From Terracidiphilus sp. (GTDB taxonomy: Bacteria; Acidobacteriota; Terriglobia; Terriglobales; Acidobacteriaceae): a DNA stretch of 64,000 bases. The notes under the pieces are model-generated. The model did not search any database and was not told where the DNA came from. It was given only the letters and a program-made list of their open reading frames with translations. Numbering within the stretch: the first letter of the stretch is position 1; the number at the start of each line of letters is the position of its first letter. Of the stretch, positions 1 to 64,000 are shown one piece after another. The stretch covers positions 5,608 through 69,607 of the forward strand of contig DATAVC010000020.1 in NCBI GenBank assembly GCA_036267935.1, given 5' to 3'. The position numbers and the translations under genes are program-made.

Positions 1-1
1 G

Positions 2-856
2 GTGCAGTCGGCGGGGAACGCCAAGACGGAATCCGGCAAGACCAACCAGATTGCCGCGGCGGCGCAGGAGATGACCGCGACGATTGGCGAGATCAGCCAC
101 AACGCGGAGAGTGCCGCAGTGTCGAGCCGTAGTTCGGCAGAGACGGCCGAACAAGGGGGCGCAGTGATGCATGCTGCGTCCACCACGATGGAGAAGATTG
201 CGGCCGCTACGGGCTCGGTCTCAGAGAAGATGACGTCGCTGGCGCAGCGCTCGGAGGAGATCGGGCAGGTGGTGAGTGTGATTCAGGAGATCAGCGAGCA
301 GACCAACCTGCTGGCGTTGAATGCCGCCATCGAAGCGGCGCGCGCCGGGGAGCACGGACGCGGTTTTGCGGTGGTAGCCGGCGAGGTAAGACGGCTGGCG
401 GAGCGTACCAAGACCGCGACCGAGGAGATTGCCGGCACGATCCGCAGTATCCAGGAGGAGACGAGGAGCACGCTCGAAGTGATGCAGGACAGCCGTGCGG
501 CAGTCGAATCGGGCATGGGCGAGACAGCGCGGGCGCGCAAGAGCCTGGAGGACATCATCGAGTCGTCGAAAAATGTGGAGCACCAGATTCAATTGATCGC
601 GACCGCAGCGACCGAACAGGCTGCGGCCTCGGGAGAGATCTCTGAGTCCGCCGGCCAGATCTCGCAGTTGGCCGTTGAAAACACGCAAGGCGCCGAAGAG
701 ACGTCGGAGGGATTGAAGAACCTGACCTCGCTGGCCAACGATCTCCAGGCCATGATTCAACAGTTTCGGCTGGAGGACGGGGGCCAGGGTGGAGGAGCCT
801 TCCGGACCGGTGCGCCGTATGCAGGCACTCTGCGGCGTCAAGCCGTGCAGGCCTGA
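2..856 (+). CDS. methyl-accepting chemotaxis protein, C-terminal signalling domain (5' end outside window)
   Basis: Frame is open to the window edge, stop at 854-856. '[38 protein letters not shown]' is the conserved MCP hairpin-tip signalling motif. Confidence 0.9.
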
Positions 857-862
857 GGGGCG

Positions 863-2206
863 CTAGACGCGCGTGCATTCGGCGACAGGAATGGCAACCT
901 GTTCGACGATCTCGAGGCCGAAGCCTTCAAGCGCGGGGATATGCATGGGAGTGTTGGAGAGCAGGCGAATGCGCTCGATGCCCAGATCGGAGAGAATCTG
1001 GCCGCCGAGGCCGATGGCGCGGAGAATGCGTCCGGTGCGGGCCTGTGAACCTTCGCGCGCCCGCATCGCCTGATGGAGCACGAGGGGAGGGGTACGGCCC
1101 TCGGCAGCCTGGTCGGGAATCACGGCTCCAGCTGCATTGAAGGCCTCTTCGGTCGCAGGCTCGGGCACCGGGGTGCGGTCGATCTCGAAGCCGCGCGAGG
1201 TGTTGTGGAGGTAGAGGATAACGCCGCAGCCCTCTTCGGCAATCATGCGCATGGATTCGTCGAGGACTTCGCGGCAGTGGCAGTCGGCGGCAAAGACATC
1301 GCCGGCGGTGCAGCGGGTGTGCACGCGCACGAGAACCGGATGCGCGCAGGGAGGACGTGCCGAGCCTTCGCGGGTGGAAGGGCTGGCTGGTGAAGGACTG
1401 GTGGGAGAGCCGCTGGGTCCGTCATGGAAGGCGGGGCAGCCGGGGCAGAGATCGCCGCGCACCAGCGCGATGTGGCTTTCGCCTCCGTTGACTTCGCTCT
1501 CGTAGGCGATCATGCGGAATTCGCCGTGGGCGGTCTGGATGAGGCTTTCGCCGGCGCGCACGATGTAGCGCTCGTGGCGAAGGCGGTAGCGGATGAGTTC
1601 GGCGACCGTAAGGATCTTGAGGCCGTGTTCGCGGCAGAACGGAATCAGGTCGGGGATGCGGGCCATCGTGCCGTCATCCTTCATGATTTCGCACAGAACG
1701 GCGGCAGGTGTGAGGCCGGCCATGCGGGCCAGGTCGACGGAGGCTTCGGTTTGGCCGGCGCGCACCAGCACGCCGCCGCGACGGGCGCGCAGGGGAAAGA
1801 TATGGCCGGGGCGGGCAAGGTCTGCCGGTGTGGATTGGGGGTCGATGGCAGTGCGGATGGTGTGGGCGCGATCGAAGGCCGAGATGCCTGTGGTGACGCC
1901 TTCGCGGGCTTCGATGGATTCGGTAAAGGCGGTGCCGAAGCGCGAGGTGTTTTGCCGGGTCATGGGGAAGAGACGCAGGTAGTCGGCGCGTTCTTCAGTC
2001 AGGGTGAGGCAGATGAGGCCGCGGCCGTGTTTGGCCATGAAGTTGATGGCTTCGGGAGTCGTGTAATCGGCCGCCAGGGTGAGATCGCCCTCGTTCTCGC
2101 GGTCTTCGTCATCGACGACGACGACCATGCGGCCCGCCTGAATGTCGGCGAGGGCGCCGGGGACGTCGGTAAAGGGAGCTTCGAAGCTGCGGGGGCTGTC
2201 TGGCAT
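863..2206 (-). CDS. ribBA: bifunctional 3,4-dihydroxy-2-butanone-4-phosphate synthase / GTP cyclohydrolase II-like protein
   Basis: 447-aa ORF. The N-terminal half has RibB motifs ('[15 protein letters not shown]', 'GHIFPL', '[15 protein letters not shown]'). The C-terminal half keeps the GCHII Cys pattern '[14 protein letters not shown]' but is otherwise divergent and carries a Pro/Ser-rich insert. Confidence 0.85.
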
Positions 2207-2330
2207 GGCGCACCTACATTCTGAACGATGGAGGGGGGCGACCGCAAAGGTCTGTGGGTGGAGCAGGGCGGGAGGAGTTCAGAAGGTAATCGGGAGGGAT
2301 GGGCGGAGGGGTTGGGCGGATCGGGGCCAG

Positions 2331-2367
2331 AAAGCAAAAGCGCCGCTCGAGGGCGGCGCTTTGCTTG
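2331..2367 (-). terminator. rho-independent terminator (hairpin readable on both strands) after the 75-aa ORF
   Basis: GCGCCGC-tcgagg-GCGGCGC stem-loop. On the minus strand it is followed by TTTTGCTTT, 14 nt downstream of the stop at 2381. Confidence 0.7.
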
Positions 2368-2380
2368 ACTGACGTAAACT

Positions 2381-2608
2381 CTACAACGTCGACTCAATCT
2401 CAAAGCCCCAGGCTTCAAGGAGGGCCTCAGGGATATACTTTGAGTTCTTATTCCGGCGAGCCCATTCGCGGAGGCGGGTCGACCGGATGTATTGATCCGG
2501 TGTGAGCTTGAACTCCTTTACGATCTGCTCAAAGGAGGTTACGGTAGGCACAACCGGCCCGATGGGTTCCGGCTTGCCCCAATTTGGATTTCCACGACGC
2601 TTTGCCAT
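2381..2608 (-). CDS. small basic hypothetical protein (75 aa)
   Basis: Intact ORF 'MAKRRGNPNWGKPEPIG...' followed by a clean terminator. It lies in a visibly AT-richer patch. I recognise no family. Confidence 0.5.
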   Translation of the reverse strand: MAKRRGNPNWGKPEPIGPVVPTVTSFEQIVKEFKLTPDQYIRSTRLREWARRNKNSKYIPEALLEAWGFEIESTL

Positions 2609-2898
2609 TGTTTTTGCTGTCCTTAAAGAAGGAGTTTCTTGCTTGGACTTCCTCCGACGGTGGCTGGGGATCCCTCTGGGTCGGGAGGAGGACTACATGG
2701 TTTTATTTTACGGATTTTTTCTCCAAAAATCAATAGTAAACCGCTGTTTTTAATGCAATTACGATCCAAGCGTGATTTGCAGCTTCGCAGCTGCCTATCT
2801 CCCTCTCCGGCAAAGAGTTACTTAAGATTGCACAGGCAATTGTGCGTTTCTGAGGCGACGAAAGTTGTGCAAAACTCGCCTCCCGAGATGAGCGAGAG

Positions 2899-3516
2899 AT
2901 GATTACTCCTATGACAACAAACCGGGCCTGGATGACTTTCGCATGTGTCACGGCTCTGGCGCTTTCAAACCTTGTGCCCTGTCGAGCCGTGGAACTGAAG
3001 GTGGGCCGCGAAGCGCTGCAGAGAACTCTGAAACAACAACTGTTTGCCGGTCCGGACGGAAAGTATTTCCTGAAGGGCAATGCGCACTCGTCGTGCTGGG
3101 TTTATGCCGACGATGCCGAGCTGCGTTTTGATCAGGACCGGATCCTGGTGCGCGTGAAGACCCATGCGCGTCTGGGGCAGGCGGTCGGGGGAGCCTGCCT
3201 GGGTTTCTCGCTGGCGCCCACCTCGGAGGTGGCCCTGGAACCCTATGGGGAGGGTGAGACGATCGGCTTCAGGAATGCCGAGGTGATCAAGGTGAGTGAT
3301 CGCCGCGAGCTGAACTTTCTGCTGAGCCCATTTTTGAGCCACCAGGTTCCGTCGAGCATGAAGGTGAATGCCGCGGAGCTGTTGCGCAAGGCGCTGGAGG
3401 GGTCGACCGCCTCGTCGGGCTACAAAGTGACCCTGGAGAAGCTGAAGATTCACTCCGTCCAGATTCAGGGCGATGACCTGGTAGTGGATGCGGATGGCGA
3501 CATCAGCGTGAAGTAG
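2899..3516 (+). CDS. secreted hypothetical protein
   Basis: 205-aa ORF with an N-terminal signal-like segment 'WMTFACVTALALSNLVPCRA'. GAGAG lies just upstream. An alternative ATG is at 2911. Confidence 0.6.
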   Translation: MITPMTTNRAWMTFACVTALALSNLVPCRAVELKVGREALQRTLKQQLFAGPDGKYFLKGNAHSSCWVYADDAELRFDQDRILVRVKTHARLGQAVGGACLGFSLAPTSEVALEPYGEGETIGFRNAEVIKVSDRRELNFLLSPFLSHQVPSSMKVNAAELLRKALEGSTASSGYKVTLEKLKIHSVQIQGDDLVVDADGDISVK

Positions 3517-3671
3517 CCTGCCATGACTGCTGGCGCGCGCCTGAGAAGCGGCACGACGCGGCGCTTTTCGAGGCGCATGGCGAACGAGTTTCGCTGGACG
3601 TGAACGCACGGTGAGGATGGTTGTTGGGATGGGTCCCAATGCCACGGCGAGATGTTAGCGTAGAAACACTT

Positions 3672-5336
3672 ATGACCTCTCCAACCGCCGCAGTTCTCGG
3701 CGAAGTGGGATTGCCGGCGCCTATCCGCGAGATTGCCGCGCAGGCCTGGGACGTGATCATCGTCGGCGCGGGCCACAACGGGTTGGCCTGTGCGACGTAC
3801 CTGGCGAGAGCCGGCCAGCGTGTGCTGGTTCTCGAGAGCCGCGCACGTGTCGGCGGAGCCTGCACCATCGAAGAACCTTTTCCTGGCGTACGCATGTCGC
3901 CCTGCGCGTATCTTGCGGGACTGCTGCATCCGCTGGTGGTGGAAGAGCTGGAGCTGCCCCGTCGAGGGTTTCGGTGGACGCCGGCAGTGAACGGGCTGTT
4001 TGTTCCCTTCCTCGACGGCACGAGCATTCAGCTGTGGGACGATGACGCGCAGTGCGAGGAAGAAGTGCGGAGGCTGAGTCCCGGCGACCTGGACGGCTTT
4101 CGCGCGATGAGCGATGTGGTGCGCCGGCTACGTGATGCGCTGCGGCCTGGTCCCAAGGGTGGAAGCGAGCGTGAGCGAAGCGACCCTGCGACACGTCTGG
4201 GCGTGGCATGGGCACGCGATGCCTGGGTGGGTAGTGCACCGACGCGCGAAGAGATCGAGGAACGTCTCGGGAACGATGACGAGGCGCGTTCGCTGCTGTT
4301 CGACTGGTCGATGGCGGAGTTGGTCGAGCGGTATCTGAAGGACGAGCGGTTGCAGATTGCCTATCTCGGGCAGGGCGTGATTGGCACGAACGCGAGCCCT
4401 TTCGACAAAGGAACGGCGTCGATCCGTTTTCATCATGCTTCAGGGCGACTCGGCGGCATGCCGGGCATGTGGGGTTACGTGCAGGGCGGGATGGGAATGG
4501 TGTCGTTCTTTTTTTGCGATGCCGCGCGCGAGGCGGGAGCGACAGTGGCCGCGGGCGTGCCGGTGGCGCAGATTCTGCCGGGCGAGGGTGTGGTGCTGGA
4601 GGGCGGCGAGAGGATTGGTGCACGGGTCGTGGTGTCGAATGCCGATCCGCGGGTCACGATGCGGCTGTTGGGGGATGCTGTCGATGCAGCATGGCGCACA
4701 CGGGTCGAGCAGATTCCGATGGAGGGATGCACGGTGAAGCTGAATGTGCATCTGCGCGAGCTGCCGAACTTTACGGCGCGGCCTGGAACCGATGAGCCGC
4801 ACCACTACGGGCAGGTGAATGCGCCGCTGACGAAGGAAGAATGGAAGGCGGGTTACGCCGCGGCACGACGGGGCGAACTGCCGGAACATCTCTGGTGCGA
4901 GCTTTATTTCCAGAGCGTTCATGATGGCTCGGTCGCGCCGGAGGGTACGCACACGATGAGCGTGTTTGCCCAGTACGTGCCGTACACGCTGGCGCGCGGG
5001 ACGTGGGACGAGAGGCGGGATGAGGTGCGGAAGCTGGCGCTCAGTTCCCTTGCCCGCTTCTGCAGCAACATTGGCGCGGATGGAGCGGGGAGCGATGCCG
5101 TGCTTGATGCGCAGGTGCTGGGACCACCGGATATCGAGAAGAAAGTGGGACTGACAGGCGGGCACATTTTTCAAGGTGAGTGCTTGCCGGCGTACATGTG
5201 GTCGAACCGGCTGGCGGCGCGGACACCGATGCGTGGGCTTTATTTGTGCGGGGCCTGCACGCATCCCGGCGGAAGCGTGATCGGGATCAACGGAAGAAAT
5301 GCGGCGATGACGGTGCTCAAAGATCTGGGCATGTAG
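3672..5336 (+). CDS. NAD(P)/FAD-dependent oxidoreductase, phytoene-desaturase (CrtI)-like family
   Basis: Dinucleotide-binding motif 'DVIIVGAGHNGLACATYLARAGQRVLVLESRARVGGAC' and the C-terminal 'CGACTHPGGSVIGINGRNAA' typical of this family. Start is uncertain: ORF is open from 3621, ATGs at 3639 and 3672. Confidence 0.85.
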   Translation: MTSPTAAVLGEVGLPAPIREIAAQAWDVIIVGAGHNGLACATYLARAGQRVLVLESRARVGGACTIEEPFPGVRMSPCAYLAGLLHPLVVEELELPRRGFRWTPAVNGLFVPFLDGTSIQLWDDDAQCEEEVRRLSPGDLDGFRAMSDVVRRLRDALRPGPKGGSERERSDPATRLGVAWARDAWVGSAPTREEIEERLGNDDEARSLLFDWSMAELVERYLKDERLQIAYLGQGVIGTNASPFDKGTASIRFHHASGRLGGMPGMWGYVQGGMGMVSFFFCDAAREAGATVAAGVPVAQILPGEGVVLEGGERIGARVVVSNADPRVTMRLLGDAVDAAWRTRVEQIPMEGCTVKLNVHLRELPNFTARPGTDEPHHYGQVNAPLTKEEWKAGYAAARRGELPEHLWCELYFQSVHDGSVAPEGTHTMSVFAQYVPYTLARGTWDERRDEVRKLALSSLARFCSNIGADGAGSDAVLDAQVLGPPDIEKKVGLTGGHIFQGECLPAYMWSNRLAARTPMRGLYLCGACTHPGGSVIGINGRNAAMTVLKDLGM

Positions 5337-5416
5337 TCGCGTGCCTGTGCGAGTGCTGGTCTCGCAGGCGATTGAATGCGAACTGGAGTTGGCGGACGGC
5401 TGCGGCGGGCGCGGGT

Positions 5417-7021
5417 TCAGACGACCGTGCAGGGAGACTCGGACGAGGGTTTATCGCCCAGGGAAACAGGGGCGATGGGACTCCAGGGTTCCACGACGGA
5501 GCGGCACTGGTTTCGGCCGCTTGTCTTGGCCTCGTAGAGGGCGATGTCGGCTCGCTTGAGCAGGGACCTCGCATCGGCGTCGATAAAGTTTTCTTCGGTG
5601 GAGATTCCCACGCTGACAGTGACGACGCGGCTGACGAGGGAATCTTCGTTGGAGAAGTGAATGCCTTCGATCGCTGTCCGGATGCCTTCGGCCACCGTGA
5701 GTGCGCCCTCACGATTGGCTCCCGGAAGGATGACGGAGAATTCCTCTCCACCGTAGCGGGCGACGAGGTCATCGGGCCGCTTGAGATGGGTTGCAATCTC
5801 CGACGCAATGGTGCGCAGACATTCGTCGCCGGTCTGATGGCCGTAGCGGTCGTTCAATGCCTTGAAGCAATCCACATCGATCATCAGCAGGGAGAGCGTC
5901 TGCCGGATGCGGCGGGAGCGATTCCATTCCTGCAGGAGAGATTCGTCGAAGTGACGCCGGTTATAGATTCCGGTGAGGCTATCGCGAATGGACATGGTGA
6001 GAAGCTGGTCGTTGGCCTCGAGCAGGGCCGTGGCGGCCTTGGTGAGTTCCTCTTGTGACCGCGCATATTTGCCATGCAGCAACGCAGCACGGATGCCGTA
6101 CAAGAGCACGACGGTGGCGATGCAGCCGAAGGCGAAGAGCTGATGCCCTGCCGCGACCACGACGCCCATGAGGGCGATGGCGAGGGTGAACAGAATGGGG
6201 CTGAGGTTGTCGATGAGCAGGTCAAGGGTCTGCTTCTTTTTAGGCGCGACCGCCGGAGTGGCATCTTCTTCTCCGCGAAACGCGAGCAGGCCGAGGAGGA
6301 CGAGGTAGGGCAGGCCCCACGCCGTGTCCTGTACGCCGTCGGGCAGCGTGAGCCGGAGTTCGAGATAGCCGTTGATGAGCGCGACGAAGGCGTAGGTCCA
6401 GAGGTAGGCGGCGAGGTTTTCGTAGAAGCGCCGTTTTCTGGGGACCGGATTGGCGAGGAGGCGCAGCGAGACGGCTCCCGCGAGAATGAAGTTCTCGAAG
6501 TTGTAGAGGTACATCAACTGCGTTGCGGAGATGGGAATGCGACCGCCGAACGCGGGCAACGCAGAAAAGATCTGGACGTAGGTGAGGGTCGCGGCGATGG
6601 TGGCCTGCGCGGCATCGAGCCACAGCAGAGACCGCAGCCCTTCTTCGTTGCTGCCCGAGCAGACCGCGAGCAGGATGGGAATGCCGTAGGCGAAGAAGAG
6701 GAAGTCAGGATTGATGGCGGTGGTCTGCGTGTTGTTGCCGGTGGACAGCTCGTAGTAGGTGGCGAAGAACTGGCCTGCCGCGGAAAGGAGAAACGCGAAG
6801 CCGAGAAGAAGCCAGAGTTTTCTGGCATCGGCCGATCGCGCAGCGGCACAAATGCATCCGGCCATTGCCATGGCGGCCATCGCGGCGATGAGGACGTTGG
6901 AAAGAAGGGGTTTCTGTGGCGCGAGGATCAGGCTGATTGCCTGCAGCGCGAGGGATCCGGAGCAGGCGAAAAACAGGAAACGAAAGCCGCGTTTTCTGAA
7001 GTCCAATTTGAGAGCCTGCAT
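5417..7021 (-). CDS. membrane-anchored diguanylate cyclase (GGDEF domain)
   Basis: N-terminal half is multi-pass hydrophobic. C-terminal 'RDSLTGIYNRRHFDE...DVDCFKALNDRYGHQTGDECL...RYGGEEFSVILPG' is a canonical GGDEF domain (GGEEF active site). Confidence 0.9.
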   Translation of the reverse strand: MQALKLDFRKRGFRFLFFACSGSLALQAISLILAPQKPLLSNVLIAAMAAMAMAGCICAAARSADARKLWLLLGFAFLLSAAGQFFATYYELSTGNNTQTTAINPDFLFFAYGIPILLAVCSGSNEEGLRSLLWLDAAQATIAATLTYVQIFSALPAFGGRIPISATQLMYLYNFENFILAGAVSLRLLANPVPRKRRFYENLAAYLWTYAFVALINGYLELRLTLPDGVQDTAWGLPYLVLLGLLAFRGEEDATPAVAPKKKQTLDLLIDNLSPILFTLAIALMGVVVAAGHQLFAFGCIATVVLLYGIRAALLHGKYARSQEELTKAATALLEANDQLLTMSIRDSLTGIYNRRHFDESLLQEWNRSRRIRQTLSLLMIDVDCFKALNDRYGHQTGDECLRTIASEIATHLKRPDDLVARYGGEEFSVILPGANREGALTVAEGIRTAIEGIHFSNEDSLVSRVVTVSVGISTEENFIDADARSLLKRADIALYEAKTSGRNQCRSVVEPWSPIAPVSLGDKPSSESPCTVV

Positions 7022-7541
7022 CCCTGTTCTACCTACATCCTTCTGTTGGTCGCCGGCTGTTGCCGTGCATACCCAAGAAACAACCTGTGTCCTGTCGCGC
7101 CATCGCTCTGCGAAACCTTCTCAGAACTTCGATGCGGCCCGTGCAAGTTCCGCGGCGAGGTCTGCGGGGTGGTGCGAGCCCCGCTCTCGGTTGCACGAGA
7201 GAATCTCAGGGGAAGCCTGGCATTTCGCATAGGCGACTTGCCGGAAAAGGGGCTAAAGTCAATCTTCTCTCAAACTTCGTCCGAATCTCCATGGCTGAGT
7301 CGGCGCTGCAAAACCTTAAGTAATGACACTTTCCTACCCAATCGCCGAGAGGCAAGTGCAAGCCTCGGTCGGCGCAGATTGCATAACTTGAATCAGGCGT
7401 CCGGTTTGCGTGTGCGGTGTCGAAGTTGGCCTTGATGGCTGGGTTGCCGGAGGCGACAAGGGTTCGAGCCGAAGAGCAGATTCACAGGCCGCGAGATTTC
7501 GCGTTGTTCGGCCTTTGCCGCTCTGCTATTCTCCGCCGTAC

Positions 7542-8954
7542 ATGACCCAGCCAGCACCGACACTCAAACGGGGCATTCGCTTCCGCGATCTTGTTCTGTT
7601 CTACGTGGTGAGCGGTTTGAGCGTGCGCTGGGCGGCCACGGCAGCGGCTGCCGGGCCGAGCATTCTGCTGGTGTGGGTTGCGGCGCTGACGTGCTTTTTT
7701 ATTCCCCTGGCCGCGAGCGTGATGGAACTGTCGTCGCGCTTGCCGGACGAGGGCGGCCTGTACGTATGGACACGCGAAGCCTTCGGCGACTTTGCCGGCT
7801 TTGTTGCGGCGTGGACTTACTGGATGAGCAACCTGCCTTACTTCTCCGGCGTGCTTTATTTTGGCGCAGCATCGACGTTGTTTGCGTTTGGGGCGCGCGG
7901 CCAGGCATTGCGCACGAGTCCGCTGTATTACCTGGTCTTCGCGACGGTGTGGCTGGGCGCGATCACACTGCTGAACATTCGCGGCGTGGATGCCGGCAAA
8001 TGGTTGAACAATGTGAGCTCGCTCGGCGGCCTGGTCCCCATGACAGCGCTTTTGCTGCTTGCCGGCGTGTCGTATTGGAAGTTTGGGCCGGTGATGAAGT
8101 ATCCGGTGGCGAGCTTTGCACCGCACTGGACGCTTGAGAATGCGGTGTTCTGGTCCAGCGTGTTTTTCGCGTTCGGCGGCCTGGAATCGGCATCGGCGAT
8201 GGGTGGCGAGATCGAGAATCCGCGGCGGGTGATTCCGTGGGCAATTCTTGTGGGCGGCACGATTCTGGCTTTCGCGTATATCGGCGGCACGGGAGCCTTG
8301 TTGACGGCGCTACCTCCCGATGCCGTGGGCGGACCGGACGGATTTGTGAACGGAATTCGCGCGCTGAGTTCGCGGGTGGGGGCGGAATGGTTGCTCGCTC
8401 CGATCGCGTTGCTGGTGGGACTGAATGCCGTGGGAGGCGCTGCGGCGTATTTGTCTTCGACCTCGCGGCTACCGTTTGTTGCGGGCATCGATCATTATTT
8501 GCCGGCGGCGTTTGGAAAGATTCATCCGCGCTATCGCACGCCGTGGGTCGCGATCGGCGTGTACGGACTGGCCGGGATCGTGGTGGCACTGGCAGGCCAG
8601 GCAGGCACGACGGTGCGCGGCGCCTACGATGTGCTGGTGGCGATGGGCATTCTCTCGTTCTTTCTGCCCTACCTGTTTCTGTTTGCGGCGATGATCAAGC
8701 TGCAGGGACGCGCGGCAGGACCCGAGGTGAGACGCGTGCCCGGCGGAAAGCGCGTCGCGATTCTGCTGGCGGCCCTGGGATTGGTGAGCACGGCGACGAC
8801 GATCGTGTTGTCGACGTTTCCGGCGAGCGATGACCCCAACAAGCCGTTGGCGGTTGCGAAAGTGCTGGGGGGAACCGCCCTGCTGGTGGGTGCGGGGGTG
8901 GTGGTGTTTGTGATCGAGCGCAGGAAGGCGCGGGTGAGCGCGTCTGTTGGGTAG
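7542..8954 (+). CDS. amino acid permease (APC superfamily)
   Basis: About 470 aa with about 12 hydrophobic segments and an N-terminus 'LKRGIRFRDLVLFYVVSGL' typical of APC permeases. ATG at 7542 chosen; the ORF is open from 7410. Confidence 0.85.
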   Translation: MTQPAPTLKRGIRFRDLVLFYVVSGLSVRWAATAAAAGPSILLVWVAALTCFFIPLAASVMELSSRLPDEGGLYVWTREAFGDFAGFVAAWTYWMSNLPYFSGVLYFGAASTLFAFGARGQALRTSPLYYLVFATVWLGAITLLNIRGVDAGKWLNNVSSLGGLVPMTALLLLAGVSYWKFGPVMKYPVASFAPHWTLENAVFWSSVFFAFGGLESASAMGGEIENPRRVIPWAILVGGTILAFAYIGGTGALLTALPPDAVGGPDGFVNGIRALSSRVGAEWLLAPIALLVGLNAVGGAAAYLSSTSRLPFVAGIDHYLPAAFGKIHPRYRTPWVAIGVYGLAGIVVALAGQAGTTVRGAYDVLVAMGILSFFLPYLFLFAAMIKLQGRAAGPEVRRVPGGKRVAILLAALGLVSTATTIVLSTFPASDDPNKPLAVAKVLGGTALLVGAGVVVFVIERRKARVSASVG

Positions 8955-8966
8955 GCTGCGTCGCTT

Positions 8967-9010
8967 CCCACCCTTTCGGCGAAAGACGCCGCAAGGAGGG
9001 GGCACCCGGC
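8967..9010. repeat. intergenic imperfect hairpin element (REP-like), ends in GGGGGCACCCGGC
   Basis: CCCACCCTT..GGCG-aaaga-CGCC..AAGGAGGGG imperfect stem-loop between two convergent genes. The 13-mer GGGGGCAC(C/G)CGGC recurs at 13123-13135, and CGAAAGACG recurs at 17441-17449. Confidence 0.35.
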
Positions 9011-9067
9011 GTGGTCCTGTTTGATCTGTCGCGAAAAGAAGATCCCCTTCGACTTCGTTCAGGGCGG

Positions 9068-10312
9068 CTAGAGTGTGACTTCGTTGCCGGCGATGAAGAC
9101 GCGCGGGCGTGCGGGGGCGGCGATGAAGTAGGCCAGCTCGCGATAGTCAGTGAACTCGTGGATGAGAAAGTCAGCCTGCTTGTCGACTTGGAGCGAACCG
9201 ATGGTGCTGCCAAGATCGAGACTATGCGCCGCGTTGATGGTTGCGGCGACGAGGGCTTCGGCGGGAGACAGGCCCATCTGCAGACACGACAGCGACAGAA
9301 TGAACGGCATTGAGGCGATGGGCGATGAGCCGGGATTGAAGTCTGTGGCGAGAACGATGGGGAGACCAAGCTCGATCATGCGGCGCGCGGGCGGATATTG
9401 CGTGCGACCCAGCGAGAAGACAGACCCGGGGAGCAGGACGGGCTGGACCTTGGCTGCGCGAAGTTTCTGCAGAGCTTCGTCGGTGATGGTCTCGAGGTGG
9501 TCGGCAGTGGCCGCGCCAAGTTCGGCTGCGAGTTCAGCTCCTGTGCCGGGGCGGAACTGTTCGGCGTGGAGACGAAGACGAAGGCCATGTTCTTTGGCGG
9601 CAGTGAGGACGCGGCGGGTTTCGGCGACGGTGAAGGCATGGTCGTCGCAGAACGCGTCGCAGGATCGAGCGAGGCCAGCCTGGGCGACCTCGGGGATCAG
9701 CTCGTCGGTGATCCAGCGGATGTAGTCATCGCGGTGACTGGCGAACTCGGGCGGAACGGTGTGGGCGGCGAGGAGCGTGGACATGATCCGGGCGGGGCCT
9801 TCGGCGTTGAGGCGGGCGAGGACCTGCAACATGCGCAGCTCGGTGACACGATCCAGGCCATAGCCGGATTTGGCTTCGATGGTGGTGGTGCCGGAGCGCA
9901 ACATCCAGTCGCGATGCTGGCGTGTGGAGGCAAGCAACTCCTCTTCGGTCGCGGCGCGGGTGAGAGCGACGGTGCGGAGGATGCCGCCGCCGGCTGCGGC
10001 AATCTGCTGATAGGTTGCGCCGGCGATGCGCTGTTCGAATTCGGCGGCACGATTGCCGGCGAAGCAAAGATGGGTATGTGCGTCGACAAAGCCGGGGGTG
10101 ACGCAACCGCCGCCAGCGTCGATGACCACTGCGTGGGGCGGGATTTTGGCGACAAGTTCGGTGTAGGGACCAGTCGCGGTGATGTGGCCGTCCTCGATGA
10201 GCATCGCGGCGTTGGGGATGAGGCCGAGTTCGCTGAGTTCGGCGCCGATGCGCGGACGTGCGGGCCCGGCGAGGGTGACGAGTTGACCGATATTGAGGAC
10301 GGCGGTAGTCAT
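9068..10312 (-). CDS. hutI: imidazolonepropionase
   Basis: 414 aa. 'VTPGFVDAHTHLCFAGNRAAEFEQRIAGATYQQIAAAGGGI' and 'RLHAEQF' are amidohydrolase/HutI hallmarks. Adjacent to hutU. Confidence 0.93.
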   Translation of the reverse strand: MTTAVLNIGQLVTLAGPARPRIGAELSELGLIPNAAMLIEDGHITATGPYTELVAKIPPHAVVIDAGGGCVTPGFVDAHTHLCFAGNRAAEFEQRIAGATYQQIAAAGGGILRTVALTRAATEEELLASTRQHRDWMLRSGTTTIEAKSGYGLDRVTELRMLQVLARLNAEGPARIMSTLLAAHTVPPEFASHRDDYIRWITDELIPEVAQAGLARSCDAFCDDHAFTVAETRRVLTAAKEHGLRLRLHAEQFRPGTGAELAAELGAATADHLETITDEALQKLRAAKVQPVLLPGSVFSLGRTQYPPARRMIELGLPIVLATDFNPGSSPIASMPFILSLSCLQMGLSPAEALVAATINAAHSLDLGSTIGSLQVDKQADFLIHEFTDYRELAYFIAAPARPRVFIAGNEVTL

Positions 10313-10313
10313 T

Positions 10314-10410
10314 GGGAAGCTGGCGAGTTAGCGAGTTAGCGGAGTTAGCGGTGTTCGCGGAGCTGGCGGAGTTAGCGGAGTTAGTGAAGCCTGCGGAGCT
10401 AGCGGCGCGA
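10314..10410. repeat. imperfect 9-bp tandem repeat (GCGGAGTTA)n, about 10-11 units, abutting the hutI start codon
   Basis: Units read directly: gggaagctg / ggcgagtta / gcgagtta / gcggagtta / gcggtgttc / gcggagctg / gcggagtta / gcggagtta / gtgaagcct / gcggagcta / gcggcgcga. One unit is 8 nt, which breaks any reading frame. Confidence 0.85.
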
Positions 10411-10422
10411 GCAAAACAAAGG

Positions 10423-10845
10423 TCAATCCTTTGGATAGAGAGACCGGCGTGAGAACATTTTTTGCTCGACCTCGTATCCTTCAATCTCCTTGTCTGGAAT
10501 GTACCAAGTCGAAGGTCGTCTCGGATCGTATTGGATTTCAATTGTGTGTCTAATCATTTTCTTGGCTATTGATTCGCCTTCTTCGCGCCCATCAGTGAAA
10601 AGAGAAAATCGCCCGGAGTAATTCTCGCCGGCGACTGCGTATGAGAATGCGAAGCAAGGCAGATCGATTTCATTTTTGTTATCCAGATCCATCGTTTCGA
10701 TCGCGGCAGAGTGAATGGTGGACGAGACCTTTGGCCAGCTTCGAGCGCGCCTCTGGAGCAGCTTAGACAGACCAAGCCCCACGAGTGAAACGATAAGGAG
10801 CGTCCCTGCTGCGAACAGCTTAGCTTCTGATCGGCGAGCATTCAT
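10423..10845 (-). CDS. DUF3592-like single-pass membrane protein
   Basis: 140 aa from the ATG at 10845, which is 2 nt after the hutU stop. N-terminal TM 'LFAAGTLLIVSLVGLGL', then 'FAFSYAVAGENYSGRF...IEIQYDPRRPSTWYI', resembling the DUF3592 pattern. Visibly AT-richer than its neighbours. Confidence 0.6.
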   Translation of the reverse strand: MNARRSEAKLFAAGTLLIVSLVGLGLSKLLQRRARSWPKVSSTIHSAAIETMDLDNKNEIDLPCFAFSYAVAGENYSGRFSLFTDGREEGESIAKKMIRHTIEIQYDPRRPSTWYIPDKEIEGYEVEQKMFSRRSLYPKD

Positions 10846-10847
10846 GC

Positions 10848-12524
<1,677 letters not shown>

Positions 12525-12637
12525 GGAAGCAGCTCCTGAAGAAGACGATAGCGCCCGCGGGCCCGCGCGGGCCAGTGGGAGATGAATTCTGGACGTATTG
12601 GGCTTGCGGAGGAGCCCCTGAAAGCATCGAAGAGAGT

Positions 12638-13006
12638 ATGAAGACGATGATTTTAGGAACGATTGCTCTGCTCGGATTGGTGGGTTGCACGACGACCCCG
12701 TCGAATCCTTCGCCCGATCAGATTCGCGAGAACACAGCCAAGGCCACGCGCGAGGTGGTGCGCGATACCAAAGCGGTTGCGAAGGGTGTGGCCGATGGAA
12801 TCAAGCAGCAGACCGACAAGGACCGGCGCGTTGACATCAACAAGGCTTCGGCGGATGACTTGAAGAGCCTGCCAGGCGTGGACGATGCGCATGCGCGGAA
12901 GATCATTGACGGGCGTCCCTACAACGATGCCAGCGACCTGGTGAAGAAGCACGTGGTGTCGGGGACGGAGTACGACCGGATCTCGGACAAGGTGACGGCG
13001 CGGTAA
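12638..13006 (+). CDS. lipoprotein with C-terminal helix-hairpin-helix (ComEA-like) motif
   Basis: ATG at 12638 is preceded by GAAGAGAG. Lipobox 'LGLVGC'. '[30 protein letters not shown]' is an HhH motif. Confidence 0.7.
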
Positions 13007-13082
13007 GGACGAGAAGCGAGTTTGAAGCGCCACCCTGAAGAACGGGCCAGGTTCGTGCTTTCGCAGGTCTCAGACCACCCCA

Positions 13083-13135
13083 CCGACGAAGACCCGTCGG
13101 CGGGGACCCCGGCATCGAGACCGGGGGCACGCGGC
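13083..13135. repeat. intergenic double-hairpin element (REP-like), ends in GGGGGCACGCGGC
   Basis: Hairpins CCGACG-aagacc-CGTCGG (13083-13100) and CCCCGG-catcgaga-CCGGGG (13107-13126). The terminal 13-mer differs at one base from 8998-9010. Confidence 0.35.
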
Positions 13136-13172
13136 AACGGTCGGCGCGCCTCGCTGATTTATTCTTCTGTTC

Positions 13173-14678
13173 GTGCCGAACACACTTGTTGAATGCGTAC
13201 CGAACTTCTCTGAGGGCCGCGATGCGGCCAAAGTCGATGCCATCGTCGAAGCGATGAGGGTGCCGGGCGTCTATCTGCTCGATCGCGAGATGGATGCCGA
13301 CCACAACCGCTGCGTGATCACCCTGGTGGGGGACCGCGAGGCGATGGAAGAGGGTGCGATCCGCGGCGCGGGCAAAGCTGCCGAGCTGATCGACCTGACG
13401 CAGCACCTGGGCGCGCACCCGCGTATGGGCGCAACCGATGTGATTCCCTTCATCCCAATCGAAGGCGTGACCGTGGAGGATTGCGTCGCAATGGCCAACC
13501 GTGTAGGCGCGGAGATTGCCAAGCGATTCGGGATTCCCGTGTACCTGTACGAGGCAGCGGCCAAGACGCCGGAGCGGCAGAATCTGGAGAACATACGGCG
13601 CGGGCAGTTTGAAGGGATTCGCGACGAGATCGGGACGCATCCCGCGCGCAAGCCGGACTTTGGTGAGCTGCGGGTTCATCCCACGGCGGGAGCCACGGTG
13701 GTGGGCGCGCGCAAGGCGCTGATTGCCTACAACGTGTTTTTGAACACGCCGGATGTGGACGTGGCGAAGAAGATTGCGAAGGCAGTACGCTTTTCGACGG
13801 GCGGCTTGCGCTTTGTGAAGGGCGCAGGGTTCCTGGTGCGCGGGCAGGCGCAGGTCTCGATGAACCTGACGGATTTTGAGCAGACGCCTGTCCATCGGGT
13901 CTTTGAGTTTGTGAAGCGCGAGGCGGCGCGGTACGGCGTGGCGGCGGTGTCGAGCGAAATTGTCGGCCTGATTCCGAAGGCTGCGCTGGAGCAGGCCGCG
14001 GAATGGTTTCTGCAGGTGGAGAACTTCGATTCGTCACTGATTCTTGAAAATCGTCTGACGGCGGTGATGAGCGGCAAGATGGCGCCCGGCGGTCCGCATG
14101 CCGGATTGCGCGCGGGGATCGAGCCTTTTATCGAGCAGCTGGCTGCGCCGACAGTAACGCCGGGGGGTGGAAGTGCGGCGGCGGCGAGCGGTGCAATGGC
14201 GGCAGGACTGGCGACCATGGTCGCGGGGATGTCGCGCGGCAAGAAGGCCTACGTGCTGTATGAAAGCCAGCTCAGCGAAGCGCTGGCACGGCTGGGTCAA
14301 CTGCGCGAGGAGCTGAAGGCTGCGATCAATGAGGATGCGGCTTCATACAACCAGGTACGGGCAGCGTACAAGGCGGCGAAGGAGTCGTCTGATGGAAGCA
14401 AGCTGATTGCGGCTGCATTGCAGGGAGCAACGAGCGTGCCGTTGAGCGTGGCTGAGCGCGCGGCGGAGATACGGAAGATCGCCGAGGGACTGAAGCCGGT
14501 GACAAATCCCAACATGAGCTCGGATCTGACCACGGCGCTTGCGCTGGCGAACGCCGCCCTGGAAGGCTCTCTGGCCAATGTGACCATCAATCTGGACTCA
14601 CTGGCGCAGGAGCCGGCGGGGGACGCAACCTTTATTGCGCGCACGAGGGCGCGGGCTGAAGCGCTGAAGGGGGCGTAA
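13173..14678 (+). CDS. ftcD: glutamate formimidoyltransferase / formimidoyltetrahydrofolate cyclodeaminase fusion (FtcD-type)
   Basis: GTG start. 'LVECVPNFSEGRD' and 'GATDVIPFIP' are formiminotransferase motifs. The C-terminal roughly 190 aa is Ala-rich helical and cyclodeaminase-like ('TPGGGSAAAASGAMAAGL'). Confidence 0.88.
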   Translation: MPNTLVECVPNFSEGRDAAKVDAIVEAMRVPGVYLLDREMDADHNRCVITLVGDREAMEEGAIRGAGKAAELIDLTQHLGAHPRMGATDVIPFIPIEGVTVEDCVAMANRVGAEIAKRFGIPVYLYEAAAKTPERQNLENIRRGQFEGIRDEIGTHPARKPDFGELRVHPTAGATVVGARKALIAYNVFLNTPDVDVAKKIAKAVRFSTGGLRFVKGAGFLVRGQAQVSMNLTDFEQTPVHRVFEFVKREAARYGVAAVSSEIVGLIPKAALEQAAEWFLQVENFDSSLILENRLTAVMSGKMAPGGPHAGLRAGIEPFIEQLAAPTVTPGGGSAAAASGAMAAGLATMVAGMSRGKKAYVLYESQLSEALARLGQLREELKAAINEDAASYNQVRAAYKAAKESSDGSKLIAAALQGATSVPLSVAERAAEIRKIAEGLKPVTNPNMSSDLTTALALANAALEGSLANVTINLDSLAQEPAGDATFIARTRARAEALKGA

Positions 14679-14846
14679 GGATGGCTTTCGCACCAAGGCC
14701 GCCAGGAGCGCGCAAGAAGAAGGCACCCGCGCAAACGCCTCAGGGCAGAGGGCTGGGGACTGGGGAATGAGCAATCGATTCCCAGGAGCACGGCAGAGGG
14801 ATTATGCTGTTGGGCAATACAAAAACAGCTCCCTTAGAGGTGCTCC

Positions 14847-17411
14847 GTGTCCAAGACAGGATTTTTCCTGTTTGCTGTACCTGCAGTCTTGTTTTTAGCC
14901 GCAACGACACAAGCGAAAGCAACCGGAGAGGCCCCGCAGAAGGCGGCCTTTGTCCGGCTGGACCGGGTCACCGCTTCCCGGCCAATCAATAACGGAATTG
15001 AGATCCGCTCCGGCACTGCCGTGATGCAGATAACCGCGTTGCGCGAGGATGTGGTGCGCATACGCGTAGGACCGGCGGGTCAACTGCCGGAAGATGCTTC
15101 GTGGGCGGTGCTGGCATCCGCACGCACGGCATCGGTTGCGGTGACGCAGGACTCGAACGGAACCGCGGTCGGATTCAAGACGGCGAAGCTCCATGTGACG
15201 GTGCGCAGAGATCCGTTGGAGCTGAGCGTGACCGATCTGCAAGGACACGCGCTGGCCGAGCAGCTTGCGGGACGCCCCATCGAGTACAACGGGACGTCGT
15301 TTCGCGTCTTCATGAAGTCGCCAGCCGATGAGCACTACTTTGGACTCGGCGACAAGCCGGGGCCGCTCGATCGCCGGAATGAAGCGTTTGTCGACTGGAA
15401 TACCGATGCGTTCGGATGGCAGGAATCGACCGATCCAATTTACAAGTCAATTCCCTACTTCGTGACGTTTCGCAAGGGGGTGTCGGCGGGCGTGTTTCTG
15501 GATAACACGTGGCGCGCGAGCTTTGAATTCAACAAGGAATATCGCGACGGCTACTCGTTCGGGTCGGAGGCCGGGCCGCTGGATTTTTATGTGCTGTATG
15601 GGCCGGAACCGAAGGCCGTGGTGGAAGAGTGGGCGTGGCTGACGGGAACGGTGCCGCTGCCGCCGCTATGGTCTTTGGGCTATCAGCAATCGCGGTACAG
15701 CTATTACCCCGAGAGCGAGGTACGGCGGATTGCGGGGATGTTGCGCAGCGAGCAGATTCCGTCGGACGTGATCTGGCTGGATATCGATTACCAGCTCAAG
15801 AACCGGCCCTTCACGGTGGACCCGGAGCGCTTTCCGCATTTCGATCAGATGATCAAGGATCTGAAGGCGGAGCATCTGAAAACGGTGTTGATCACGGACC
15901 TGCATATTGCAGATTTGCCGAATGCCGGTTACAAGCCCTATGACGAAGGCACCGCGGGCGATCATTTTGTGAAGAACCCGGATGGGTCGACCTATGTCGG
16001 CGTGGTGTGGCCGGGGAAAGCGGTCTTTCCTGATTTCACGCAAAAGGCTTCGCGCGATTGGTGGGGAACGCTCTACGCGGATTTTGTGAGCAAGGGAGCA
16101 GCGGGTTTCTGGAACGACATGAACGAGCCGGCGATTTTCCAGGTGGCTTCGAAGACGATGCCCGACGATGTGCAACATCGTATCGAAGAGCCGGGGTTCG
16201 TTACGCGGACCGCGACGCATCTGGAGATACATAACATCTTCGGCATGCAGAATTCGCGCGGCACGTACGAGGGCCTGTTGAAACTGCAGCCGAACCTGCG
16301 GCCGTTTGTGATGACACGCGCCAGCTACGCGGGCGGCCATCGCTATGCCGTGACGTGGACCGGAGACAATTCGAGCAACTGGAACCATCTGCGGCAGACT
16401 GTGCCGCAGCTGCTGAATCTAGGGCTCAGCGGTTTTGCGATGGCAGGCGCGGACGTGGGTGGATTTGCCGCTTCTCCGCAATCGGAATTGCTGACACGCT
16501 GGCTTGAAGTGGCGGCGTTCCAACCGATTGATCGCGATCATACGGCGCTCGGAACGCGACCGCAGGAGCCGTGGGAGAACGGGACGCCGGAAGATGTGAA
16601 TCTACGACGGCGCTACATCGAGGAGCGCTACCGGCTGCTGCCCTATCTCTATACGACGGCAGAGGAGATGAGCCGCACAGGGATGCCGATCGATAGGCCG
16701 CTGTTTCTCGAGTTCCCCAACGGCTCGGTGGATGGCGAGCCGCTGGACCTGGCGAACAGTGGAGCGTTTCTGTTAGGGCGTGACCTGCTGATCGCACAGA
16801 GTCCGTTCCCGGATGAGGTGGACGATTACACGGTGGGCTTGCCGCCGGTGGGTTGGTACGACTACTGGACGGGGGCGCGCGTGGATGCGAGCACGGGACG
16901 CAAAGCGATTGACAACTCCGCGGTGGCGCAGCCGGAAGTGCGCATCCATCGCACGCTGGACACTCTGCCGGTGTTTGCACGGGCGGGGGCGATTGTGCCG
17001 GAGCAGCCGCTGGTGCAAAGCACAGACGAAAAGCCGCAGGGACCGTTGACGCTGCGGGTCTATCCTCCCACCGCGGTCGGCAATGATTGCGGCGGAAGCG
17101 TGTATCTCGACGATGGGGTCAGCTACGACTTCAAAAAGGGGCAATATCTGCGCGAGAAGTTCACCTGCCGTATGAGCGCGCAGGGAGTTGTGGTGACGGT
17201 TGCTCCACGCGAAGGAGATTTTGCGCCGTGGTGGAAGCAGCTGGCGATCGAGGTGTATGGAGCGGCGAAACCGGCCGCGAGCGGCACGGCTTCGGCCCTG
17301 GACGGGACGAACGCGGGCGCGGTGGCTACCGGGTACGACTCGGAACATCACCGGATCGACGCGCTTGTCCCCGATGACGGCAAGGGCCTGGAGTTGCAGC
17401 TGGTGTATTGA
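14847..17411 (+). CDS. secreted glycoside hydrolase family 31 alpha-glucosidase
   Basis: Signal peptide 'FLFAVPAVLFLAATTQAKA'. GH31 catalytic-region motifs 'IWLDIDY', 'GFWNDMNEP' and 'TWTGDNSSNW'. Confidence 0.9.
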   Translation: MSKTGFFLFAVPAVLFLAATTQAKATGEAPQKAAFVRLDRVTASRPINNGIEIRSGTAVMQITALREDVVRIRVGPAGQLPEDASWAVLASARTASVAVTQDSNGTAVGFKTAKLHVTVRRDPLELSVTDLQGHALAEQLAGRPIEYNGTSFRVFMKSPADEHYFGLGDKPGPLDRRNEAFVDWNTDAFGWQESTDPIYKSIPYFVTFRKGVSAGVFLDNTWRASFEFNKEYRDGYSFGSEAGPLDFYVLYGPEPKAVVEEWAWLTGTVPLPPLWSLGYQQSRYSYYPESEVRRIAGMLRSEQIPSDVIWLDIDYQLKNRPFTVDPERFPHFDQMIKDLKAEHLKTVLITDLHIADLPNAGYKPYDEGTAGDHFVKNPDGSTYVGVVWPGKAVFPDFTQKASRDWWGTLYADFVSKGAAGFWNDMNEPAIFQVASKTMPDDVQHRIEEPGFVTRTATHLEIHNIFGMQNSRGTYEGLLKLQPNLRPFVMTRASYAGGHRYAVTWTGDNSSNWNHLRQTVPQLLNLGLSGFAMAGADVGGFAASPQSELLTRWLEVAAFQPIDRDHTALGTRPQEPWENGTPEDVNLRRRYIEERYRLLPYLYTTAEEMSRTGMPIDRPLFLEFPNGSVDGEPLDLANSGAFLLGRDLLIAQSPFPDEVDDYTVGLPPVGWYDYWTGARVDASTGRKAIDNSAVAQPEVRIHRTLDTLPVFARAGAIVPEQPLVQSTDEKPQGPLTLRVYPPTAVGNDCGGSVYLDDGVSYDFKKGQYLREKFTCRMSAQGVVVTVAPREGDFAPWWKQLAIEVYGAAKPAASGTASALDGTNAGAVATGYDSEHHRIDALVPDDGKGLELQLVY

Positions 17412-17425
17412 GAAGTTCGGCTTAC

Positions 17426-17462
17426 GCAGACGACCGTAATCGAAAGACGAACGGCCGTCTGC
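17426..17462 (+). other. stem-loop after the GH31 gene (terminator-like, no U-tract; contains CGAAAGACG)
   Basis: GCAGACGACCG-(15 nt)-CGGCCGTCTGC, 10 of 11 bp paired, 15 nt after the stop. Confidence 0.4.
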
Positions 17463-17484
17463 GCGTGGCTGATACCCTAGAGGC

Positions 17485-18180
17485 ATGAAATTCGGCGTCC
17501 TGGTCTTTCCCGGATCGAATTGCGATCACGACACCTACAACGTGATTGCCGCAATTGCTCATCAACCAGTGACGTTTCTGTGGCACGATTCTGAAGATCT
17601 GCAGGGCGTGGACGCGGTCCTGGTGCCGGGCGGCTTTGCGTACGGGGACTACTTGCGCACGGGCGCCATCGCGCGCTTTTCGCCGGTGATGCAATCGGTG
17701 AAGAAGTTTGCCGACCAGGGCGGGTTGGTTCTGGGCATCTGCAATGGATTCCAAATTCTGACCGAGGCCGGCCTGTTGCCGGGAGCCCTGATGCGCAATG
17801 CGGGGCTGAAGTACATCTGCAATCAGGTGCACCTGCGCACGGAGACGACCGATAGCGCCTTTACGAACCAGCTGACCAAGGGCGAGGTGTTGCAGATTCC
17901 GATCGGGCACATGGAGGGCAACTACTTCTGTACACCCGAAGACCTGGCACGGCTGAAGGCAGAGGATCGGATTGCGTTTCGTTATGCGACTGCAAAAGGC
18001 GAAGTTACGACGGACGCGAACCCCAACGGATCGCTCGAGAATATTGCGGGCATCCTGAACGAAAAGCGCAATGTGCTGGGGATGATGCCGCACCCGGATC
18101 GGTCCAGCGAGAGTCTTCTGGGTTCCGCCGACGGATGGAAGATTTTTGCTTCGATGCTTGAAGCATTGGCAGTGAAGTAG
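17485..18180 (+). CDS. purQ: phosphoribosylformylglycinamidine synthase, glutaminase subunit
   Basis: '[16 protein letters not shown]', catalytic 'GICNGFQIL' and 'MMPHPDR' are PurQ hallmarks. Confidence 0.93.
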
Positions 18181-18206
18181 GAACACCACGGGGCCCCACT
18201 TCGACG

Positions 18207-19049
18207 ATGATTGACATTCATACTCACCTTCTCTATGGAATTGACGACGGATCTCCCGATCTGCTGACTTCGCTGGCCATGGCACGGGAAGCCGCGGAGG
18301 AGGGCGTGAAGCACATCGTCTGCACGCCGCATGCGAGCAATGAGTACCCTTATCGATCGGACCTAGTGCAGGAACGATTCGCGGAGCTGAGCGAGCGGCT
18401 GCGCGATGTGGTTGGGCTGAGCCTGGGCTGCGAGTATCACATGACCGCGGAGAACATCGCCGAGGCGCTGGAGAATCCGCTGCGCTACTCGTTCAACGGC
18501 AAAGGCTATCTGCTGATCGAGCTGCCGGACGCGCTTCTTCCGCCGCAGCTGATGGACGCGGCGAAGCAGATGCAGGCGGCCGGGTACACGCTGATCCTGG
18601 CACACCCGGAGAGAAATTCTGCGATGGGCCGCAACCCCGAGCTGCTGGCCGAGTGGATGCGCGAAGGATGCCTGGTGCAAGTGACGTCGGCGTCGCTGTA
18701 TGGACGGTATGGACGCGCGGCAGAAGCGTTTGCCAATGCCCTGCTCGACCGCGACTGGATCCATTTTCTGGCCAGCGATGCGCATCATCCTGAGCGTCGG
18801 CCGCTGCATTTGCGCAAAGGATACAAGTATGTGGCCGACCGCTGCGGTGTGGAGAGAGCGGAGCGTTTGTGTGGGACGAATCCGCGCGCTGCAATAGAAG
18901 GTGCGCCGTGGCCGGAGCAGCCCGAGGCCGTTGGGCTTTTGGAGCGGGTGCCGATCAAGTTCGATCCGCAACGACCGGTGCCGAAAGTGAAGTCTGCGGA
19001 GAAGAAGGCCGAGAAGCGGCCGTTCTGGAAGCGACTGTTGCCGCTTTAA
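18207..19049 (+). CDS. PHP-domain protein-tyrosine phosphatase (CpsB/YwqE-like)
   Basis: '[18 protein letters not shown]', 'CTPH' and 'LAHPERN...FLASDAHH' are the metal-binding His/Asp motifs of the CpsB family. Confidence 0.8.
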
Positions 19050-19061
19050 GATTCCCCGAAC

Positions 19062-19796
19062 CTAGAGAGAGAGCCCGCCGTCTACGGTGAGGATCTGTCC
19101 AGTAACAAAACTTGCCTGCGCTGCGAAAAAGAGGACTGCCTCGGCGATGTCTTCTGCTGTGCCGTTGCGGCGCATCGGTGTCTTGGCAGCGTAGTGCGCG
19201 GCCATCTCTTCGCCTTTGTCATTCTGATCGATCCACCCGGGTGCAACGCAGTTGACGGCGATCGATGGAGCCCATGCCTTGGCCATCACCTGGGTCAGCA
19301 TGTGGACAGCGGATTTGGAGGCGCAGTAGTGGCCGTGGGTGGGCCAGGCGTTGAGTCCGCCGAGGGAGCCTAGATTGACGATGCGGCCACTTACGGCGCG
19401 CAGATGCGGCAGGGCCTCGCGCGCGAAGAGGAAGGGTCCGCGGGTGTTGGTCTCAAACATTCGATCCCATTGCTCAACGGTCATCTGATCGAGGGCAGTA
19501 GCCTCGTAGATTGCGGCGTTATTGATGAGCAGGTCGATGCGGCCGTGGAAAGCTGCGGTCTTGGAAACCACCTCGCGCACTTCGGTCTCAGAGCGCACGT
19601 CGCATGCAAGTGCCTGCGCCTTGCGCCCCAGATTGCGCATCTGCTGGATTGTCTCTTCGGCGTCTGACGCGGAGGAGCGATAGGTGATGGTGACATCGGC
19701 GCCGGCTTGGGCCAGGGAGAGCGCGATGGCTCGGCCGATGCGGCGTGCACCACCAGTCACCAGCGCGGATTTTCCACTCAAGGCAAGAGAAGACAT
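19062..19796 (-). CDS. SDR-family oxidoreductase (pteridine-reductase-like)
   Basis: 'ALVTGGARRIGRAIALSLAQAGADV' Rossmann motif and catalytic 'YCASKSA'. Confidence 0.85.
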   Translation of the reverse strand: MSSLALSGKSALVTGGARRIGRAIALSLAQAGADVTITYRSSASDAEETIQQMRNLGRKAQALACDVRSETEVREVVSKTAAFHGRIDLLINNAAIYEATALDQMTVEQWDRMFETNTRGPFLFAREALPHLRAVSGRIVNLGSLGGLNAWPTHGHYCASKSAVHMLTQVMAKAWAPSIAVNCVAPGWIDQNDKGEEMAAHYAAKTPMRRNGTAEDIAEAVLFFAAQASFVTGQILTVDGGLSL

Positions 19797-19844
19797 AGCT
19801 GAATTGTCGGAGCGTTTCGTCTGGATACGAGCGGCGGCCTGAAC

Positions 19845-20429
19845 CTATTGCGGCTGGGGCTGGCTTGCATCGGGCTTGGAGTCGGACTGATTCGCAGACT
19901 CGGACGGCGGATCGCTCTTGGGCGCATCTTTTGCAGCACCGTTGGGCGCATCTTTTGCCGCACCATCTTGATCTGCGGGCTTGTCCTTGTCTGCTCCGTT
20001 TCCTTCTGCAGCCTCGGGATGCTTTTCGTAGATGGAGTACTGTTTCGACGGCCGCTTCAATTTCACTTCGAAAGACATCTGGCTCTTGTCGATGTCGTAG
20101 TCCTTGCCGTAGGTCTGGTATCCCTTGGCAAGCACCTGCAGCAACACCTTGGAACCGGTCGGCAGCACATCGATCATGGTCTTGCCGTCTTCGTTGGTCT
20201 TCAGTTCCATGTTGCCCTTGTCGCCGACCAGGGTGAAGATGACGGCCGCATTTTCGATGGGCTTGTCGTCTTCAGCGCGCAGGATCGTGATCTCAATGCG
20301 CGAGTTGGGGGCTGGAGCCTTATATTTGCGGCCACGGCGGTTCGTCTCCTGTGCGGAAACGACAAGAGTGGCGCAAATTGCGAGGAGGAAGAGGGCGGAA
20401 ATCAGGCGGCTGAGGCGACGGGACAGCAT
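19845..20429 (-). CDS. secreted protein with carboxypeptidase-regulatory-like beta-sandwich and acidic low-complexity tail
   Basis: Signal peptide 'LISALFLLAICATLVVSAQ'. 'IENAAVIF...TNEDGKTMIDVLPTGSKVLLQVLAKGYQ' fits the CarboxypepD_reg pattern. The tail has 'GAAKDAPNGAAKDAP'. Confidence 0.6.
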   Translation of the reverse strand: MLSRRLSRLISALFLLAICATLVVSAQETNRRGRKYKAPAPNSRIEITILRAEDDKPIENAAVIFTLVGDKGNMELKTNEDGKTMIDVLPTGSKVLLQVLAKGYQTYGKDYDIDKSQMSFEVKLKRPSKQYSIYEKHPEAAEGNGADKDKPADQDGAAKDAPNGAAKDAPKSDPPSESANQSDSKPDASQPQPQ

Positions 20430-20517
20430 GGGTTTATTGTACCTGCTTGCTGTTTGGACGAATCAGGCGTGATTTCGGCAGAATCCAGGAAACGGGTAAA
20501 CTAGGGGTGAGGTCGAT

Positions 20518-21768
20518 ATGCCGGAAATTCAGCGCAGAAAGACACCTACGGTCAAGATCGGGCATGTACGCGTGGGTTGGGAAGTTCCCGTTGTTGTTCA
20601 ATCGATGACCAATACCGATACCGCCGATGTGGCGGGGACCATTGAGCAGGTGGCGGCCCTGGCCCTGGCGGGGTCTGAAATCGTGCGGGTCACGGTGAAC
20701 AACGAGGAGGCTGCGGCTGCAGTCCCTGCCATTGCGGAGGGACTGGAAAAGCGCGGGTTGCGGGTGCCGATCGTCGGCGACTTCCACTACAACGGCCACT
20801 TGCTGCTGAAGAAGTATCCGGAGACGGCCAAGGCGCTGGCCAAGTACCGCATCAATCCCGGCAACGCCTCGATTGGGAAGAAGGACAACGACAATTTCAA
20901 GGTGATGATCGAGTGCGCGATTGAGAACCAGAAGCCGGTGCGCATCGGCGTGAACTGGGGATCGCTGGACCAGGCCCTGCTGACCCGCATGATGGATGCG
21001 AACAGCAAATCGCCTGAACCGCTGCCCGCCCGCGACGTGATGATGGAAGCGATGGTGGTGAGCGCGCTTGAATCGGCGAAGGCTGCCGAGCACTATGGCC
21101 TGGGGCACGACATGATCCTCTTGTCGGCGAAGGTTTCGGGTGTGCGCGACCTGATCGACGTGTATCTCAACCTTGCGGCCCGCTGCGACTATCCGCTGCA
21201 TCTGGGGCTGACCGAGGCCGGCATGGGCACCAAGGGCTTGATTGCCTCGACCGCGGGGCTGGCGCCGCTGCTGCTGGCCGGCATCGGGGATACGATCCGC
21301 GTGAGCCTGACCCCGAAACCGGGAGGCGACCGGACGGAAGAAGTGCAGGCGGCCCAACAGATTCTGCAGTCGCTTTCAATCCGCAGCTTTATGCCACAGG
21401 TGACGAGCTGCCCCGGATGTGGACGGACAACAAGCACGTATTTCCAGGAACTTGCAGAGCAAATTCAAAGTTATTTACGAACTTCGATGCCGGAGTGGCG
21501 AAAGAAATATCCGGGCGTGGAAGAGCTGAAGCTGGCCGTGATGGGCTGCGTGGTGAATGGACCGGGCGAGTCGAAGCACGCCAACCTGGGTATCAGTCTG
21601 CCGGGAACGTTCGAGGAGCCGAAGGCGCCGGTGTATGTCGATGGCAAGCTGTACACGACGCTGCGCGGCGATGGGATTGTTGCAGAGTTCAAGCAGATTC
21701 TCGACAACTACGTGCAAAGCCATTACGGAGAAAAGACTAAGAGCGGGGAGCTGGTGGGGGCGCGGTAA
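20518..21768 (+). CDS. ispG: 4-hydroxy-3-methylbut-2-en-1-yl diphosphate synthase (MEP pathway)
   Basis: '[27 protein letters not shown]', 'RINPGN', and C-terminal Fe-S cysteines 'TSCPGCGRT' and 'GCVVNGPGE'. Confidence 0.93.
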
Positions 21769-21815
21769 GAACGACAAGGGACCGAGGGAGCAAGGTCTTG
21801 AGGGACGAGGGACTC

Positions 21816-23030
21816 TCAGTACATGCGGAAGCGGACCATGTTCTTCTTCAGCTCAGCCAGGGGATAAAGGGTGCCGCGCCAGACGACTCCGCCGCGCGCC
21901 AAGGTCAGCAGCATCGATCGCAGCATGGCCCACGCAACAATGAGCGCGCACGGGGCGAATTCGGCCGCGAACCGCGGAGAGAGCCCGTTGAGCCTGCGGG
22001 TGGCAACGAATGATCCGAAGATGCCGACGTAGGTGAGAGCCGCCGCTGCAATTCCCCATGGACCGGCATTCACAGCGGCGAAAGGCACGAGCGCATGCAG
22101 CGTCAGGCTGAGGATGGCGACGAGCGCCATTCCCACGTTGTAGCGCATGCCGGCGAAGGCATTCTTCTCAAGAAGTTTCACGATGCCGAACATGCCGCGA
22201 ATCCACTGAAGCTTGACTAGGCCGAGGCCGAGCGCGATCAATGAGTGGCGCCCCAGTTCCCTTTTGACCAGCCATCCCAGGGCCACGTCTTCGACGACTT
22301 CCATGCGGAGGCGCTCGATACCACCGAGAGCAATCAACGCATCTTTGCGGACGAGATTGAACCCTCCGACGCCGAACGCGTCTTTGGCTTTGTCGTCCGC
22401 GATCTTCCATCCGCGCGTAACGAAATGAGCCAGCACCTGGCAGGTCGCCTGTACGGCCGCCGCGCCGAGCGTCTCCGAAAGCAGCGTGGGAACAAGCACA
22501 AAGTGATCGGCATGTTCACGCATCGCGGTTCTCACGGCCAGGTGCAGAGCTTCGGGCGCGAAGAGGACGTCTCCATCGGTGAAGAGCAGCCACGGCGCCC
22601 GGGCCTGTTGCACTCCGGCCGCGAGAGCATGCGGTTTGCCGAGCCAGCCGGGAGGCAAGTCGAGGATGTGAAGCGCTTGAAGCTGGTGCGGGCTGGCGTT
22701 CGCCTCGTGTACCAATGTGTCGATGATCTCGGATGTACCGTCGGTGGATCGATCGTCGACGGCGACGATCTGGAGATGGATTCCAGTCTGCGCGAGCAGC
22801 GAGCGGAGCGTGGCTTCGATGGTGTCGGCTTCATCCCGCGCGGGGACGATGACGGTCGCGTGCGGGGTTTCGTCCTGCGGAAGTTGAGGAAGAGAGCTGC
22901 GATCGATCCGGGTCAAGTCGACCATGCCGCGGATTCCGCGCAGCGCTGCGAAGGAACAGCGCAGCCAGACGAACGCGAGCAGCCAGGCCAGAACGAGAAG
23001 GATGTCGCGTGCGATTCCGGGATGGATCAT
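21816..23030 (-). CDS. GT2-family glycosyltransferase, HpnB-like (hopene-associated)
   Basis: ATG at 23030 overlaps the MFS stop (ATGA). 'VIVPARDEADTIEATLRSLL...VAVDDRSTDGT' and 'LPPGWLGKPHAL' match the HpnB-type GT2 pattern as I recall it. TM segments at both ends. The 575-aa ORF in the track is an upstream over-extension. Confidence 0.75.
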   Translation of the reverse strand: MIHPGIARDILLVLAWLLAFVWLRCSFAALRGIRGMVDLTRIDRSSLPQLPQDETPHATVIVPARDEADTIEATLRSLLAQTGIHLQIVAVDDRSTDGTSEIIDTLVHEANASPHQLQALHILDLPPGWLGKPHALAAGVQQARAPWLLFTDGDVLFAPEALHLAVRTAMREHADHFVLVPTLLSETLGAAAVQATCQVLAHFVTRGWKIADDKAKDAFGVGGFNLVRKDALIALGGIERLRMEVVEDVALGWLVKRELGRHSLIALGLGLVKLQWIRGMFGIVKLLEKNAFAGMRYNVGMALVAILSLTLHALVPFAAVNAGPWGIAAAALTYVGIFGSFVATRRLNGLSPRFAAEFAPCALIVAWAMLRSMLLTLARGGVVWRGTLYPLAELKKNMVRFRMY

Positions 23031-24331
23031 GCTTCGTCGATCAACGGCGCGACGCGCGCACCGGCGAGAAGGATGATGGCGGAGATGACGAGGAAGATCA
23101 GAGTTGAGCCGAGTCCGATGGAGAGATTGGTGCGGTCGCTGATGGCGCCAATGATCTGCGGGGAGAACGTGTCGCCGAAGCAATGGATGATGAAGAGATT
23201 CAATCCAACGGCTGTTGCGCGGACTTGCGCGGAGACGGAATTCACGATGGCCGTGTTCAGTGGTCCGGTGTTGAGAAAGAGGAAGAATTCCGCGACGAAG
23301 AGCGAAGGAACCGTCCAGACCTTCGGGCCAAAGAAGATGAGCGCACCGAAGGGCAAGGTAAGTGCGACGCTCCAGAACGAAAGCAGGTAGAGCGCGCGGT
23401 GGTTGGTTCGCAGCCAGCGCTGCGCGATCATGCCGCCGACCAGTGTTCCCGCGATGCCGTCGATGACGGTGCTGGCGCCCACGATCTGGCTGGCGCGGCC
23501 GACCGAGTAGCCTGCGGAGCGGCGCAGAAACTCTGGCACCCATGCCGAGATGCCGCCCATGGCAAAGGTGAGAGCGGCGAGGCCAAAGGTGGCGGTAAGA
23601 AACGCGGGATTGCGAAAGAGTCCCAAGAAGGTGGAACGGTCGGCGGTGGCCTTGAGGTGGTCGCTCGACCCGCGTGCGGGTTCACGGCCGATCCAGAGGT
23701 AGAGAGCTGCCACGACCAGGCCGGGGACAGCACAGATCATGAAGGGCGCGCGCCAGCCCCAAGCCGTTCCCATCTGCCCGCCGGCGAGGTAGCCGAGAGC
23801 GGCGCCTACGGGAATCGCGATGTAAAAGATCGACAGGATGCGGTTGCGTTCACGCTCCGGATAAAAGTCAGCGAGGACGGTGGGGGCATAGATGCCGAAG
23901 GTCGCTTCGCCTACGCCGACCAGCGCATGGCGAAGATAGAGCGTCGAGTAGTCGTGCACCCAGGCCGTTGCCAGCGTGGCGAGGCTCCACAACACAGCTC
24001 CGGCAACGATCAGAGGTTTGCGCGGAAAGCGATCGCCGAGCCAGCCCGTGAGCGGGGCAATCAGCATGTAGGTGATGAAGAGCGCGGTGGTGAGCGCGCC
24101 CATTTGCTGGTCGGTTGCGCGGAAGTCGCGCTGGATCAGCGAGACTTCGCCGGGAAGAATGTAGCGGTCGATGTAATTGAGAAGGTTAAGACCCAGAAGC
24201 AGGAGAAAGGTGCCGAGAGCGGGGTGGATGCGGGGGCGCAAAGTCTGGGAAGAGTCTGCCAATCCGTCTCGCCTGGTTTGAAGTCGTGAGCCGCAACGAT
24301 TATCCCACAGCGCGGGTGCGCGCTTCGTCAT
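23027..24331 (-). CDS. MFS transporter (Spinster-like)
   Basis: 'LLGLNLLNYIDRYILPGEVSLIQRDF...LTGWLGDRFPRKPL' is an MFS N-terminal signature, with about 12 hydrophobic segments. Start is ambiguous: ATG 24442, ATG 24331, or TTG 24262. Confidence 0.8.
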   Translation of the reverse strand: MTKRAPALWDNRCGSRLQTRRDGLADSSQTLRPRIHPALGTFLLLLGLNLLNYIDRYILPGEVSLIQRDFRATDQQMGALTTALFITYMLIAPLTGWLGDRFPRKPLIVAGAVLWSLATLATAWVHDYSTLYLRHALVGVGEATFGIYAPTVLADFYPERERNRILSIFYIAIPVGAALGYLAGGQMGTAWGWRAPFMICAVPGLVVAALYLWIGREPARGSSDHLKATADRSTFLGLFRNPAFLTATFGLAALTFAMGGISAWVPEFLRRSAGYSVGRASQIVGASTVIDGIAGTLVGGMIAQRWLRTNHRALYLLSFWSVALTLPFGALIFFGPKVWTVPSLFVAEFFLFLNTGPLNTAIVNSVSAQVRATAVGLNLFIIHCFGDTFSPQIIGAISDRTNLSIGLGSTLIFLVISAIILLAGARVAPLIDEA

Positions 24332-24611
24332 CCTCTGTCGTCGGCGACAGTTCTCCGCTGGCTTGCGCAAGACGCCTGCTGCAGGTGGCCCATTCGCCGC
24401 GGGTGCATTGTGTTTTTCGGCAGTCGAATTCGCACATTGCATCGCCTGAGGGAACGTCCGCGACGAGTCCGTCGGTGATCCAGCGGAGGAGACCGGCGAG
24501 GAGGGTCCTCTTCCGGCTGAGGTGCGGCGCCAGGTCGTCGTTCGTCTGCGCTAGGCTTCCGATTGGGTTTCCGTGGACCAACTTTGCTGCCAGCTGCGGG
24601 TGAAGTCGCAT
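24300..24611 (-). CDS. hypothetical Cys-containing small protein (103 aa)
   Basis: ATG at 24611 is preceded by GAGGA with 5-nt spacing. Contains 'CEFDCRKTQCTRGEWATC'. No family recognised. The 3' end would overlap the longer MFS start options. Confidence 0.35.
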   Translation of the reverse strand: MRLHPQLAAKLVHGNPIGSLAQTNDDLAPHLSRKRTLLAGLLRWITDGLVADVPSGDAMCEFDCRKTQCTRGEWATCSRRLAQASGELSPTTEDDEARTRAVG

Positions 24612-24752
24612 CGGTTTCCTCGTATTGAGATTCTCGGGCCTGGCAAGAGACGCGCAGGCACACGCGGGGCTGATTCCAATCCGATCCACTTTGGGTTTGC
24701 ACGAAGAATGGGGCGGAGCTGATTCAGCGTAGGCGAAGTTCAGCGCGAGTCG

Positions 24753-24768
24753 TGTGACACCTATCACT
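24753..24768. promoter_or_regulatory. CRP/FNR-type site TGTGA-N6-TCACT
   Basis: TGTGAcacctaTCACT matches 9 of 10 positions of the TGTGA-N6-TCACA consensus. A further TGTGA (24772-76) and TCACA (24793-97) lie nearby. Located in the queF / small-ORF intergenic region. Confidence 0.3.
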
Positions 24769-24871
24769 CTGTGTGATGAATGCCACGCGGGATCACACGC
24801 GCGGGGGGGACTGGAACTCCATCTTTGTGGCCGGCGGGAGTTTCGGCGGCTTATTTGTGCCGGGGAGGCCG

Positions 24872-25273
24872 TTACTGCTGTGGGCGGGGCCAGCGGGCTT
24901 CGACCGTCGTCCCGATACCGCCGCGCGGACGGAAGACGCCGTGAACGACGGCCCAGACTGGATCGCAGGCTTTGACAACATCTTCGAGAACCTGATTGAC
25001 GATGTTTTCCTGGAAGATGCCCAGGTTGCGATAGCAGAACAGGTATTCCTTCAGGGACTTGAGTTCGAGGCAGCGCTCGCGCGGCATGTAACGAAGGGTG
25101 AGGACACCGAAGTCGGGCAAGCCGGTCTTGGGGCACACCGAGGTCAGCTCGGGATCGTCGATGGAGATCTCGTAGCCGGGAAACTGGTTTTGCCAGGTCT
25201 CGATGGCGGGAAAGTTGAAGTCGAGGCCGGCCTTGGCGTGGTCGTCGGTGTAGCGGGGTGTCTGAACAGCCAT
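24872..25273 (-). CDS. queF: NADPH-dependent 7-cyano-7-deazaguanine (preQ0) reductase
   Basis: 133 aa from the ATG at 25273. Catalytic 'SVCPKTGLPDF' and QueF motif 'ELKSLKEYLFCYR'. Confidence 0.88.
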   Translation of the reverse strand: MAVQTPRYTDDHAKAGLDFNFPAIETWQNQFPGYEISIDDPELTSVCPKTGLPDFGVLTLRYMPRERCLELKSLKEYLFCYRNLGIFQENIVNQVLEDVVKACDPVWAVVHGVFRPRGGIGTTVEARWPRPQQ

Positions 25274-25343
25274 AAAGATATTGTAGCGACGGAACAAGGA
25301 TCGTTGCCCGGGTCTCAGGGCATGCGTGCAGGGGGGCGGCGGA

Positions 25344-26288
25344 TTAAAGATCAAGCTCCCAGGTCTGGCCGATGAGGTCTTTGCCAAAACTGTGATGCGG
25401 TTCTTCAAGAACCAGCCGGAAGCCTGCCTCCTGATAGATTTTGTGGGCTGCGTGCAGGATGCTCTGGGTCCAGAGGGTGACGGTCTTGTATCCGGCCACA
25501 CGCGCGAACTGGAGGCACTCCGCGACGAGCGCTTTACCCAGGCCCATGCCGCGGGCGGCGTGTTCGACATGAAGCAGGCGCAGTTTGGCGACGCCTTCGC
25601 GCTCCGGGTGACGCACAAGGAAGATACAGCCGAGAGGTTCGCCGAGGCGCTCGGCAATCCAGCAGCGCTCGCGGACCGGGTCAAAGCGATCGATGAAGTC
25701 GGCGACGATGCGCGAGGCAAGAGATTCGTAGTCGCCATTCCAGCCGTACTCGCCGACGTAAAGGAGGGTCTGCCGCTGCACAACCCAGCCCATGTCGCCG
25801 GGCCGATGGGGGCGAAGGACAAAGGCGGTCGCGTCTGCGTGGTCTTGCGCGAGGACACCTTTGACCTCATTCATGGAACGGATCAGAAGGCTTCGATGGC
25901 TGGGCGTGAGCTTGTCGAGAATCTCTTTCGCCTGTGCGGACGATCGGCGGTTGAGCTCCGCGAACACATTCTTGCCTTTGCGGGTCAGACGCAGGAGAGC
26001 AAAGCGCGCATCGGTGAGCGAGGGAGAGCGATCGAGGAGGCCTGCTTCTTCGAGCTTGCGGAGGATGCGGCTGAGGTAGCCGGGATCGAGGCTTAAGTCG
26101 TTGGCAATTTCGGTCGCGCCGCTTTCTGAGCGGGTCGCGAGTTCGAACAAGACGCGTGCTTCAGCGAGGGAGAAGCCGCTCTTGATCAGCTCTTCGTCGA
26201 GCAGCCCGAGGAAGCGCGTATAGAAGCGATTGAAGCCTCGAAAATCATGTACGGCGCGGTTGATTTCGGAGGCGGGAGCGGTGGTCAT
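25344..26288 (-). CDS. MarR-family transcriptional regulator fused to a GNAT acetyltransferase domain
   Basis: N-terminal wHTH 'LAEARVLFELATRSESGATEIANDLSLDPGYLSRILRKLEEAGLL'. C-terminal 'RGMGLGKALVAECLQFARVAGYKTVTLWT' is GNAT motif A. Confidence 0.85.
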   Translation of the reverse strand: MTTAPASEINRAVHDFRGFNRFYTRFLGLLDEELIKSGFSLAEARVLFELATRSESGATEIANDLSLDPGYLSRILRKLEEAGLLDRSPSLTDARFALLRLTRKGKNVFAELNRRSSAQAKEILDKLTPSHRSLLIRSMNEVKGVLAQDHADATAFVLRPHRPGDMGWVVQRQTLLYVGEYGWNGDYESLASRIVADFIDRFDPVRERCWIAERLGEPLGCIFLVRHPEREGVAKLRLLHVEHAARGMGLGKALVAECLQFARVAGYKTVTLWTQSILHAAHKIYQEAGFRLVLEEPHHSFGKDLIGQTWELDL

Positions 26289-26309
26289 AGGAGCCTCTGC
26301 GTAGCAACC

Positions 26310-26338
26310 ATACTACTTGACTTAGTCAACTATGACAA
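26310..26338 (-). promoter_or_regulatory. candidate sigma70-type promoter (TTGTCA-17-TAGTAT) with palindromic operator TTGAC-TTA-GTCAA in the spacer
   Basis: Minus strand reads TTGTCA tagTTGACTAAGTCAAg TAGTAT, then 21 nt including AGAGG, then the ATG of the MarR-GNAT gene. The perfect 5-3-5 inverted repeat is at 26317-26329. Confidence 0.45.
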
Positions 26339-26441
26339 ATTCGTCATGAAGGGGCTGTGTTGGTGAGATATACCTGCGCTGTAAAAAACTGCTCCCTCGG
26401 TGCTGGAGTTTGAGTCTTATATACTGGCTCAGGTTAAGTGG

Positions 26442-27680
26442 ATGACGAAAGAAACAAAGGGATTGGACCGAAAGTGGCTCTGGGTAGGGGTGGCGGTCCT
26501 GCTGGCGGCGGTTTTCTTTTCGGCGCGAGCATTTACGCGCGAGAAATTGCCAGTGAAAGTGGCACGAGCGGAGCATGCGCCGCTGAACAGCACACTCAGC
26601 ACCAACGGCCGCGTTGAGCCGCTGGCGAACTACCAATATCCCAGTCCGATTTCGACGACAGTGAAGGCCGTCTACGTGCAGCCTGGCGATCAAGTGCCGG
26701 CGGGCAAGTTGCTGGTTGTGCTGGACGATGCCGATGCGAGGGCACGCCTGGCGGCCGCCGAAAGCGGTGTGAAAGCGGCGCAGGCACAACTTGAAACGGT
26801 CATTCAGAATGGAACGTTGGAACAACGGCAGGCATCGACGGCTGAGCTCGAACGGGATCGCCTGACGTTGGCTGAGGCGCAGAGGAATCTCGATGCCCTG
26901 ACCAAGCTGCGGAGTACGGGCGCAGCCTCGGCAAGTGAAGTCGCGGCGGCGCAGCAGCAGGTGGATACGGCCCAGGCGAACATGCATGCCGTCGAGTTGA
27001 GTTCGCGCACGCGCTACTCCCCCGCGGAGATGGATCGTGCCCGTGCCGCTCTGGCGGATGCCGAAGCGAGTGCGGCCGCGGCTCGCGATGTGCTGGCGAA
27101 GACGTCTTTCAGAGCGCCGGTTGCCGGAACGGTGTACACGGTGGACGCGCACCCGACGGAATTTGCTGAAACGGGCAAGGTGCTGCTGCAGATGGCCGAC
27201 CTGCGCCAGGAGCGGGTACGGGCTTATTTCGACGAGCCGGACATCGGCCGGCTTTCGGTGGGGCAGCCGATCCAGATCAGGTGGGACGCGAAACCCGGGC
27301 AATCGTGGCATGGGCACGTGGTTCGTATCCCGATTACGGTGATCACCTACACCACGCGCAACGTGGGCGAAGTGTTGATCGACGTGGATGGCGCCGAGGA
27401 CAATCTGCTGCCGGAAACGAATGTCACCGTGACCGTTACCACGGCGAGTGAGGCGGATGCGTTGAGCATTCCGCGCGACGCGCTCTACTCCGAAAGCGGA
27501 AAGACCTATGTGTTCAAGGTGGTCAAGGATCAACTGGTCAAGACGCCGGTGACCACGGGAGTGCAAAACCTGACCCAGGTGTCGATCCTTGCCGGCCTGA
27601 AAGAGGGAGACATCGTCGCCACTGGAACCACCAGCGGGCTGCCCCTGCAGACCGATGTTCCGATCAAGCAGGTGCAGTGA
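26442..27680 (+). CDS. efflux periplasmic adaptor subunit (HlyD/MFP family)
   Basis: N-terminal TM 'WLWVGVAVLLAAVFF', a coiled-coil hairpin region, then 'FRAPVAGTVYTV...' beta-barrel motifs. ATG at 26442; the ORF is open from 26400. Confidence 0.85.
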   Translation: MTKETKGLDRKWLWVGVAVLLAAVFFSARAFTREKLPVKVARAEHAPLNSTLSTNGRVEPLANYQYPSPISTTVKAVYVQPGDQVPAGKLLVVLDDADARARLAAAESGVKAAQAQLETVIQNGTLEQRQASTAELERDRLTLAEAQRNLDALTKLRSTGAASASEVAAAQQQVDTAQANMHAVELSSRTRYSPAEMDRARAALADAEASAAAARDVLAKTSFRAPVAGTVYTVDAHPTEFAETGKVLLQMADLRQERVRAYFDEPDIGRLSVGQPIQIRWDAKPGQSWHGHVVRIPITVITYTTRNVGEVLIDVDGAEDNLLPETNVTVTVTTASEADALSIPRDALYSESGKTYVFKVVKDQLVKTPVTTGVQNLTQVSILAGLKEGDIVATGTTSGLPLQTDVPIKQVQ

Positions 27681-28636
27681 GAAGAGCTCTCGTTCTCCTG
27701 TTGTCGACGGCAAGCGTGTTTGCCGTTCATGCCGAGTCGTCGAGCGAACCGCTGGCGGCGGTGAATGCGGCGCTGCAGTCGGGCGCTGCGGACAAGGCGC
27801 TCTCGTTGCTGAATTCAGTTCCCTCTTCGGCTGAGTCGCACAATCTGCGCTGCCGTGTGCTGTACACGCTGGAACACTGGGATGCTGCGGCGAACGAGTG
27901 CGAGCAAGCGGTGCGCATGGATGGAGGAAACTCCGACGATCATTTGTGGCTTGGTCGAGCCTTGGGAGAGAAGGCGGCACGGGCGTCGTTCTTGAGTGCA
28001 TTTTCTGAGGCGAAGCGCACGCGGGAGGAATTCGAAGAGGCTGTGCGGCTGGGCCCGCAGAATGTGGACGCTCTCGCCGATATGGGCGAGTTCTATACGA
28101 GCGCGCCAAGCATCGTGGGGGGCGGCCAGGATAAAGCGAACGGCGTTGTCGCGCAGCTGGACAGGATCGATCCGGCGCGCGCGCATGAATTGCGGGGTCG
28201 CATCGCTGAGAGCAACAAGGATTATGACGATGCCGAGCGCGAGTTCAAGCGCGCCGTTGAACTGGGCAAGCATCCGGCGTTCCAATGGATGACGCTGGGG
28301 AGCTATTACCGGCGGCGAGAACGGGGCGCGGATGCGGAAGCGGCCGTACTGAATGGCGTGAAAGCCGCACAGCGCGATCGGATCGCGAGCGTGGCGCTGT
28401 TTAACGGAGCTTCAGTGCTGACGCGCGCAAACCGCAATCCAGTGCTGGCGGCGAAGATGCTTGAGGATTATCTCAGCGGCCCCGGTATGACCGAAGAAGC
28501 ACCAGCGTTTGTGGCGCACACGCGTTTGGCGCAAGTTCTTGCAGGAATGGGAGACAAGGACGGCGCGCGCAAGCAACGTGACGCAGCGATTGCCTTGGCG
28601 CATGACTACAAGCCCGCGCTTGATTTGAAGCTTTGA
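27677..28636 (+). CDS. secreted TPR-repeat protein
   Basis: GTG start overlaps the adaptor stop (GTGA). Signal peptide 'ALVLLLSTASVFAVHA'. Repeated helical TPR-like units ('WDAAANECEQAVRMD', 'YDDAEREFKRAVELG'). Confidence 0.7.
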   Translation: MRRALVLLLSTASVFAVHAESSSEPLAAVNAALQSGAADKALSLLNSVPSSAESHNLRCRVLYTLEHWDAAANECEQAVRMDGGNSDDHLWLGRALGEKAARASFLSAFSEAKRTREEFEEAVRLGPQNVDALADMGEFYTSAPSIVGGGQDKANGVVAQLDRIDPARAHELRGRIAESNKDYDDAEREFKRAVELGKHPAFQWMTLGSYYRRRERGADAEAAVLNGVKAAQRDRIASVALFNGASVLTRANRNPVLAAKMLEDYLSGPGMTEEAPAFVAHTRLAQVLAGMGDKDGARKQRDAAIALAHDYKPALDLKL

Positions 28637-29973
28637 AGGAAACGGATGGCTTGAAGAACCGACAGACATTCCGGGGCTGGTTGGTCGTCGCCCTCGCGGT
28701 GGTTGCGACGATTACGCCGGCGTGCGCGCAGGTATCGCTGGGCACCGTTGTGGATCTCGCGCAGCGCAATAGTACGGCGGTCCGGATTGCGCAAGCCGAT
28801 GTAACGAAGGCCGACGCCGCGCTTTCACAAAGTAAAGATGTGCTGATTCCTTCCCTGCTGTTCGGCACGGGATTGCCGGTTTTTCCTGAGACGGGTTTCA
28901 CGGGCTCGCCGCCCTCGATCTGGACTGCGACGGTCGAGTCGCTTGTCTTCAGCATCCCGCAGAAGCACTACATCGACGCGGCGCGGCTGGGCCTGCAAGC
29001 GGCCACGTCGAGCCTCAAGGATGCGCGCGAGCAGGTAGTGCTGGAGGCATCGACAGCCTACATCGAGCTGGATACCGTGAACCGTGAGCTGGACGAAGCG
29101 CGGCGCGAAGAGGGATTTACGGCGCGCCTGGTTGCGATTGAACAAGACCGCGCGGAGGCCGGCGTGGATCCGACGAACGATCTGCTCGAAGCGCGTTTGA
29201 CCGCAGCTGAGGTGAAGCTGAAACGCGAGCATCTGGAGACGCGTGCGGGCACACTGAGCAAACGGCTGGCAACGCTGACGGGGCTTCCTTTGGGCTCGAT
29301 TGCGCCTGATCGCGCCAGCATTCCAGAGATTCCCCAGGTGAACGGGGATGCGATTTCGAAGGACCTGGCGGGGATTGAGGCGGCAAAGTTTCAGGCACGG
29401 TCGAAGGCCCAGGTCGCGAAGGGCGATGACGGCATCAACTACTACCCGCAGATGAGTTTTGTGGCGCAGTACAACCGCAACACGACGATTCTGAATGACG
29501 TGAACAACTTCTTCGCTCATCCATTGCCGGCCAACAATTTTGCGTCGGGAATCCAGGTGGAGATTCCTATTTTCAACATGGGACATCGGGCGAAAGCGCG
29601 TGAGTCGGCCGCTGAAGCTTTGCGGGCAACGGTAGAGACGGAGCAGGCGGAGCGGCAGAACGAAGTTCAGATTGCGGAGCTGACTGGAAGCCTGCGGGAA
29701 CTGGACACGCTGGCTGAAATTGCGAGTCTAAAACAACAGATCGCCGATGAGAGGCTGAAGAGCGTCGTGGTTCAGCTTGACCTGGGCGATGGGAATTCGG
29801 GACCTGGAGCGACGCCGCAACTGACGCCCAAAGCGGAGCAATTGGCGCGGATTGAGCAGAGCCAGAGGCACACGGAATCGCTGGATGCAGGATTTGAACT
29901 GGCGAAGGCGCGGCTGGGCCTGCTGCGCGCCCTGGGACACATGGAAGACTGGTTACACGAATTGCACCCCTAA
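28633..29973 (+). CDS. TolC-family outer-membrane efflux protein
   Basis: TTG start overlaps the TPR stop. Signal peptide ends 'TPACAQ'. Two repeated OEP-type helical halves ('AQADVTKADAAL', 'LEARLTAAEVKLKREHLE', 'AEALRATVETEQAERQ'). Confidence 0.85.
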   Translation: MKETDGLKNRQTFRGWLVVALAVVATITPACAQVSLGTVVDLAQRNSTAVRIAQADVTKADAALSQSKDVLIPSLLFGTGLPVFPETGFTGSPPSIWTATVESLVFSIPQKHYIDAARLGLQAATSSLKDAREQVVLEASTAYIELDTVNRELDEARREEGFTARLVAIEQDRAEAGVDPTNDLLEARLTAAEVKLKREHLETRAGTLSKRLATLTGLPLGSIAPDRASIPEIPQVNGDAISKDLAGIEAAKFQARSKAQVAKGDDGINYYPQMSFVAQYNRNTTILNDVNNFFAHPLPANNFASGIQVEIPIFNMGHRAKARESAAEALRATVETEQAERQNEVQIAELTGSLRELDTLAEIASLKQQIADERLKSVVVQLDLGDGNSGPGATPQLTPKAEQLARIEQSQRHTESLDAGFELAKARLGLLRALGHMEDWLHELHP

Positions 29974-30030
29974 GCGAAGCGCAACCCCTTTAGACGTGCG
30001 CAAAGTTGGCTCGATGGTAAACTTGAAGGG

Positions 30031-31509
30031 ATGTCTATGCCACTGAAAACACTGTTTCTGAACCCTCCCTCGTTTGAGGGTTTTGACGGCGGAGCAGGAT
30101 CCCGTTGGCCTGCCACCCGCGAGGTTGAATCCTACTGGTACCCCGTGTGGCTCACGTATCCGGCGGGGCTGCTGGAGGGCTCTCGACTGCTCGACGCACC
30201 GCCGCATCACGTTTCGGCCGAAGAGACGATCAAGATCGCGAAGGACTACGAGTTGCTCGTGCTCTTTACGTCGACCATTGGTTGGGAAGGCGATCAACGT
30301 CTGGCGCGAGCGATCAAGAACGCGAATCCCACTATTCGGATTGCGTTTGTTGGACCGCCGGTGACGACGAGCCCCGATCGCGCGTTGAACGAGTGCGAAG
30401 TGCTGGACTTTATCTGCCGCCGCGAATTCGACTACTCGATTGTGGAGTATGCGAACGGCAAGCCGCTGAACGAAATTCTTGGCATCAGCTACAAGCAGGA
30501 TGGCAAGGTCGTTCACAATCCCGATCGCCCGCAAGTGGAAGATCTGGACGCGATGCCGTGGGCCACGAAGGTCTACAAGAAGGACCTGGACGTCACCAAG
30601 TACAACGTGCCGTTCCTGCTGCATCCGTTCATCGCGCTGTACTCAACGCGCGGATGCCCGGCGCAGTGCACCTTCTGCCTGTGGCCACAAACGCTGAGCG
30701 GACATGCATGGCGCAAGCGCTCGAGCGACGATGTGGCCGCCGAGATGGCTTGGGCGAAAAAAGCCTTCCCGCAGGTGAAAGAATTCTTCTTCGACGACGA
30801 TACGTTCAATATCCAGAAGCAGCGCACCATCGAGCTTTGCGCAAAGCTGAAGCCGCTGGGCCTGACGTGGAGCTGCACGTCGCGCGTAACGACCGACCAC
30901 GACACGCTGAAGGCGATGAAGGAAGCCGGCTGCCGGCTGCTGATCGTCGGCTTCGAGTCGGGTGATCCGCAGATCTTGAAGAACATCAAGAAGGGCGCCA
31001 CAGTCGAACGCGCGCGCGCCTTCGCGAAGGACTGCCACGATCTTGGCCTGGTGATTCACGGCGACTTCATTCTGGGCCTGCCGGGCGAGACCAAGGAATC
31101 GATCAACAACACGATCAAGTTCGCCAAGTCGCTGGATGTCGAGACGATCCAGGTTTCGATTGCGCATGCGTATCCGGGCACGGAGTTCTACGAGTACGCC
31201 AAGGCGGGTGGTTTTATCACCAACGAAAAGATGGAAGACGGCGGCGGACACCAGATGGCGCACATCGAGTATCCCGGCCTGCCGACCGACTACGTCATGG
31301 AGATGGTGCACCGGTTCTACGACGAGTACTATTTCAGGCCGAAGGCTGCAGCACGCGTGATCTGGAAGGCCATCGTGAATCGCGATGTGCCCCGTCTCTA
31401 TACCGAAGCCAAGTCGTTTATGAAGCTGCGCGCGCAACGCAACAGGATGGTGAAGGAAGCGCGCAGCCGCCAGGTTGAACCGACAACGCCGGTGGGTGCA
31501 GGCGTCTAG
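30031..31509 (+). CDS. hpnJ: hopanoid-biosynthesis-associated B12-binding radical SAM protein
   Basis: 'LKTLFLNPPSFEGFDGGAGSRWPATRE..SYWYPVWL' is the characteristic HpnJ N-terminus. The radical-SAM cluster is 'CPAQCTFC'. Confidence 0.85.
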   Translation: MSMPLKTLFLNPPSFEGFDGGAGSRWPATREVESYWYPVWLTYPAGLLEGSRLLDAPPHHVSAEETIKIAKDYELLVLFTSTIGWEGDQRLARAIKNANPTIRIAFVGPPVTTSPDRALNECEVLDFICRREFDYSIVEYANGKPLNEILGISYKQDGKVVHNPDRPQVEDLDAMPWATKVYKKDLDVTKYNVPFLLHPFIALYSTRGCPAQCTFCLWPQTLSGHAWRKRSSDDVAAEMAWAKKAFPQVKEFFFDDDTFNIQKQRTIELCAKLKPLGLTWSCTSRVTTDHDTLKAMKEAGCRLLIVGFESGDPQILKNIKKGATVERARAFAKDCHDLGLVIHGDFILGLPGETKESINNTIKFAKSLDVETIQVSIAHAYPGTEFYEYAKAGGFITNEKMEDGGGHQMAHIEYPGLPTDYVMEMVHRFYDEYYFRPKAAARVIWKAIVNRDVPRLYTEAKSFMKLRAQRNRMVKEARSRQVEPTTPVGAGV

Positions 31510-31531
31510 ACACAGTCGAGGTTCACACTTT

Positions 31532-31573
31532 GAAGAAGGGCGGCGCTCAAACCGAGTCCGCCCTTCTTTTTTC
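31532..31573 (+). terminator. rho-independent terminator after hpnJ
   Basis: AAGAAGGGCGG-(14 nt)-CCGCCCTTCTT followed by TTTT. Confidence 0.75.
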
Positions 31574-31594
31574 GCATCTGAAAGAAAAGCGTTC

Positions 31595-32044
31595 ATGGCC
31601 CATCCCACCCTCAATGCACGACAATACCTGACTCTCGGTTCCGTCGGACTTTGCGCACCGCTGGGGGACACGTGCCTGTCGCGCGGAATGACCCAGGTGG
31701 GGCCCATTTCGCTCCATCATCCGGCAACGCTTGTGGCCGCGGTTTTTACACCGTGGATTGCCGCGGGGATTGCGCTGCTGATTGGATTCTTCGCCAGCTA
31801 TCTGACGGCGCTGTCGTGGGCCGATTTGACCTTTGTGCTTCCTACGACCGCATTTGGCAATGTCATCGTGGCGCTGCTGGCGCATTTCTGGCTGCATGAA
31901 CCAATTTCGCCGCAGCGGTGGGCGGGCATTGTGCTGATCACGCTGGGCGTGGGGTTTGTCGCGAAGGGGCCGTCTCTGACGGAACGGCCTGCGGGAAGCG
32001 AAGATGTGGAGCGTATCCCGGTTGCTGAAGAGAGGGCACGATGA
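31595..32044 (+). CDS. half-size DMT/EamA-like membrane protein (4 TM), subunit A
   Basis: 149 aa. Hydrophobic segments plus EamA-type C-terminal 'EPISPQRWAGIVLITLGVGFV'. Stop overlaps the next start (ATGA). Confidence 0.7.
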   Translation: MAHPTLNARQYLTLGSVGLCAPLGDTCLSRGMTQVGPISLHHPATLVAAVFTPWIAAGIALLIGFFASYLTALSWADLTFVLPTTAFGNVIVALLAHFWLHEPISPQRWAGIVLITLGVGFVAKGPSLTERPAGSEDVERIPVAEERAR

Positions 32045-32442
32045 TCGTTCCCTTCGCGACTCCGGGATTCTGGCCTGCGGCGGGCATGATTGCCGCGGTG
32101 GTCGTGAGCTCAACCGCGGGTGAGGTATTGACCGCTGCCGCGATGAAGTCCATCGGAGATCTGGACGAGATTCGTGCCGTGTCGGGTCTGGGTGGTGCGA
32201 TACGAGCGGTGGTTACCTGTCCACTCTTCTTCGCGGGCATCGGGTTCCTGACCCTGGCCTTTTTCTCGCTGCTGTTTGCGCTGAATCATCTGGATCTTAG
32301 CCTGGTGGCGCCGGCGTCAGCCTCTCTCACGCTGGTGACCAATGCGGTTGCGGGAAAGGTCTTCCTGAAAGAGAATGTGGATCGGCGACGGTGGACTGCG
32401 GCTGTGCTGGTCTGCATAGGCGTGTATCTGCTGGCGCATTGA
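32041..32442 (+). CDS. half-size DMT/EamA-like membrane protein (4 TM), subunit B
   Basis: 133 aa. 'KENVDRRRWTAAVLVCIGVYLL' is an EamA-type C-terminal helix. Translationally coupled to subunit A. Confidence 0.7.
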   Translation: MIVPFATPGFWPAAGMIAAVVVSSTAGEVLTAAAMKSIGDLDEIRAVSGLGGAIRAVVTCPLFFAGIGFLTLAFFSLLFALNHLDLSLVAPASASLTLVTNAVAGKVFLKENVDRRRWTAAVLVCIGVYLLAH

Positions 32443-32484
32443 GGGCCCAGCTAACGCGCATAAGAGCGTGAGAGTGACGCCTCG

Positions 32485-33921
32485 CTAGAACTTGCGGAAG
32501 AGGCGCATCAAGCCTTTCGGCTTCAGGTCAGGAACAAGGAATTTTCGCGGCTCGCCTGCGGCCCTGGTGAGCGCCTCTGCGGCAAGATGACCGGAGCGCA
32601 CCCCGCTTTCCATTGTCGACGGCCAGCCTGTGGCGACCCAATCGCCGGCGAGAAAGCAGTTCGGCCATGCGGAGACTGGAGAAGGACGGGCACTGTCGAT
32701 GCCGGGCGGGACGCCAAACGTGGCGTGCACCTCTTTGGTGAGAACGGCTTTCTCGAGCTTGGCCGAAGCAACCGCCGGGAAGAACTCCTTGAGTTCGCGC
32801 AAGGCCTGATCGATCGCCTGCTGCCGCGCGAGTGCAGCGAACGATCGCGACGCACTGACGACGAGTTCAAGATAGCTGCCGGTTCCCTGTCGGTGCGGCT
32901 GCAATCGACTCTTGTTGTACATCCAATGAATCTCACGATCGAGAAGCACGGCATGCTCGAGATCGGTAATCTCGCGGTCGAACCAGAGATGAACGCTGCA
33001 GATGGGCCAATGGCGATGGCGGCTGATTTGTTCCGCGAGCGCGGAGACGCCGGGTGCGGGCGGCATGGCAGGAATCAATTTCGCGGTTGCTTCAAATGGC
33101 AGCGCCAGCACAAGGAAATCGGCGTGAATCGTTCCCGCACGCGTGGACACATTCCATTGCGAAGCTTCCGCATCCCAGGCCGCGGAATCGACCCCGGCAT
33201 GGAGGACCACCGCGCTCCCGCGCGACTCGAGAAAGCGGGCCGCTCCGCTGTAGAGGTCGCTGAGCGGCACGGAGCTCATGCCCATGCTGCCTGCTTCCGC
33301 GGAGTTCATGAAGAGCTCGCGAATAACCTTGACCGCATAGGGGAGAGAGATGCAATCGAGATCGGCATTCAAGGCGCTGGCAAGCACCAGGCGCCAGAAG
33401 CGGTCGATTGCGCCGCTAGTCTGGCCGTTCCGCTGCAGCCAGTCACTAAGTGTCTCGGTTGAATCGCGGGGGACCGGGCGGAGCAACAACTGCCCGAAGG
33501 CGTGCGCGAGGGCCAGCTTGTCGGCTCGCGAGAAGGCCTGCGCTGCCAGCAGCTTTGGCAGACCGTGGAGAGGCGCGGGCAGCGAAGAAGGACCGAGGAT
33601 GGTCCTGCGGCCACCGGGCTCGATCATGGTCATCTCGCGCGTCCAATGAATCTTGTCGTATACGCCGATGCGCTGGTAGAAGCCGACAAGGTTGGTGCAA
33701 CAACCGAACAAGACGTGCTGGCAGTTGTCGATAACCTCGTTGACGCCGGGATGCAGGTACGAAGACGTGCGACCGCCGAGATAGCCGCGCTGCTCGACCA
33801 GTTGGACGCGCAATCTGGCATCGGCCAAGGCGCACGCGGCGCTCATGCCGGCGACTCCGCCGCCTACGACGATCACGGATTGATTCAGACCTTGCGACAA
33901 CGATTCGTACCCTCTCTCCAT
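32485..33921 (-). CDS. hpnE: hydroxysqualene dehydroxylase (FAD-dependent amine-oxidase family)
   Basis: 'VIVVGGGVAGMSAACALADARLRVQLVEQRGYLGGR'. Position is immediately after hpnC-hpnD. Confidence 0.85.
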   Translation of the reverse strand: MERGYESLSQGLNQSVIVVGGGVAGMSAACALADARLRVQLVEQRGYLGGRTSSYLHPGVNEVIDNCQHVLFGCCTNLVGFYQRIGVYDKIHWTREMTMIEPGGRRTILGPSSLPAPLHGLPKLLAAQAFSRADKLALAHAFGQLLLRPVPRDSTETLSDWLQRNGQTSGAIDRFWRLVLASALNADLDCISLPYAVKVIRELFMNSAEAGSMGMSSVPLSDLYSGAARFLESRGSAVVLHAGVDSAAWDAEASQWNVSTRAGTIHADFLVLALPFEATAKLIPAMPPAPGVSALAEQISRHRHWPICSVHLWFDREITDLEHAVLLDREIHWMYNKSRLQPHRQGTGSYLELVVSASRSFAALARQQAIDQALRELKEFFPAVASAKLEKAVLTKEVHATFGVPPGIDSARPSPVSAWPNCFLAGDWVATGWPSTMESGVRSGHLAAEALTRAAGEPRKFLVPDLKPKGLMRLFRKF

Positions 33922-33927
33922 TGGACG

Positions 33928-34836
33928 TTATCCAGCGGCTCTGGCGAGAACCACCCGCATCATTCCCCAACCGAGAATGGCAAGTTTCTGGGCCAGGGGA
34001 ACACTGGCACGCTGCGAGAAAACATCGTAGTCGGCATGTTCGATCTTCTTGAGCAGCGCGTGGTAGATGGAGACGAGCACCCAGAGCGCAGGACGGCTCT
34101 CTCGATGAATCAAGGGCAAGAGCTCTTGCGCCGACTGATAAAACTTCTCGGCACGTTCGCCGATGTCCTTCAGGAGTGCGCGTTCGTGTGCGGAGGGTGC
34201 GGTGCCGAGGCGCCGGTGCAGAAAGGGTTCAAGCGGAACCTCGTGTGCTGCGAGGTCTTCAAGCGGAAGATAGACGCGGTTGCGCGCAGCATCTTCTTGC
34301 ACATCGCGCAAGATGTTGGTGAGTTGGAACGCGACGCCGGTTTCTTCGGCAAGTTTTTCGGCGCGCGGATCGGTGTAGCCGAAGATACGAATACAGACCA
34401 GGCCCACGACAGCGGCAACGAGATAGCAGTAGCGGTAGAGATCGTCGAACGTGGCGTAGGTGTCAGGCGTAGAGCCTGCTTCAACTTTCAAATCCATCGT
34501 GGTGCCGGCGACGAGTTCGTCGAGCAACGTGAGCGGAATATTGAAGCGCTGGATGGCGTCGCCGACGGCGATGAAGACCGGGTCAGCGGTGGCGGCTCCT
34601 CGACTGGCCTCGTGCCATGCCGCGAGCCACGTATCAAGATTCTGACGCCGCTCGTGATGGGGAACGGATTCGTCGTCGCTCAGGTCGTCAGCTTTGCGCA
34701 TGAAGGCATAGATCGCGCAGATGGCGTTCTGGCGTGCAGGAGGAAGGGCAAGAAAGGCGTAGTAGAAATTCTTGGCTTCTCTTTTGGCGATTGCCCTGCA
34801 GATTGCGTAGGAAGAATCGAGTGTTGGTCCCTGCAC
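33928..34836 (-). CDS. hpnD: presqualene diphosphate synthase
   Basis: Squalene/phytoene synthase fold. 'KNFYYAFLALPPARQNAICAIYAFMRKADDLSDD' and 'NILRDVQEDAARNRVYLP'. Confidence 0.85.
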   Translation of the reverse strand: MQGPTLDSSYAICRAIAKREAKNFYYAFLALPPARQNAICAIYAFMRKADDLSDDESVPHHERRQNLDTWLAAWHEASRGAATADPVFIAVGDAIQRFNIPLTLLDELVAGTTMDLKVEAGSTPDTYATFDDLYRYCYLVAAVVGLVCIRIFGYTDPRAEKLAEETGVAFQLTNILRDVQEDAARNRVYLPLEDLAAHEVPLEPFLHRRLGTAPSAHERALLKDIGERAEKFYQSAQELLPLIHRESRPALWVLVSIYHALLKKIEHADYDVFSQRASVPLAQKLAILGWGMMRVVLARAAG

Positions 34837-34849
34837 CAGCTGCCTGCCT

Positions 34850-35815
34850 TTAACGCGGACCCAGGCGCAGGAAGGGCAGAAACTTGCCGCTCACCGCGCG
34901 CAGAGCCAATGCGAGCTTGGTGCGTTTTGAGATGGAAGGCCGGGCGGAGAGAACATCGTAGTCGCGCCGTTCGATGGCCCGTAGAATTTCGAGGCCTCCG
35001 CGACTGAAGAGATCGAGGTCAACGGCCAGGTCACGGCCGACCCTGCCCACCAGCGGCAGCCCCTCTTCAAAGAGACGGCGCGCAAAATCAACTTCGTAGT
35101 CGAGCAGGGCACGAAATTCAGGGGTCGCAATTCCCTTCGCGATCGTCTCTTCGCTCACGCCAAAGCGCTGCATGTCTTCTTGCGGAAGGTAAACGCGCCC
35201 CTTCTTCCAATCGTCGCGCACGTCCTGCCAGAAGTTAGCCAACTGAAGTGCGGAGCACGTGGCGTCGGAGAGCCTGAAGCACTCTTCATCGGCGTAGCCG
35301 CAGGTGTAGAGGACGAGACGGCCCACAGGGTTGGCGGAGTAACGGCAATATCCCAACACGTCTTCCATGGTGCGATAGCGCGTCACGGTCTGGTCCTGGC
35401 GGAAAGCGGTCAGCAGATCCGCAAAGGGCTCTTTCGGGATGGAGCAGACACGAATTGTTTCGGCCAGCGCAACAAAGACGGGATGACGGGCGCGTCCTTC
35501 ATAACAAGCGTCCAGTTCCCTGTTCCACAGATCGAGCAGCGCCAGGGCCGCGGCGGTGTCCCCAACCTCGTCGCCGAGATCGTCGGACATACGGCAATAC
35601 GCATAGATCGCGTGGAAATGGGGTTGGAGGGCCTTGGGCAAGAACCAGGTCGCCACATGAAAGTTTTCGTAGTGCGATTCAGCGAGCTGCTTGCACCACG
35701 CCCGCGCTTCTGCAAGCGTGGGCACAACGGCGGGCATGCGGTACGACGCGGGGAGCGCAGCCCAGCCGCGCTTGAGAAGGGCCTCATTGTCTGGTTGCAA
35801 AATTGCCGCAGTCAT
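34850..35815 (-). CDS. hpnC: hydroxysqualene synthase
   Basis: 'HYENFHVATWFLPKAL', 'YAYCRMSDDLGDE' and 'NFWQDVRDDWKKGRVYLP'. First gene of the C-D-E triplet. Confidence 0.85.
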   Translation of the reverse strand: MTAAILQPDNEALLKRGWAALPASYRMPAVVPTLAEARAWCKQLAESHYENFHVATWFLPKALQPHFHAIYAYCRMSDDLGDEVGDTAAALALLDLWNRELDACYEGRARHPVFVALAETIRVCSIPKEPFADLLTAFRQDQTVTRYRTMEDVLGYCRYSANPVGRLVLYTCGYADEECFRLSDATCSALQLANFWQDVRDDWKKGRVYLPQEDMQRFGVSEETIAKGIATPEFRALLDYEVDFARRLFEEGLPLVGRVGRDLAVDLDLFSRGGLEILRAIERRDYDVLSARPSISKRTKLALALRAVSGKFLPFLRLGPR

Positions 35816-35825
35816 TCAGCGCACC

Positions 35826-37034
35826 TCAAGGAACGATCGCGGTCTTGATCTCGCTGCTGCGTTTCATCAGCTTCTCAAACACGCGATTCAGTTCGTAGAG
35901 ATGAGCCCGGCCGGTGATGAAGGCCTTGGCCTGGAAGCGATCGCTCGCGATGAGGGCGAGCGCCTTGCGGCAGATGGACGGCGTGTGATGGAACGTGGCA
36001 CGCAGAGTGATGTCGCTGTAGTGGATGCGGTTGGTATCGAGGTTGACATGGGTGCCGACCGCACAGCCGCCAAAGAAATTGACGGTGCCGCCTTTGCGCA
36101 CCATCTCGACCGCTTCTTCCCACGCATCGGGAACGCCGACGGCTTCGATCGCGATATCGACGCCGCGACCGTTGGGCGTAAGGGCGCGGGTATCGCGAAT
36201 CGCCTTCCGAATGGAGCTGGTCTGCACCACGTGCGCCGCACCGAGTTGCTTGGCGGCCTCTGCCTGACCTTCGTGCTTGACTACAGCGATGGTCTCGCAG
36301 CCCGCAAGAGCTGCGACGTGGAGAATCATGAGACCCAGCGGGCCGCCGCCAATGATAGCGACCACGTCGCCGGGGCGCGGGTTGGAGTCTTCGAATCCGT
36401 GAACAGCGCAAGCAAGAGGCTCGGTCAGCGCGGCATGCTCGAGAGGAACGTGATCGGGAACATGGAGGGTATTCTTGGCGACGATGCGTTCGGGAATGCG
36501 AATGTATTCCGCATAGGCGCCGTTGTTGAAGAGCAGATCGTCGCAGAGATTTTCCTGGCCGCGTTCACAGAAGTAGCAAGCGCCGCAGGGCGCGGAGTTG
36601 AGTGCAACGACGCGGTTGCCCGTCGTGAATTCGGCTACACCTTCTCCGGCCTCGACAACCGTACCGGCAAGTTCGTGGCCGAAGAGGGCGGGAGGCACGA
36701 TCATCCGCGCGTGATAGCCGCGGCGAAAGACCTTGAGGTCGGTGCCGCAGGTGAGGGCGGCTCCCACTTGCACGATGATTTCACCGCGGGCCGCCTGAGG
36801 AACGGGCACGCTCTCGATACGAATATCTTCGCGTCCGTGCAGGACCGCGGCGCGCATGGTGGCACGGCCATGTTCGATTGCGGTTTCGACGGTGGCGCGG
36901 CCATGGTAGATAGCGGAGTCAACGGTGGCGCGCCCATGCACGATTGCAGTTTCGACGGTGGCGCGGCCATGCTCGATCGCAGTTTCAACTGTCTCGCGGC
37001 CACGCTTGATGACGTCTTTCACTGTACCTGCCAT
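35826..37034 (-). CDS. Zn-dependent MDR alcohol/polyol dehydrogenase with an N-terminal 11-aa tandem-repeat extension
   Basis: 'CGTDLKVF', 'GHELAGTVVEAGEGV', structural-Zn 'CGACYFCERGQENLC' and 'IIGGGPLGL'. The canonical N-terminus 'MRAAVLHGREDIRIE' begins at the internal ATG 36857. The ORF continues in frame to the ATG at 37034 through the repeats. Confidence 0.8.
   Translation of the reverse strand: MAGTVKDVIKRGRETVETAIEHGRATVETAIVHGRATVDSAIYHGRATVETAIEHGRATMRAAVLHGREDIRIESVPVPQAARGEIIVQVGAALTCGTDLKVFRRGYHARMIVPPALFGHELAGTVVEAGEGVAEFTTGNRVVALNSAPCGACYFCERGQENLCDDLLFNNGAYAEYIRIPERIVAKNTLHVPDHVPLEHAALTEPLACAVHGFEDSNPRPGDVVAIIGGGPLGLMILHVAALAGCETIAVVKHEGQAEAAKQLGAAHVVQTSSIRKAIRDTRALTPNGRGVDIAIEAVGVPDAWEEAVEMVRKGGTVNFFGGCAVGTHVNLDTNRIHYSDITLRATFHHTPSICRKALALIASDRFQAKAFITGRAHLYELNRVFEKLMKRSSEIKTAIVP
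36858..37022 (-). repeat. five 33-bp tandem repeats (encode VETAIEHGRAT-type 11-mers)
   Basis: Minus-strand units: gtgaaagacgtcatcaagcgtggccgcgagaca / gttgaaactgcgatcgagcatggccgcgccacc / gtcgaaactgcaatcgtgcatgggcgcgccacc / gttgactccgctatctaccatggccgcgccacc / gtcgaaaccgcaatcgaacatggccgtgccacc. The next 33 nt ('atgcgcgccgcggtcctgcacggacgcgaagat') are a diverged sixth unit. Confidence 0.9.
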
Positions 37035-37043
37035 TCAAAAACC

Positions 37044-38174
37044 CTAAGCCGCTCCACCGCCAAGCACAGGTTCAATCATGATCTTCATCGAATCGGCCTT
37101 GGGGTGCGAGGCTATGTCGATTGCTTCAACCGCCTCATCGATCGGGAAACGATGCGAGATCAGCTGCGTGAGATCAAATCCGCTGCGATAGCCGTTGAAG
37201 ACGAGGTCGGTTACCTCGTCGAGAATGTCGAAGGATGACGAATAGGACCCGAGCAGCGTTTTCTCGTCGACGCAGACATCGGCGGGGTCAAAGGACGATT
37301 CCGCATGTTGCGTCTGTGCGAACAGCATCACTTTACCACCGGGACGGGCAGCATCGATTGCCGTGCGAATCAATGCAGTACCCCCCACGGCGAGAACGAC
37401 GGCATCGGCGCCGCGGCCTTCGGTTTCGGCTAAAACTCTTTCGACCACGTTTTCAGTGCCTGCATGAATTGGATGTTTCAAACCGTATTTGGCTGCAATT
37501 GAGTGCCGCTCGGGATAGAGGTCTGAAGTGAGGACTTTTCCGGCGATCTTTCCAGCCAGCACGGCGTGCATCAGGCCGATGGGTCCCTGGCCGATGACGA
37601 GGACGGTGTCGTCGGACTGCAGGTTCAAGAGCTTTACGCCTTTGAGGACTGTGTTCACGGGCTCGACGAAGGAAGCTTGCTCGAAGGGAACGCCGTCGGG
37701 AATGGGGACCACTCCCCCGTTCGAAACCACGAAGTCCATCACCCGGATGTATTCGGCAAAGCCGCCGCCCGAAGGCTCAAAGCCCGCGGTGACACCGGTC
37801 TTCTTATAGAGAGGACATTGGGCGGGGGTTCCTTTGCGGCAGTAGTAGCACTGGTTGCAAGGCACATGATGGTGCACGACAACCCGTTGGCCAACCTGGT
37901 AGCCGGAGACTCCTTCGCCGGCGGCGACAATGGTTCCCGCCATTTCGTGACCGAAGATGCGAGGAGCGGAATGCGATCCGCTGTGGATCTTTTTGAGGTC
38001 GGTTCCGCAGACGCCGCAGGTGGCGATTTTGACCAGCAATTCGCCGACGTCGAGGCGCGGGACAGGCACGGTCTCGATGCGCATGTCGTTGATACCGCGG
38101 TAGACCACTGCGCGCATGGTGGAAGGAAGTCCGGTTTCGACCAAGCGGTGAGCACTAGAGATTTGGGTAGCCAT
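37044..38174 (-). CDS. Zn-dependent MDR alcohol/polyol dehydrogenase (sorbitol/threonine-dehydrogenase-like)
   Basis: 'CGVCGTDLKK', 'GHEMAGTIVAAGEGV', structural-Zn 'CNQCYYCRKGTPAQC' and 'VIGQGPIGL'. Confidence 0.85.
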   Translation of the reverse strand: MATQISSAHRLVETGLPSTMRAVVYRGINDMRIETVPVPRLDVGELLVKIATCGVCGTDLKKIHSGSHSAPRIFGHEMAGTIVAAGEGVSGYQVGQRVVVHHHVPCNQCYYCRKGTPAQCPLYKKTGVTAGFEPSGGGFAEYIRVMDFVVSNGGVVPIPDGVPFEQASFVEPVNTVLKGVKLLNLQSDDTVLVIGQGPIGLMHAVLAGKIAGKVLTSDLYPERHSIAAKYGLKHPIHAGTENVVERVLAETEGRGADAVVLAVGGTALIRTAIDAARPGGKVMLFAQTQHAESSFDPADVCVDEKTLLGSYSSSFDILDEVTDLVFNGYRSGFDLTQLISHRFPIDEAVEAIDIASHPKADSMKIMIEPVLGGGAA

Positions 38175-38196
38175 TGGTGATTTGCCGTGACCTCAC

Positions 38197-38871
38197 TTAT
38201 TGCAGAAACGCCTGCAGCGATTCCGCGATGGTTTGGGAAGCCTTTCTACTATTTTCGCCCATCCTGATGAGGGAGGGCCAGTACGAAGGTCGCAGGAGCG
38301 AAGAAAGCACGAATCTGCCGGTTTGGAAGCGGCCATCCGGGGCGATGAAGCGATTGAAATCGGGCAGTTTGGCGTCGAGGGCGTCGCTGACCCCCTTGAT
38401 GGCATAGAAGGGAATGCCCCGCATCTGCGCGAGGCGGGCGATGGCCGCGGCCTCCATGTCGATGAGGGCGACATTGGGGTAGGCGGCGGCAAGGCGGCGT
38501 TTTTCAGTCTCGTCAGCAACCCTCGGGCTTGTGGCCAGCCAAAGCGATCCGGCGTGCGCGTCGCACTGGAAACGCTCTCCGGTCCGGACGTCGATGACGC
38601 CGGCAACATTGTGGGCAGACCCCGGAGGAACTCCTTCCCGCAGAGCTCCTGCCCAGCCCAGGGAAAAAACCAGATCCACGGGAGCGTCGGCTTCGACCGC
38701 AGCGAAGGCGCGCGTGGCAGCGGCTTGACCCGTCCCGGCACAGGCCGCGACATAAAGATTCTCGTCGCGATGGGACCACAGATCGACGCCGTCGCGGCGG
38801 GTGTGTTTCCAGCCGACGACAATGGCCTTCAGTTCGGCAGGCATGGCGGCGATGAGGGCGGTGCGGGTCAT
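38197..38871 (-). CDS. hpnG: hopanoid-associated phosphorylase / adenosylhopane nucleosidase (PNP_UDP_1 family)
   Basis: 'IAAMPAELKAI', 'LGWAGAL' and 'IDMEAAAIARLAQMRGIPFYAIKGVSD' are MTAN/PNP-fold motifs. Lies within the hpn operon. Confidence 0.8.
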   Translation of the reverse strand: MTRTALIAAMPAELKAIVVGWKHTRRDGVDLWSHRDENLYVAACAGTGQAAATRAFAAVEADAPVDLVFSLGWAGALREGVPPGSAHNVAGVIDVRTGERFQCDAHAGSLWLATSPRVADETEKRRLAAAYPNVALIDMEAAAIARLAQMRGIPFYAIKGVSDALDAKLPDFNRFIAPDGRFQTGRFVLSSLLRPSYWPSLIRMGENSRKASQTIAESLQAFLQ

Positions 38872-39263
38872 GCGACATGGTCCTGGATGATCTTGAACAG
38901 CCGCGAACGATGGCAGGCGGATTCATCCTCGCAGAAGCAGCCGATGCTGATGGGCGTGCGCTCTGCGATCTTCGCAAGCAGTTCGACGGTCTGGCGGCCC
39001 GTGGCATCGGCCAGTAGTTCGCGCTCGTAGCGGTCGAAGAGTTTTTTGCGCTGGACAGTTTTATCGGCGCCAAGCGTGCGAATTTGCGTGACGAGCTTGG
39101 CCTCGGGCGCGAGAGTGGGCAGCCAGACATCGAAGTAGCCGTCGGGAACCCAGCGGTCTTTTGAAACGCCGCGCGGCGGATGGCGCGTGACGCCAATGCG
39201 GAGGCCCTGCTCGGGCTTGGCGGGTGTGCCGATCTGGAAGGTGGAGAGGTGCAGTTTGCTCAT
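38868..39263 (-). CDS. DUF488-family protein
   Basis: 131 aa from the ATG at 39263. 'IGVTRHPPRGV...DVWLPTLAPEAKL...LFDRYERELL...ISIGCFCEDESACHRSRL' fits the DUF488 pattern. Stop overlaps the hpnG start (ATGA). The 456-aa ORF in the track is an artefactual extension. Confidence 0.7.
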   Translation of the reverse strand: MSKLHLSTFQIGTPAKPEQGLRIGVTRHPPRGVSKDRWVPDGYFDVWLPTLAPEAKLVTQIRTLGADKTVQRKKLFDRYERELLADATGRQTVELLAKIAERTPISIGCFCEDESACHRSRLFKIIQDHVA

Positions 39264-39285
39264 GGCAGTTTCCTCACGGCGGGCT

Positions 39286-40281
39286 TCACGAGGATGGCGC
39301 GTAGCCGTTGGTACGGAACCAGTCGATCGCCGCGCGCATGGCGGGGTAGACGGGCACGATGCGGAAGTCGAGTTCCTGTTGCGCGCGCGCCGAGGACGCG
39401 AACATCTTCTTGCGGCCCATGCGCACTTCTTCAAGCGTAGCGCGGGGTTCTTTGCCGCGGATGCGACCGGTAATGATTTCTTCGAAGAACGCGTAGGTCG
39501 CGGCGACGACGAAGGGGATTTTGGTTGTGGGCGATGGAATGCCGGTGATGGCCGACATCTTGTCGAGGATCTGCTTGAGGGTGAGGTTCTCTCCGCCGAG
39601 GATGTAACGGCGGCCGGGTGTTCCGGTGGTGAGCGCGGCGACATGAGTGCGCGCGACTTCAGCGACGTCGACGAGATTGAGGCCGGTGTCGACGTAGGCC
39701 GGAAATTTGCGATTGAGGAAGTCGACGAAGATGCGGCCGGTGGGCGTGGGCTTGGCGTCGTTGGGGCCGATGGGCGTCGTTGGATTGAGGATGATGACCT
39801 GCTGGCCGTCCTGGGCGGCGGCGATGGCCTGCTGCTCGGCGAGAAATTTCGAGCGCTTGTAGTGGCCAACCATGTCTTTGATCGATACGGGCGTGTCTTC
39901 GTTGATGACGATACCGTCTTTGCGGAAGTGCATGGTGGCGACGCTGGAGGTGTAGACCACGCGGGGGATCTTGGCTTCGCGGGCGAGACGCAACAGATCG
40001 CGTGTGCCGTCGACGTTGGCGCGGTACATCGTGTCGGGGTCGCGGATCCAGAGGCGGTAGTCGGCAGCAACGTGCATGACGGCGTCGCAACCGGAGAGGG
40101 CGGGCGCGAAGGACGCGGGATTGGCGAGGTCGCCGACAACCGTGTCGCCTGCGATCCCTTCAAGATTTTTGAGGTTGCTGGACTTGCGGACGAGGAGGCG
40201 AAGTTCGGCGCCTTGTGCAGCGAGCGCGCGGGCCACATGATGGCCTACAAAACCGGTTGCACCTGTAAGGAAGACTTTCAT
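39286..40281 (-). CDS. hpnA: hopanoid-associated NAD-dependent sugar epimerase/dehydratase-family protein
   Basis: 'MKVFLTGATGFVGHHVARALAAQGAELRLLVRKSSNLKNLEG', 'YKRSK', and operon context. Confidence 0.85.
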   Translation of the reverse strand: MKVFLTGATGFVGHHVARALAAQGAELRLLVRKSSNLKNLEGIAGDTVVGDLANPASFAPALSGCDAVMHVAADYRLWIRDPDTMYRANVDGTRDLLRLAREAKIPRVVYTSSVATMHFRKDGIVINEDTPVSIKDMVGHYKRSKFLAEQQAIAAAQDGQQVIILNPTTPIGPNDAKPTPTGRIFVDFLNRKFPAYVDTGLNLVDVAEVARTHVAALTTGTPGRRYILGGENLTLKQILDKMSAITGIPSPTTKIPFVVAATYAFFEEIITGRIRGKEPRATLEEVRMGRKKMFASSARAQQELDFRIVPVYPAMRAAIDWFRTNGYAPSS

Positions 40282-40285
40282 AAAG

Positions 40286-40320
40286 GCAGTGGACAGTGAA
40301 CAGTGTTCCGTGGACAGGAC
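40286..40320 (-). promoter_or_regulatory. heptad-periodic CAGTG repeat block with embedded palindrome, abutting the hpnA start
   Basis: Plus strand: gCAGTGgaCAGTGaaCAGTGttCCGTGgaCAGGac. GTGGACAG recurs 21 nt apart (40289, 40310) and flanks GAACAgTGTTC (40298-40308). The block ends 5 nt from the ATG at 40281. Confidence 0.4.
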
Positions 40321-40460
40321 GCGATTTCGTTTCCGATCCAGTCTCGCTTTCTGTGTCCATTATCCATTGCCGCCCGCTTGGCGCCGGGGCTAAACGCTTT
40401 CTTCAATTGCAATGCGAGTTTCAAGGGCCTGAAGGCCCCTGCTCCCTCCGCTGAATTTCG

Positions 40461-40889
40461 CTATTCCAGCTTGTCGGGAACGAGGGCGATGTTCTTTTCG
40501 CCGGCGGCCTTGCGCTCGTTGTAGGCCTTCACCCAGTCTTCCCAGTGCTTGCCTGCGGCGCGGTCTTTGCCGCTGAACTCAAGACGCGCGATGTCGGCGT
40601 AGTTGACCTTGCGCTTCTCGGTCGCGCTGGGCGTGAAGTACTGGATATAGGAATCGGCAAGTGTGGTGCCCGTCTGGCGATTGAAGATGTAAGCCTCGAA
40701 CTTTTCGCCGGACTTGAGGGTAAGCGTCACGTCGCCGCGATAGTCAAAGGCTTTTTCAAGGGCCACGCGGAGGTCTTCGTCGTTGGCGAGGGTGGGCACC
40801 CAGCCTTCGAGATTTTCATGCACGGTACCGGGCGCAATCTCCAGCGCCTCCACCTGCTCCCGCGTGTATTTCAGGACCTCGGCGCTCAT
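40461..40889 (-). CDS. hypothetical protein translationally coupled to hpnH (142 aa)
   Basis: ATG at 40889 overlaps the hpnH stop (ATGA). 'MSAEVLKYTREQVEALEIAPGTVHENLEGWVPTL...' is soluble and has no family I recognise. Confidence 0.6.
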   Translation of the reverse strand: MSAEVLKYTREQVEALEIAPGTVHENLEGWVPTLANDEDLRVALEKAFDYRGDVTLTLKSGEKFEAYIFNRQTGTTLADSYIQYFTPSATEKRKVNYADIARLEFSGKDRAAGKHWEDWVKAYNERKAAGEKNIALVPDKLE

Positions 40890-42004
40890 GCGTTGGTCTC
40901 CTCGAAGGTCTCGGCGGAGCTGGCGATCTGGACGAGCGAACCCGGCGCCTGCGATCCCCACTCGTTGAGCTGATTCATCGCGTGTTGGCTCTTGTAGGTG
41001 CTGAAGGTTCCTTTGACCATGCCCCAGAATCCGCTGAGCGAGAGGAAACCGTCGAGGACAGCTGTTGGCTCATAGCCGCAGCTCACCATGCAATTGGCGC
41101 ACTTGGAATTGCCGCTGCCCACGCCGTACTCTTCCCACTTCGTGGTTTCCATCAACTCTTTGAATGTCTCGGCGTAGCCATCCTGGAGGAGGTAGCAGGG
41201 CTTTTGCCAGCCGAAGATATTGAAGGCCGGCGAACCCCAGGGCGTGCAGTCGTAGTTGCGGTCGCCCATCAGGAACTCGAGAAAGAGCGGCGACATATTG
41301 AACTTCCAGGTCTTCTTGCGATTCGACAAGATCGCGCGGAAGAGCTTGCGCACGCGGGCACGGCCCATGAAGTGCGTCTGGTCGGGCGCCTTGTCGTAGC
41401 TGTAGCCCGGCGACAACACGATGCCTTCCACACCGATGGCCATCATCTCGTCAAAATGGGCGCGCACGCTGTTGGGATCGGTGCCATCGAAGAAGGTCGA
41501 GTTCGGCGTGACGCGGAAGCCGCGTTGGACGGCTTCTTTAATGCCTTCGATCGCGATGTCGTATCCGCCTTCGCGGCATACGGCGTAATCGTGGTGTTCC
41601 CGCTGGCCATCGAGATGGACAGAGAACGTCAGATACTTCGAGGGCGTGAATTCGTGCAGGCGCTTCTTCAATTCGAGCGCGTTGGTGCACATGTAGATAT
41701 ATTTCTTGCGCGCAATCAGGCCATTCACGATTTCGACGATCTGGGGATGCAGCAGCGGTTCGCCGCCAGGGATGGCCACCATGGGCACGCCACACTCTTC
41801 AACAGCCGCGAAGCATTCTTCAGGGGTGAGCATGCGCTTGAGCACGTGGGGCGGATATTGCACCTTGCCGCATCCGGCACAGGCCAGGTTGCAGCGGAAG
41901 AGCGGCTCGAGCATGAGCACTGTTGGATAGCGCTTGATGCCCTTGAGTCGTTGCTTCCACACGTAACTGGCAACCGTCCACACCTGGGAAATCGGAATAG
42001 CCAT
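40886..42004 (-). CDS. hpnH: adenosylhopane synthase (radical SAM)
   Basis: 'YPTVLMLEPLFRCNLACAGCGKVQYP' is the characteristic HpnH radical-SAM N-terminus. Adjacent to shc. Confidence 0.92.
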   Translation of the reverse strand: MAIPISQVWTVASYVWKQRLKGIKRYPTVLMLEPLFRCNLACAGCGKVQYPPHVLKRMLTPEECFAAVEECGVPMVAIPGGEPLLHPQIVEIVNGLIARKKYIYMCTNALELKKRLHEFTPSKYLTFSVHLDGQREHHDYAVCREGGYDIAIEGIKEAVQRGFRVTPNSTFFDGTDPNSVRAHFDEMMAIGVEGIVLSPGYSYDKAPDQTHFMGRARVRKLFRAILSNRKKTWKFNMSPLFLEFLMGDRNYDCTPWGSPAFNIFGWQKPCYLLQDGYAETFKELMETTKWEEYGVGSGNSKCANCMVSCGYEPTAVLDGFLSLSGFWGMVKGTFSTYKSQHAMNQLNEWGSQAPGSLVQIASSAETFEETNA

Positions 42005-42030
42005 TGCGAAAAAATCCTCCAGCGCCGAAT

Positions 42031-44037
42031 TTACGACGCGCGTTCCATTGCCCGCTTGTAGGTGGTTAACGCTAACAGCGGGAAGTACTGCCGGTACATT
42101 GTGTAGGCCAGATAGAAAACCTTGGGGAATCCCGTGCCGGTGATGATGCCCTGCCGCGTCGGCCCTTCGCCCATCGATTCTTCCCAGCTGCCGTCTTCGA
42201 CCTGGCGTGTGAGCAGCCAGCGAATGCCCTTGGCAATGGAGTCAGACCGATCGTCGCCCGCCGCCAGCAATCCAAGAATCGCCCATGCCGTTTGCGAGGG
42301 CGTGCTGGGCCCTTCGCCGCGCGTATCGGGATCGTCGTAGCTGCCGCATCGCTCGCCCCAGCCGCCGTCGGGGTTTTGCACCATGCGAATCCACTCCGCG
42401 GCCTGCTGCACCTGGGGTTCGTGTTGATCGAAGCCGATGGCTTCGAGTCCGCGCAGCACGAGGAAGGTGCCGTAGATGTAGTTCACGCCCCAGCGGCCGA
42501 ACCAGCTGCCGTCGGGCTCCTGTTCGCGAAGGATGAAATCGATGGCCTTCTGCACGCGCTTGTCTTCGCGGGTATAGCCGTAGCTGGCCAGCATCTCGAG
42601 CATGCGTCCCGTGATGTCGACGGTCGGCGGATCGAGCATCGCGTTATGGTCGGCAAACGGGATGTACTGGAAGATCATCTTCGTGTTGTCTTTGTCGAAA
42701 CTGCCCCAGCCGCCGTTGCGGCACTGCATCGCCCATTCCCATGCGATGGCGCGCTCTGCGACCTGGTGCTGATAGCGCTCACGCGGATTGTCGACCTTGC
42801 TGAGGGCAAGCAACACCTGCGCCGTGTCGTCGGTATCGGGATAGAACTCGTTGTTGAATTCGAAGTACCAGCCGCCGGGTTCGGTATTGGAAACCTTCTT
42901 GGCCCAGTCGCCCTTGTGGCGCACTTCTTTCGAAAGCATCCAGTCGGCGGCCTTGAGCATGCGCGGATCGGTACGGGGCACGCCGGCTTCGCCCAGCGCG
43001 TAGACGGCCTGCGCGGTATCCCACACCGGCGAAACGCACGGCGTCATGCGGAAGGTCGGCTCAGGCATCTCGGGAGTCGGCGCCTGTTCCACACCGAGCT
43101 TCTCAAACTCGTCGCGCGCACGAATGACCTGGGGATCGTCCTCGGAGTATCCGAGGCAGCGCAGCGCAATGATCGCATTCAGCATGGCGGGATAGATGGC
43201 GCCGAGACCGTCGGTCATTTCGAGGCGCTCGAGCATCCACTTCTCCGCACGCTTGAGGGCCAGCCTGCGCAACGGGCGGATGTGCACTGCTTCAGCCAGG
43301 TGGAACATGCGGTCGACCACGAGGAAGAAGTTGCGCCACGAGAAGAAGTGCTTGCGATCGATGCGCACACGCAGAACCGAATTCTCGCGGCCACCGACGA
43401 AGAGCTCCTCAATTCCCTGCTCCGGCGGGATTTTCTTGAAGGGCTTCTTGGCGTAGATGATGGCGAGCGGCACGAGAATGGAGCGCGACCACGCGGAGAT
43501 CTCGTAGATGTTGAAGTAGAACCAGGTGGGGAAGAGAACGATCTCCGGCGGAATGGCGGGGACGGCATCGTAGTCGTACTGGCCGAGCGCACACAGATAC
43601 ATCTTGGTGAAGGTATTGCACTCGATGACGCCGCCGTGGGCAAGAATCCATGCACGACACTTGGCCATACGCGGATCGTGGGGAGCGACGCCCATGAGCT
43701 TTGCGGAGAAGTAGCACTTGACCGAGAGCGAAAGATTGCCGGGACCGCCGGGATAGATGGCCCAGCTGCCGTCTTCGTTCTGATAGCGCCAGATCTCGGT
43801 CATCGCCCGCTGCAGTCGAGCCGGATTGCCGGACTCGAGCAGGGTGTGCACAAAGATGTAGTCGGCTTCGAGCATGGCGTCGGCTTCAAGTTCGCCGCAC
43901 CAGTAGCCATCGGGATGCTGTAACGAGAGAAGGTATTCGCGCGCGCCGAGGATGGCTTTTTGGACGTGCGCCAAATCCTCATCGATGCGGCCGAACCTTG
44001 GTGCCGCGGGAGTTGTTTTCAGTTGCGACTGACTCAT
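42031..44037 (-). CDS. shc: squalene-hopene cyclase
   Basis: 668 aa. Catalytic 'YPDTDDTAQ' (DxDD), with multiple QW repeats ('QNEDGSWA', 'RNGGWGSF', 'QEPDGSWFGRWG', 'QNPDGGWGE', 'QVEDGSWEE'). Confidence 0.95.
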   Translation of the reverse strand: MSQSQLKTTPAAPRFGRIDEDLAHVQKAILGAREYLLSLQHPDGYWCGELEADAMLEADYIFVHTLLESGNPARLQRAMTEIWRYQNEDGSWAIYPGGPGNLSLSVKCYFSAKLMGVAPHDPRMAKCRAWILAHGGVIECNTFTKMYLCALGQYDYDAVPAIPPEIVLFPTWFYFNIYEISAWSRSILVPLAIIYAKKPFKKIPPEQGIEELFVGGRENSVLRVRIDRKHFFSWRNFFLVVDRMFHLAEAVHIRPLRRLALKRAEKWMLERLEMTDGLGAIYPAMLNAIIALRCLGYSEDDPQVIRARDEFEKLGVEQAPTPEMPEPTFRMTPCVSPVWDTAQAVYALGEAGVPRTDPRMLKAADWMLSKEVRHKGDWAKKVSNTEPGGWYFEFNNEFYPDTDDTAQVLLALSKVDNPRERYQHQVAERAIAWEWAMQCRNGGWGSFDKDNTKMIFQYIPFADHNAMLDPPTVDITGRMLEMLASYGYTREDKRVQKAIDFILREQEPDGSWFGRWGVNYIYGTFLVLRGLEAIGFDQHEPQVQQAAEWIRMVQNPDGGWGERCGSYDDPDTRGEGPSTPSQTAWAILGLLAAGDDRSDSIAKGIRWLLTRQVEDGSWEESMGEGPTRQGIITGTGFPKVFYLAYTMYRQYFPLLALTTYKRAMERAS

Positions 44038-44239
44038 GCGAATTCAAATGCCTCGGTTGCAACGACGCCACGTGCGGATGCTGCAGTGGACAGTGCGTAC
44101 CGGCTTCTCGAACCCCTGTCGGACGAAGCCAAATAGACTTTTTTCGCCGATCCGGCGATGCAAACCAATCGATTGCGCTGCGCAACAAGAATCCCGATCG
44201 GAACAGCCTTCGTGATTCAATTGCCTGCGCCTGACGGAA

Positions 44240-45340
44240 TTATCGAACCGAGACCGGTTCTCCGCCGCCTGTTGTACCGATTGCCTGAATGATCTCCGGC
44301 GGCAATCCGAAGCGCACGTTTTCCGGCATGACTTCAACTTCTTCGACGCTGGAAAAACCGTTTTGATTCAGATAATTCACCACGTCTTCGACGAGGATCT
44401 CGGGGGCAGATGCTCCCGCCGTTACCGCCACGGTCGATACGCCCTCAAGCCACTTGGGATCGATGGCCTGGGAGTTGTCGATCAGATAGCCGACGGTGCC
44501 AAGATTACGAGAAACTTCGACCAGCCGATTGGAATTGGAGCTGTTGGTCGAACCGACGACGAGCACGAGATTTGCGTTATGCGCGACGTTGCGCACCGCG
44601 ACCTGGCGATTCTCTGTGGCGTAGCAAATGTCCTGGGAGTGCGGTCCGGCAATGTTGGGAAACTTGACCTTGAGTGCGTGAATAATGTCGCGCGCTTCGT
44701 CAAGACTGAGCGTCGTCTGGGTCAGGTAGGCAACGCGATCGGGATCGGGTACAACCAGCGCTTCAACTTCGGCGACGTTGGACACGACTTGTGTCACGTC
44801 GGGCGCCTCGCCCAGAGTGCCTTCGATTTCATCGTGATCGCGGTGGCCGATCAGAACCAGCGAATACCCCTGCTTGGCGAACTTGACGGCCTCGATGTGC
44901 ACCTTGGTGACCAGCGGGCAAGTGGCGTCGATGACCTTGAGGCCGCGGCCCTTGCTGCGGTCCCGCACAGCAGGCGACACGCCGTGGGCCGAGTAGATGA
45001 CGCGCTGTCCATCGGGAACGTCGTCGATCTCATGCACAAAGATGGCGCCTTTTTCGGCTAATTCATTCACAACATACCGGTTATGAACGATTTCGCGGCG
45101 CACGTAGATGGGAGCACCGAAGGTCTCGAGGGCAATTTTGACAATGTCGATGGCGCGTACGACGCCCGCGCAGAACCCGCGCGGTTTCAGCAGCAAAACC
45201 CGCTTCTCGGAGGACGTGGCGGCGCCCAGATTGCCGTTGGGAGTGGTTTCGAGGACAGAAGTCGTCACTTCAACAGTATACCTGTGTGTCGTCAATTTGC
45301 CGATCCGGAGGGGCCCGGGATCAAGGGCTGGTCGACACAT
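44240..45340 (-). CDS. ispH: 4-hydroxy-3-methylbut-2-enyl diphosphate reductase
   Basis: 'LLKPRGFCAGVVRAIDIV', 'VHNRYVV', 'SAHGVSP', 'DATCPLVTKVH' and 'GSTNSSNSNRL'. Start is uncertain (ATG 45340 or GTG 45268); the track ORF over-extends to 45700. Confidence 0.9.
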   Translation of the reverse strand: MCRPALDPGPLRIGKLTTHRYTVEVTTSVLETTPNGNLGAATSSEKRVLLLKPRGFCAGVVRAIDIVKIALETFGAPIYVRREIVHNRYVVNELAEKGAIFVHEIDDVPDGQRVIYSAHGVSPAVRDRSKGRGLKVIDATCPLVTKVHIEAVKFAKQGYSLVLIGHRDHDEIEGTLGEAPDVTQVVSNVAEVEALVVPDPDRVAYLTQTTLSLDEARDIIHALKVKFPNIAGPHSQDICYATENRQVAVRNVAHNANLVLVVGSTNSSNSNRLVEVSRNLGTVGYLIDNSQAIDPKWLEGVSTVAVTAGASAPEILVEDVVNYLNQNGFSSVEEVEVMPENVRFGLPPEIIQAIGTTGGGEPVSVR

Positions 45341-45470
45341 GGTTAACCGGACACGGTTCGCCGGGGTGGGCTTGGTTCGAGGCGATTGAACGCAGAAAAC
45401 GCCCTTTGAAATGAAGAGTTGTTCCTGTCGCAAGCGCGGTTGCGTGTGCTGTCGAGTCAGGAGCGTCGCG

Positions 45471-46247
45471 TCACGCGCTGGTTTCTGTTTCGCGCGAAAC
45501 CCACCAGAGCACTTCGCCGAAGATCTTCCACTTCGAGGCGTTGCTGACGTCGACGGGGGGATATTTGTAATTGGCGCTGACCAGCAAATCCGATCCCGAG
45601 ATTCGTTGAAAGCGCGCGACCTTGAAGCCCAGGTCGCGATGCGACACGACGACGATGCGTTGACGGAGCGCTTCGCGATCTTTCGCAGCGGTGTCGACAA
45701 ACAAGATAGAGCCAGCCGGGATGGCGGGCTGCATTGAATCGCCGGCCAGGTGCATGCCGATCATGTTTTCAGGATGCGGGCACCAATCGAGTGGTGCGAA
45801 AAGAATCTCTTCAACGTCAACCTGCGACAAGCTCACGCTCTTGTGAGGCGGGATGCGGTCGCCCCAGGCAGTCGCATTCAACAGAGGAATGGCGACAGCG
45901 TTGCCCTTGCCTTCGAGATGTTGGGAAGCTTGACGGCCCGCGATGACGTGGAAGTCGCGGTGGCCGATACGCGCGGAGGTCTGTTCCTTGAAGAAGCCGC
46001 TTTCCATCAGGCCCGCCGGATCGAGACCGGCGCGCTCCCAGAAATAGACTGCATCTGGAGGCCGCGCGAGATTGCCGAGCGCTACGTAACTCTCCGCTGT
46101 GGGCTCGTGATGACCGCGGAACCAGCGCGACACTGTCGGCGGCGAGACACCAAGGCGTTCCGCGAGTCCGGCCTGACTCAGCTTCAAATCGTCGAGCAAG
46201 CGACGTATGCGCTCAACCCATTCCGCTGATCTGTCTTGTGCGCTCAA
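45471..46247 (-). CDS. XRE-family HTH repressor with C-terminal S24 (LexA/CI-type) self-cleaving peptidase domain
   Basis: 'LSQAGLAERLGVSPPTVSRWF' HTH. 'GDSMQPAIPAGSILFVD' holds the S24 serine motif, with a downstream Lys in 'GFKVARF'. A possible Ala-Gly cleavage site is in 'VIAGRQ'. Confidence 0.8.
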   Translation of the reverse strand: MSAQDRSAEWVERIRRLLDDLKLSQAGLAERLGVSPPTVSRWFRGHHEPTAESYVALGNLARPPDAVYFWERAGLDPAGLMESGFFKEQTSARIGHRDFHVIAGRQASQHLEGKGNAVAIPLLNATAWGDRIPPHKSVSLSQVDVEEILFAPLDWCPHPENMIGMHLAGDSMQPAIPAGSILFVDTAAKDREALRQRIVVVSHRDLGFKVARFQRISGSDLLVSANYKYPPVDVSNASKWKIFGEVLWWVSRETETSA

Positions 46248-46505
46248 ACGAGCTCCCGCTCAAGGTGTTTCATCTGTGAAATTACGCTAGCTGAATGAGC
46301 AACTTAGCGCGCTTTGGCAGTATCGTAGCAGGCAATGGCCAAGCATCATATGGAGGGTCATTCGGCATCTGAGAGACTGGGGCCTCCTCTTCGCGCGTAG
46401 TCCGGCGAATCGGGGAACAGGGGAACAACGCCGCGCGACAATCTGTATCCCAAGAATGGCCCTGCAGTGCCTGCTGGTGAGCGATGAACTGTGGAGCCGA
46501 GTGTA

Positions 46506-46913
46506 ATGCCGATGGGGTACGCACCTCAGAAGATTTTGATTGTGGATGACGAGGCGCCCGTCGCTGACTCCCTGCAGCTGATTCTTGCGGCCCGCGGGTA
46601 CGATGTGCGGGCAGTGTACTCCGCAGAACAGGCAATTGAAGTGATGGCCGCCTGGCCTCCGAAGCTGGCGATCGTCGACGTCATGCTTCCGCAGATGAAT
46701 GGAATCGAATTGGCCAAGGTGCTGAAGGAGAACTACCCGGAGTGTCGCGTTCTGCTGATCTCAGGCCACCCTGGAACAAGCGAACTGCTGACGGACGCGA
46801 ATGCGCAGGGGACTTCGTTCGAGGTGCTGGCCAAGCCGCTCCATCCCACCTTCATTCTGGACACGGTCTCGGACTTGTTGCCAGAGAAATCGAACGGCGC
46901 GGAGATGAACTAG
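46506..46913 (+). CDS. stand-alone response-regulator receiver domain
   Basis: 'KILIVDDEAPVADSL...LAIVDVMLPQMNGIEL...LLISG...KP' is the REC signature. GGAG lies 9 nt upstream of the ATG at 46506. Confidence 0.85.
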   Translation: MPMGYAPQKILIVDDEAPVADSLQLILAARGYDVRAVYSAEQAIEVMAAWPPKLAIVDVMLPQMNGIELAKVLKENYPECRVLLISGHPGTSELLTDANAQGTSFEVLAKPLHPTFILDTVSDLLPEKSNGAEMN

Positions 46914-46934
46914 GGTCGCGGCGGCGGGTGGGAG

Positions 46935-48617
46935 CTAGTGGCTGGCGGCAATCATCTGTGCGGCGTGCTGCAGGCTTGTGTCGGTCACCTTGGCGCCGGA
47001 GAGCATCCGAGCGACCTCATGCATGCGGGCGCGATCGTCGAGGACGCGGATCTGGGTCTTGGTGCGGCCATGGTCTTCTCTCTTTTCGACCACAAGATGC
47101 TGGCCGGCGAAGGCCGCGATCTGGGGTAAGTGGGTGACGCAGAGAACCTGCTGGCCACGGGCGAGAGCTTTGAGTTTTTGACCGACAGCCTCGGCCGCAC
47201 GGCCTCCGATGCCGATGTCGATTTCATCAAAAACCAGCGTACGTGGAGTGGGATTGTTCTTCTTCGATTTGGAGGAGCCTTCTTCGACGGCGACTTTCAG
47301 TGCGAGCATGACGCGCGACATCTCACCGCCTGAAGCAATCTCATGCAAGGGCTTGAGCGGCTCTCCCGGATTGGTGGAGATGCGGTACTCGACGGTGTCC
47401 CAGCCGTGCGCGGTCCAGTTGTTCTCTTGCTGAGAAGAAGCGACCTCAATTTGAAAACGGACTTTCATGGCGAGGCCATTGATCTGCGTCTCCGCCAGCT
47501 TGGCAAGCTTCACAGCCGCAGCCTTGCGATCGGCGGTCAGCGCAGTGGCCGCCTGCTTGTAGGCCGCCGCCGTCGTGGTGACGGCTGCACGCAGCGTTTT
47601 CAGCATCCCATCGCGATCTTCTACTTCGCTGAGCTTGCGGGCTACGTCTTCGCCGAAAGCGAGGACGTCGGCCACGGACTGACCATATTTACGTTTGAGA
47701 CGGTCCAGCGCCGCGAGGCGGTCTTCGATCTCGCCCAATCGCTCGGGGCTGGCGTTGATGCCTTCTGCATAATCGCGCAGCGTGGCGCCGGCGTCGCCAA
47801 TGGTGGCGCGGGCCGAACCAAGCTGCTGGACCAGGTCATGGAAGCGCGCATCGTAGCGGGCCAGTTCTTCCACATTGCGGATGGCCGCGCGCAGTGCGCC
47901 TTCAGCCGAGGCATTGCCCTCGTAGAGCTGATCGTATGCACTCATCGATGCGGTATAGAGCTTCTCGGCGTTGCCCAGGACACGTTTCTCGGTCTCGAGG
48001 GCTTCATCTTCGCCGGCTTCAAGGCGAGCCGCGTCGATTTCCTTGTGTTGATAGGTCCAGAGATCGACCATGCGCAGGCGATCCTGCTCGCCCTGCAGCA
48101 GGTCATCGAGCTTGCCCTGTGCGTCGCGCCACTGGGCGTGCGCGTCGGCGACGGGTTCCGTCGGCATATTGCCAAAGCGATCGAGGAGCAGGCGCTGCTG
48201 TGCTTCGTCAAAGCTGGAGAGTGTTTCGCTCTGTGCGTGGACCAGGGCAAGTTCTGGCGCGAGTTGGCGAAGAACAGCGACGGTGGCGGGCTGGTTGTTG
48301 ACGAAGACTCGGCCCTTGCCGGTGGAAAGGATTTCGCGGCGCAGAATGATTTCGGTGCCTTCGGCGTCGATTCCGTTCTCTTCGAGAATGGCTTCGGCAG
48401 CCGGGGTGGACTCGAAAACGCAGGCGACGACGGCCTTGTCGGCGCCATGGCGCACCACTTCTGCAGATGCTTTACCACCCATCAACAGCGCCAAAGCATC
48501 TACAAGAATAGACTTGCCCGCGCCGGTCTCTCCGGTGAGCAGGTTCAGGCCCGAGCCAAATGTGGCGATGGCGTGATCGATGACCGCGTAGTTCTCGGCG
48601 CGCAACTCGACGAGCAT
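46935..48617 (-). CDS. recN: DNA repair protein RecN
   Basis: From ATG 48617: 'MLVELRAENYAVIDHA...LLTGETGAGKSILVDAL' (Walker A), a coiled-coil middle, and C-terminal 'ASGGEMSRVMLAL...LVFDEIDIGIGGRAA'. The track ORF over-extends to 48896. Confidence 0.92.
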   Translation of the reverse strand: MLVELRAENYAVIDHAIATFGSGLNLLTGETGAGKSILVDALALLMGGKASAEVVRHGADKAVVACVFESTPAAEAILEENGIDAEGTEIILRREILSTGKGRVFVNNQPATVAVLRQLAPELALVHAQSETLSSFDEAQQRLLLDRFGNMPTEPVADAHAQWRDAQGKLDDLLQGEQDRLRMVDLWTYQHKEIDAARLEAGEDEALETEKRVLGNAEKLYTASMSAYDQLYEGNASAEGALRAAIRNVEELARYDARFHDLVQQLGSARATIGDAGATLRDYAEGINASPERLGEIEDRLAALDRLKRKYGQSVADVLAFGEDVARKLSEVEDRDGMLKTLRAAVTTTAAAYKQAATALTADRKAAAVKLAKLAETQINGLAMKVRFQIEVASSQQENNWTAHGWDTVEYRISTNPGEPLKPLHEIASGGEMSRVMLALKVAVEEGSSKSKKNNPTPRTLVFDEIDIGIGGRAAEAVGQKLKALARGQQVLCVTHLPQIAAFAGQHLVVEKREDHGRTKTQIRVLDDRARMHEVARMLSGAKVTDTSLQHAAQMIAASH

Positions 48618-48888
48618 TCCGTGCGACCCTTTGTGCAACCTGGCCGGCAGTGCAAAAAGGCATCGGCCCGAGCGCAGCATAGCACGAACGACAGGGTTCG
48701 CCGGCTTGCGGTCCTGCGGAGCCATGCGCGGCGGGACCATATCGATAACTTGGGCAGAGACTCGACGTCTGATACCGTGAAGATTGAGGTGAATCGCGAT
48801 TTTTACCTTAGTTTTAGCCATCGTATTCCAGGCTGACGGCGCGGCCGATCCCGCGAGTTCGCCGGTGGCCCAAGGCGCAGGCGCGCTG

Positions 48889-49605
48889 ATGGACATGTTT
48901 CACAACATCGGCTCCATTGCGTTGTGCGTTCTGGCGCTGCTTGCATTTGCCAGTCTTTATTCCTGGACGATCATCTTCGGAAAAATGGGCTCGTTTGGCA
49001 GAGCCACGACGGAGAGCCGCAAGTTTGTTCGAGCTTTTCGCAAGGCCGAGCGCTTGAGCGAGATTTCCACGCTAGCCGATACGTACAAGGCGAGCCCACT
49101 GGCCCAGGTGTTCGAAGAAGTGTACGAAACGTACAAGCGCCAGACGGGTGGATCGGGACCGCCACGCAATATCACGGCCCTGGAACGTTCGGCGCAGACC
49201 GCCGCCAGCGAGTCCATCACCAACATGGAACGCCGCATGACGTGGCTGGCGACGATCGCGGCCACCAGCCCGTTCGTCGGTCTGTTCGGCACCGTGATGG
49301 GCGTTGTGGATGCATTTCATGGACTGGGCACTGCAGGCGCCGCGACTCTGCGCGCGGTAGCACCCGGCATCAGCGAAGCGTTGATCACGACGGCTGCGGG
49401 CCTTTTTGTCGCGGTACCGGCCGTGGTTGCCTACAACCAGTTCACCGCGAAGCTGCGCGTGCTGGCCTCGGCAACGGACGACTTCTGCCGCGAGCTGCTG
49501 AATTCTTTCGACGAGATTCCGAGCGCAGCGCCAACCGCACAGCCTCAGCGGGGAGTCGTGCCCACCGAGGTTGCGCACGAGAGCGGGCGCGGGTTCTTCA
49601 AGTAA
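48889..49605 (+). CDS. tolQ: Tol-Pal system proton-channel protein TolQ (MotA/TolQ/ExbB family)
   Basis: 'WLATIAATSPFVGLFGTVMGVVDAF' and 'ISEALITTAAGLFVAVPAVVAYN' are family motifs. First gene of the tol cluster. Confidence 0.88.
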   Translation: MDMFHNIGSIALCVLALLAFASLYSWTIIFGKMGSFGRATTESRKFVRAFRKAERLSEISTLADTYKASPLAQVFEEVYETYKRQTGGSGPPRNITALERSAQTAASESITNMERRMTWLATIAATSPFVGLFGTVMGVVDAFHGLGTAGAATLRAVAPGISEALITTAAGLFVAVPAVVAYNQFTAKLRVLASATDDFCRELLNSFDEIPSAAPTAQPQRGVVPTEVAHESGRGFFK

Positions 49606-49653
49606 CGCCGGCGCAGGCGCACACAACGAGCGCAGAGCGCAAAGAGGGTCGAA

Positions 49654-50091
49654 GTGGCATTTACCGCGTCTTCAGGACAAACCCGGACATCGCTGGCGGA
49701 GATCAACATCACGCCGCTGGTGGACGTTGTCCTCGTGCTGCTGGTGATCTTTATGATCACGGCACCGGTATTGCAGTCGGGCATTGAAGTGGCGGTGCCG
49801 AAGACCAAGACCGTCAAGGAAATTACCGAGCAGCGCACCGTAGTGACGATCGACCGCGATGCCCAGGTCTTTCTTGGCGACAAGATCGTCAACATCCACG
49901 ACCTTCCGCAGCTGCTGAAACAACAGGGCGGCGGCGACTCCTCGAAGAAGGTGATCTACCTGCGCGCGGATGGGCGGGTAAGCTTCGGCAACTTTGCCAC
50001 GCTGATGGATGCGGTGAAGCAAGCCGGCATCACCAACATCTCGATCGTGACCCAGCCGCTGGATACCAAGGGTCGCGCGGGTGCCGAGTAA
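49654..50091 (+). CDS. tolR: Tol-Pal system protein TolR (ExbD/TolR family)
   Basis: GTG start. 'LAEINITPLVDVVLVLLVIFMITAP' is the ExbD/TolR TM motif. Confidence 0.88.
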   Translation: MAFTASSGQTRTSLAEINITPLVDVVLVLLVIFMITAPVLQSGIEVAVPKTKTVKEITEQRTVVTIDRDAQVFLGDKIVNIHDLPQLLKQQGGGDSSKKVIYLRADGRVSFGNFATLMDAVKQAGITNISIVTQPLDTKGRAGAE

Positions 50092-50097
50092 TTAGCC

Positions 50098-50889
50098 ATG
50101 AGCGTCCTGCTGGAAAGAACGAAGCACCTTGAAGACGAGCTGACGCCCGATCCAGTGATGGCGCCTGCCACCGGCTCGGTGATGCTGCACCTGGCGCTGG
50201 CTGGAGCCGTCCTCTTTTACGGCGTGCTCGGCGGGTTCTTCCATCGCAACATGTGGGGCAGCCCTGGGGCCGGAGGGTCGATCCAGGTCAACCTGGTGAG
50301 CAGTGCCCTTCCCTTGCCGTCGAATCAGCCTGTCAACCAGAATGTGCTTTCGACGGAGACGCCGAGCCAGGCGCCGGCGCCTCCCACGCCCAAGGCCAAA
50401 CAGGCCGAGGACGACACCGCGATCCCGATCGCCGGCAAGCAGAAAAAGCAGGAGCACGAAACCGCTCCCAAGACGCCGCCGAAGCAGCAACAGCCTACTC
50501 CGACGAATAAGGCGGCCTATGGCGAGCAGGCGGGTTCGTCGATCCCCCGGGCTACGCAGCCGAGCCTTTCTACCGGCCCGACCTCGGTGACCAACGGTGA
50601 TTTCGGCAGCCGTTTTGGGTGGTATGTGGAGGGGATCAGTCGTAAGATGTCAGCCAACTGGTACAAGGCGCTGGTGGATCAGAGTACGCCGCGCGGTGCG
50701 CGTGCTTACATTGATTTCACGATCGCGCGCGACGGCTCCGTCACCACCGTACGGCTCGATCGCTCCAGCGGCAGCCCGACGCTTGACAGTTCGTGTCAGC
50801 GGGCGGCCCAGCGTGCCGATAATTTCGGGTCGCTGCCGGCCGGTTACAACCAAAGTACCTTGCTGGTTTCCTACTACTGCGAATACTAG
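50098..50889 (+). CDS. TolA-like / TonB-C-terminal-domain energy transducer
   Basis: N-terminal TM, a Pro/Lys/Gln-rich linker 'PAPPTPKAKQ...KTPPKQQQPTP', and a C-terminal TonB_C-like domain 'YIDFTIARDGSVTTVRLDRSSGSPTLDSSCQRAA'. Its position is between tolR and tolB. Confidence 0.7.
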   Translation: MSVLLERTKHLEDELTPDPVMAPATGSVMLHLALAGAVLFYGVLGGFFHRNMWGSPGAGGSIQVNLVSSALPLPSNQPVNQNVLSTETPSQAPAPPTPKAKQAEDDTAIPIAGKQKKQEHETAPKTPPKQQQPTPTNKAAYGEQAGSSIPRATQPSLSTGPTSVTNGDFGSRFGWYVEGISRKMSANWYKALVDQSTPRGARAYIDFTIARDGSVTTVRLDRSSGSPTLDSSCQRAAQRADNFGSLPAGYNQSTLLVSYYCEY

Positions 50890-51007
50890 AACTATTGGGC
50901 CGCATCCAACTAAAATAGGATGACCGCATCGGCGTCTCTCCGCTTGCAAGGAAACCGTCCTGCTCGATGCGCCCGCACCACTCAGCCGAGGAAGGATTGC
51001 GTACTGC

Positions 51008-52351
51008 ATGAGGTTTGATTCCCGGTTTTTATTCCCCGTTCTTACTCTTCTCGCAAGCCTTCAGTGCCTTCCATCGCAGGCGCAGGACTGGGTCCGCATC
51101 GGGTCCAATCTCGGCAACACAAAGATTCGCATTGCGGCCGCCGATTTCAAGCCGGTAGGCGACGATCCGCAGACCCCTTCACTCAAAGCCGAGTTCGATT
51201 CCACACTCTACGGTGATTTGGGCAGCGCGGGTATCTTCGACCTGGTTTCGAAGAGCTTTGCGCCTCCAGGTACGCCGGGATCGCCACAGGAGATCAGCCT
51301 GTCGCAGTGGTCTGCTCCTCCGGCCAGCGCAGCCATGGTCGCTTTCGGCGCGCTCTCGGTGAGCAACGGCAGGCTGGTGGTGTACGGATGGCTTGACGAC
51401 ACCAGCAACACCTCCAATCCCCAGGTGCTGGGCAAGCAGTACAACGAAGCGGCAAGCCAGGATATGGCGCGCACGATCGCGCACCGCTTCGCCGATGAGA
51501 TCATTGCGCGCCTGGGCGGACTGGCCGGCATCGCGGAGACGAAGGTCTACTTCATCAGCTCGCGGACCGGTTCGAAAGAAGTCTGGGTGATGGACTACGA
51601 CGGGGCCAATCAGCATGCCGTCACGCACCTGGGCAGCATCTCGCTCTCGCCGCGCGTGTCGCCGGACAACTCGCGTGTTGCCTTTGCGACGCTGGGGCGG
51701 GAAGGCTGGGCGGTGCGCATGTACTCGCTGGACCTGGGACGGTTAGTGGCTTTCCCTGCCGGCACCGCGGGCGGTTCGAACCAGTCGCCGGCGTGGAGCG
51801 GCGATGGAGCGAAGGTCGCGTTCTCTTCTTCCCGCAGTGGCGATCCGGAGATCTGGGTGGCGGATTCGGCCAGCGGAAATCCGCGCCGCGTCACCTACTT
51901 CAAGGGACCTGACGTATCGCCCACGTGGAATCCGAAGACCAACGCGCAGCTGGCGTGGGTGAGCGGGCGGACCGGTCTACCGCAGATCTACACTATGGAT
52001 CAGGATGGGGCGAATGTGCAGCGGCTGACCGACGGCGGCTATGCGGTTTCGCCTTCCTGGTCGCCGAATGGCCAGTTTCTGACGTTCAGCTGGAATCGCA
52101 AGTATGGGCCGGGAGCTCCGGGTGGCCAGGATATCTACATCATGGATATCGCCACCAAGCGCTGGCAGCAACTGACGCACGACGCCGGGACGAACGATTT
52201 TCCGTCGTGGGCTCCGGATGGACGACATATCGTCTTCGAGCGCAAGCAGGGCGGCCGCACCGAGATCTGGACGATGCTGGCCGATGGAACCGATCAGCAT
52301 GCGTTGACCCGTTCTGGGAACAATTTCATGCCCAATTGGAGCTGGAAGTGA
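51008..52351 (+). CDS. tolB: Tol-Pal system beta-propeller protein TolB
   Basis: Signal peptide, an N-terminal TolB domain, and repeated 'SP.WSPDG..(I/L)AF' propeller blades ('SPAWSGDGAKVAF', 'SPSWSPNGQFLTF', 'FPSWAPDGRHIVF'). Confidence 0.88.
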   Translation: MRFDSRFLFPVLTLLASLQCLPSQAQDWVRIGSNLGNTKIRIAAADFKPVGDDPQTPSLKAEFDSTLYGDLGSAGIFDLVSKSFAPPGTPGSPQEISLSQWSAPPASAAMVAFGALSVSNGRLVVYGWLDDTSNTSNPQVLGKQYNEAASQDMARTIAHRFADEIIARLGGLAGIAETKVYFISSRTGSKEVWVMDYDGANQHAVTHLGSISLSPRVSPDNSRVAFATLGREGWAVRMYSLDLGRLVAFPAGTAGGSNQSPAWSGDGAKVAFSSSRSGDPEIWVADSASGNPRRVTYFKGPDVSPTWNPKTNAQLAWVSGRTGLPQIYTMDQDGANVQRLTDGGYAVSPSWSPNGQFLTFSWNRKYGPGAPGGQDIYIMDIATKRWQQLTHDAGTNDFPSWAPDGRHIVFERKQGGRTEIWTMLADGTDQHALTRSGNNFMPNWSWK

Positions 52352-52598
52352 AGCTCGTCACTGAGGCCAAGGGTAGTTGTTGAACTATCATGAGTATCGA
52401 TGAGACGAATCTCGAGGGAATCCATCTGGATCGATCTCACAACCTGTAATTCGAATCCGCAGAGACCCAGGGTTGCATGCGGACTCAAAAACGAGAAAGC
52501 GGTCCGGACGATGCGATTGCCACGGCCTGTGAGTGGGCGGTCCACTCTTAAGAACAGGCACTGATCGCTTCATAAAGGAACCGCGGAAGGAGCCAATT

Positions 52599-53333
52599 TT
52601 GAATCGACGTTTTCGCGTTTTAGCCCCTGTACTTCTCCTTGTTGTCATGGTTGCCATCGCTGGTTGCAAGAAGAAACAGCCGCCACCACCCGCGGCCACG
52701 GCACCACCGCCATCGCCCGCTCCGACAGCGCAGATCACGGCGACGCCGTCGCGTATCTCGGCCGGTGAGCAGGTCACTGTGAGCTGGCGCACGACCGATG
52801 CCAGCAGCGCGGTGATCGATGGACTCGGCGATGTGCCGACCAGCGGCACCAAGACTGTGACGCCTTCGTCTTCCACCACCTATCGCCTCGTGGCACGCGG
52901 CGACGGCGGCACGGCAGACGCGAGCGCCGAAGTCACGGTGGTTCCACCGCCTCCGGTTTCGCAGCCTTCGCACACGATGTCGGCTGAAGAGGAGTTTCGC
53001 GCCAACGTGCACGACGTCTTCTTCGACTACGACGCCTACGATATTCGTTCGGACGCGCAGTCTACGTTGTCGCAGGATGCGTCGTACCTGGCAAGCCACG
53101 CGAACGTGAAGGTCGTCATTGGCGGCTATTGCGACGAGCGCGGCTCTGACGAGTACAACCTCGCGCTGGGCCAGAATCGCGCCAACGCGACCAAGAATGC
53201 GCTCGTTACCGCGGGCATCGCGGCTGATCGCATTCGTGTCGTCAGCTATGGCAAAGAGAAGCCCTTCTGCTCGGATTCGAGCGAGCAGTGCTGGCAGCAG
53301 AACCGCCGCGCCGGCTTCTCTCTCGACCAGTAA
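52599..53333 (+). CDS. pal: peptidoglycan-associated lipoprotein (OmpA-family) with an extra N-terminal domain
   Basis: TTG at 52599 is preceded by GGAAGGAG with 5-nt spacing. Lipobox 'VAIAGC'. C-terminal 'VHDVFFDYDAYDIR...GYCDERGSDEYNLALGQNRANA' is the OmpA/Pal motif. Confidence 0.85.
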   Translation: MNRRFRVLAPVLLLVVMVAIAGCKKKQPPPPAATAPPPSPAPTAQITATPSRISAGEQVTVSWRTTDASSAVIDGLGDVPTSGTKTVTPSSSTTYRLVARGDGGTADASAEVTVVPPPPVSQPSHTMSAEEEFRANVHDVFFDYDAYDIRSDAQSTLSQDASYLASHANVKVVIGGYCDERGSDEYNLALGQNRANATKNALVTAGIAADRIRVVSYGKEKPFCSDSSEQCWQQNRRAGFSLDQ

Positions 53334-53485
53334 ACAGGTGCGGCGGTATCGCAGCGCGCGCTACCGCCGCCTCGCTCCTTCAACGCATGCGTTGGTGACG
53401 TTGCGGAGCTAACCGAGAATTCAACGGAGAAAGAAATCAGACCTCCGGTTGTCGAGGCCTTTCCTCTTCTCCTGACAGGTGAAGG

Positions 53486-54397
53486 ATGCAGATTCCAGGT
53501 TTACGTCGAAGCACAGCTCTTGCCGGATTGGCCCTCGGCACACTCTTGTCGCTGGCGCCGGTTCAAAGCTACGCCGTCTCCAAAGAGACCATTCAGATGC
53601 AGACCCAGATTCAGCAGCTGCTCGACATGGTGCAGCGTCTGCAGACCACGATGGATACGAAGTTTGCGGTGCTTCAGAACCTGGCCCAGCAGACCGCGGA
53701 CCAGGCCACGCAGATGAATGGTACGGTGACGACTCTGCAGCAGAAGTTGAACACGCAGATGGAGAACCTGAATGGGAAGCTCGACACGAGCTCCGGCCAG
53801 GTTCAATCGCTGAACGACTCCGTCGACGAGTTGAAGACCAGGATTGCGGCGCTGCAGAAGTCGCTGCAGGACATGCAGACGCAGCTGCAGAACGTACAGC
53901 AGCCACAGACCGGCACGCCCGGCATGCCGCCCACCGGATCGGCTCCTGCGCCGAATGGTCCTGGAGCGATGAATTCTGCGCCGGCGGTGAACCAGGCGCC
54001 GCCTCTTGACCAGACCTACCAGGCAGCAGTGAGCGACTTCAATTCGGCCAAATATCCGCTGGCCACCAGCGAATTTCAAGATGTAGTGCACTACTATCCG
54101 CTGGATCCGACGGCGGGCAATGCGCAGTTTTACCTGGGCGAGATCGCTTATCGCCAGCACAACTACGATGATGCCGTGAAGGCCTACAACATGGTGCTCG
54201 AGCAATACAGCGGCAGCTCAAAAGCCTCGACTGCCCAGTTGCACAAGGGCCTGGCCCTGATCTCCCTCAGCAAGCGCGATGCGGGAGTCCACGAACTGCG
54301 GACCCTGATTCAACGGCACCCCCAGACTCCGGAAGCACAGCAAGCGAGGGCGAAGTTGAACGCCATGGGCGTGCGGATCTCCTCCACCCAGCGCTAG
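53486..54397 (+). CDS. cpoB: Tol-Pal-associated cell-division coordinator CpoB/YbgF (coiled coil + TPR)
   Basis: Signal peptide, a Gln-rich coiled coil, and a C-terminal TPR 'YQAAVSDFNSAKYPLA...AQFYLGEIAYRQHNYDDAVKAYNMVLEQY'. Position is after pal. Confidence 0.8.
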   Translation: MQIPGLRRSTALAGLALGTLLSLAPVQSYAVSKETIQMQTQIQQLLDMVQRLQTTMDTKFAVLQNLAQQTADQATQMNGTVTTLQQKLNTQMENLNGKLDTSSGQVQSLNDSVDELKTRIAALQKSLQDMQTQLQNVQQPQTGTPGMPPTGSAPAPNGPGAMNSAPAVNQAPPLDQTYQAAVSDFNSAKYPLATSEFQDVVHYYPLDPTAGNAQFYLGEIAYRQHNYDDAVKAYNMVLEQYSGSSKASTAQLHKGLALISLSKRDAGVHELRTLIQRHPQTPEAQQARAKLNAMGVRISSTQR

Positions 54398-54426
54398 GCT
54401 CTTTCCCCTCTCCCACAGGCAACTTC

Positions 54427-54456
54427 CCCGCCCCGCCTTTCGCGGGGATTTTTATT
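54427..54456 (+). terminator. rho-independent terminator after cpoB
   Basis: CCCCGC-ctttc-GCGGGG followed by ATTTTTATT. Confidence 0.75.
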
Positions 54457-54525
54457 GCGCGAAAATCGGGCACAGCTATGGTATGTCTGGAGGCCTGAGA
54501 CATTCCTGATCTGGAGGAAACCGAA

Positions 54526-55464
54526 GTGGCGATCGGAACGAGAACAGCACGCAGTCGCAAAAGCTTTGGAGGGGTTCAACGACTTCTACCGGTTGCCCTC
54601 TGCGTCGTGGTGCTCGGCTTGTGTTCTTTCGCGGCGCGGGCGCAGGACGGAAGCACCGAGGTTGTTCCAGGGATGGAAGACTCGTGCATCGAGAACCTCG
54701 GCTACCTGGCTTGCGAAAATGGCATGCCGAAGGCTCCGGGCGCGCAGCGCATGATCGTGGTCCATTATGCAGCGGTGGCGATCTCGCCGACGACCATGAC
54801 TGCGGGCGGCTCGCATGGGCAAAACTCTCAAGACAGCGCGGAGCAGACGGCTCTGCAGAATTGCCGCAGAAATCGGGCGACCGATTGCAAGGTACTGACG
54901 TGGGCCGAGAACGCCTGCATCGGGCTGGCGGAGAGTGTCGCCGACAAGGCGTATGGCTTCTACGTGGGAGACAGCCGCGATGAGTCTGCCGCTGGATCGC
55001 TGGCACGATGCCAGTCTGGCCACGGCAAGAGTTGCGTGACGGTCACCGCGCCGTGCGCCTCGGATGATATTCGCTGGTCGGCGCCTTTGCCCTTGCCGCC
55101 GGGAGGATCCGCGGCAACGGTCGATCCAGCCATGGTGGGGACGTGGGAACTCTTCATCAATCCCGGCCGCTGGGTCTGGCGTATTGCGCCGAACGGCACC
55201 TATGAGGTGCACAGCGAAGCCATGGACAATACGCCGTCGAATGCAGGGACCTTCTCGGCGAGCAACGGGCACTATACTCTGCACGCGATCACGATGCCCT
55301 GGGATGACGTGGGCACCTACAAGGTGCAGAGCCCTGGAGTCGTTGTGGCCACCGGCAAGCTGGGGACGGGGACGTGGCGAAAGATCGGCGGAGCGAGTTC
55401 CAATCTAACCAAGGCGCCTGGGCCGCAGAGACCGAGCGGCCCTCCCATCACCATCAGAAAATGA
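54526..55464 (+). CDS. secreted DUF4189-like protein with a C-terminal extension
   Basis: GTG start. Signal peptide 'LLPVALCVVVLGLCSFAARAQ'. 'HYAAVAISP...GGSHGQNSQDSAEQTALQNC...CKVLTWAENACIGLA' and a second 'A..SLARCQSGHGKSCVTV' fit the DUF4189 Cys pattern as I recall it. Confidence 0.55.
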   Translation: MAIGTRTARSRKSFGGVQRLLPVALCVVVLGLCSFAARAQDGSTEVVPGMEDSCIENLGYLACENGMPKAPGAQRMIVVHYAAVAISPTTMTAGGSHGQNSQDSAEQTALQNCRRNRATDCKVLTWAENACIGLAESVADKAYGFYVGDSRDESAAGSLARCQSGHGKSCVTVTAPCASDDIRWSAPLPLPPGGSAATVDPAMVGTWELFINPGRWVWRIAPNGTYEVHSEAMDNTPSNAGTFSASNGHYTLHAITMPWDDVGTYKVQSPGVVVATGKLGTGTWRKIGGASSNLTKAPGPQRPSGPPITIRK

Positions 55465-55527
55465 GAGCGCTCCCGCGAGAAGGCGGCTCAGGTGCGCTCT
55501 GAGAGAATCGAAGCTGGGGATGCGTGC

Positions 55528-56811
55528 ATGAAATCGCTCTTTTTCTTCGGTCAGAACGGCATCGAGGTCGACGTTCCAGACGGCTACAACTGCCACGAGG
55601 TGCGCAGCCGCAAGACCGCCGCGGTAGAAGACGAGACGAAGGCTGTGGGAGATGCGCTCGACGATCCAATTGCGTGCGGACCCCTGTTGGAACTTGCGCG
55701 CGGCAAACGATCGGCTGCAATCTCGGTTTGTGACGTCACCAGGCCGGCACCGAACTCGATCACGCTGCCACCGCTGCTTGCACGCCTGGAATCGGCAGGG
55801 ATCGCCCGCGCGAACATTCGCATCCTGATTGCGACGGGCCTGCATCGTGCCGCAACGAAAGATGAGATCGATCGCATTGTCGGGACAGAAATCGCAGCAA
55901 ACTACGCGGTCCTGAACCACGACGCGCGGGACTTCGATGCCCATCGGTCTCTGGGCAAGACGCGGCGCGGCACGCCGGTGTATGTGGACGAGCGGTTCAT
56001 GAGCGCCGACCTGCACATCACCCTGGGCTTTATCGAGCAGCATTTGATGCTCGGGTTTTCGGGTGGCCGCAAGCTGATTGTTCCGGGGCTGGCCGCGCAG
56101 GAGACGATCAAAGTCATTCATTCGCCGAAGTTCATTCGCGAGCCGCTGGCCACGGAGGGCTCCATCGAGGGCAACCCGCTGCATGACGAGCTTCTGGAAT
56201 GCGCGCGTATGGCGCGGCACGACTTTATTGTGGATGTCGCGCTGACGCAGGAGCGCAAAATCGCCGGCGTGTTTGCGGGCGATCCGGTGAAGGCGCACGC
56301 GGCAGGAGTGGATTTTGTGAGGCGGTCGTGCCTGGAAGAGATCGACGAGCCGGCAGACGTGGTGATCACGAGTGCGGCGGGATTTCCGCTTGATCTGACG
56401 TTCTACCAGGCCGTGAAAGGAATCACCGCAGCCACCCATCTCGCGAAGCCCGGCGGAAGGATCCTGCTGGTGTCTGCATGCGCGGAGGGCATGGGCTCGC
56501 CCGAATTTGCGGGCATGATCCGCAGCATGGGCGGCTTTGCCGATTATCTTCGCGCGGTGCGCGATCTGCCGGTCGATGTGGATCGCTGGCAGGCCGAAAA
56601 GCTGGCGCTGGCAGGCGCGGAGCATGAGCTTTATTTCTACGCGCCGGGTGTCTCCCGGGATGCGCTTGGACAGCTCGGTGCGAGGGCGTTCGACGGTTTA
56701 GACGAAGCGGTTTCTGCGGCTTTGAAGGGTCTGCCGGCAGGAGCGCGGGTTGTGCTGGTGCCCGAGGGACCGTACACCTTCGCGCGCGCTGCCGCAACGG
56801 CGACGGCGTAG
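55528..56811 (+). CDS. LarA-like (nickel-dependent lactate racemase family, DUF2088) protein
   Basis: 'SAAISVCDVTRPAPN', 'IRILIATGLHR' and 'FMSADLHITLGFIEQHLMLGFSGGRKLI' match the LarA N-terminal domain pattern. Confidence 0.75.
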   Translation: MKSLFFFGQNGIEVDVPDGYNCHEVRSRKTAAVEDETKAVGDALDDPIACGPLLELARGKRSAAISVCDVTRPAPNSITLPPLLARLESAGIARANIRILIATGLHRAATKDEIDRIVGTEIAANYAVLNHDARDFDAHRSLGKTRRGTPVYVDERFMSADLHITLGFIEQHLMLGFSGGRKLIVPGLAAQETIKVIHSPKFIREPLATEGSIEGNPLHDELLECARMARHDFIVDVALTQERKIAGVFAGDPVKAHAAGVDFVRRSCLEEIDEPADVVITSAAGFPLDLTFYQAVKGITAATHLAKPGGRILLVSACAEGMGSPEFAGMIRSMGGFADYLRAVRDLPVDVDRWQAEKLALAGAEHELYFYAPGVSRDALGQLGARAFDGLDEAVSAALKGLPAGARVVLVPEGPYTFARAAATATA

Positions 56812-56840
56812 CTTCAGAATTGATCTGCGAGAAGAAAAGA

Positions 56841-56868
56841 AAAGGCCCCGCATGGCGCGGGACCTTTC
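56841..56868 (-). terminator. hairpin terminator between convergent larA-like and korB (strong U-tract on minus strand)
   Basis: Minus strand: AAAGGTCCCGC-gccat-GCGGGGCCTTT, followed by TCTTTTCTTCT. There is one mismatch in the stem. Confidence 0.65.
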
Positions 56869-56887
56869 GATTGCTGAGACTTGGTCG

Positions 56888-57931
56888 CTACTGCAGGTTC
56901 GCCATCAATGCATCGAGCGCTGCCTTGGGCGGACGGGTGACCGATTGCGGCAGCGTGGCCAGCGGCTCGTCGACCATGCCGAGCAGGTCGATGAACGTGG
57001 GCTTCTCAGTGTTGATGTAGAGGACGCCGGTGAGCACTTCGTTCTTGGCTTCGGCTTCCATCAGCATGCGCACCGCGTTGGCCTTGTCGGTCGGGTCGTA
57101 ATCCTCATGCAGCTTACGCAGGCGCAGGCTTGAGCCGTCGTGCATCTCGACGTCGTACACTTCGCCCGACTGGTAGTCGACTTCGATTTCTTCGAAGCTG
57201 GCGACGAAACCCACATCGTTGATCGGCTCGTCGTTCTCCTGCATGAATTTGTAGCTCTTGGTTGAGCCTTCATGATCGTTGAAGGTCACGCAGGGGCTGA
57301 TGACATCGAGCATCACCGTGCCCTTGTGCGCAATCGCGGCCTTCAGCATGGCGAGCAACTGCTTCTTGTCGCCTGAGAAGGAGCGGCCCACGAAGGTTGC
57401 ACCGAGCTGGATTGCGAGCGCGCAGGTATCGATGGCGGGAAGGTCGTTGATGACGCCGGTCTTCAGCTTCGATCCGATGTCGGCTGTCGCCGAAAATTGA
57501 CCCTTCGTCAGACCGTAGACGCCGTTGTCTTCGATGATGTAGATCATCGGCAGATTGCGGCGCAGCAGGTGAATAAACTGGCCCACACCGATGGATGCCG
57601 TGTCGCCGTCGCCCGAGACGCCGAGCAGCATGTTCTGGCTGTTGGCAAGAATCGCGCCGGTCGAGACCGATGGCATACGACCATGCACACTGTTGAAGCT
57701 GTGCGCACGGCTCATGAAGTACGCGGGGCTTTTAGACGAGCAGCCGATGCCGCTCATCTTCATCACGTGCTCCGGCTCGACGCCCATTTCAAACATGGCA
57801 TCGATGATGCGTTCGGAGATGGCGTTGTGGCCGCAGCCGGCGCAGAGCGTCGACTTGCCGCCGCGGTAGTCCAGCACCGGAAGACCGATGTGATTGAGCT
57901 TGGGGCCTGGTGTAGAAGTTGAAGTTGCCAT
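56888..57931 (-). CDS. korB: 2-oxoacid:ferredoxin oxidoreductase, beta (TPP-binding) subunit
   Basis: 'LCAGCGHNAI', 'GIGCSS' and 'GDGDTASIG' (TPP motif). The start overlaps the korA stop by 1 nt (TAATG). Confidence 0.9.
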   Translation of the reverse strand: MATSTSTPGPKLNHIGLPVLDYRGGKSTLCAGCGHNAISERIIDAMFEMGVEPEHVMKMSGIGCSSKSPAYFMSRAHSFNSVHGRMPSVSTGAILANSQNMLLGVSGDGDTASIGVGQFIHLLRRNLPMIYIIEDNGVYGLTKGQFSATADIGSKLKTGVINDLPAIDTCALAIQLGATFVGRSFSGDKKQLLAMLKAAIAHKGTVMLDVISPCVTFNDHEGSTKSYKFMQENDEPINDVGFVASFEEIEVDYQSGEVYDVEMHDGSSLRLRKLHEDYDPTDKANAVRMLMEAEAKNEVLTGVLYINTEKPTFIDLLGMVDEPLATLPQSVTRPPKAALDALMANLQ

Positions 57932-59772
57932 TACAGGCCCTCCTTGGTTGCGAATTCGTCGGTGATGGAGCCCGCGTCGATGGGCAATCCGTTGTAGTGC
58001 AGAATGCTGCGCAGTTTGCTTACCTGGTCGCCTGGCAGATCGAGCTTGAGCAGGCTGGCCAATTGCGCGTCGCGATCCTGTTCGACCACGTACACGCGCT
58101 CATGCGAGGCTACGAAGTCGTGGATCTCGTGTGCGAAGGGATAGGCCCGGATGCGGAGATAATCCACGTCGAGCTTGTACTGCTTCTTGATCTGGTCCAT
58201 GCTTTCGCGCAGCGCGAAATCGGTGGTGCCATAGGCCAGGAAGCCAACCTTCGAGGTTCCGTTCTTGACGACGTGCGGTGCAGGAACGAGCTTGCGGGCG
58301 TTCTCGAACTTGCGCGAGAGGCGTTCCATCACCGCCAGGTATTCGTCTGGCTTCTCGGTGTAGGCGGCTGCATCGTTGTGCCCCGAACCACGCGTGAAGT
58401 ACGAAGCCTTGGGATGCCGGGTGCCGGGCAGCGTGCGGTAGCCGATGGCGTCGCCGTCGACGTCGCGGTAACGGGCAAAACTGCCGAGGCGCGTCAGGTC
58501 TTCGGCGGTGAGCACCTTGCCGCGATCAAGCGGCTTTTCGGGATACGCGAACGGCTCCGACATCCAGTTGTTCATGCCGAGATCGAGGTCGGTCAGGACA
58601 AAGATCGGCGTCTGGATTCGTTCGGCGAGATCGAATGCTTCCATTGAGAACTCGAAGCACTCTTTCACGGAACCCGGGAGCAGAATCACGTGCTTCGTAT
58701 CGCCGTGCGAGAGAAACGCGGTCGAGAGCAGGTCGGCCTGTGAGGTGCGCGTCGGCATGCCTGTCGAGGGACCGGTGCGCTGCACATCGAAGATGACGCC
58801 TGGAATCTCGGCGAAGTAGCCGAGGCCAGCGAACTCTGCCATCAGCGAAATGCCAGGGCCGGAGGTCGATGTCATGGAACGTGCGCCCGCCCAACCGGCG
58901 CCGAGCACCATGCCGATTGCAGCGAGCTCGTCTTCAGCCTGTACAACGGCGAAGGTGGCCTTGCCTTCTGGCGTGACGCGGAATTTCTTCAGCAGGTCGG
59001 CCGTGGCTTCGATCAGCGATGTGGACGGTGTGATGGGATACCACGCAACCACCGTGACACCCGCGAAGACCGCGCCCATGCCGCAGGCCGCGTTGCCATC
59101 GATGATGATCTTGCCCGCGGTCTCGTTCATCCGCTCGATGTAGTACGGATCCTTCTTGGTGAATTTCTGCTGCGCGTAGTCGTAGCCCGCCTTCACCGCG
59201 GCGAAGTTGAGATCGAACACCTTCTGCTTTTTGGCGAACTGCTTTTTCACGCTGGCTTCGATGACGGTTAGATCCATCGACAGCAGCTGGGCGACGACGC
59301 CCACGAAAATCATGTTCTTGACCAGCTTGCGCAGCTTGGCTTCGGGGCACACGGCCGCGGTCAGCTTGTCGAAAGGAACCGGATAGCAGGCGACGTCGCT
59401 GCGATATTGCTGCAGGTTGAAGTTCTCTTCGTAGATGGCAGCGCCGCCCGCGTCGAGCTCAAGAATGTCTTGCTTGGCGGTCTCAGGGTTGAGCGCCACG
59501 AGCACTTGCGAACCACGCCTGCGGGCAACATAGCCATCTTTGCTAGCGCGGATCGTGTACCAGGTGGGCAAACCGGCGATGTTCGACGGAAAGAGGTTTT
59601 TCCCGCTGACCGGGACCCCCATTCCAAAGATGCTTTTCAGCAGAACGCTATTGGCGGATTGCGAGCCGGAACCGTTCACCGTTGCTACGATCATGCTGAA
59701 ATCGTTGGTCACGCGCTTTTGCGCGTTCAAGGCACCCTGTTCTTGACCCAGGGCCAGGTCTCCTGTCGCCAT
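57931..59772 (-). CDS. korA: 2-oxoacid:ferredoxin oxidoreductase, alpha subunit
   Basis: From ATG 59772: 'NDFSMIVATVNGSGSQSAN', 'GNAACGMGAVFAGVTVVAWYPITPST' and 'MTSTSGPGISLM' are KorA/PFOR domain motifs. Confidence 0.9.
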   Translation of the reverse strand: MATGDLALGQEQGALNAQKRVTNDFSMIVATVNGSGSQSANSVLLKSIFGMGVPVSGKNLFPSNIAGLPTWYTIRASKDGYVARRRGSQVLVALNPETAKQDILELDAGGAAIYEENFNLQQYRSDVACYPVPFDKLTAAVCPEAKLRKLVKNMIFVGVVAQLLSMDLTVIEASVKKQFAKKQKVFDLNFAAVKAGYDYAQQKFTKKDPYYIERMNETAGKIIIDGNAACGMGAVFAGVTVVAWYPITPSTSLIEATADLLKKFRVTPEGKATFAVVQAEDELAAIGMVLGAGWAGARSMTSTSGPGISLMAEFAGLGYFAEIPGVIFDVQRTGPSTGMPTRTSQADLLSTAFLSHGDTKHVILLPGSVKECFEFSMEAFDLAERIQTPIFVLTDLDLGMNNWMSEPFAYPEKPLDRGKVLTAEDLTRLGSFARYRDVDGDAIGYRTLPGTRHPKASYFTRGSGHNDAAAYTEKPDEYLAVMERLSRKFENARKLVPAPHVVKNGTSKVGFLAYGTTDFALRESMDQIKKQYKLDVDYLRIRAYPFAHEIHDFVASHERVYVVEQDRDAQLASLLKLDLPGDQVSKLRSILHYNGLPIDAGSITDEFATKEGL

Positions 59773-60026
59773 TTGGCGGGATTCCCTTCGAATAAATTCT
59801 GTAAGAGCTAAACTGCACCCTCGCCTTGTGATTATAGTCACTTGGCTATTCGCTCGTACCGCGAAGGGACACGCGGTTTGTGCTCAAGGTAACCGAATGA
59901 ACACTGCGGGTTGGGCGCACTCGAAGGCCGCCGCACTTCGGCTGCAGCCTGTGGAAGAAGGGCACGCAATTCAGCCCGGGAAGCCCCGTGCCGATTCCGG
60001 CTCAAATGGCCGCAACTTCAATCGAT

Positions 60027-61379
60027 TCAGGCAGTCCGAAGGGCCCGGTTGGAGTCGGCCCGCCAGCGGACCAGGAGCGCGGTCGAGATGACAACCAGGG
60101 CCAGGGTGAGCCCGATCCAGGTGCCATAGATTCCCCAGTGGAGTACGAAGCACAACGTGAGACCGAGCGGCAGTCCCAATATCCAATAGCCGACAAAGTT
60201 GGCGATCATCGGTGCGCGGGTCTCTCCCAGGCCGCGCAGTGCGCCGGTGCACACGGTCTGGATTCCATCGAACACCTGAAAAGCTGCAGCCACCCAGAGC
60301 AGTGTGGGTGCGACCATCAGCACGCGTGGATCGTGCGTGTAGAGAAAGATCAGCGGCCGCGGCGCAACGAAAAAGACCACGCCCGCACAAATCATGAACG
60401 ACGTGCCGAGTCCGAGCGCGAGCCAACCCGCGCGTCGCGCGCGTGCCGGATCCCCTGCACCCACGGCATGTCCTACGCTGACCGCAGCGGCAGCCGATAC
60501 ACCGAGCGGAACCATGTAGCTGATGCTGGCGTAATTCAACGCGATGGCATGTGTGGCCAGTGCCACGGGATTGAGATAGCTCGCGGAAAAGGTGGAGAGA
60601 TTCCACGCGCCTACTTCAAGCAGAATCTGGCCGGCTGCCGGGGCACCGAGTTGGATCAGCGTACGGAGACGATCGCGCTGCGGACCGCCCCAGTGTTGAA
60701 AGAGTGGATGACCCCGGGAGCGCTCGTAGCGCCACGCGAAGCCAAGCAAGGCCGCGGCCATGGCCACGCGTGCAATGCAGGTGGAGATGGCCGAACCGTT
60801 GACGCCCAGCGCTGGAAATCCCAACTTACCGTAGATGAGAACCCAGTTGCCGCCCCAGTTCAAGAGATTGGCGAGCACGTACGTCACGGTGATGACGCGG
60901 ACTTGCCCGACTCCCTGCAGGTAGCGTCGAATGCCGCCGTAGAGCAGCAGGGGCAGCGTGCTCCAGCCGAGGATGAGCAGATAGCTGCTGGCGGGCGCGG
61001 CGACCGAAGGCGTGACACCGAAGCGGGGAAAGAAATAACTGATGGCCCACACCAGCAGCATGAGGGGCGGGGTGATGAAGCAGGCCAGGTAAACGCCCTG
61101 CGCCAACCAGCGATGACACTCGTCGTGATCGCGCCGGCCATAGGCCTGTGAGACGAGGGTGTCGAGGCCAAGCAGGAGGCCGATTCCGAAGAGGCACGGC
61201 GTGTAGTAGACGGCATTGCCCAGCGAAACGGCGCCGATGGCTTCTGGCCCGAGCCGGCCCACCATGATGTTGTCGACTACGCCCTGGGCCATCCAGCCCA
61301 GTTCACTCAAGACCACGGGCACTGCCAGCGTGATCATCGCGCGCAGTTCCCTGCTCCATTCGGCTTGTGATGATTTCAT
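60027..61379 (-). CDS. MATE-family efflux transporter
   Basis: From ATG 61379: 'LAVPVVLSELGWMAQGVVDNIMVGRLG' and 'SQAYGRRD'. About 12 TM segments with a duplicated half structure. Confidence 0.88.
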   Translation of the reverse strand: MKSSQAEWSRELRAMITLAVPVVLSELGWMAQGVVDNIMVGRLGPEAIGAVSLGNAVYYTPCLFGIGLLLGLDTLVSQAYGRRDHDECHRWLAQGVYLACFITPPLMLLVWAISYFFPRFGVTPSVAAPASSYLLILGWSTLPLLLYGGIRRYLQGVGQVRVITVTYVLANLLNWGGNWVLIYGKLGFPALGVNGSAISTCIARVAMAAALLGFAWRYERSRGHPLFQHWGGPQRDRLRTLIQLGAPAAGQILLEVGAWNLSTFSASYLNPVALATHAIALNYASISYMVPLGVSAAAAVSVGHAVGAGDPARARRAGWLALGLGTSFMICAGVVFFVAPRPLIFLYTHDPRVLMVAPTLLWVAAAFQVFDGIQTVCTGALRGLGETRAPMIANFVGYWILGLPLGLTLCFVLHWGIYGTWIGLTLALVVISTALLVRWRADSNRALRTA

Positions 61380-61479
61380 GGCTTTCACGATCGGGGCGAC
61401 CCACAGCAAAGGCGCGGCTCCCTCAGGGTTTTGGGGCGATGCAATGCGATTCCGGAAGAAGCGACAGGTCGAGTCCTGC

Positions 61480-62394
61480 TCAGAGACCGGACTTGACCGG
61501 CGCAGGATCATGGCACGTTGGACCGGCAGGCATGTTCTTCGCGTTGCGATCAGGTCGCGTCGTCGACAGGGCCGCGTGCGCGGTCTTCATCGCATGCAGC
61601 AGTTTCACCAAACGCGCAAAGCCCTGTTCGCGAGCCGTCTTGTTGGCGGGATTGGTATTCGTGGGATCCTCGCCGGCGCGCATAAAGCCGTGGCCTGCGC
61701 CATCGTACGTCACAGGCTCGTAGAACTTGCCTGCTGCCTTCATGGCATCTGTCGTTGCCGGAACGGTTGCGCCGATGCGTGCATCGCTGCCGGCGTAGAA
61801 GCCGTAGACCGGCGCTGTGATCGTGGAAACATCGGCGGGGCCCGGGCCGTAGAAGACGAAGGCCGCGGAGAGAACCTTGCTGTGCGCGGCGAATGCGAAC
61901 GACTTGCCTCCGCCCCAGCAGAAGCCTGCAACCGCGATCTTGCCGTTGCCTGCGGGAACATGCTTGGCCCAGTCCGCGGCTGCGTCCAGGTCCGCCAGAA
62001 CCACTGCGGGGTCGAGACCGGAAACGGCCTTGATGGTTGCGTCCTGGCTTGGAAATTCGCTGGAGCCGCCGCCGTTGGGACCAAAGCCCGAAAGCAGGTC
62101 GGGGGCGATGACGATGAAACCTTCAGCAGCCAATTCGTCGGCCATCTCTTTGGCCCAGTCGGAAAGGCCGAAGATCTCGTGAATCATGACGACGACCGGA
62201 GCCTTGTCTTTGACTTCGGGATAGACCACGAACGCCTGCAGGGTGCGCGTGTCGTGTTTCAGCGTGACGTACTCGTGGTGACGCGGCGAGGCATCGAGGC
62301 GCGCCTTGGCCCAGTCTTGTGCGTCGCTCCATGGGGTCGCAAAAAGAACGAGAGCAGCAGCGAGAATGGCGGGGAAAAAGCGCAATTTCGTCAT
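61480..62394 (-). CDS. secreted dienelactone hydrolase-family protein
   Basis: Signal peptide 'FFPAILAAALVLFATPWSDAQ'. 'VVVMIHEIFGLSDW', nucleophile 'GFCWGG' and 'GAGHGF' are DLH motifs. Confidence 0.85.
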   Translation of the reverse strand: MTKLRFFPAILAAALVLFATPWSDAQDWAKARLDASPRHHEYVTLKHDTRTLQAFVVYPEVKDKAPVVVMIHEIFGLSDWAKEMADELAAEGFIVIAPDLLSGFGPNGGGSSEFPSQDATIKAVSGLDPAVVLADLDAAADWAKHVPAGNGKIAVAGFCWGGGKSFAFAAHSKVLSAAFVFYGPGPADVSTITAPVYGFYAGSDARIGATVPATTDAMKAAGKFYEPVTYDGAGHGFMRAGEDPTNTNPANKTAREQGFARLVKLLHAMKTAHAALSTTRPDRNAKNMPAGPTCHDPAPVKSGL

Positions 62395-62489
62395 GGGCAG
62401 GAGTCTAGCTGTTGAGTGATGACGACGACAAGTGGCAGCTGTGAATCCCCATCAAGACTGCGGGCGGCTTTGATCCGAAACGGTGCTCG

Positions 62490-64000
62490 TCAGTGGCTGG
62501 GGCTTGATTCGACCAGCGTGACCGGACCCAGAAGTCCTGACGGCAGCGGCTGCAGATTCTGCATATCCTGGGGCACAAAGCGCACGCCGTAGCGCGCCGA
62601 GAGCAGGCGGTAGTCGGGCTGGGGATGGCCGGCAAGCTCGTTGATCGCGGTGTTGCCCACAACGATGCGCAGATGGTTGGTGCCGGCATGGAGAAGACTC
62701 GTGACGTTGACGCGGTACGGCGGACGCCAGACATAGCCCGCCGACTTGCCGTTGACGATGACCTCGGCGGCTTCGCGCACCGGCGGGTCGAGGTAGGCAC
62801 GCATGTTGTGGTCGCCGGGCGGCGAAGGCAGCGGCTCGGGAGTTGCCTTGCCGAAGTCGAGGAAAAGCTTTGCAGAGGGGGCGAGCTGATCCGAACGAAG
62901 GTCGAAATTCTTTTCGTAGACCGCGGTACCGGAGAAGAATTGCGTTGCCGGATTGGCGGTCCACGATTCGAGCTGATCGAGGCTTGAGTGATTGTGGGTC
63001 TCGCCAAAGCTGACTTTCCATTCCCTCGAGAGATCGGTCACGATCGCTTCGCGGCGGGGTGATTCTGGATTGGCAGCTTTTGCGTCGGCTGAGAAGAAGA
63101 TGAGGCGCGACTCGTAGGGCGCGAGTGCAAGATCGATCCGCTGGGAATCGGATAGACCCGCCACCGCGCCGGTGAACGTGTCCCACACTTCCGCATGTTT
63201 AGCGATGTCACGGAAGTGCGCGGTGACGAGTTGGTACTCATTGGAGGTGTTGGCAACGAAGTAGAGATCGCCGTCGCCCAGCTTGCGATGGATGAAGCCG
63301 ATGGCCGGCACGCGCGGCGACAGGGTCATGTCGGGCTGGGTGGACTGGGCAATCGCGGAACCAAGATCGACGTCGCGTTCGACAAGATGGGCAGTCGAAA
63401 CTTCTCTGTGAAACAACGTCTGCGAGATTTCCTTGATGCGCGCCGAATCCTCGGCAGCGTGCATCAAGCCGGGGCTCGTCGTCGGCGCGTGGTTTGTCGC
63501 GATCACGATCCCGCCTTTGCGTGCGAAGGCCAGAACCTTCTCATAGGTCGCAACCGGTAGCCGGTCGATGTTGGGAAGCACGAGCACCTTGTAGGGAATG
63601 CCCACGGAGTCGATGGCATCCGCGTCGATGAAGTCCACGTTGAAGCCGGCGTCGAGAATCTGAGTGATGACTTCGTTGCCCAGGAACTTGTCCATCGACT
63701 CGTCGACGCTGACGTTGGAGCCCGATTCGTCAAAGCCGGCCATCGAAGTGGGGGACGCGCGTTTTTGGATCGTAGCTTTGAACGAAGCCCACACATCGTC
63801 GTTGGGCAGAAGCAGCGCGACATCGTTCGCCGGCTGGCCCTGCCGGAGCGCCCAGCTTGCCCGCTGCAGATATTTCGTCAGGTCGGGCATCGCGAAAAAC
63901 CATGGGTTGTGCGCGTCGAGTGCCGCAGCGGCATACATGCGCCAGCCTGGCTCGCCCGCGGATGGAGGCGAGTAGGGCCAGCCGTGCCCGACGAGTTGAT
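62490..64000 (-). CDS. glycosyl-hydrolase-like jelly-roll-domain protein (5' end outside window)
   Basis: The frame stays open to the window edge ('..QLVGHGWPYSPPSAGEPGWRMYAAAALDAHNPWFF'). The C-terminal 'AEVIVNGKSAGYVWRPPYRVNVTSLLHAGTNHLRIVVGNTAINELAG' is a sugar-binding jelly-roll tail typical of large GH-like proteins. Confidence 0.7.
   Translation of the reverse strand, partial: QLVGHGWPYSPPSAGEPGWRMYAAAALDAHNPWFFAMPDLTKYLQRASWALRQGQPANDVALLLPNDDVWASFKATIQKRASPTSMAGFDESGSNVSVDESMDKFLGNEVITQILDAGFNVDFIDADAIDSVGIPYKVLVLPNIDRLPVATYEKVLAFARKGGIVIATNHAPTTSPGLMHAAEDSARIKEISQTLFHREVSTAHLVERDVDLGSAIAQSTQPDMTLSPRVPAIGFIHRKLGDGDLYFVANTSNEYQLVTAHFRDIAKHAEVWDTFTGAVAGLSDSQRIDLALAPYESRLIFFSADAKAANPESPRREAIVTDLSREWKVSFGETHNHSSLDQLESWTANPATQFFSGTAVYEKNFDLRSDQLAPSAKLFLDFGKATPEPLPSPPGDHNMRAYLDPPVREAAEVIVNGKSAGYVWRPPYRVNVTSLLHAGTNHLRIVVGNTAINELAGHPQPDYRLLSARYGVRFVPQDMQNLQPLPSGLLGPVTLVESSPSH

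Follow-up and report, generated by a model that had tools for sequence, protein, structure and literature searches.

Which enzyme reduces ribosylhopane to bacteriohopanetetrol (BHT), and might it be one of two dehydrogenases encoded within an acidobacterial hopanoid operon? Geohopanes, some of the most abundant molecular fossils, derive from bacteriohopanepolyols (BHPs), which are major membrane lipids. The conversion of ribosylhopane to BHT is the sole core side-chain reaction without a gene, a gap that dates from about 2010–2015. The first-pass annotation of this locus stated that the step has no assigned enzyme; this is still so in papers of November 2025 and August 2026, and our literature search found neither a gene assignment for ribosylhopane to BHT nor Acidobacteria-specific BHT isomers. 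Acidobacteria rank with the most abundant bacteria in soil and likely contribute much to its BHPs, and a conserved dehydrogenase pair beside hpnG offers two concrete genes to test.

Two zinc-dependent dehydrogenases within a hopanoid operon

We analyzed a stretch of 64,000 nucleotides from Terracidiphilus sp. (Acidobacteriaceae), hereafter the window. Two zinc-dependent MDR dehydrogenase genes lie on its minus strand, ADH-A (37044..38174, an ORF of 376 aa) and ADH-B (35826..37034, an ORF of 402 aa). Both products carry the Pfam domains ADH_N and ADH_zinc_N, and the matches of the two proteins to PF08240 (84 and 94 bits) and PF00107 (87 and 59 bits) place them in the MDR superfamily. They align with each other at 34% identity across 288 aa (E = 2e-48). 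The first-pass annotation had described a paralogous MDR pair flanked by hpnG and hpnC, and coordinates, strand and domains all agree with this description. The short gaps that it gave were likewise recovered from the sequence: the ATG of ADH-A follows the hpnG stop after 22 nt, ADH-A and ADH-B are separated by 9 nt, and hpnC starts 10 nt beyond ADH-B.

The GHE, CGxD, four-Cys zinc and GxGxxG motifs attributed to the pair are present in both translations, as CGVCGTD, FGHEMAG, CNQCYYCRKGTPAQC and GQGPIG in ADH-A and as TCGTD, FGHELAG, CGACYFCERGQENLC and GGGPLG in ADH-B. The catalytic zinc ligands are C56, H76-E77 and E171 in ADH-A and C96, H120-E121 and E205 in ADH-B; the structural zinc Cys4 sites are C106/109/112/120 and C150/153/156/164, respectively. 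The catalytic ligands are kept throughout the A and B orthologous groups, with the exception of one degenerate pair (L086), and the Cys4 site and GxGxxG are likewise conserved in the two groups. ADH-A has a subfamily insertion, YKKTGVTAGFEPSGGGF, after the structural zinc lobe, a motif kept across the A-group, and the MDR core of ADH-B begins at Met60, giving a 344-aa core plus a repeat. By motif, ADH-A and ADH-B are both catalytically intact zinc MDR enzymes.

The genes around the pair, all on the minus strand, belong largely to hopanoid synthesis. Directly upstream is an HpnG-like PNP_UDP_1 phosphorylase gene (38197..38871; Pfam PNP_UDP_1), a candidate adenosylhopane nucleosidase/phosphorylase. 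The name hpnG given to it earlier stands by position and literature usage, but its TIGR03468 score of 83 bits lies below the cutoff of 187. It is preceded by a DUF488-N3a gene (38868..39263; Pfam PF22751, 106 bits), hpnA, encoding the hopanoid-associated SDR "sugar epimerase" (39286..40281; TIGR03466, 460 bits, cutoff 368), the small conserved ORF ug3 (40461..40889, start approximate; no Pfam or NCBIfam match), hpnH, encoding the radical SAM adenosylhopane synthase (40886..42004; TIGR03470, 525 bits), and shc, encoding squalene-hopene cyclase (42031..44037), a 668-aa ORF whose L001 and L002 orthologues carry SQHop_cyclase_N and SQHop_cyclase_C. On the other side lie hpnC for hydroxysqualene synthase (34850..35815; TIGR03464, 362 bits), hpnD for presqualene diphosphate synthase (33928..34836; best match TIGR03465 at 236 bits, slightly under the cutoff of 278.6) and hpnE for the FAD-dependent hydroxysqualene dehydroxylase (32485..33921; TIGR03467, 428 bits). 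The eight-gene run from hpnA to hpnE proposed earlier has the neighbors named, but it is longer, with ispH, shc, hpnH and the small conserved ORF upstream on the same strand.

Identity of shc to related loci is 71–89%, and ug3, listed under this name in Table S1 of Sinninghe Damsté et al. 2017 (PMC5462960), has orthologues in 55 related loci (mean identity 68%). An hpnJ-like B12-binding radical SAM gene on the plus strand (30031..31509; its L001 orthologue has B12-binding and Radical_SAM domains) occurs in 37 related loci at a mean identity of 86% and belongs to the conserved neighborhood. The DUF488-N3a gene is found in just 4 of 80 related genome loci and is absent from L001 and L002; a search of the DUF488 literature gave no usable function. 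No promoter-like or terminator-like sites were found on the coding strand in the intergenic gaps from hpnG to hpnC; the scan overall gave fewer sites than shuffled sequence and shows no more than that an operon is not contradicted.

The pair and its linkage to hopanoid genes are conserved

We compared the window with 80 species-level Acidobacteriaceae loci (the best 80 of more than 591 matches in a diverse-alignment scan), with 80 more diverse metagenome loci, and with 11 single look-ups. Because the genome set is confined to Acidobacteriaceae, breadth was taken from the look-ups and the metagenome scan. Among these best 80 genome loci, ADH-A directly follows hpnG in 74 of 78 and is itself followed directly by ADH-B in 69 of 79. 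In the metagenome loci, hpnG immediately precedes ADH-A in 55/61, ADH-B comes right after ADH-A in every case (65/65) and hpnC after ADH-B in 42/45. Mean identity to the window among related genome loci is 73% for ADH-A and 78% for ADH-B, comparable to shc (80%) and hpnH (77%) and above hpnG (53%), and the ADH-A and ADH-B trees mirror each other. We conclude that ADH-A and ADH-B are an ancient, nearly always adjacent tandem pair in Acidobacteriota, and that the pair is fixed inside the Terriglobia hopanoid operon, after an HpnG-like gene and before hpnCDE. Synteny, which the first-pass annotation had proposed to score, is tight and wide in Terriglobia, extending to hpnG, hpnA and hpnCDE. Close family members, at about 60% identity or more, come from Acidobacteriaceae alone, and beyond them the identity of full-length relatives falls to 40–46%; named relatives come from Acidobacteriota, cyanobacteria and Chthonomonadales, the latter two not being hpn-linked.

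The linkage of these dehydrogenases to hpn genes was already published in 2017 and is not new. Sinninghe Damsté et al. 2017 (Front Microbiol 8:968; PMC5462960) listed ADH-A as ug1 and ADH-B as ug2 and gave their function as "not established". They describe ug1 as a Zn-dependent ADH (~370 aa) behind hpnA-hpnG and ug2 as a Zn-binding ADH (~350 aa) ahead of hpnC-hpnD-hpnE; in Terracidiphilus gabretensis and strain KBS 83, ug1, ug2 and their neighbors are joined in a single run. Order and sizes in the window fit this description, and the same order occurs in KBS 83 (L081) and at least 70 other genomes.

Cofactor signatures and family placement

The Rossmann signature of ADH-A is NAD-type, with Asp217 aligned with the Asp of the Thermus sp. 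ATN1 enzyme TADH (4cpd). That of ADH-B is NADP-type: an acidic residue is absent, and the K-H of its V-K253-H254 motif aligns with the A-R-S of an NADP(H) ketose reductase (1e3j) and takes the place of Glu in an NAD-dependent threonine dehydrogenase (TDH, 2d8a). The B-group keeps this motif as V/G-K/R-H/R and the A-group keeps the Asp, so the split is conserved. From these motifs, we infer a preference for NAD in ADH-A and for NADP in ADH-B.

Neither protein reached an NCBIfam equivalog cutoff, and the substrate is therefore not readable from sequence. Scores for L-threonine 3-dehydrogenase were far too low with both TIGR00692 (171 bits for ADH-B and 151 for ADH-A; cutoff 458) and NF003808 (165 and 157 bits; cutoff 380). 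An assignment to sorbitol / L-iditol 2-dehydrogenase failed as well, with human and sheep SDH (1pl6, 3qe3) matching at just 86–107 bits; that name is an automatic JGI label on homologues. The nearest characterized relatives are polyol, ketose, threonine and butanediol dehydrogenases, with substrates of the sugar-alcohol type, and the best family matches are threonine, inosose, iditol and xylitol dehydrogenases. Both enzymes belong to the threonine/polyol-dehydrogenase branch of the MDRs, whose typical substrates are secondary alcohols and ketones, not aldehydes.

An N-terminal repeat in ADH-B

Residues 1–58 of ADH-B form a tandem 11-residue repeat that the first-pass annotation overlooked and that is absent from most orthologues. 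It is encoded by a 33-nt tandem repeat (36858..37010, minus strand; 4.6 copies in TRF) with four HGRATVETAIE units. Repeat-bearing homologues measure 402, 413 or 424 aa, corresponding to 4, 5 or 6 units; they occur in just 5 of 72 related genome loci, and sister lineages have no repeat. Unit-to-unit codon changes comprise 21 synonymous and 11 nonsynonymous ones, and a Pfam search with the repeat gave nothing significant. Its hydrophobic moment is 0.35, vs 0.14 for shuffles. In a structure model of ADH-B (pLDDT 71, about 50 in the repeat), residues 2–56 form a helix at low confidence, and the repeat is predicted to be one long amphipathic helix. An ADH-B subclade has gained this repeat, which would fit membrane docking.

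Pairs outside the full hopanoid operon and their possible substrates

The pair is also found beyond the complete operon. Four loci (L085, L087, L091 and L136) have the order A-B-hpnC-hpnD-hpnE, and in L091 and L136 hpnG, hpnH, shc or other hpn genes are absent within 10 kb of the pair and hpnCDE. Vicinamibacteria-type loci (L088–L090, L141) carry the A-B pair with no hpn genes nearby, and SD6 Acidobacteria (class Vicinamibacteria) are reported to have hpnCDE, to lack shc and BHP genes, and to produce squalene but no hopanoids. Chloracidobacterium thermophilum makes BHPs and has hpnCDE without ug2, and a survey of alphaproteobacterial hpn clusters contains no such candidate dehydrogenase gene. 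By locus-level comparison and the literature, the genes are not present exactly where hpnH/hpnG and BHT are, and the phylogenetic co-occurrence that the first-pass annotation had also proposed to score breaks down in the Vicinamibacteria-type loci and in C. thermophilum. As the phylogenetic profile is mismatched both ways, assignment as ribosylhopane reductase is plausible, not specifically supported. Orthologues from the hopanoid-linked and stand-alone clades are just 44–51% identical, so a change of substrate between them is easy to imagine.

Two possible partner clues were rejected. A 586-aa "MDR-flavoprotein fusion" (P0391) comes from a locus (L092) where an ordinary Acidobacteriaceae operon was assembled with many frameshifts and ADH-A and ADH-B are merged, and an FAD-oxidoreductase beside the A-like gene in Phormidium (L083) is not repeated in a second cyanobacterium (L093).

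The stand-alone pairs raise the question of whether the enzymes form a soluble module for pentoses, polyols or other small molecules, with no hopanoid substrate and an operon position due to history or shared regulation. The Vicinamibacteria-type pairs have QueF-like and proline dehydrogenase genes beside them and nucleoside catabolism genes in the vicinity, an alpha-L-arabinofuranosidase gene adjoins the dehydrogenase in L084 and L089, no hpn genes neighbor the single A-like homologues of cyanobacteria and Chthonomonadaceae, and the top family matches listed above all point this way. We nevertheless hold such a module to be unlikely. The embedded position with gaps of 9–22 nt is kept over SD1-type and SD2-type lineages in far more than 100 loci, a split operon retains one dehydrogenase per half, the conservation of the pair equals that of core hopanoid enzymes, and the hopanoid-linked orthologues have diverged from the stand-alone ones to the extent given above.

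The persistence of hpnCDE beside the pair raises another explanation, in which the enzymes serve squalene synthesis or squalene-level chemistry with the HpnC/D/E block and not the C35 side chain. Outside Acidobacteriaceae, hpnCDE is the most persistent neighbor (the four A-B-hpnCDE loci), ug2 was described as preceding hpnC, and SD6 combines hpnCDE with a missing shc while Vicinamibacteria-type contigs carry the pair. However, HpnC, HpnD and HpnE are reported to suffice for squalene in E. coli (Pan et al. 2015), none of the steps requires a zinc alcohol dehydrogenase, hpnCDE is present without ug2 in C. thermophilum, and the pair does not adjoin hpnCDE in the Vicinamibacteria-type loci; we regard this explanation as improbable.

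That one enzyme is the general ribosylhopane reductase of hopanoid producers is scarcely credible and already contradicted by the distribution of the gene: hpnG adjacency in Terriglobia and a step without an assigned enzyme speak for it, but the close family is restricted to Acidobacteriaceae with its next relatives at 40–46% identity, cyanobacterial and Chthonomonadales relatives are not hpn-linked, the hpn clusters of model BHT producers contain no such gene, and C. thermophilum is without ug2. Neither enzyme can be universal for the step.

A proposed role in side-chain redox chemistry

We tentatively favor a role of ADH-A and ADH-B as a hopanoid side-chain redox pair, which is quite possible given their place in the operon. 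We infer that the two genes are co-transcribed and that their products act on the C5 side chain that extended hopanoids derive from ribose. ADH-B, of NADPH type, would convert ribosylhopane to bacteriohopanetetrol by reducing its open-chain aldehyde. ADH-A, of NAD type, would oxidize a neighboring hydroxyl, turning either the C-35 hemiacetal into a ribonyl lactone or the C-34 secondary alcohol into a ketone, and the two could act in sequence or as a hetero-oligomer. The cell-free reduction in Methylobacterium studied by Bodlenner et al. in 2015 reportedly used NADPH; ribosylhopane reductase activity is known from cell extracts alone, and no sequence family has been defined for it. Intact catalytic sites, close linkage, conservation at the level of shc and hpnH, mirrored trees, the conserved cofactor split, relatives with substrates of the sugar-alcohol type and the ADH-B repeat speak for a side-chain role. 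A single reductase is enough for the step, yet two are conserved, which counts against such a role, as does the rarity of the repeat.

Within this broad proposal, it is rather doubtful that one of the pair, most likely ADH-B, is the reductase of ribosylhopane to BHT in this lineage. A fuller version is similarly speculative: ADH-B would be the missing NADPH ribosylhopane reductase of Terriglobia and ADH-A an NAD side-chain dehydrogenase, together forming a lipid-anchored "polyol pathway", possibly as a hetero-oligomer, that sets the redox state of the C35 head group, with the stand-alone Vicinamibacteria pairs as soluble-pentose ancestors. The first-pass annotation had considered the dehydrogenases the right kind of protein for ribosylhopane reduction. 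Position, linkage and the NADP-type signature of ADH-B agree with this view, whereas hpnG-less pairs, ug2-less producers and membership of a secondary alcohol/ketone family do not. Because ribosylhopane to BHT is still without an assigned enzyme, ADH-A and ADH-B are testable candidates for it, ADH-B more than ADH-A. Should either enzyme prove to be the reductase, heterologous reconstruction of the pathway would become possible, and the step would have been solved by different enzymes across phyla. If the pair instead modifies BHT or acts at the squalene level, Acidobacteria would have hopanoid chemistry beyond current lipid surveys.

Comparison with known systems

The genes are the same as ug1 and ug2 of the 2017 paper; the A-B unit with its mirrored trees, the NAD/NADP split, the pairs beside hpnCDE alone, the stand-alone Vicinamibacteria-type pairs and the N-terminal repeat are new here. 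That paper suggested HpnA for the ribosylhopane step (PMC5462960). HpnA is also an NAD(P)-dependent oxidoreductase of the operon, but, unlike ADH-A and ADH-B, it belongs to the SDR superfamily; it is reportedly dispensable for BHT in Burkholderia cenocepacia and missing from some BHT producers.

Closest in sequence is the polyol/threonine MDR branch, with xylitol dehydrogenase (7y9p), 1e3j, 2d8a/2dfv, butanediol dehydrogenase (6ie0) and sorbitol/L-iditol 2-dehydrogenase. These enzymes share with ADH-A and ADH-B the fold, the Cys/His-Glu/Glu catalytic site and the Cys4 zinc site, and they provide the best sequence matches. However, the scores of both dehydrogenases lie far under all equivalog cutoffs, both have Lys where the branch usually has His after C-G-T/S-D, and the branch is without the subfamily-specific insertion of ADH-A. 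The top solved-structure match of ADH-A is TADH (4cpd; 141 bits over residues 20–364, a low similarity), which has Asp at the cofactor-discriminating position, as ADH-A does. Unlike ADH-A, TADH is a stand-alone, broad-substrate enzyme, unpaired and with no linkage to lipid genes.

In fungal pentose catabolism and in the sorbitol pathway, an aldose reductase using NADPH acts first and a polyol dehydrogenase using NAD+ second. The proposed combination of an NADP-type and an NAD-type enzyme resembles these two-cofactor polyol pathways by analogy only: there the reductase is usually an aldo-keto reductase and the substrates are soluble, whereas here two MDR paralogues would act on a lipid-anchored substrate.

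The dehydrogenase pair lies within a hopanoid operon

ORF calls with curated-model and Pfam assignments placed the two dehydrogenase genes, ADH-A (37044-38174) and ADH-B (35826-37034), inside a co-directional run on the minus strand from ispH to hpnE. The run comprises ispH (about 44240-45340; ORF, with a LYTB domain in the orthologous genes of loci L001 and L002), shc (42031-44037; ORF), hpnH (40886-42004; TIGR03470, 525 bits), a small ORF (40461-40889), hpnA (39286-40281; TIGR03466, 460 bits), a DUF488-N3a gene (38868-39263; Pfam PF22751), a PNP_UDP_1 phosphorylase gene named hpnG after the literature (38197-38871; TIGR03468, 83 bits, below the cutoff of 187), the ADH pair, hpnC (34850-35815; TIGR03464, 362 bits), hpnD (33928-34836; TIGR03465, 236 bits) and hpnE (32485-33921; TIGR03467, 428 bits). 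The gaps flanking and separating the two ADH genes, read directly from the sequence, are 22, 9 and 10 nt. The coordinates, motifs and gene order of the first-pass annotation are therefore correct, and its observation is confirmed.

Among the neighbours, the small ORF directly 3' of hpnH (about 141 aa; no Pfam or NCBIfam match) is kept in 55 related loci at a mean identity of 68% and corresponds to 'ug3' of Sinninghe Damsté et al. 2017 (PMC5462960). Wedged between hpnA and hpnG, with a 4-nt overlap at the hpnG start, the DUF488-N3a gene occurs in just 4 of 80 related genomes (L011, L019, L025 and L030), is missing from the close relatives L001 and L002, and may be 'ug4' (hypothetical protein, about 130 aa; PMC5462960). 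Conservation within the operon is by far lowest for the hpnG-like phosphorylase (35-79% identity, mean 53%). The neighbourhood's most conserved gene (mean identity 86%, 37 loci) is an hpnJ-like B12/radical SAM gene that runs the other way (30031-31509, +); the acidobacterial genomes, C. thermophilum excepted, are reported to have an incomplete set of the cyclitol-ether genes hpnI, hpnK and hpnJ (PMC5462960).

The linkage of ADH and hopanoid genes has been in the literature since 2017, when three hopanoid gene clusters were described in Acidobacteria. Cluster C contains hpnA, hpnG and ug1 (ADH-A) and cluster A contains ug2 (ADH-B), hpnC, hpnD and hpnE. In Terracidiphilus gabretensis the clusters are all joined together, and strain KBS 83 comes close to this arrangement (PMC5462960). 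We found the same gene order in KBS 83 (L081) as in the window. In Table S1 of that study ug1 (about 370 aa) appears as a Zn-dependent alcohol dehydrogenase and ug2 (about 350 aa) as a Zn-binding one, the function of both being given as "not established" (PMC5462960). Other literature naming hpnC, hpnD and hpnE together with "alcohol dehydrogenase" contributes nothing further.

The linkage is conserved across Terriglobia

Species-representative genomes were scanned with an alignment of the ADH-A subfamily, and the best 80 of >591 matches were taken as loci, all of them from Acidobacteriaceae (64-84% identity). Window proteins were mapped onto these loci and counts were made where enough flank was available. 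Among these best 80 of >591 matches, an hpnG-like gene lies immediately 5' of ADH-A at 74 of 78 loci and ADH-B immediately 3' at 69 of 79. At the 10 loci without a downstream ADH-B, Granulicella and Edaphobacter among them, the run stops at ADH-A, in agreement with the published split between clusters C and A (PMC5462960). Mean identity to the window was 80% for shc, 79% for hpnA, 78% for ADH-B, 77% for hpnH, 75% for hpnC, 73% for ADH-A, 66% for hpnD, 64% for hpnE and 53% for hpnG; the constraint on ADH-A and ADH-B is therefore that of the core hopanoid enzymes.

Seeding a metagenome scan with distant A-like sequences gave 80 more diverse loci, which were annotated using HMMs derived from the genome loci. 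Here the hpnG-like gene immediately precedes A at 55/61 loci, ADH-B immediately follows at 65/65, and hpnC comes next after ADH-B at 42/45. At L130, L148, L158, L162 and L163 (about 12.1-14.1 kb in each), hpnC and hpnD 3' of the pair appear fused into an ORF of about 650 aa, a feature reported for subdivision 2 Acidobacteria (PMC5462960). The hpn linkage of orthologues in related genomes, on which the first-pass proposal depended, was borne out in both sets. The pair is conserved, co-directional, tightly spaced and catalytically intact, and it is fixed between hpnG and hpnC across Terriglobia; the two genes are probably co-transcribed.

Two uncharacterised dehydrogenases, one with an N-terminal repeat

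ADH-A and ADH-B both carry ADH_N and ADH_zinc_N domains (Pfam), intact catalytic Cys, His-Glu and Glu ligands, a four-cysteine structural zinc lobe and GxGxxG, and are 34% identical over 288 residues. Neither reached a curated equivalog threshold (top matches 100-170 bits vs cutoffs of 380-550), the top models being threonine 3-dehydrogenase, scyllo-inosose 3-dehydrogenase, and idonate and galactitol-phosphate dehydrogenases. The closest solved structures are Thermus alcohol dehydrogenase, xylitol dehydrogenase, NADP(H) ketose reductase, threonine dehydrogenases and an uncharacterised Sinorhizobium enzyme. Many homologues are named "L-iditol 2-dehydrogenase", a label assigned automatically by JGI. 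Near homologues carry the name Terracidiphilus sp., which places the source of the window in Acidobacteriaceae (subdivision 1). Each of the two proteins belongs to a known enzyme superfamily and is itself uncharacterised. All compared A- and B-group sequences have Lys in the motif C-G-T-D-L-K (ADH-A residues 56-62, ADH-B residues 96-101), whereas the aligned structures 4ej6, 2dfv, 1e3j and 4cpd have His after C-G-T/S-D-x. We take this to be the usual proton-relay position, with a subfamily-wide departure.

A 33-nt tandem repeat (36858-37010, minus strand; about residues 9-59) gives ADH-B, within its N-terminal 58 residues, four tandem copies of the 11-residue unit HGRATVETAIE. Homologues have 3-6 units, with 4, 5 and 6 units giving 402, 413 and 424 aa. 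The repeat recurs in L003, L004, L006, L019 and L021, is confined to a narrow Terracidiphilus subclade, and is absent from closely related lineages and from 67/72 related genomes. Differences between units are mostly synonymous (21 vs 11) and copy number shifts in frame, a combination that speaks for translation of the repeat. An 11/3 helical wheel places Ala, Gly, Val and Ile on one face, the hydrophobic moment is 0.35 (0.14 ± 0.07 in shuffles), and a low-confidence structure model makes the repeat a single long helix; a Pfam search gave no family match for the region. It may be a membrane-docking helix, which would slightly favour a lipid substrate, but in the narrow subclade only.

The pair also occurs without hopanoid genes

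In a search of 1.84 billion cluster representatives, a tight ADH-A clade stood apart from the next full-length relatives, whose identity falls to 40-46%. These share the ADH-A subfamily insertion YK..G.TAGF.P.GGGFAEY and the GSYSS motif, neither of which is in ADH-B. An Acidobacteria MAG (L085) has the order ispH-shc-hpnH-hpnA-A-B-hpnC-D-E, with hpnG missing; L087 has hpnG-like-A-B-hpnC-D-E; L091 and L136 have A-B-hpnC-D-E and no other hpn genes within 10 kb. Elsewhere the pair exists without hopanoid genes: at L088, L089, L090 and L141 it adjoins QueF-like and proline dehydrogenase genes. The L089 protein falls in a 90% identity cluster with proteins named Vicinamibacteria. Subdivision 6 genomes are reported to be capable of making squalene (hpnCDE) and to be without shc or other BHP genes (PMC5462960). 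A degenerate pair stands alone at L086 (10001-12064), its A copy having lost the structural zinc cysteines and its B copy the catalytic Cys (LTGGTT) and the E-P motif. L083 and L093 (cyanobacteria) and L084 (Chthonomonadaceae) have a lone A-like gene in unrelated surroundings. A 586-aa MDR fusion protein (L092:10001-11761) was discarded as an artefact of a frameshift-rich assembly, in which the entire hopanoid operon is fragmented.

In a neighbour-joining tree all first genes form one group and all second genes another, with mirrored branching; by this topology the A/B duplication is older than the compared lineages, both genes having travelled together.

A GH51-type alpha-L-arabinofuranosidase gene adjoins the ADH gene(s) at L084:11120-13069 (Chthonomonadaceae) and L089:13022-15010 (Vicinamibacteria-type), a possible hint at pentose-related substrates for relatives not linked to hopanoids. 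That the pair itself acts on a soluble pentose or polyol, its hopanoid linkage being a historical remnant, we consider improbable. Outside Acidobacteriaceae the squalene genes are the neighbours that persist most; a role linked to them is less probable still, and their pathway has no step requiring such an enzyme.

A candidate role on the hopanoid side chain

The first-pass annotation proposed both dehydrogenases as candidates for reducing ribosylhopane to bacteriohopanetetrol (BHT). Its premise holds: according to a November 2025 survey the enzyme is still to be established, with no obvious candidate in the vicinity of alphaproteobacterial hpn clusters, and an August 2026 review still draws the step without an enzyme. 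HpnA, and neither ug1 nor ug2, was suggested for it in 2017 (PMC5462960). ADH-B would be the better candidate of the pair, yet we find it unlikely that it reduces ribosylhopane to BHT. The claim is weakened by phylogenetic profiles that mismatch both ways: the pair occurs in a class that reportedly lacks hopanoids, and is absent from C. thermophilum (PMC5462960), as is any such gene near the alphaproteobacterial clusters (November 2025 survey). It cannot be general. The first-pass interpretation is supported in part: the linkage, the unassigned step and the NADP-type signature of ADH-B speak for it, and the profile mismatch speaks against it. New here are the structure of the pair, its cofactor split and its wider distribution; they sharpen the hypothesis and lower its prior.

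We tentatively favour, at somewhat less than even odds, a Terriglobia pair acting on extended hopanoids at their ribose-derived side chain, where we infer its substrate to lie. The pair follows the enzyme exposing that ribose, its relatives are dehydrogenases of the sugar-alcohol type, and an NADP-type reductase with an NAD-type dehydrogenase would suit aldose/polyol/ketose chemistry. These two types form the classic aldose to polyol to ketose (or lactone) arrangement. Where the second Rossmann strand ends, every A-type sequence has Asp (TSD, VSD, ASD, TTD), and every B-type sequence has a small residue and then Lys/Arg and His/Arg (AVVKH, AVGKR, ALGRR). By Rossmann-fold specificity rules, such residues indicate NAD(H) versus NADP(H); judged by these signatures, ADH-A should prefer NAD(H) and ADH-B NADP(H). 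In pairwise alignments the Asp of ADH-A matches that of the Thermus enzyme and the Lys-His of ADH-B aligns with Ala-Arg-Ser in the NADP(H)-dependent ketose reductase, whereas the NAD-dependent Pyrococcus threonine dehydrogenase has Glu at the Lys-His position.
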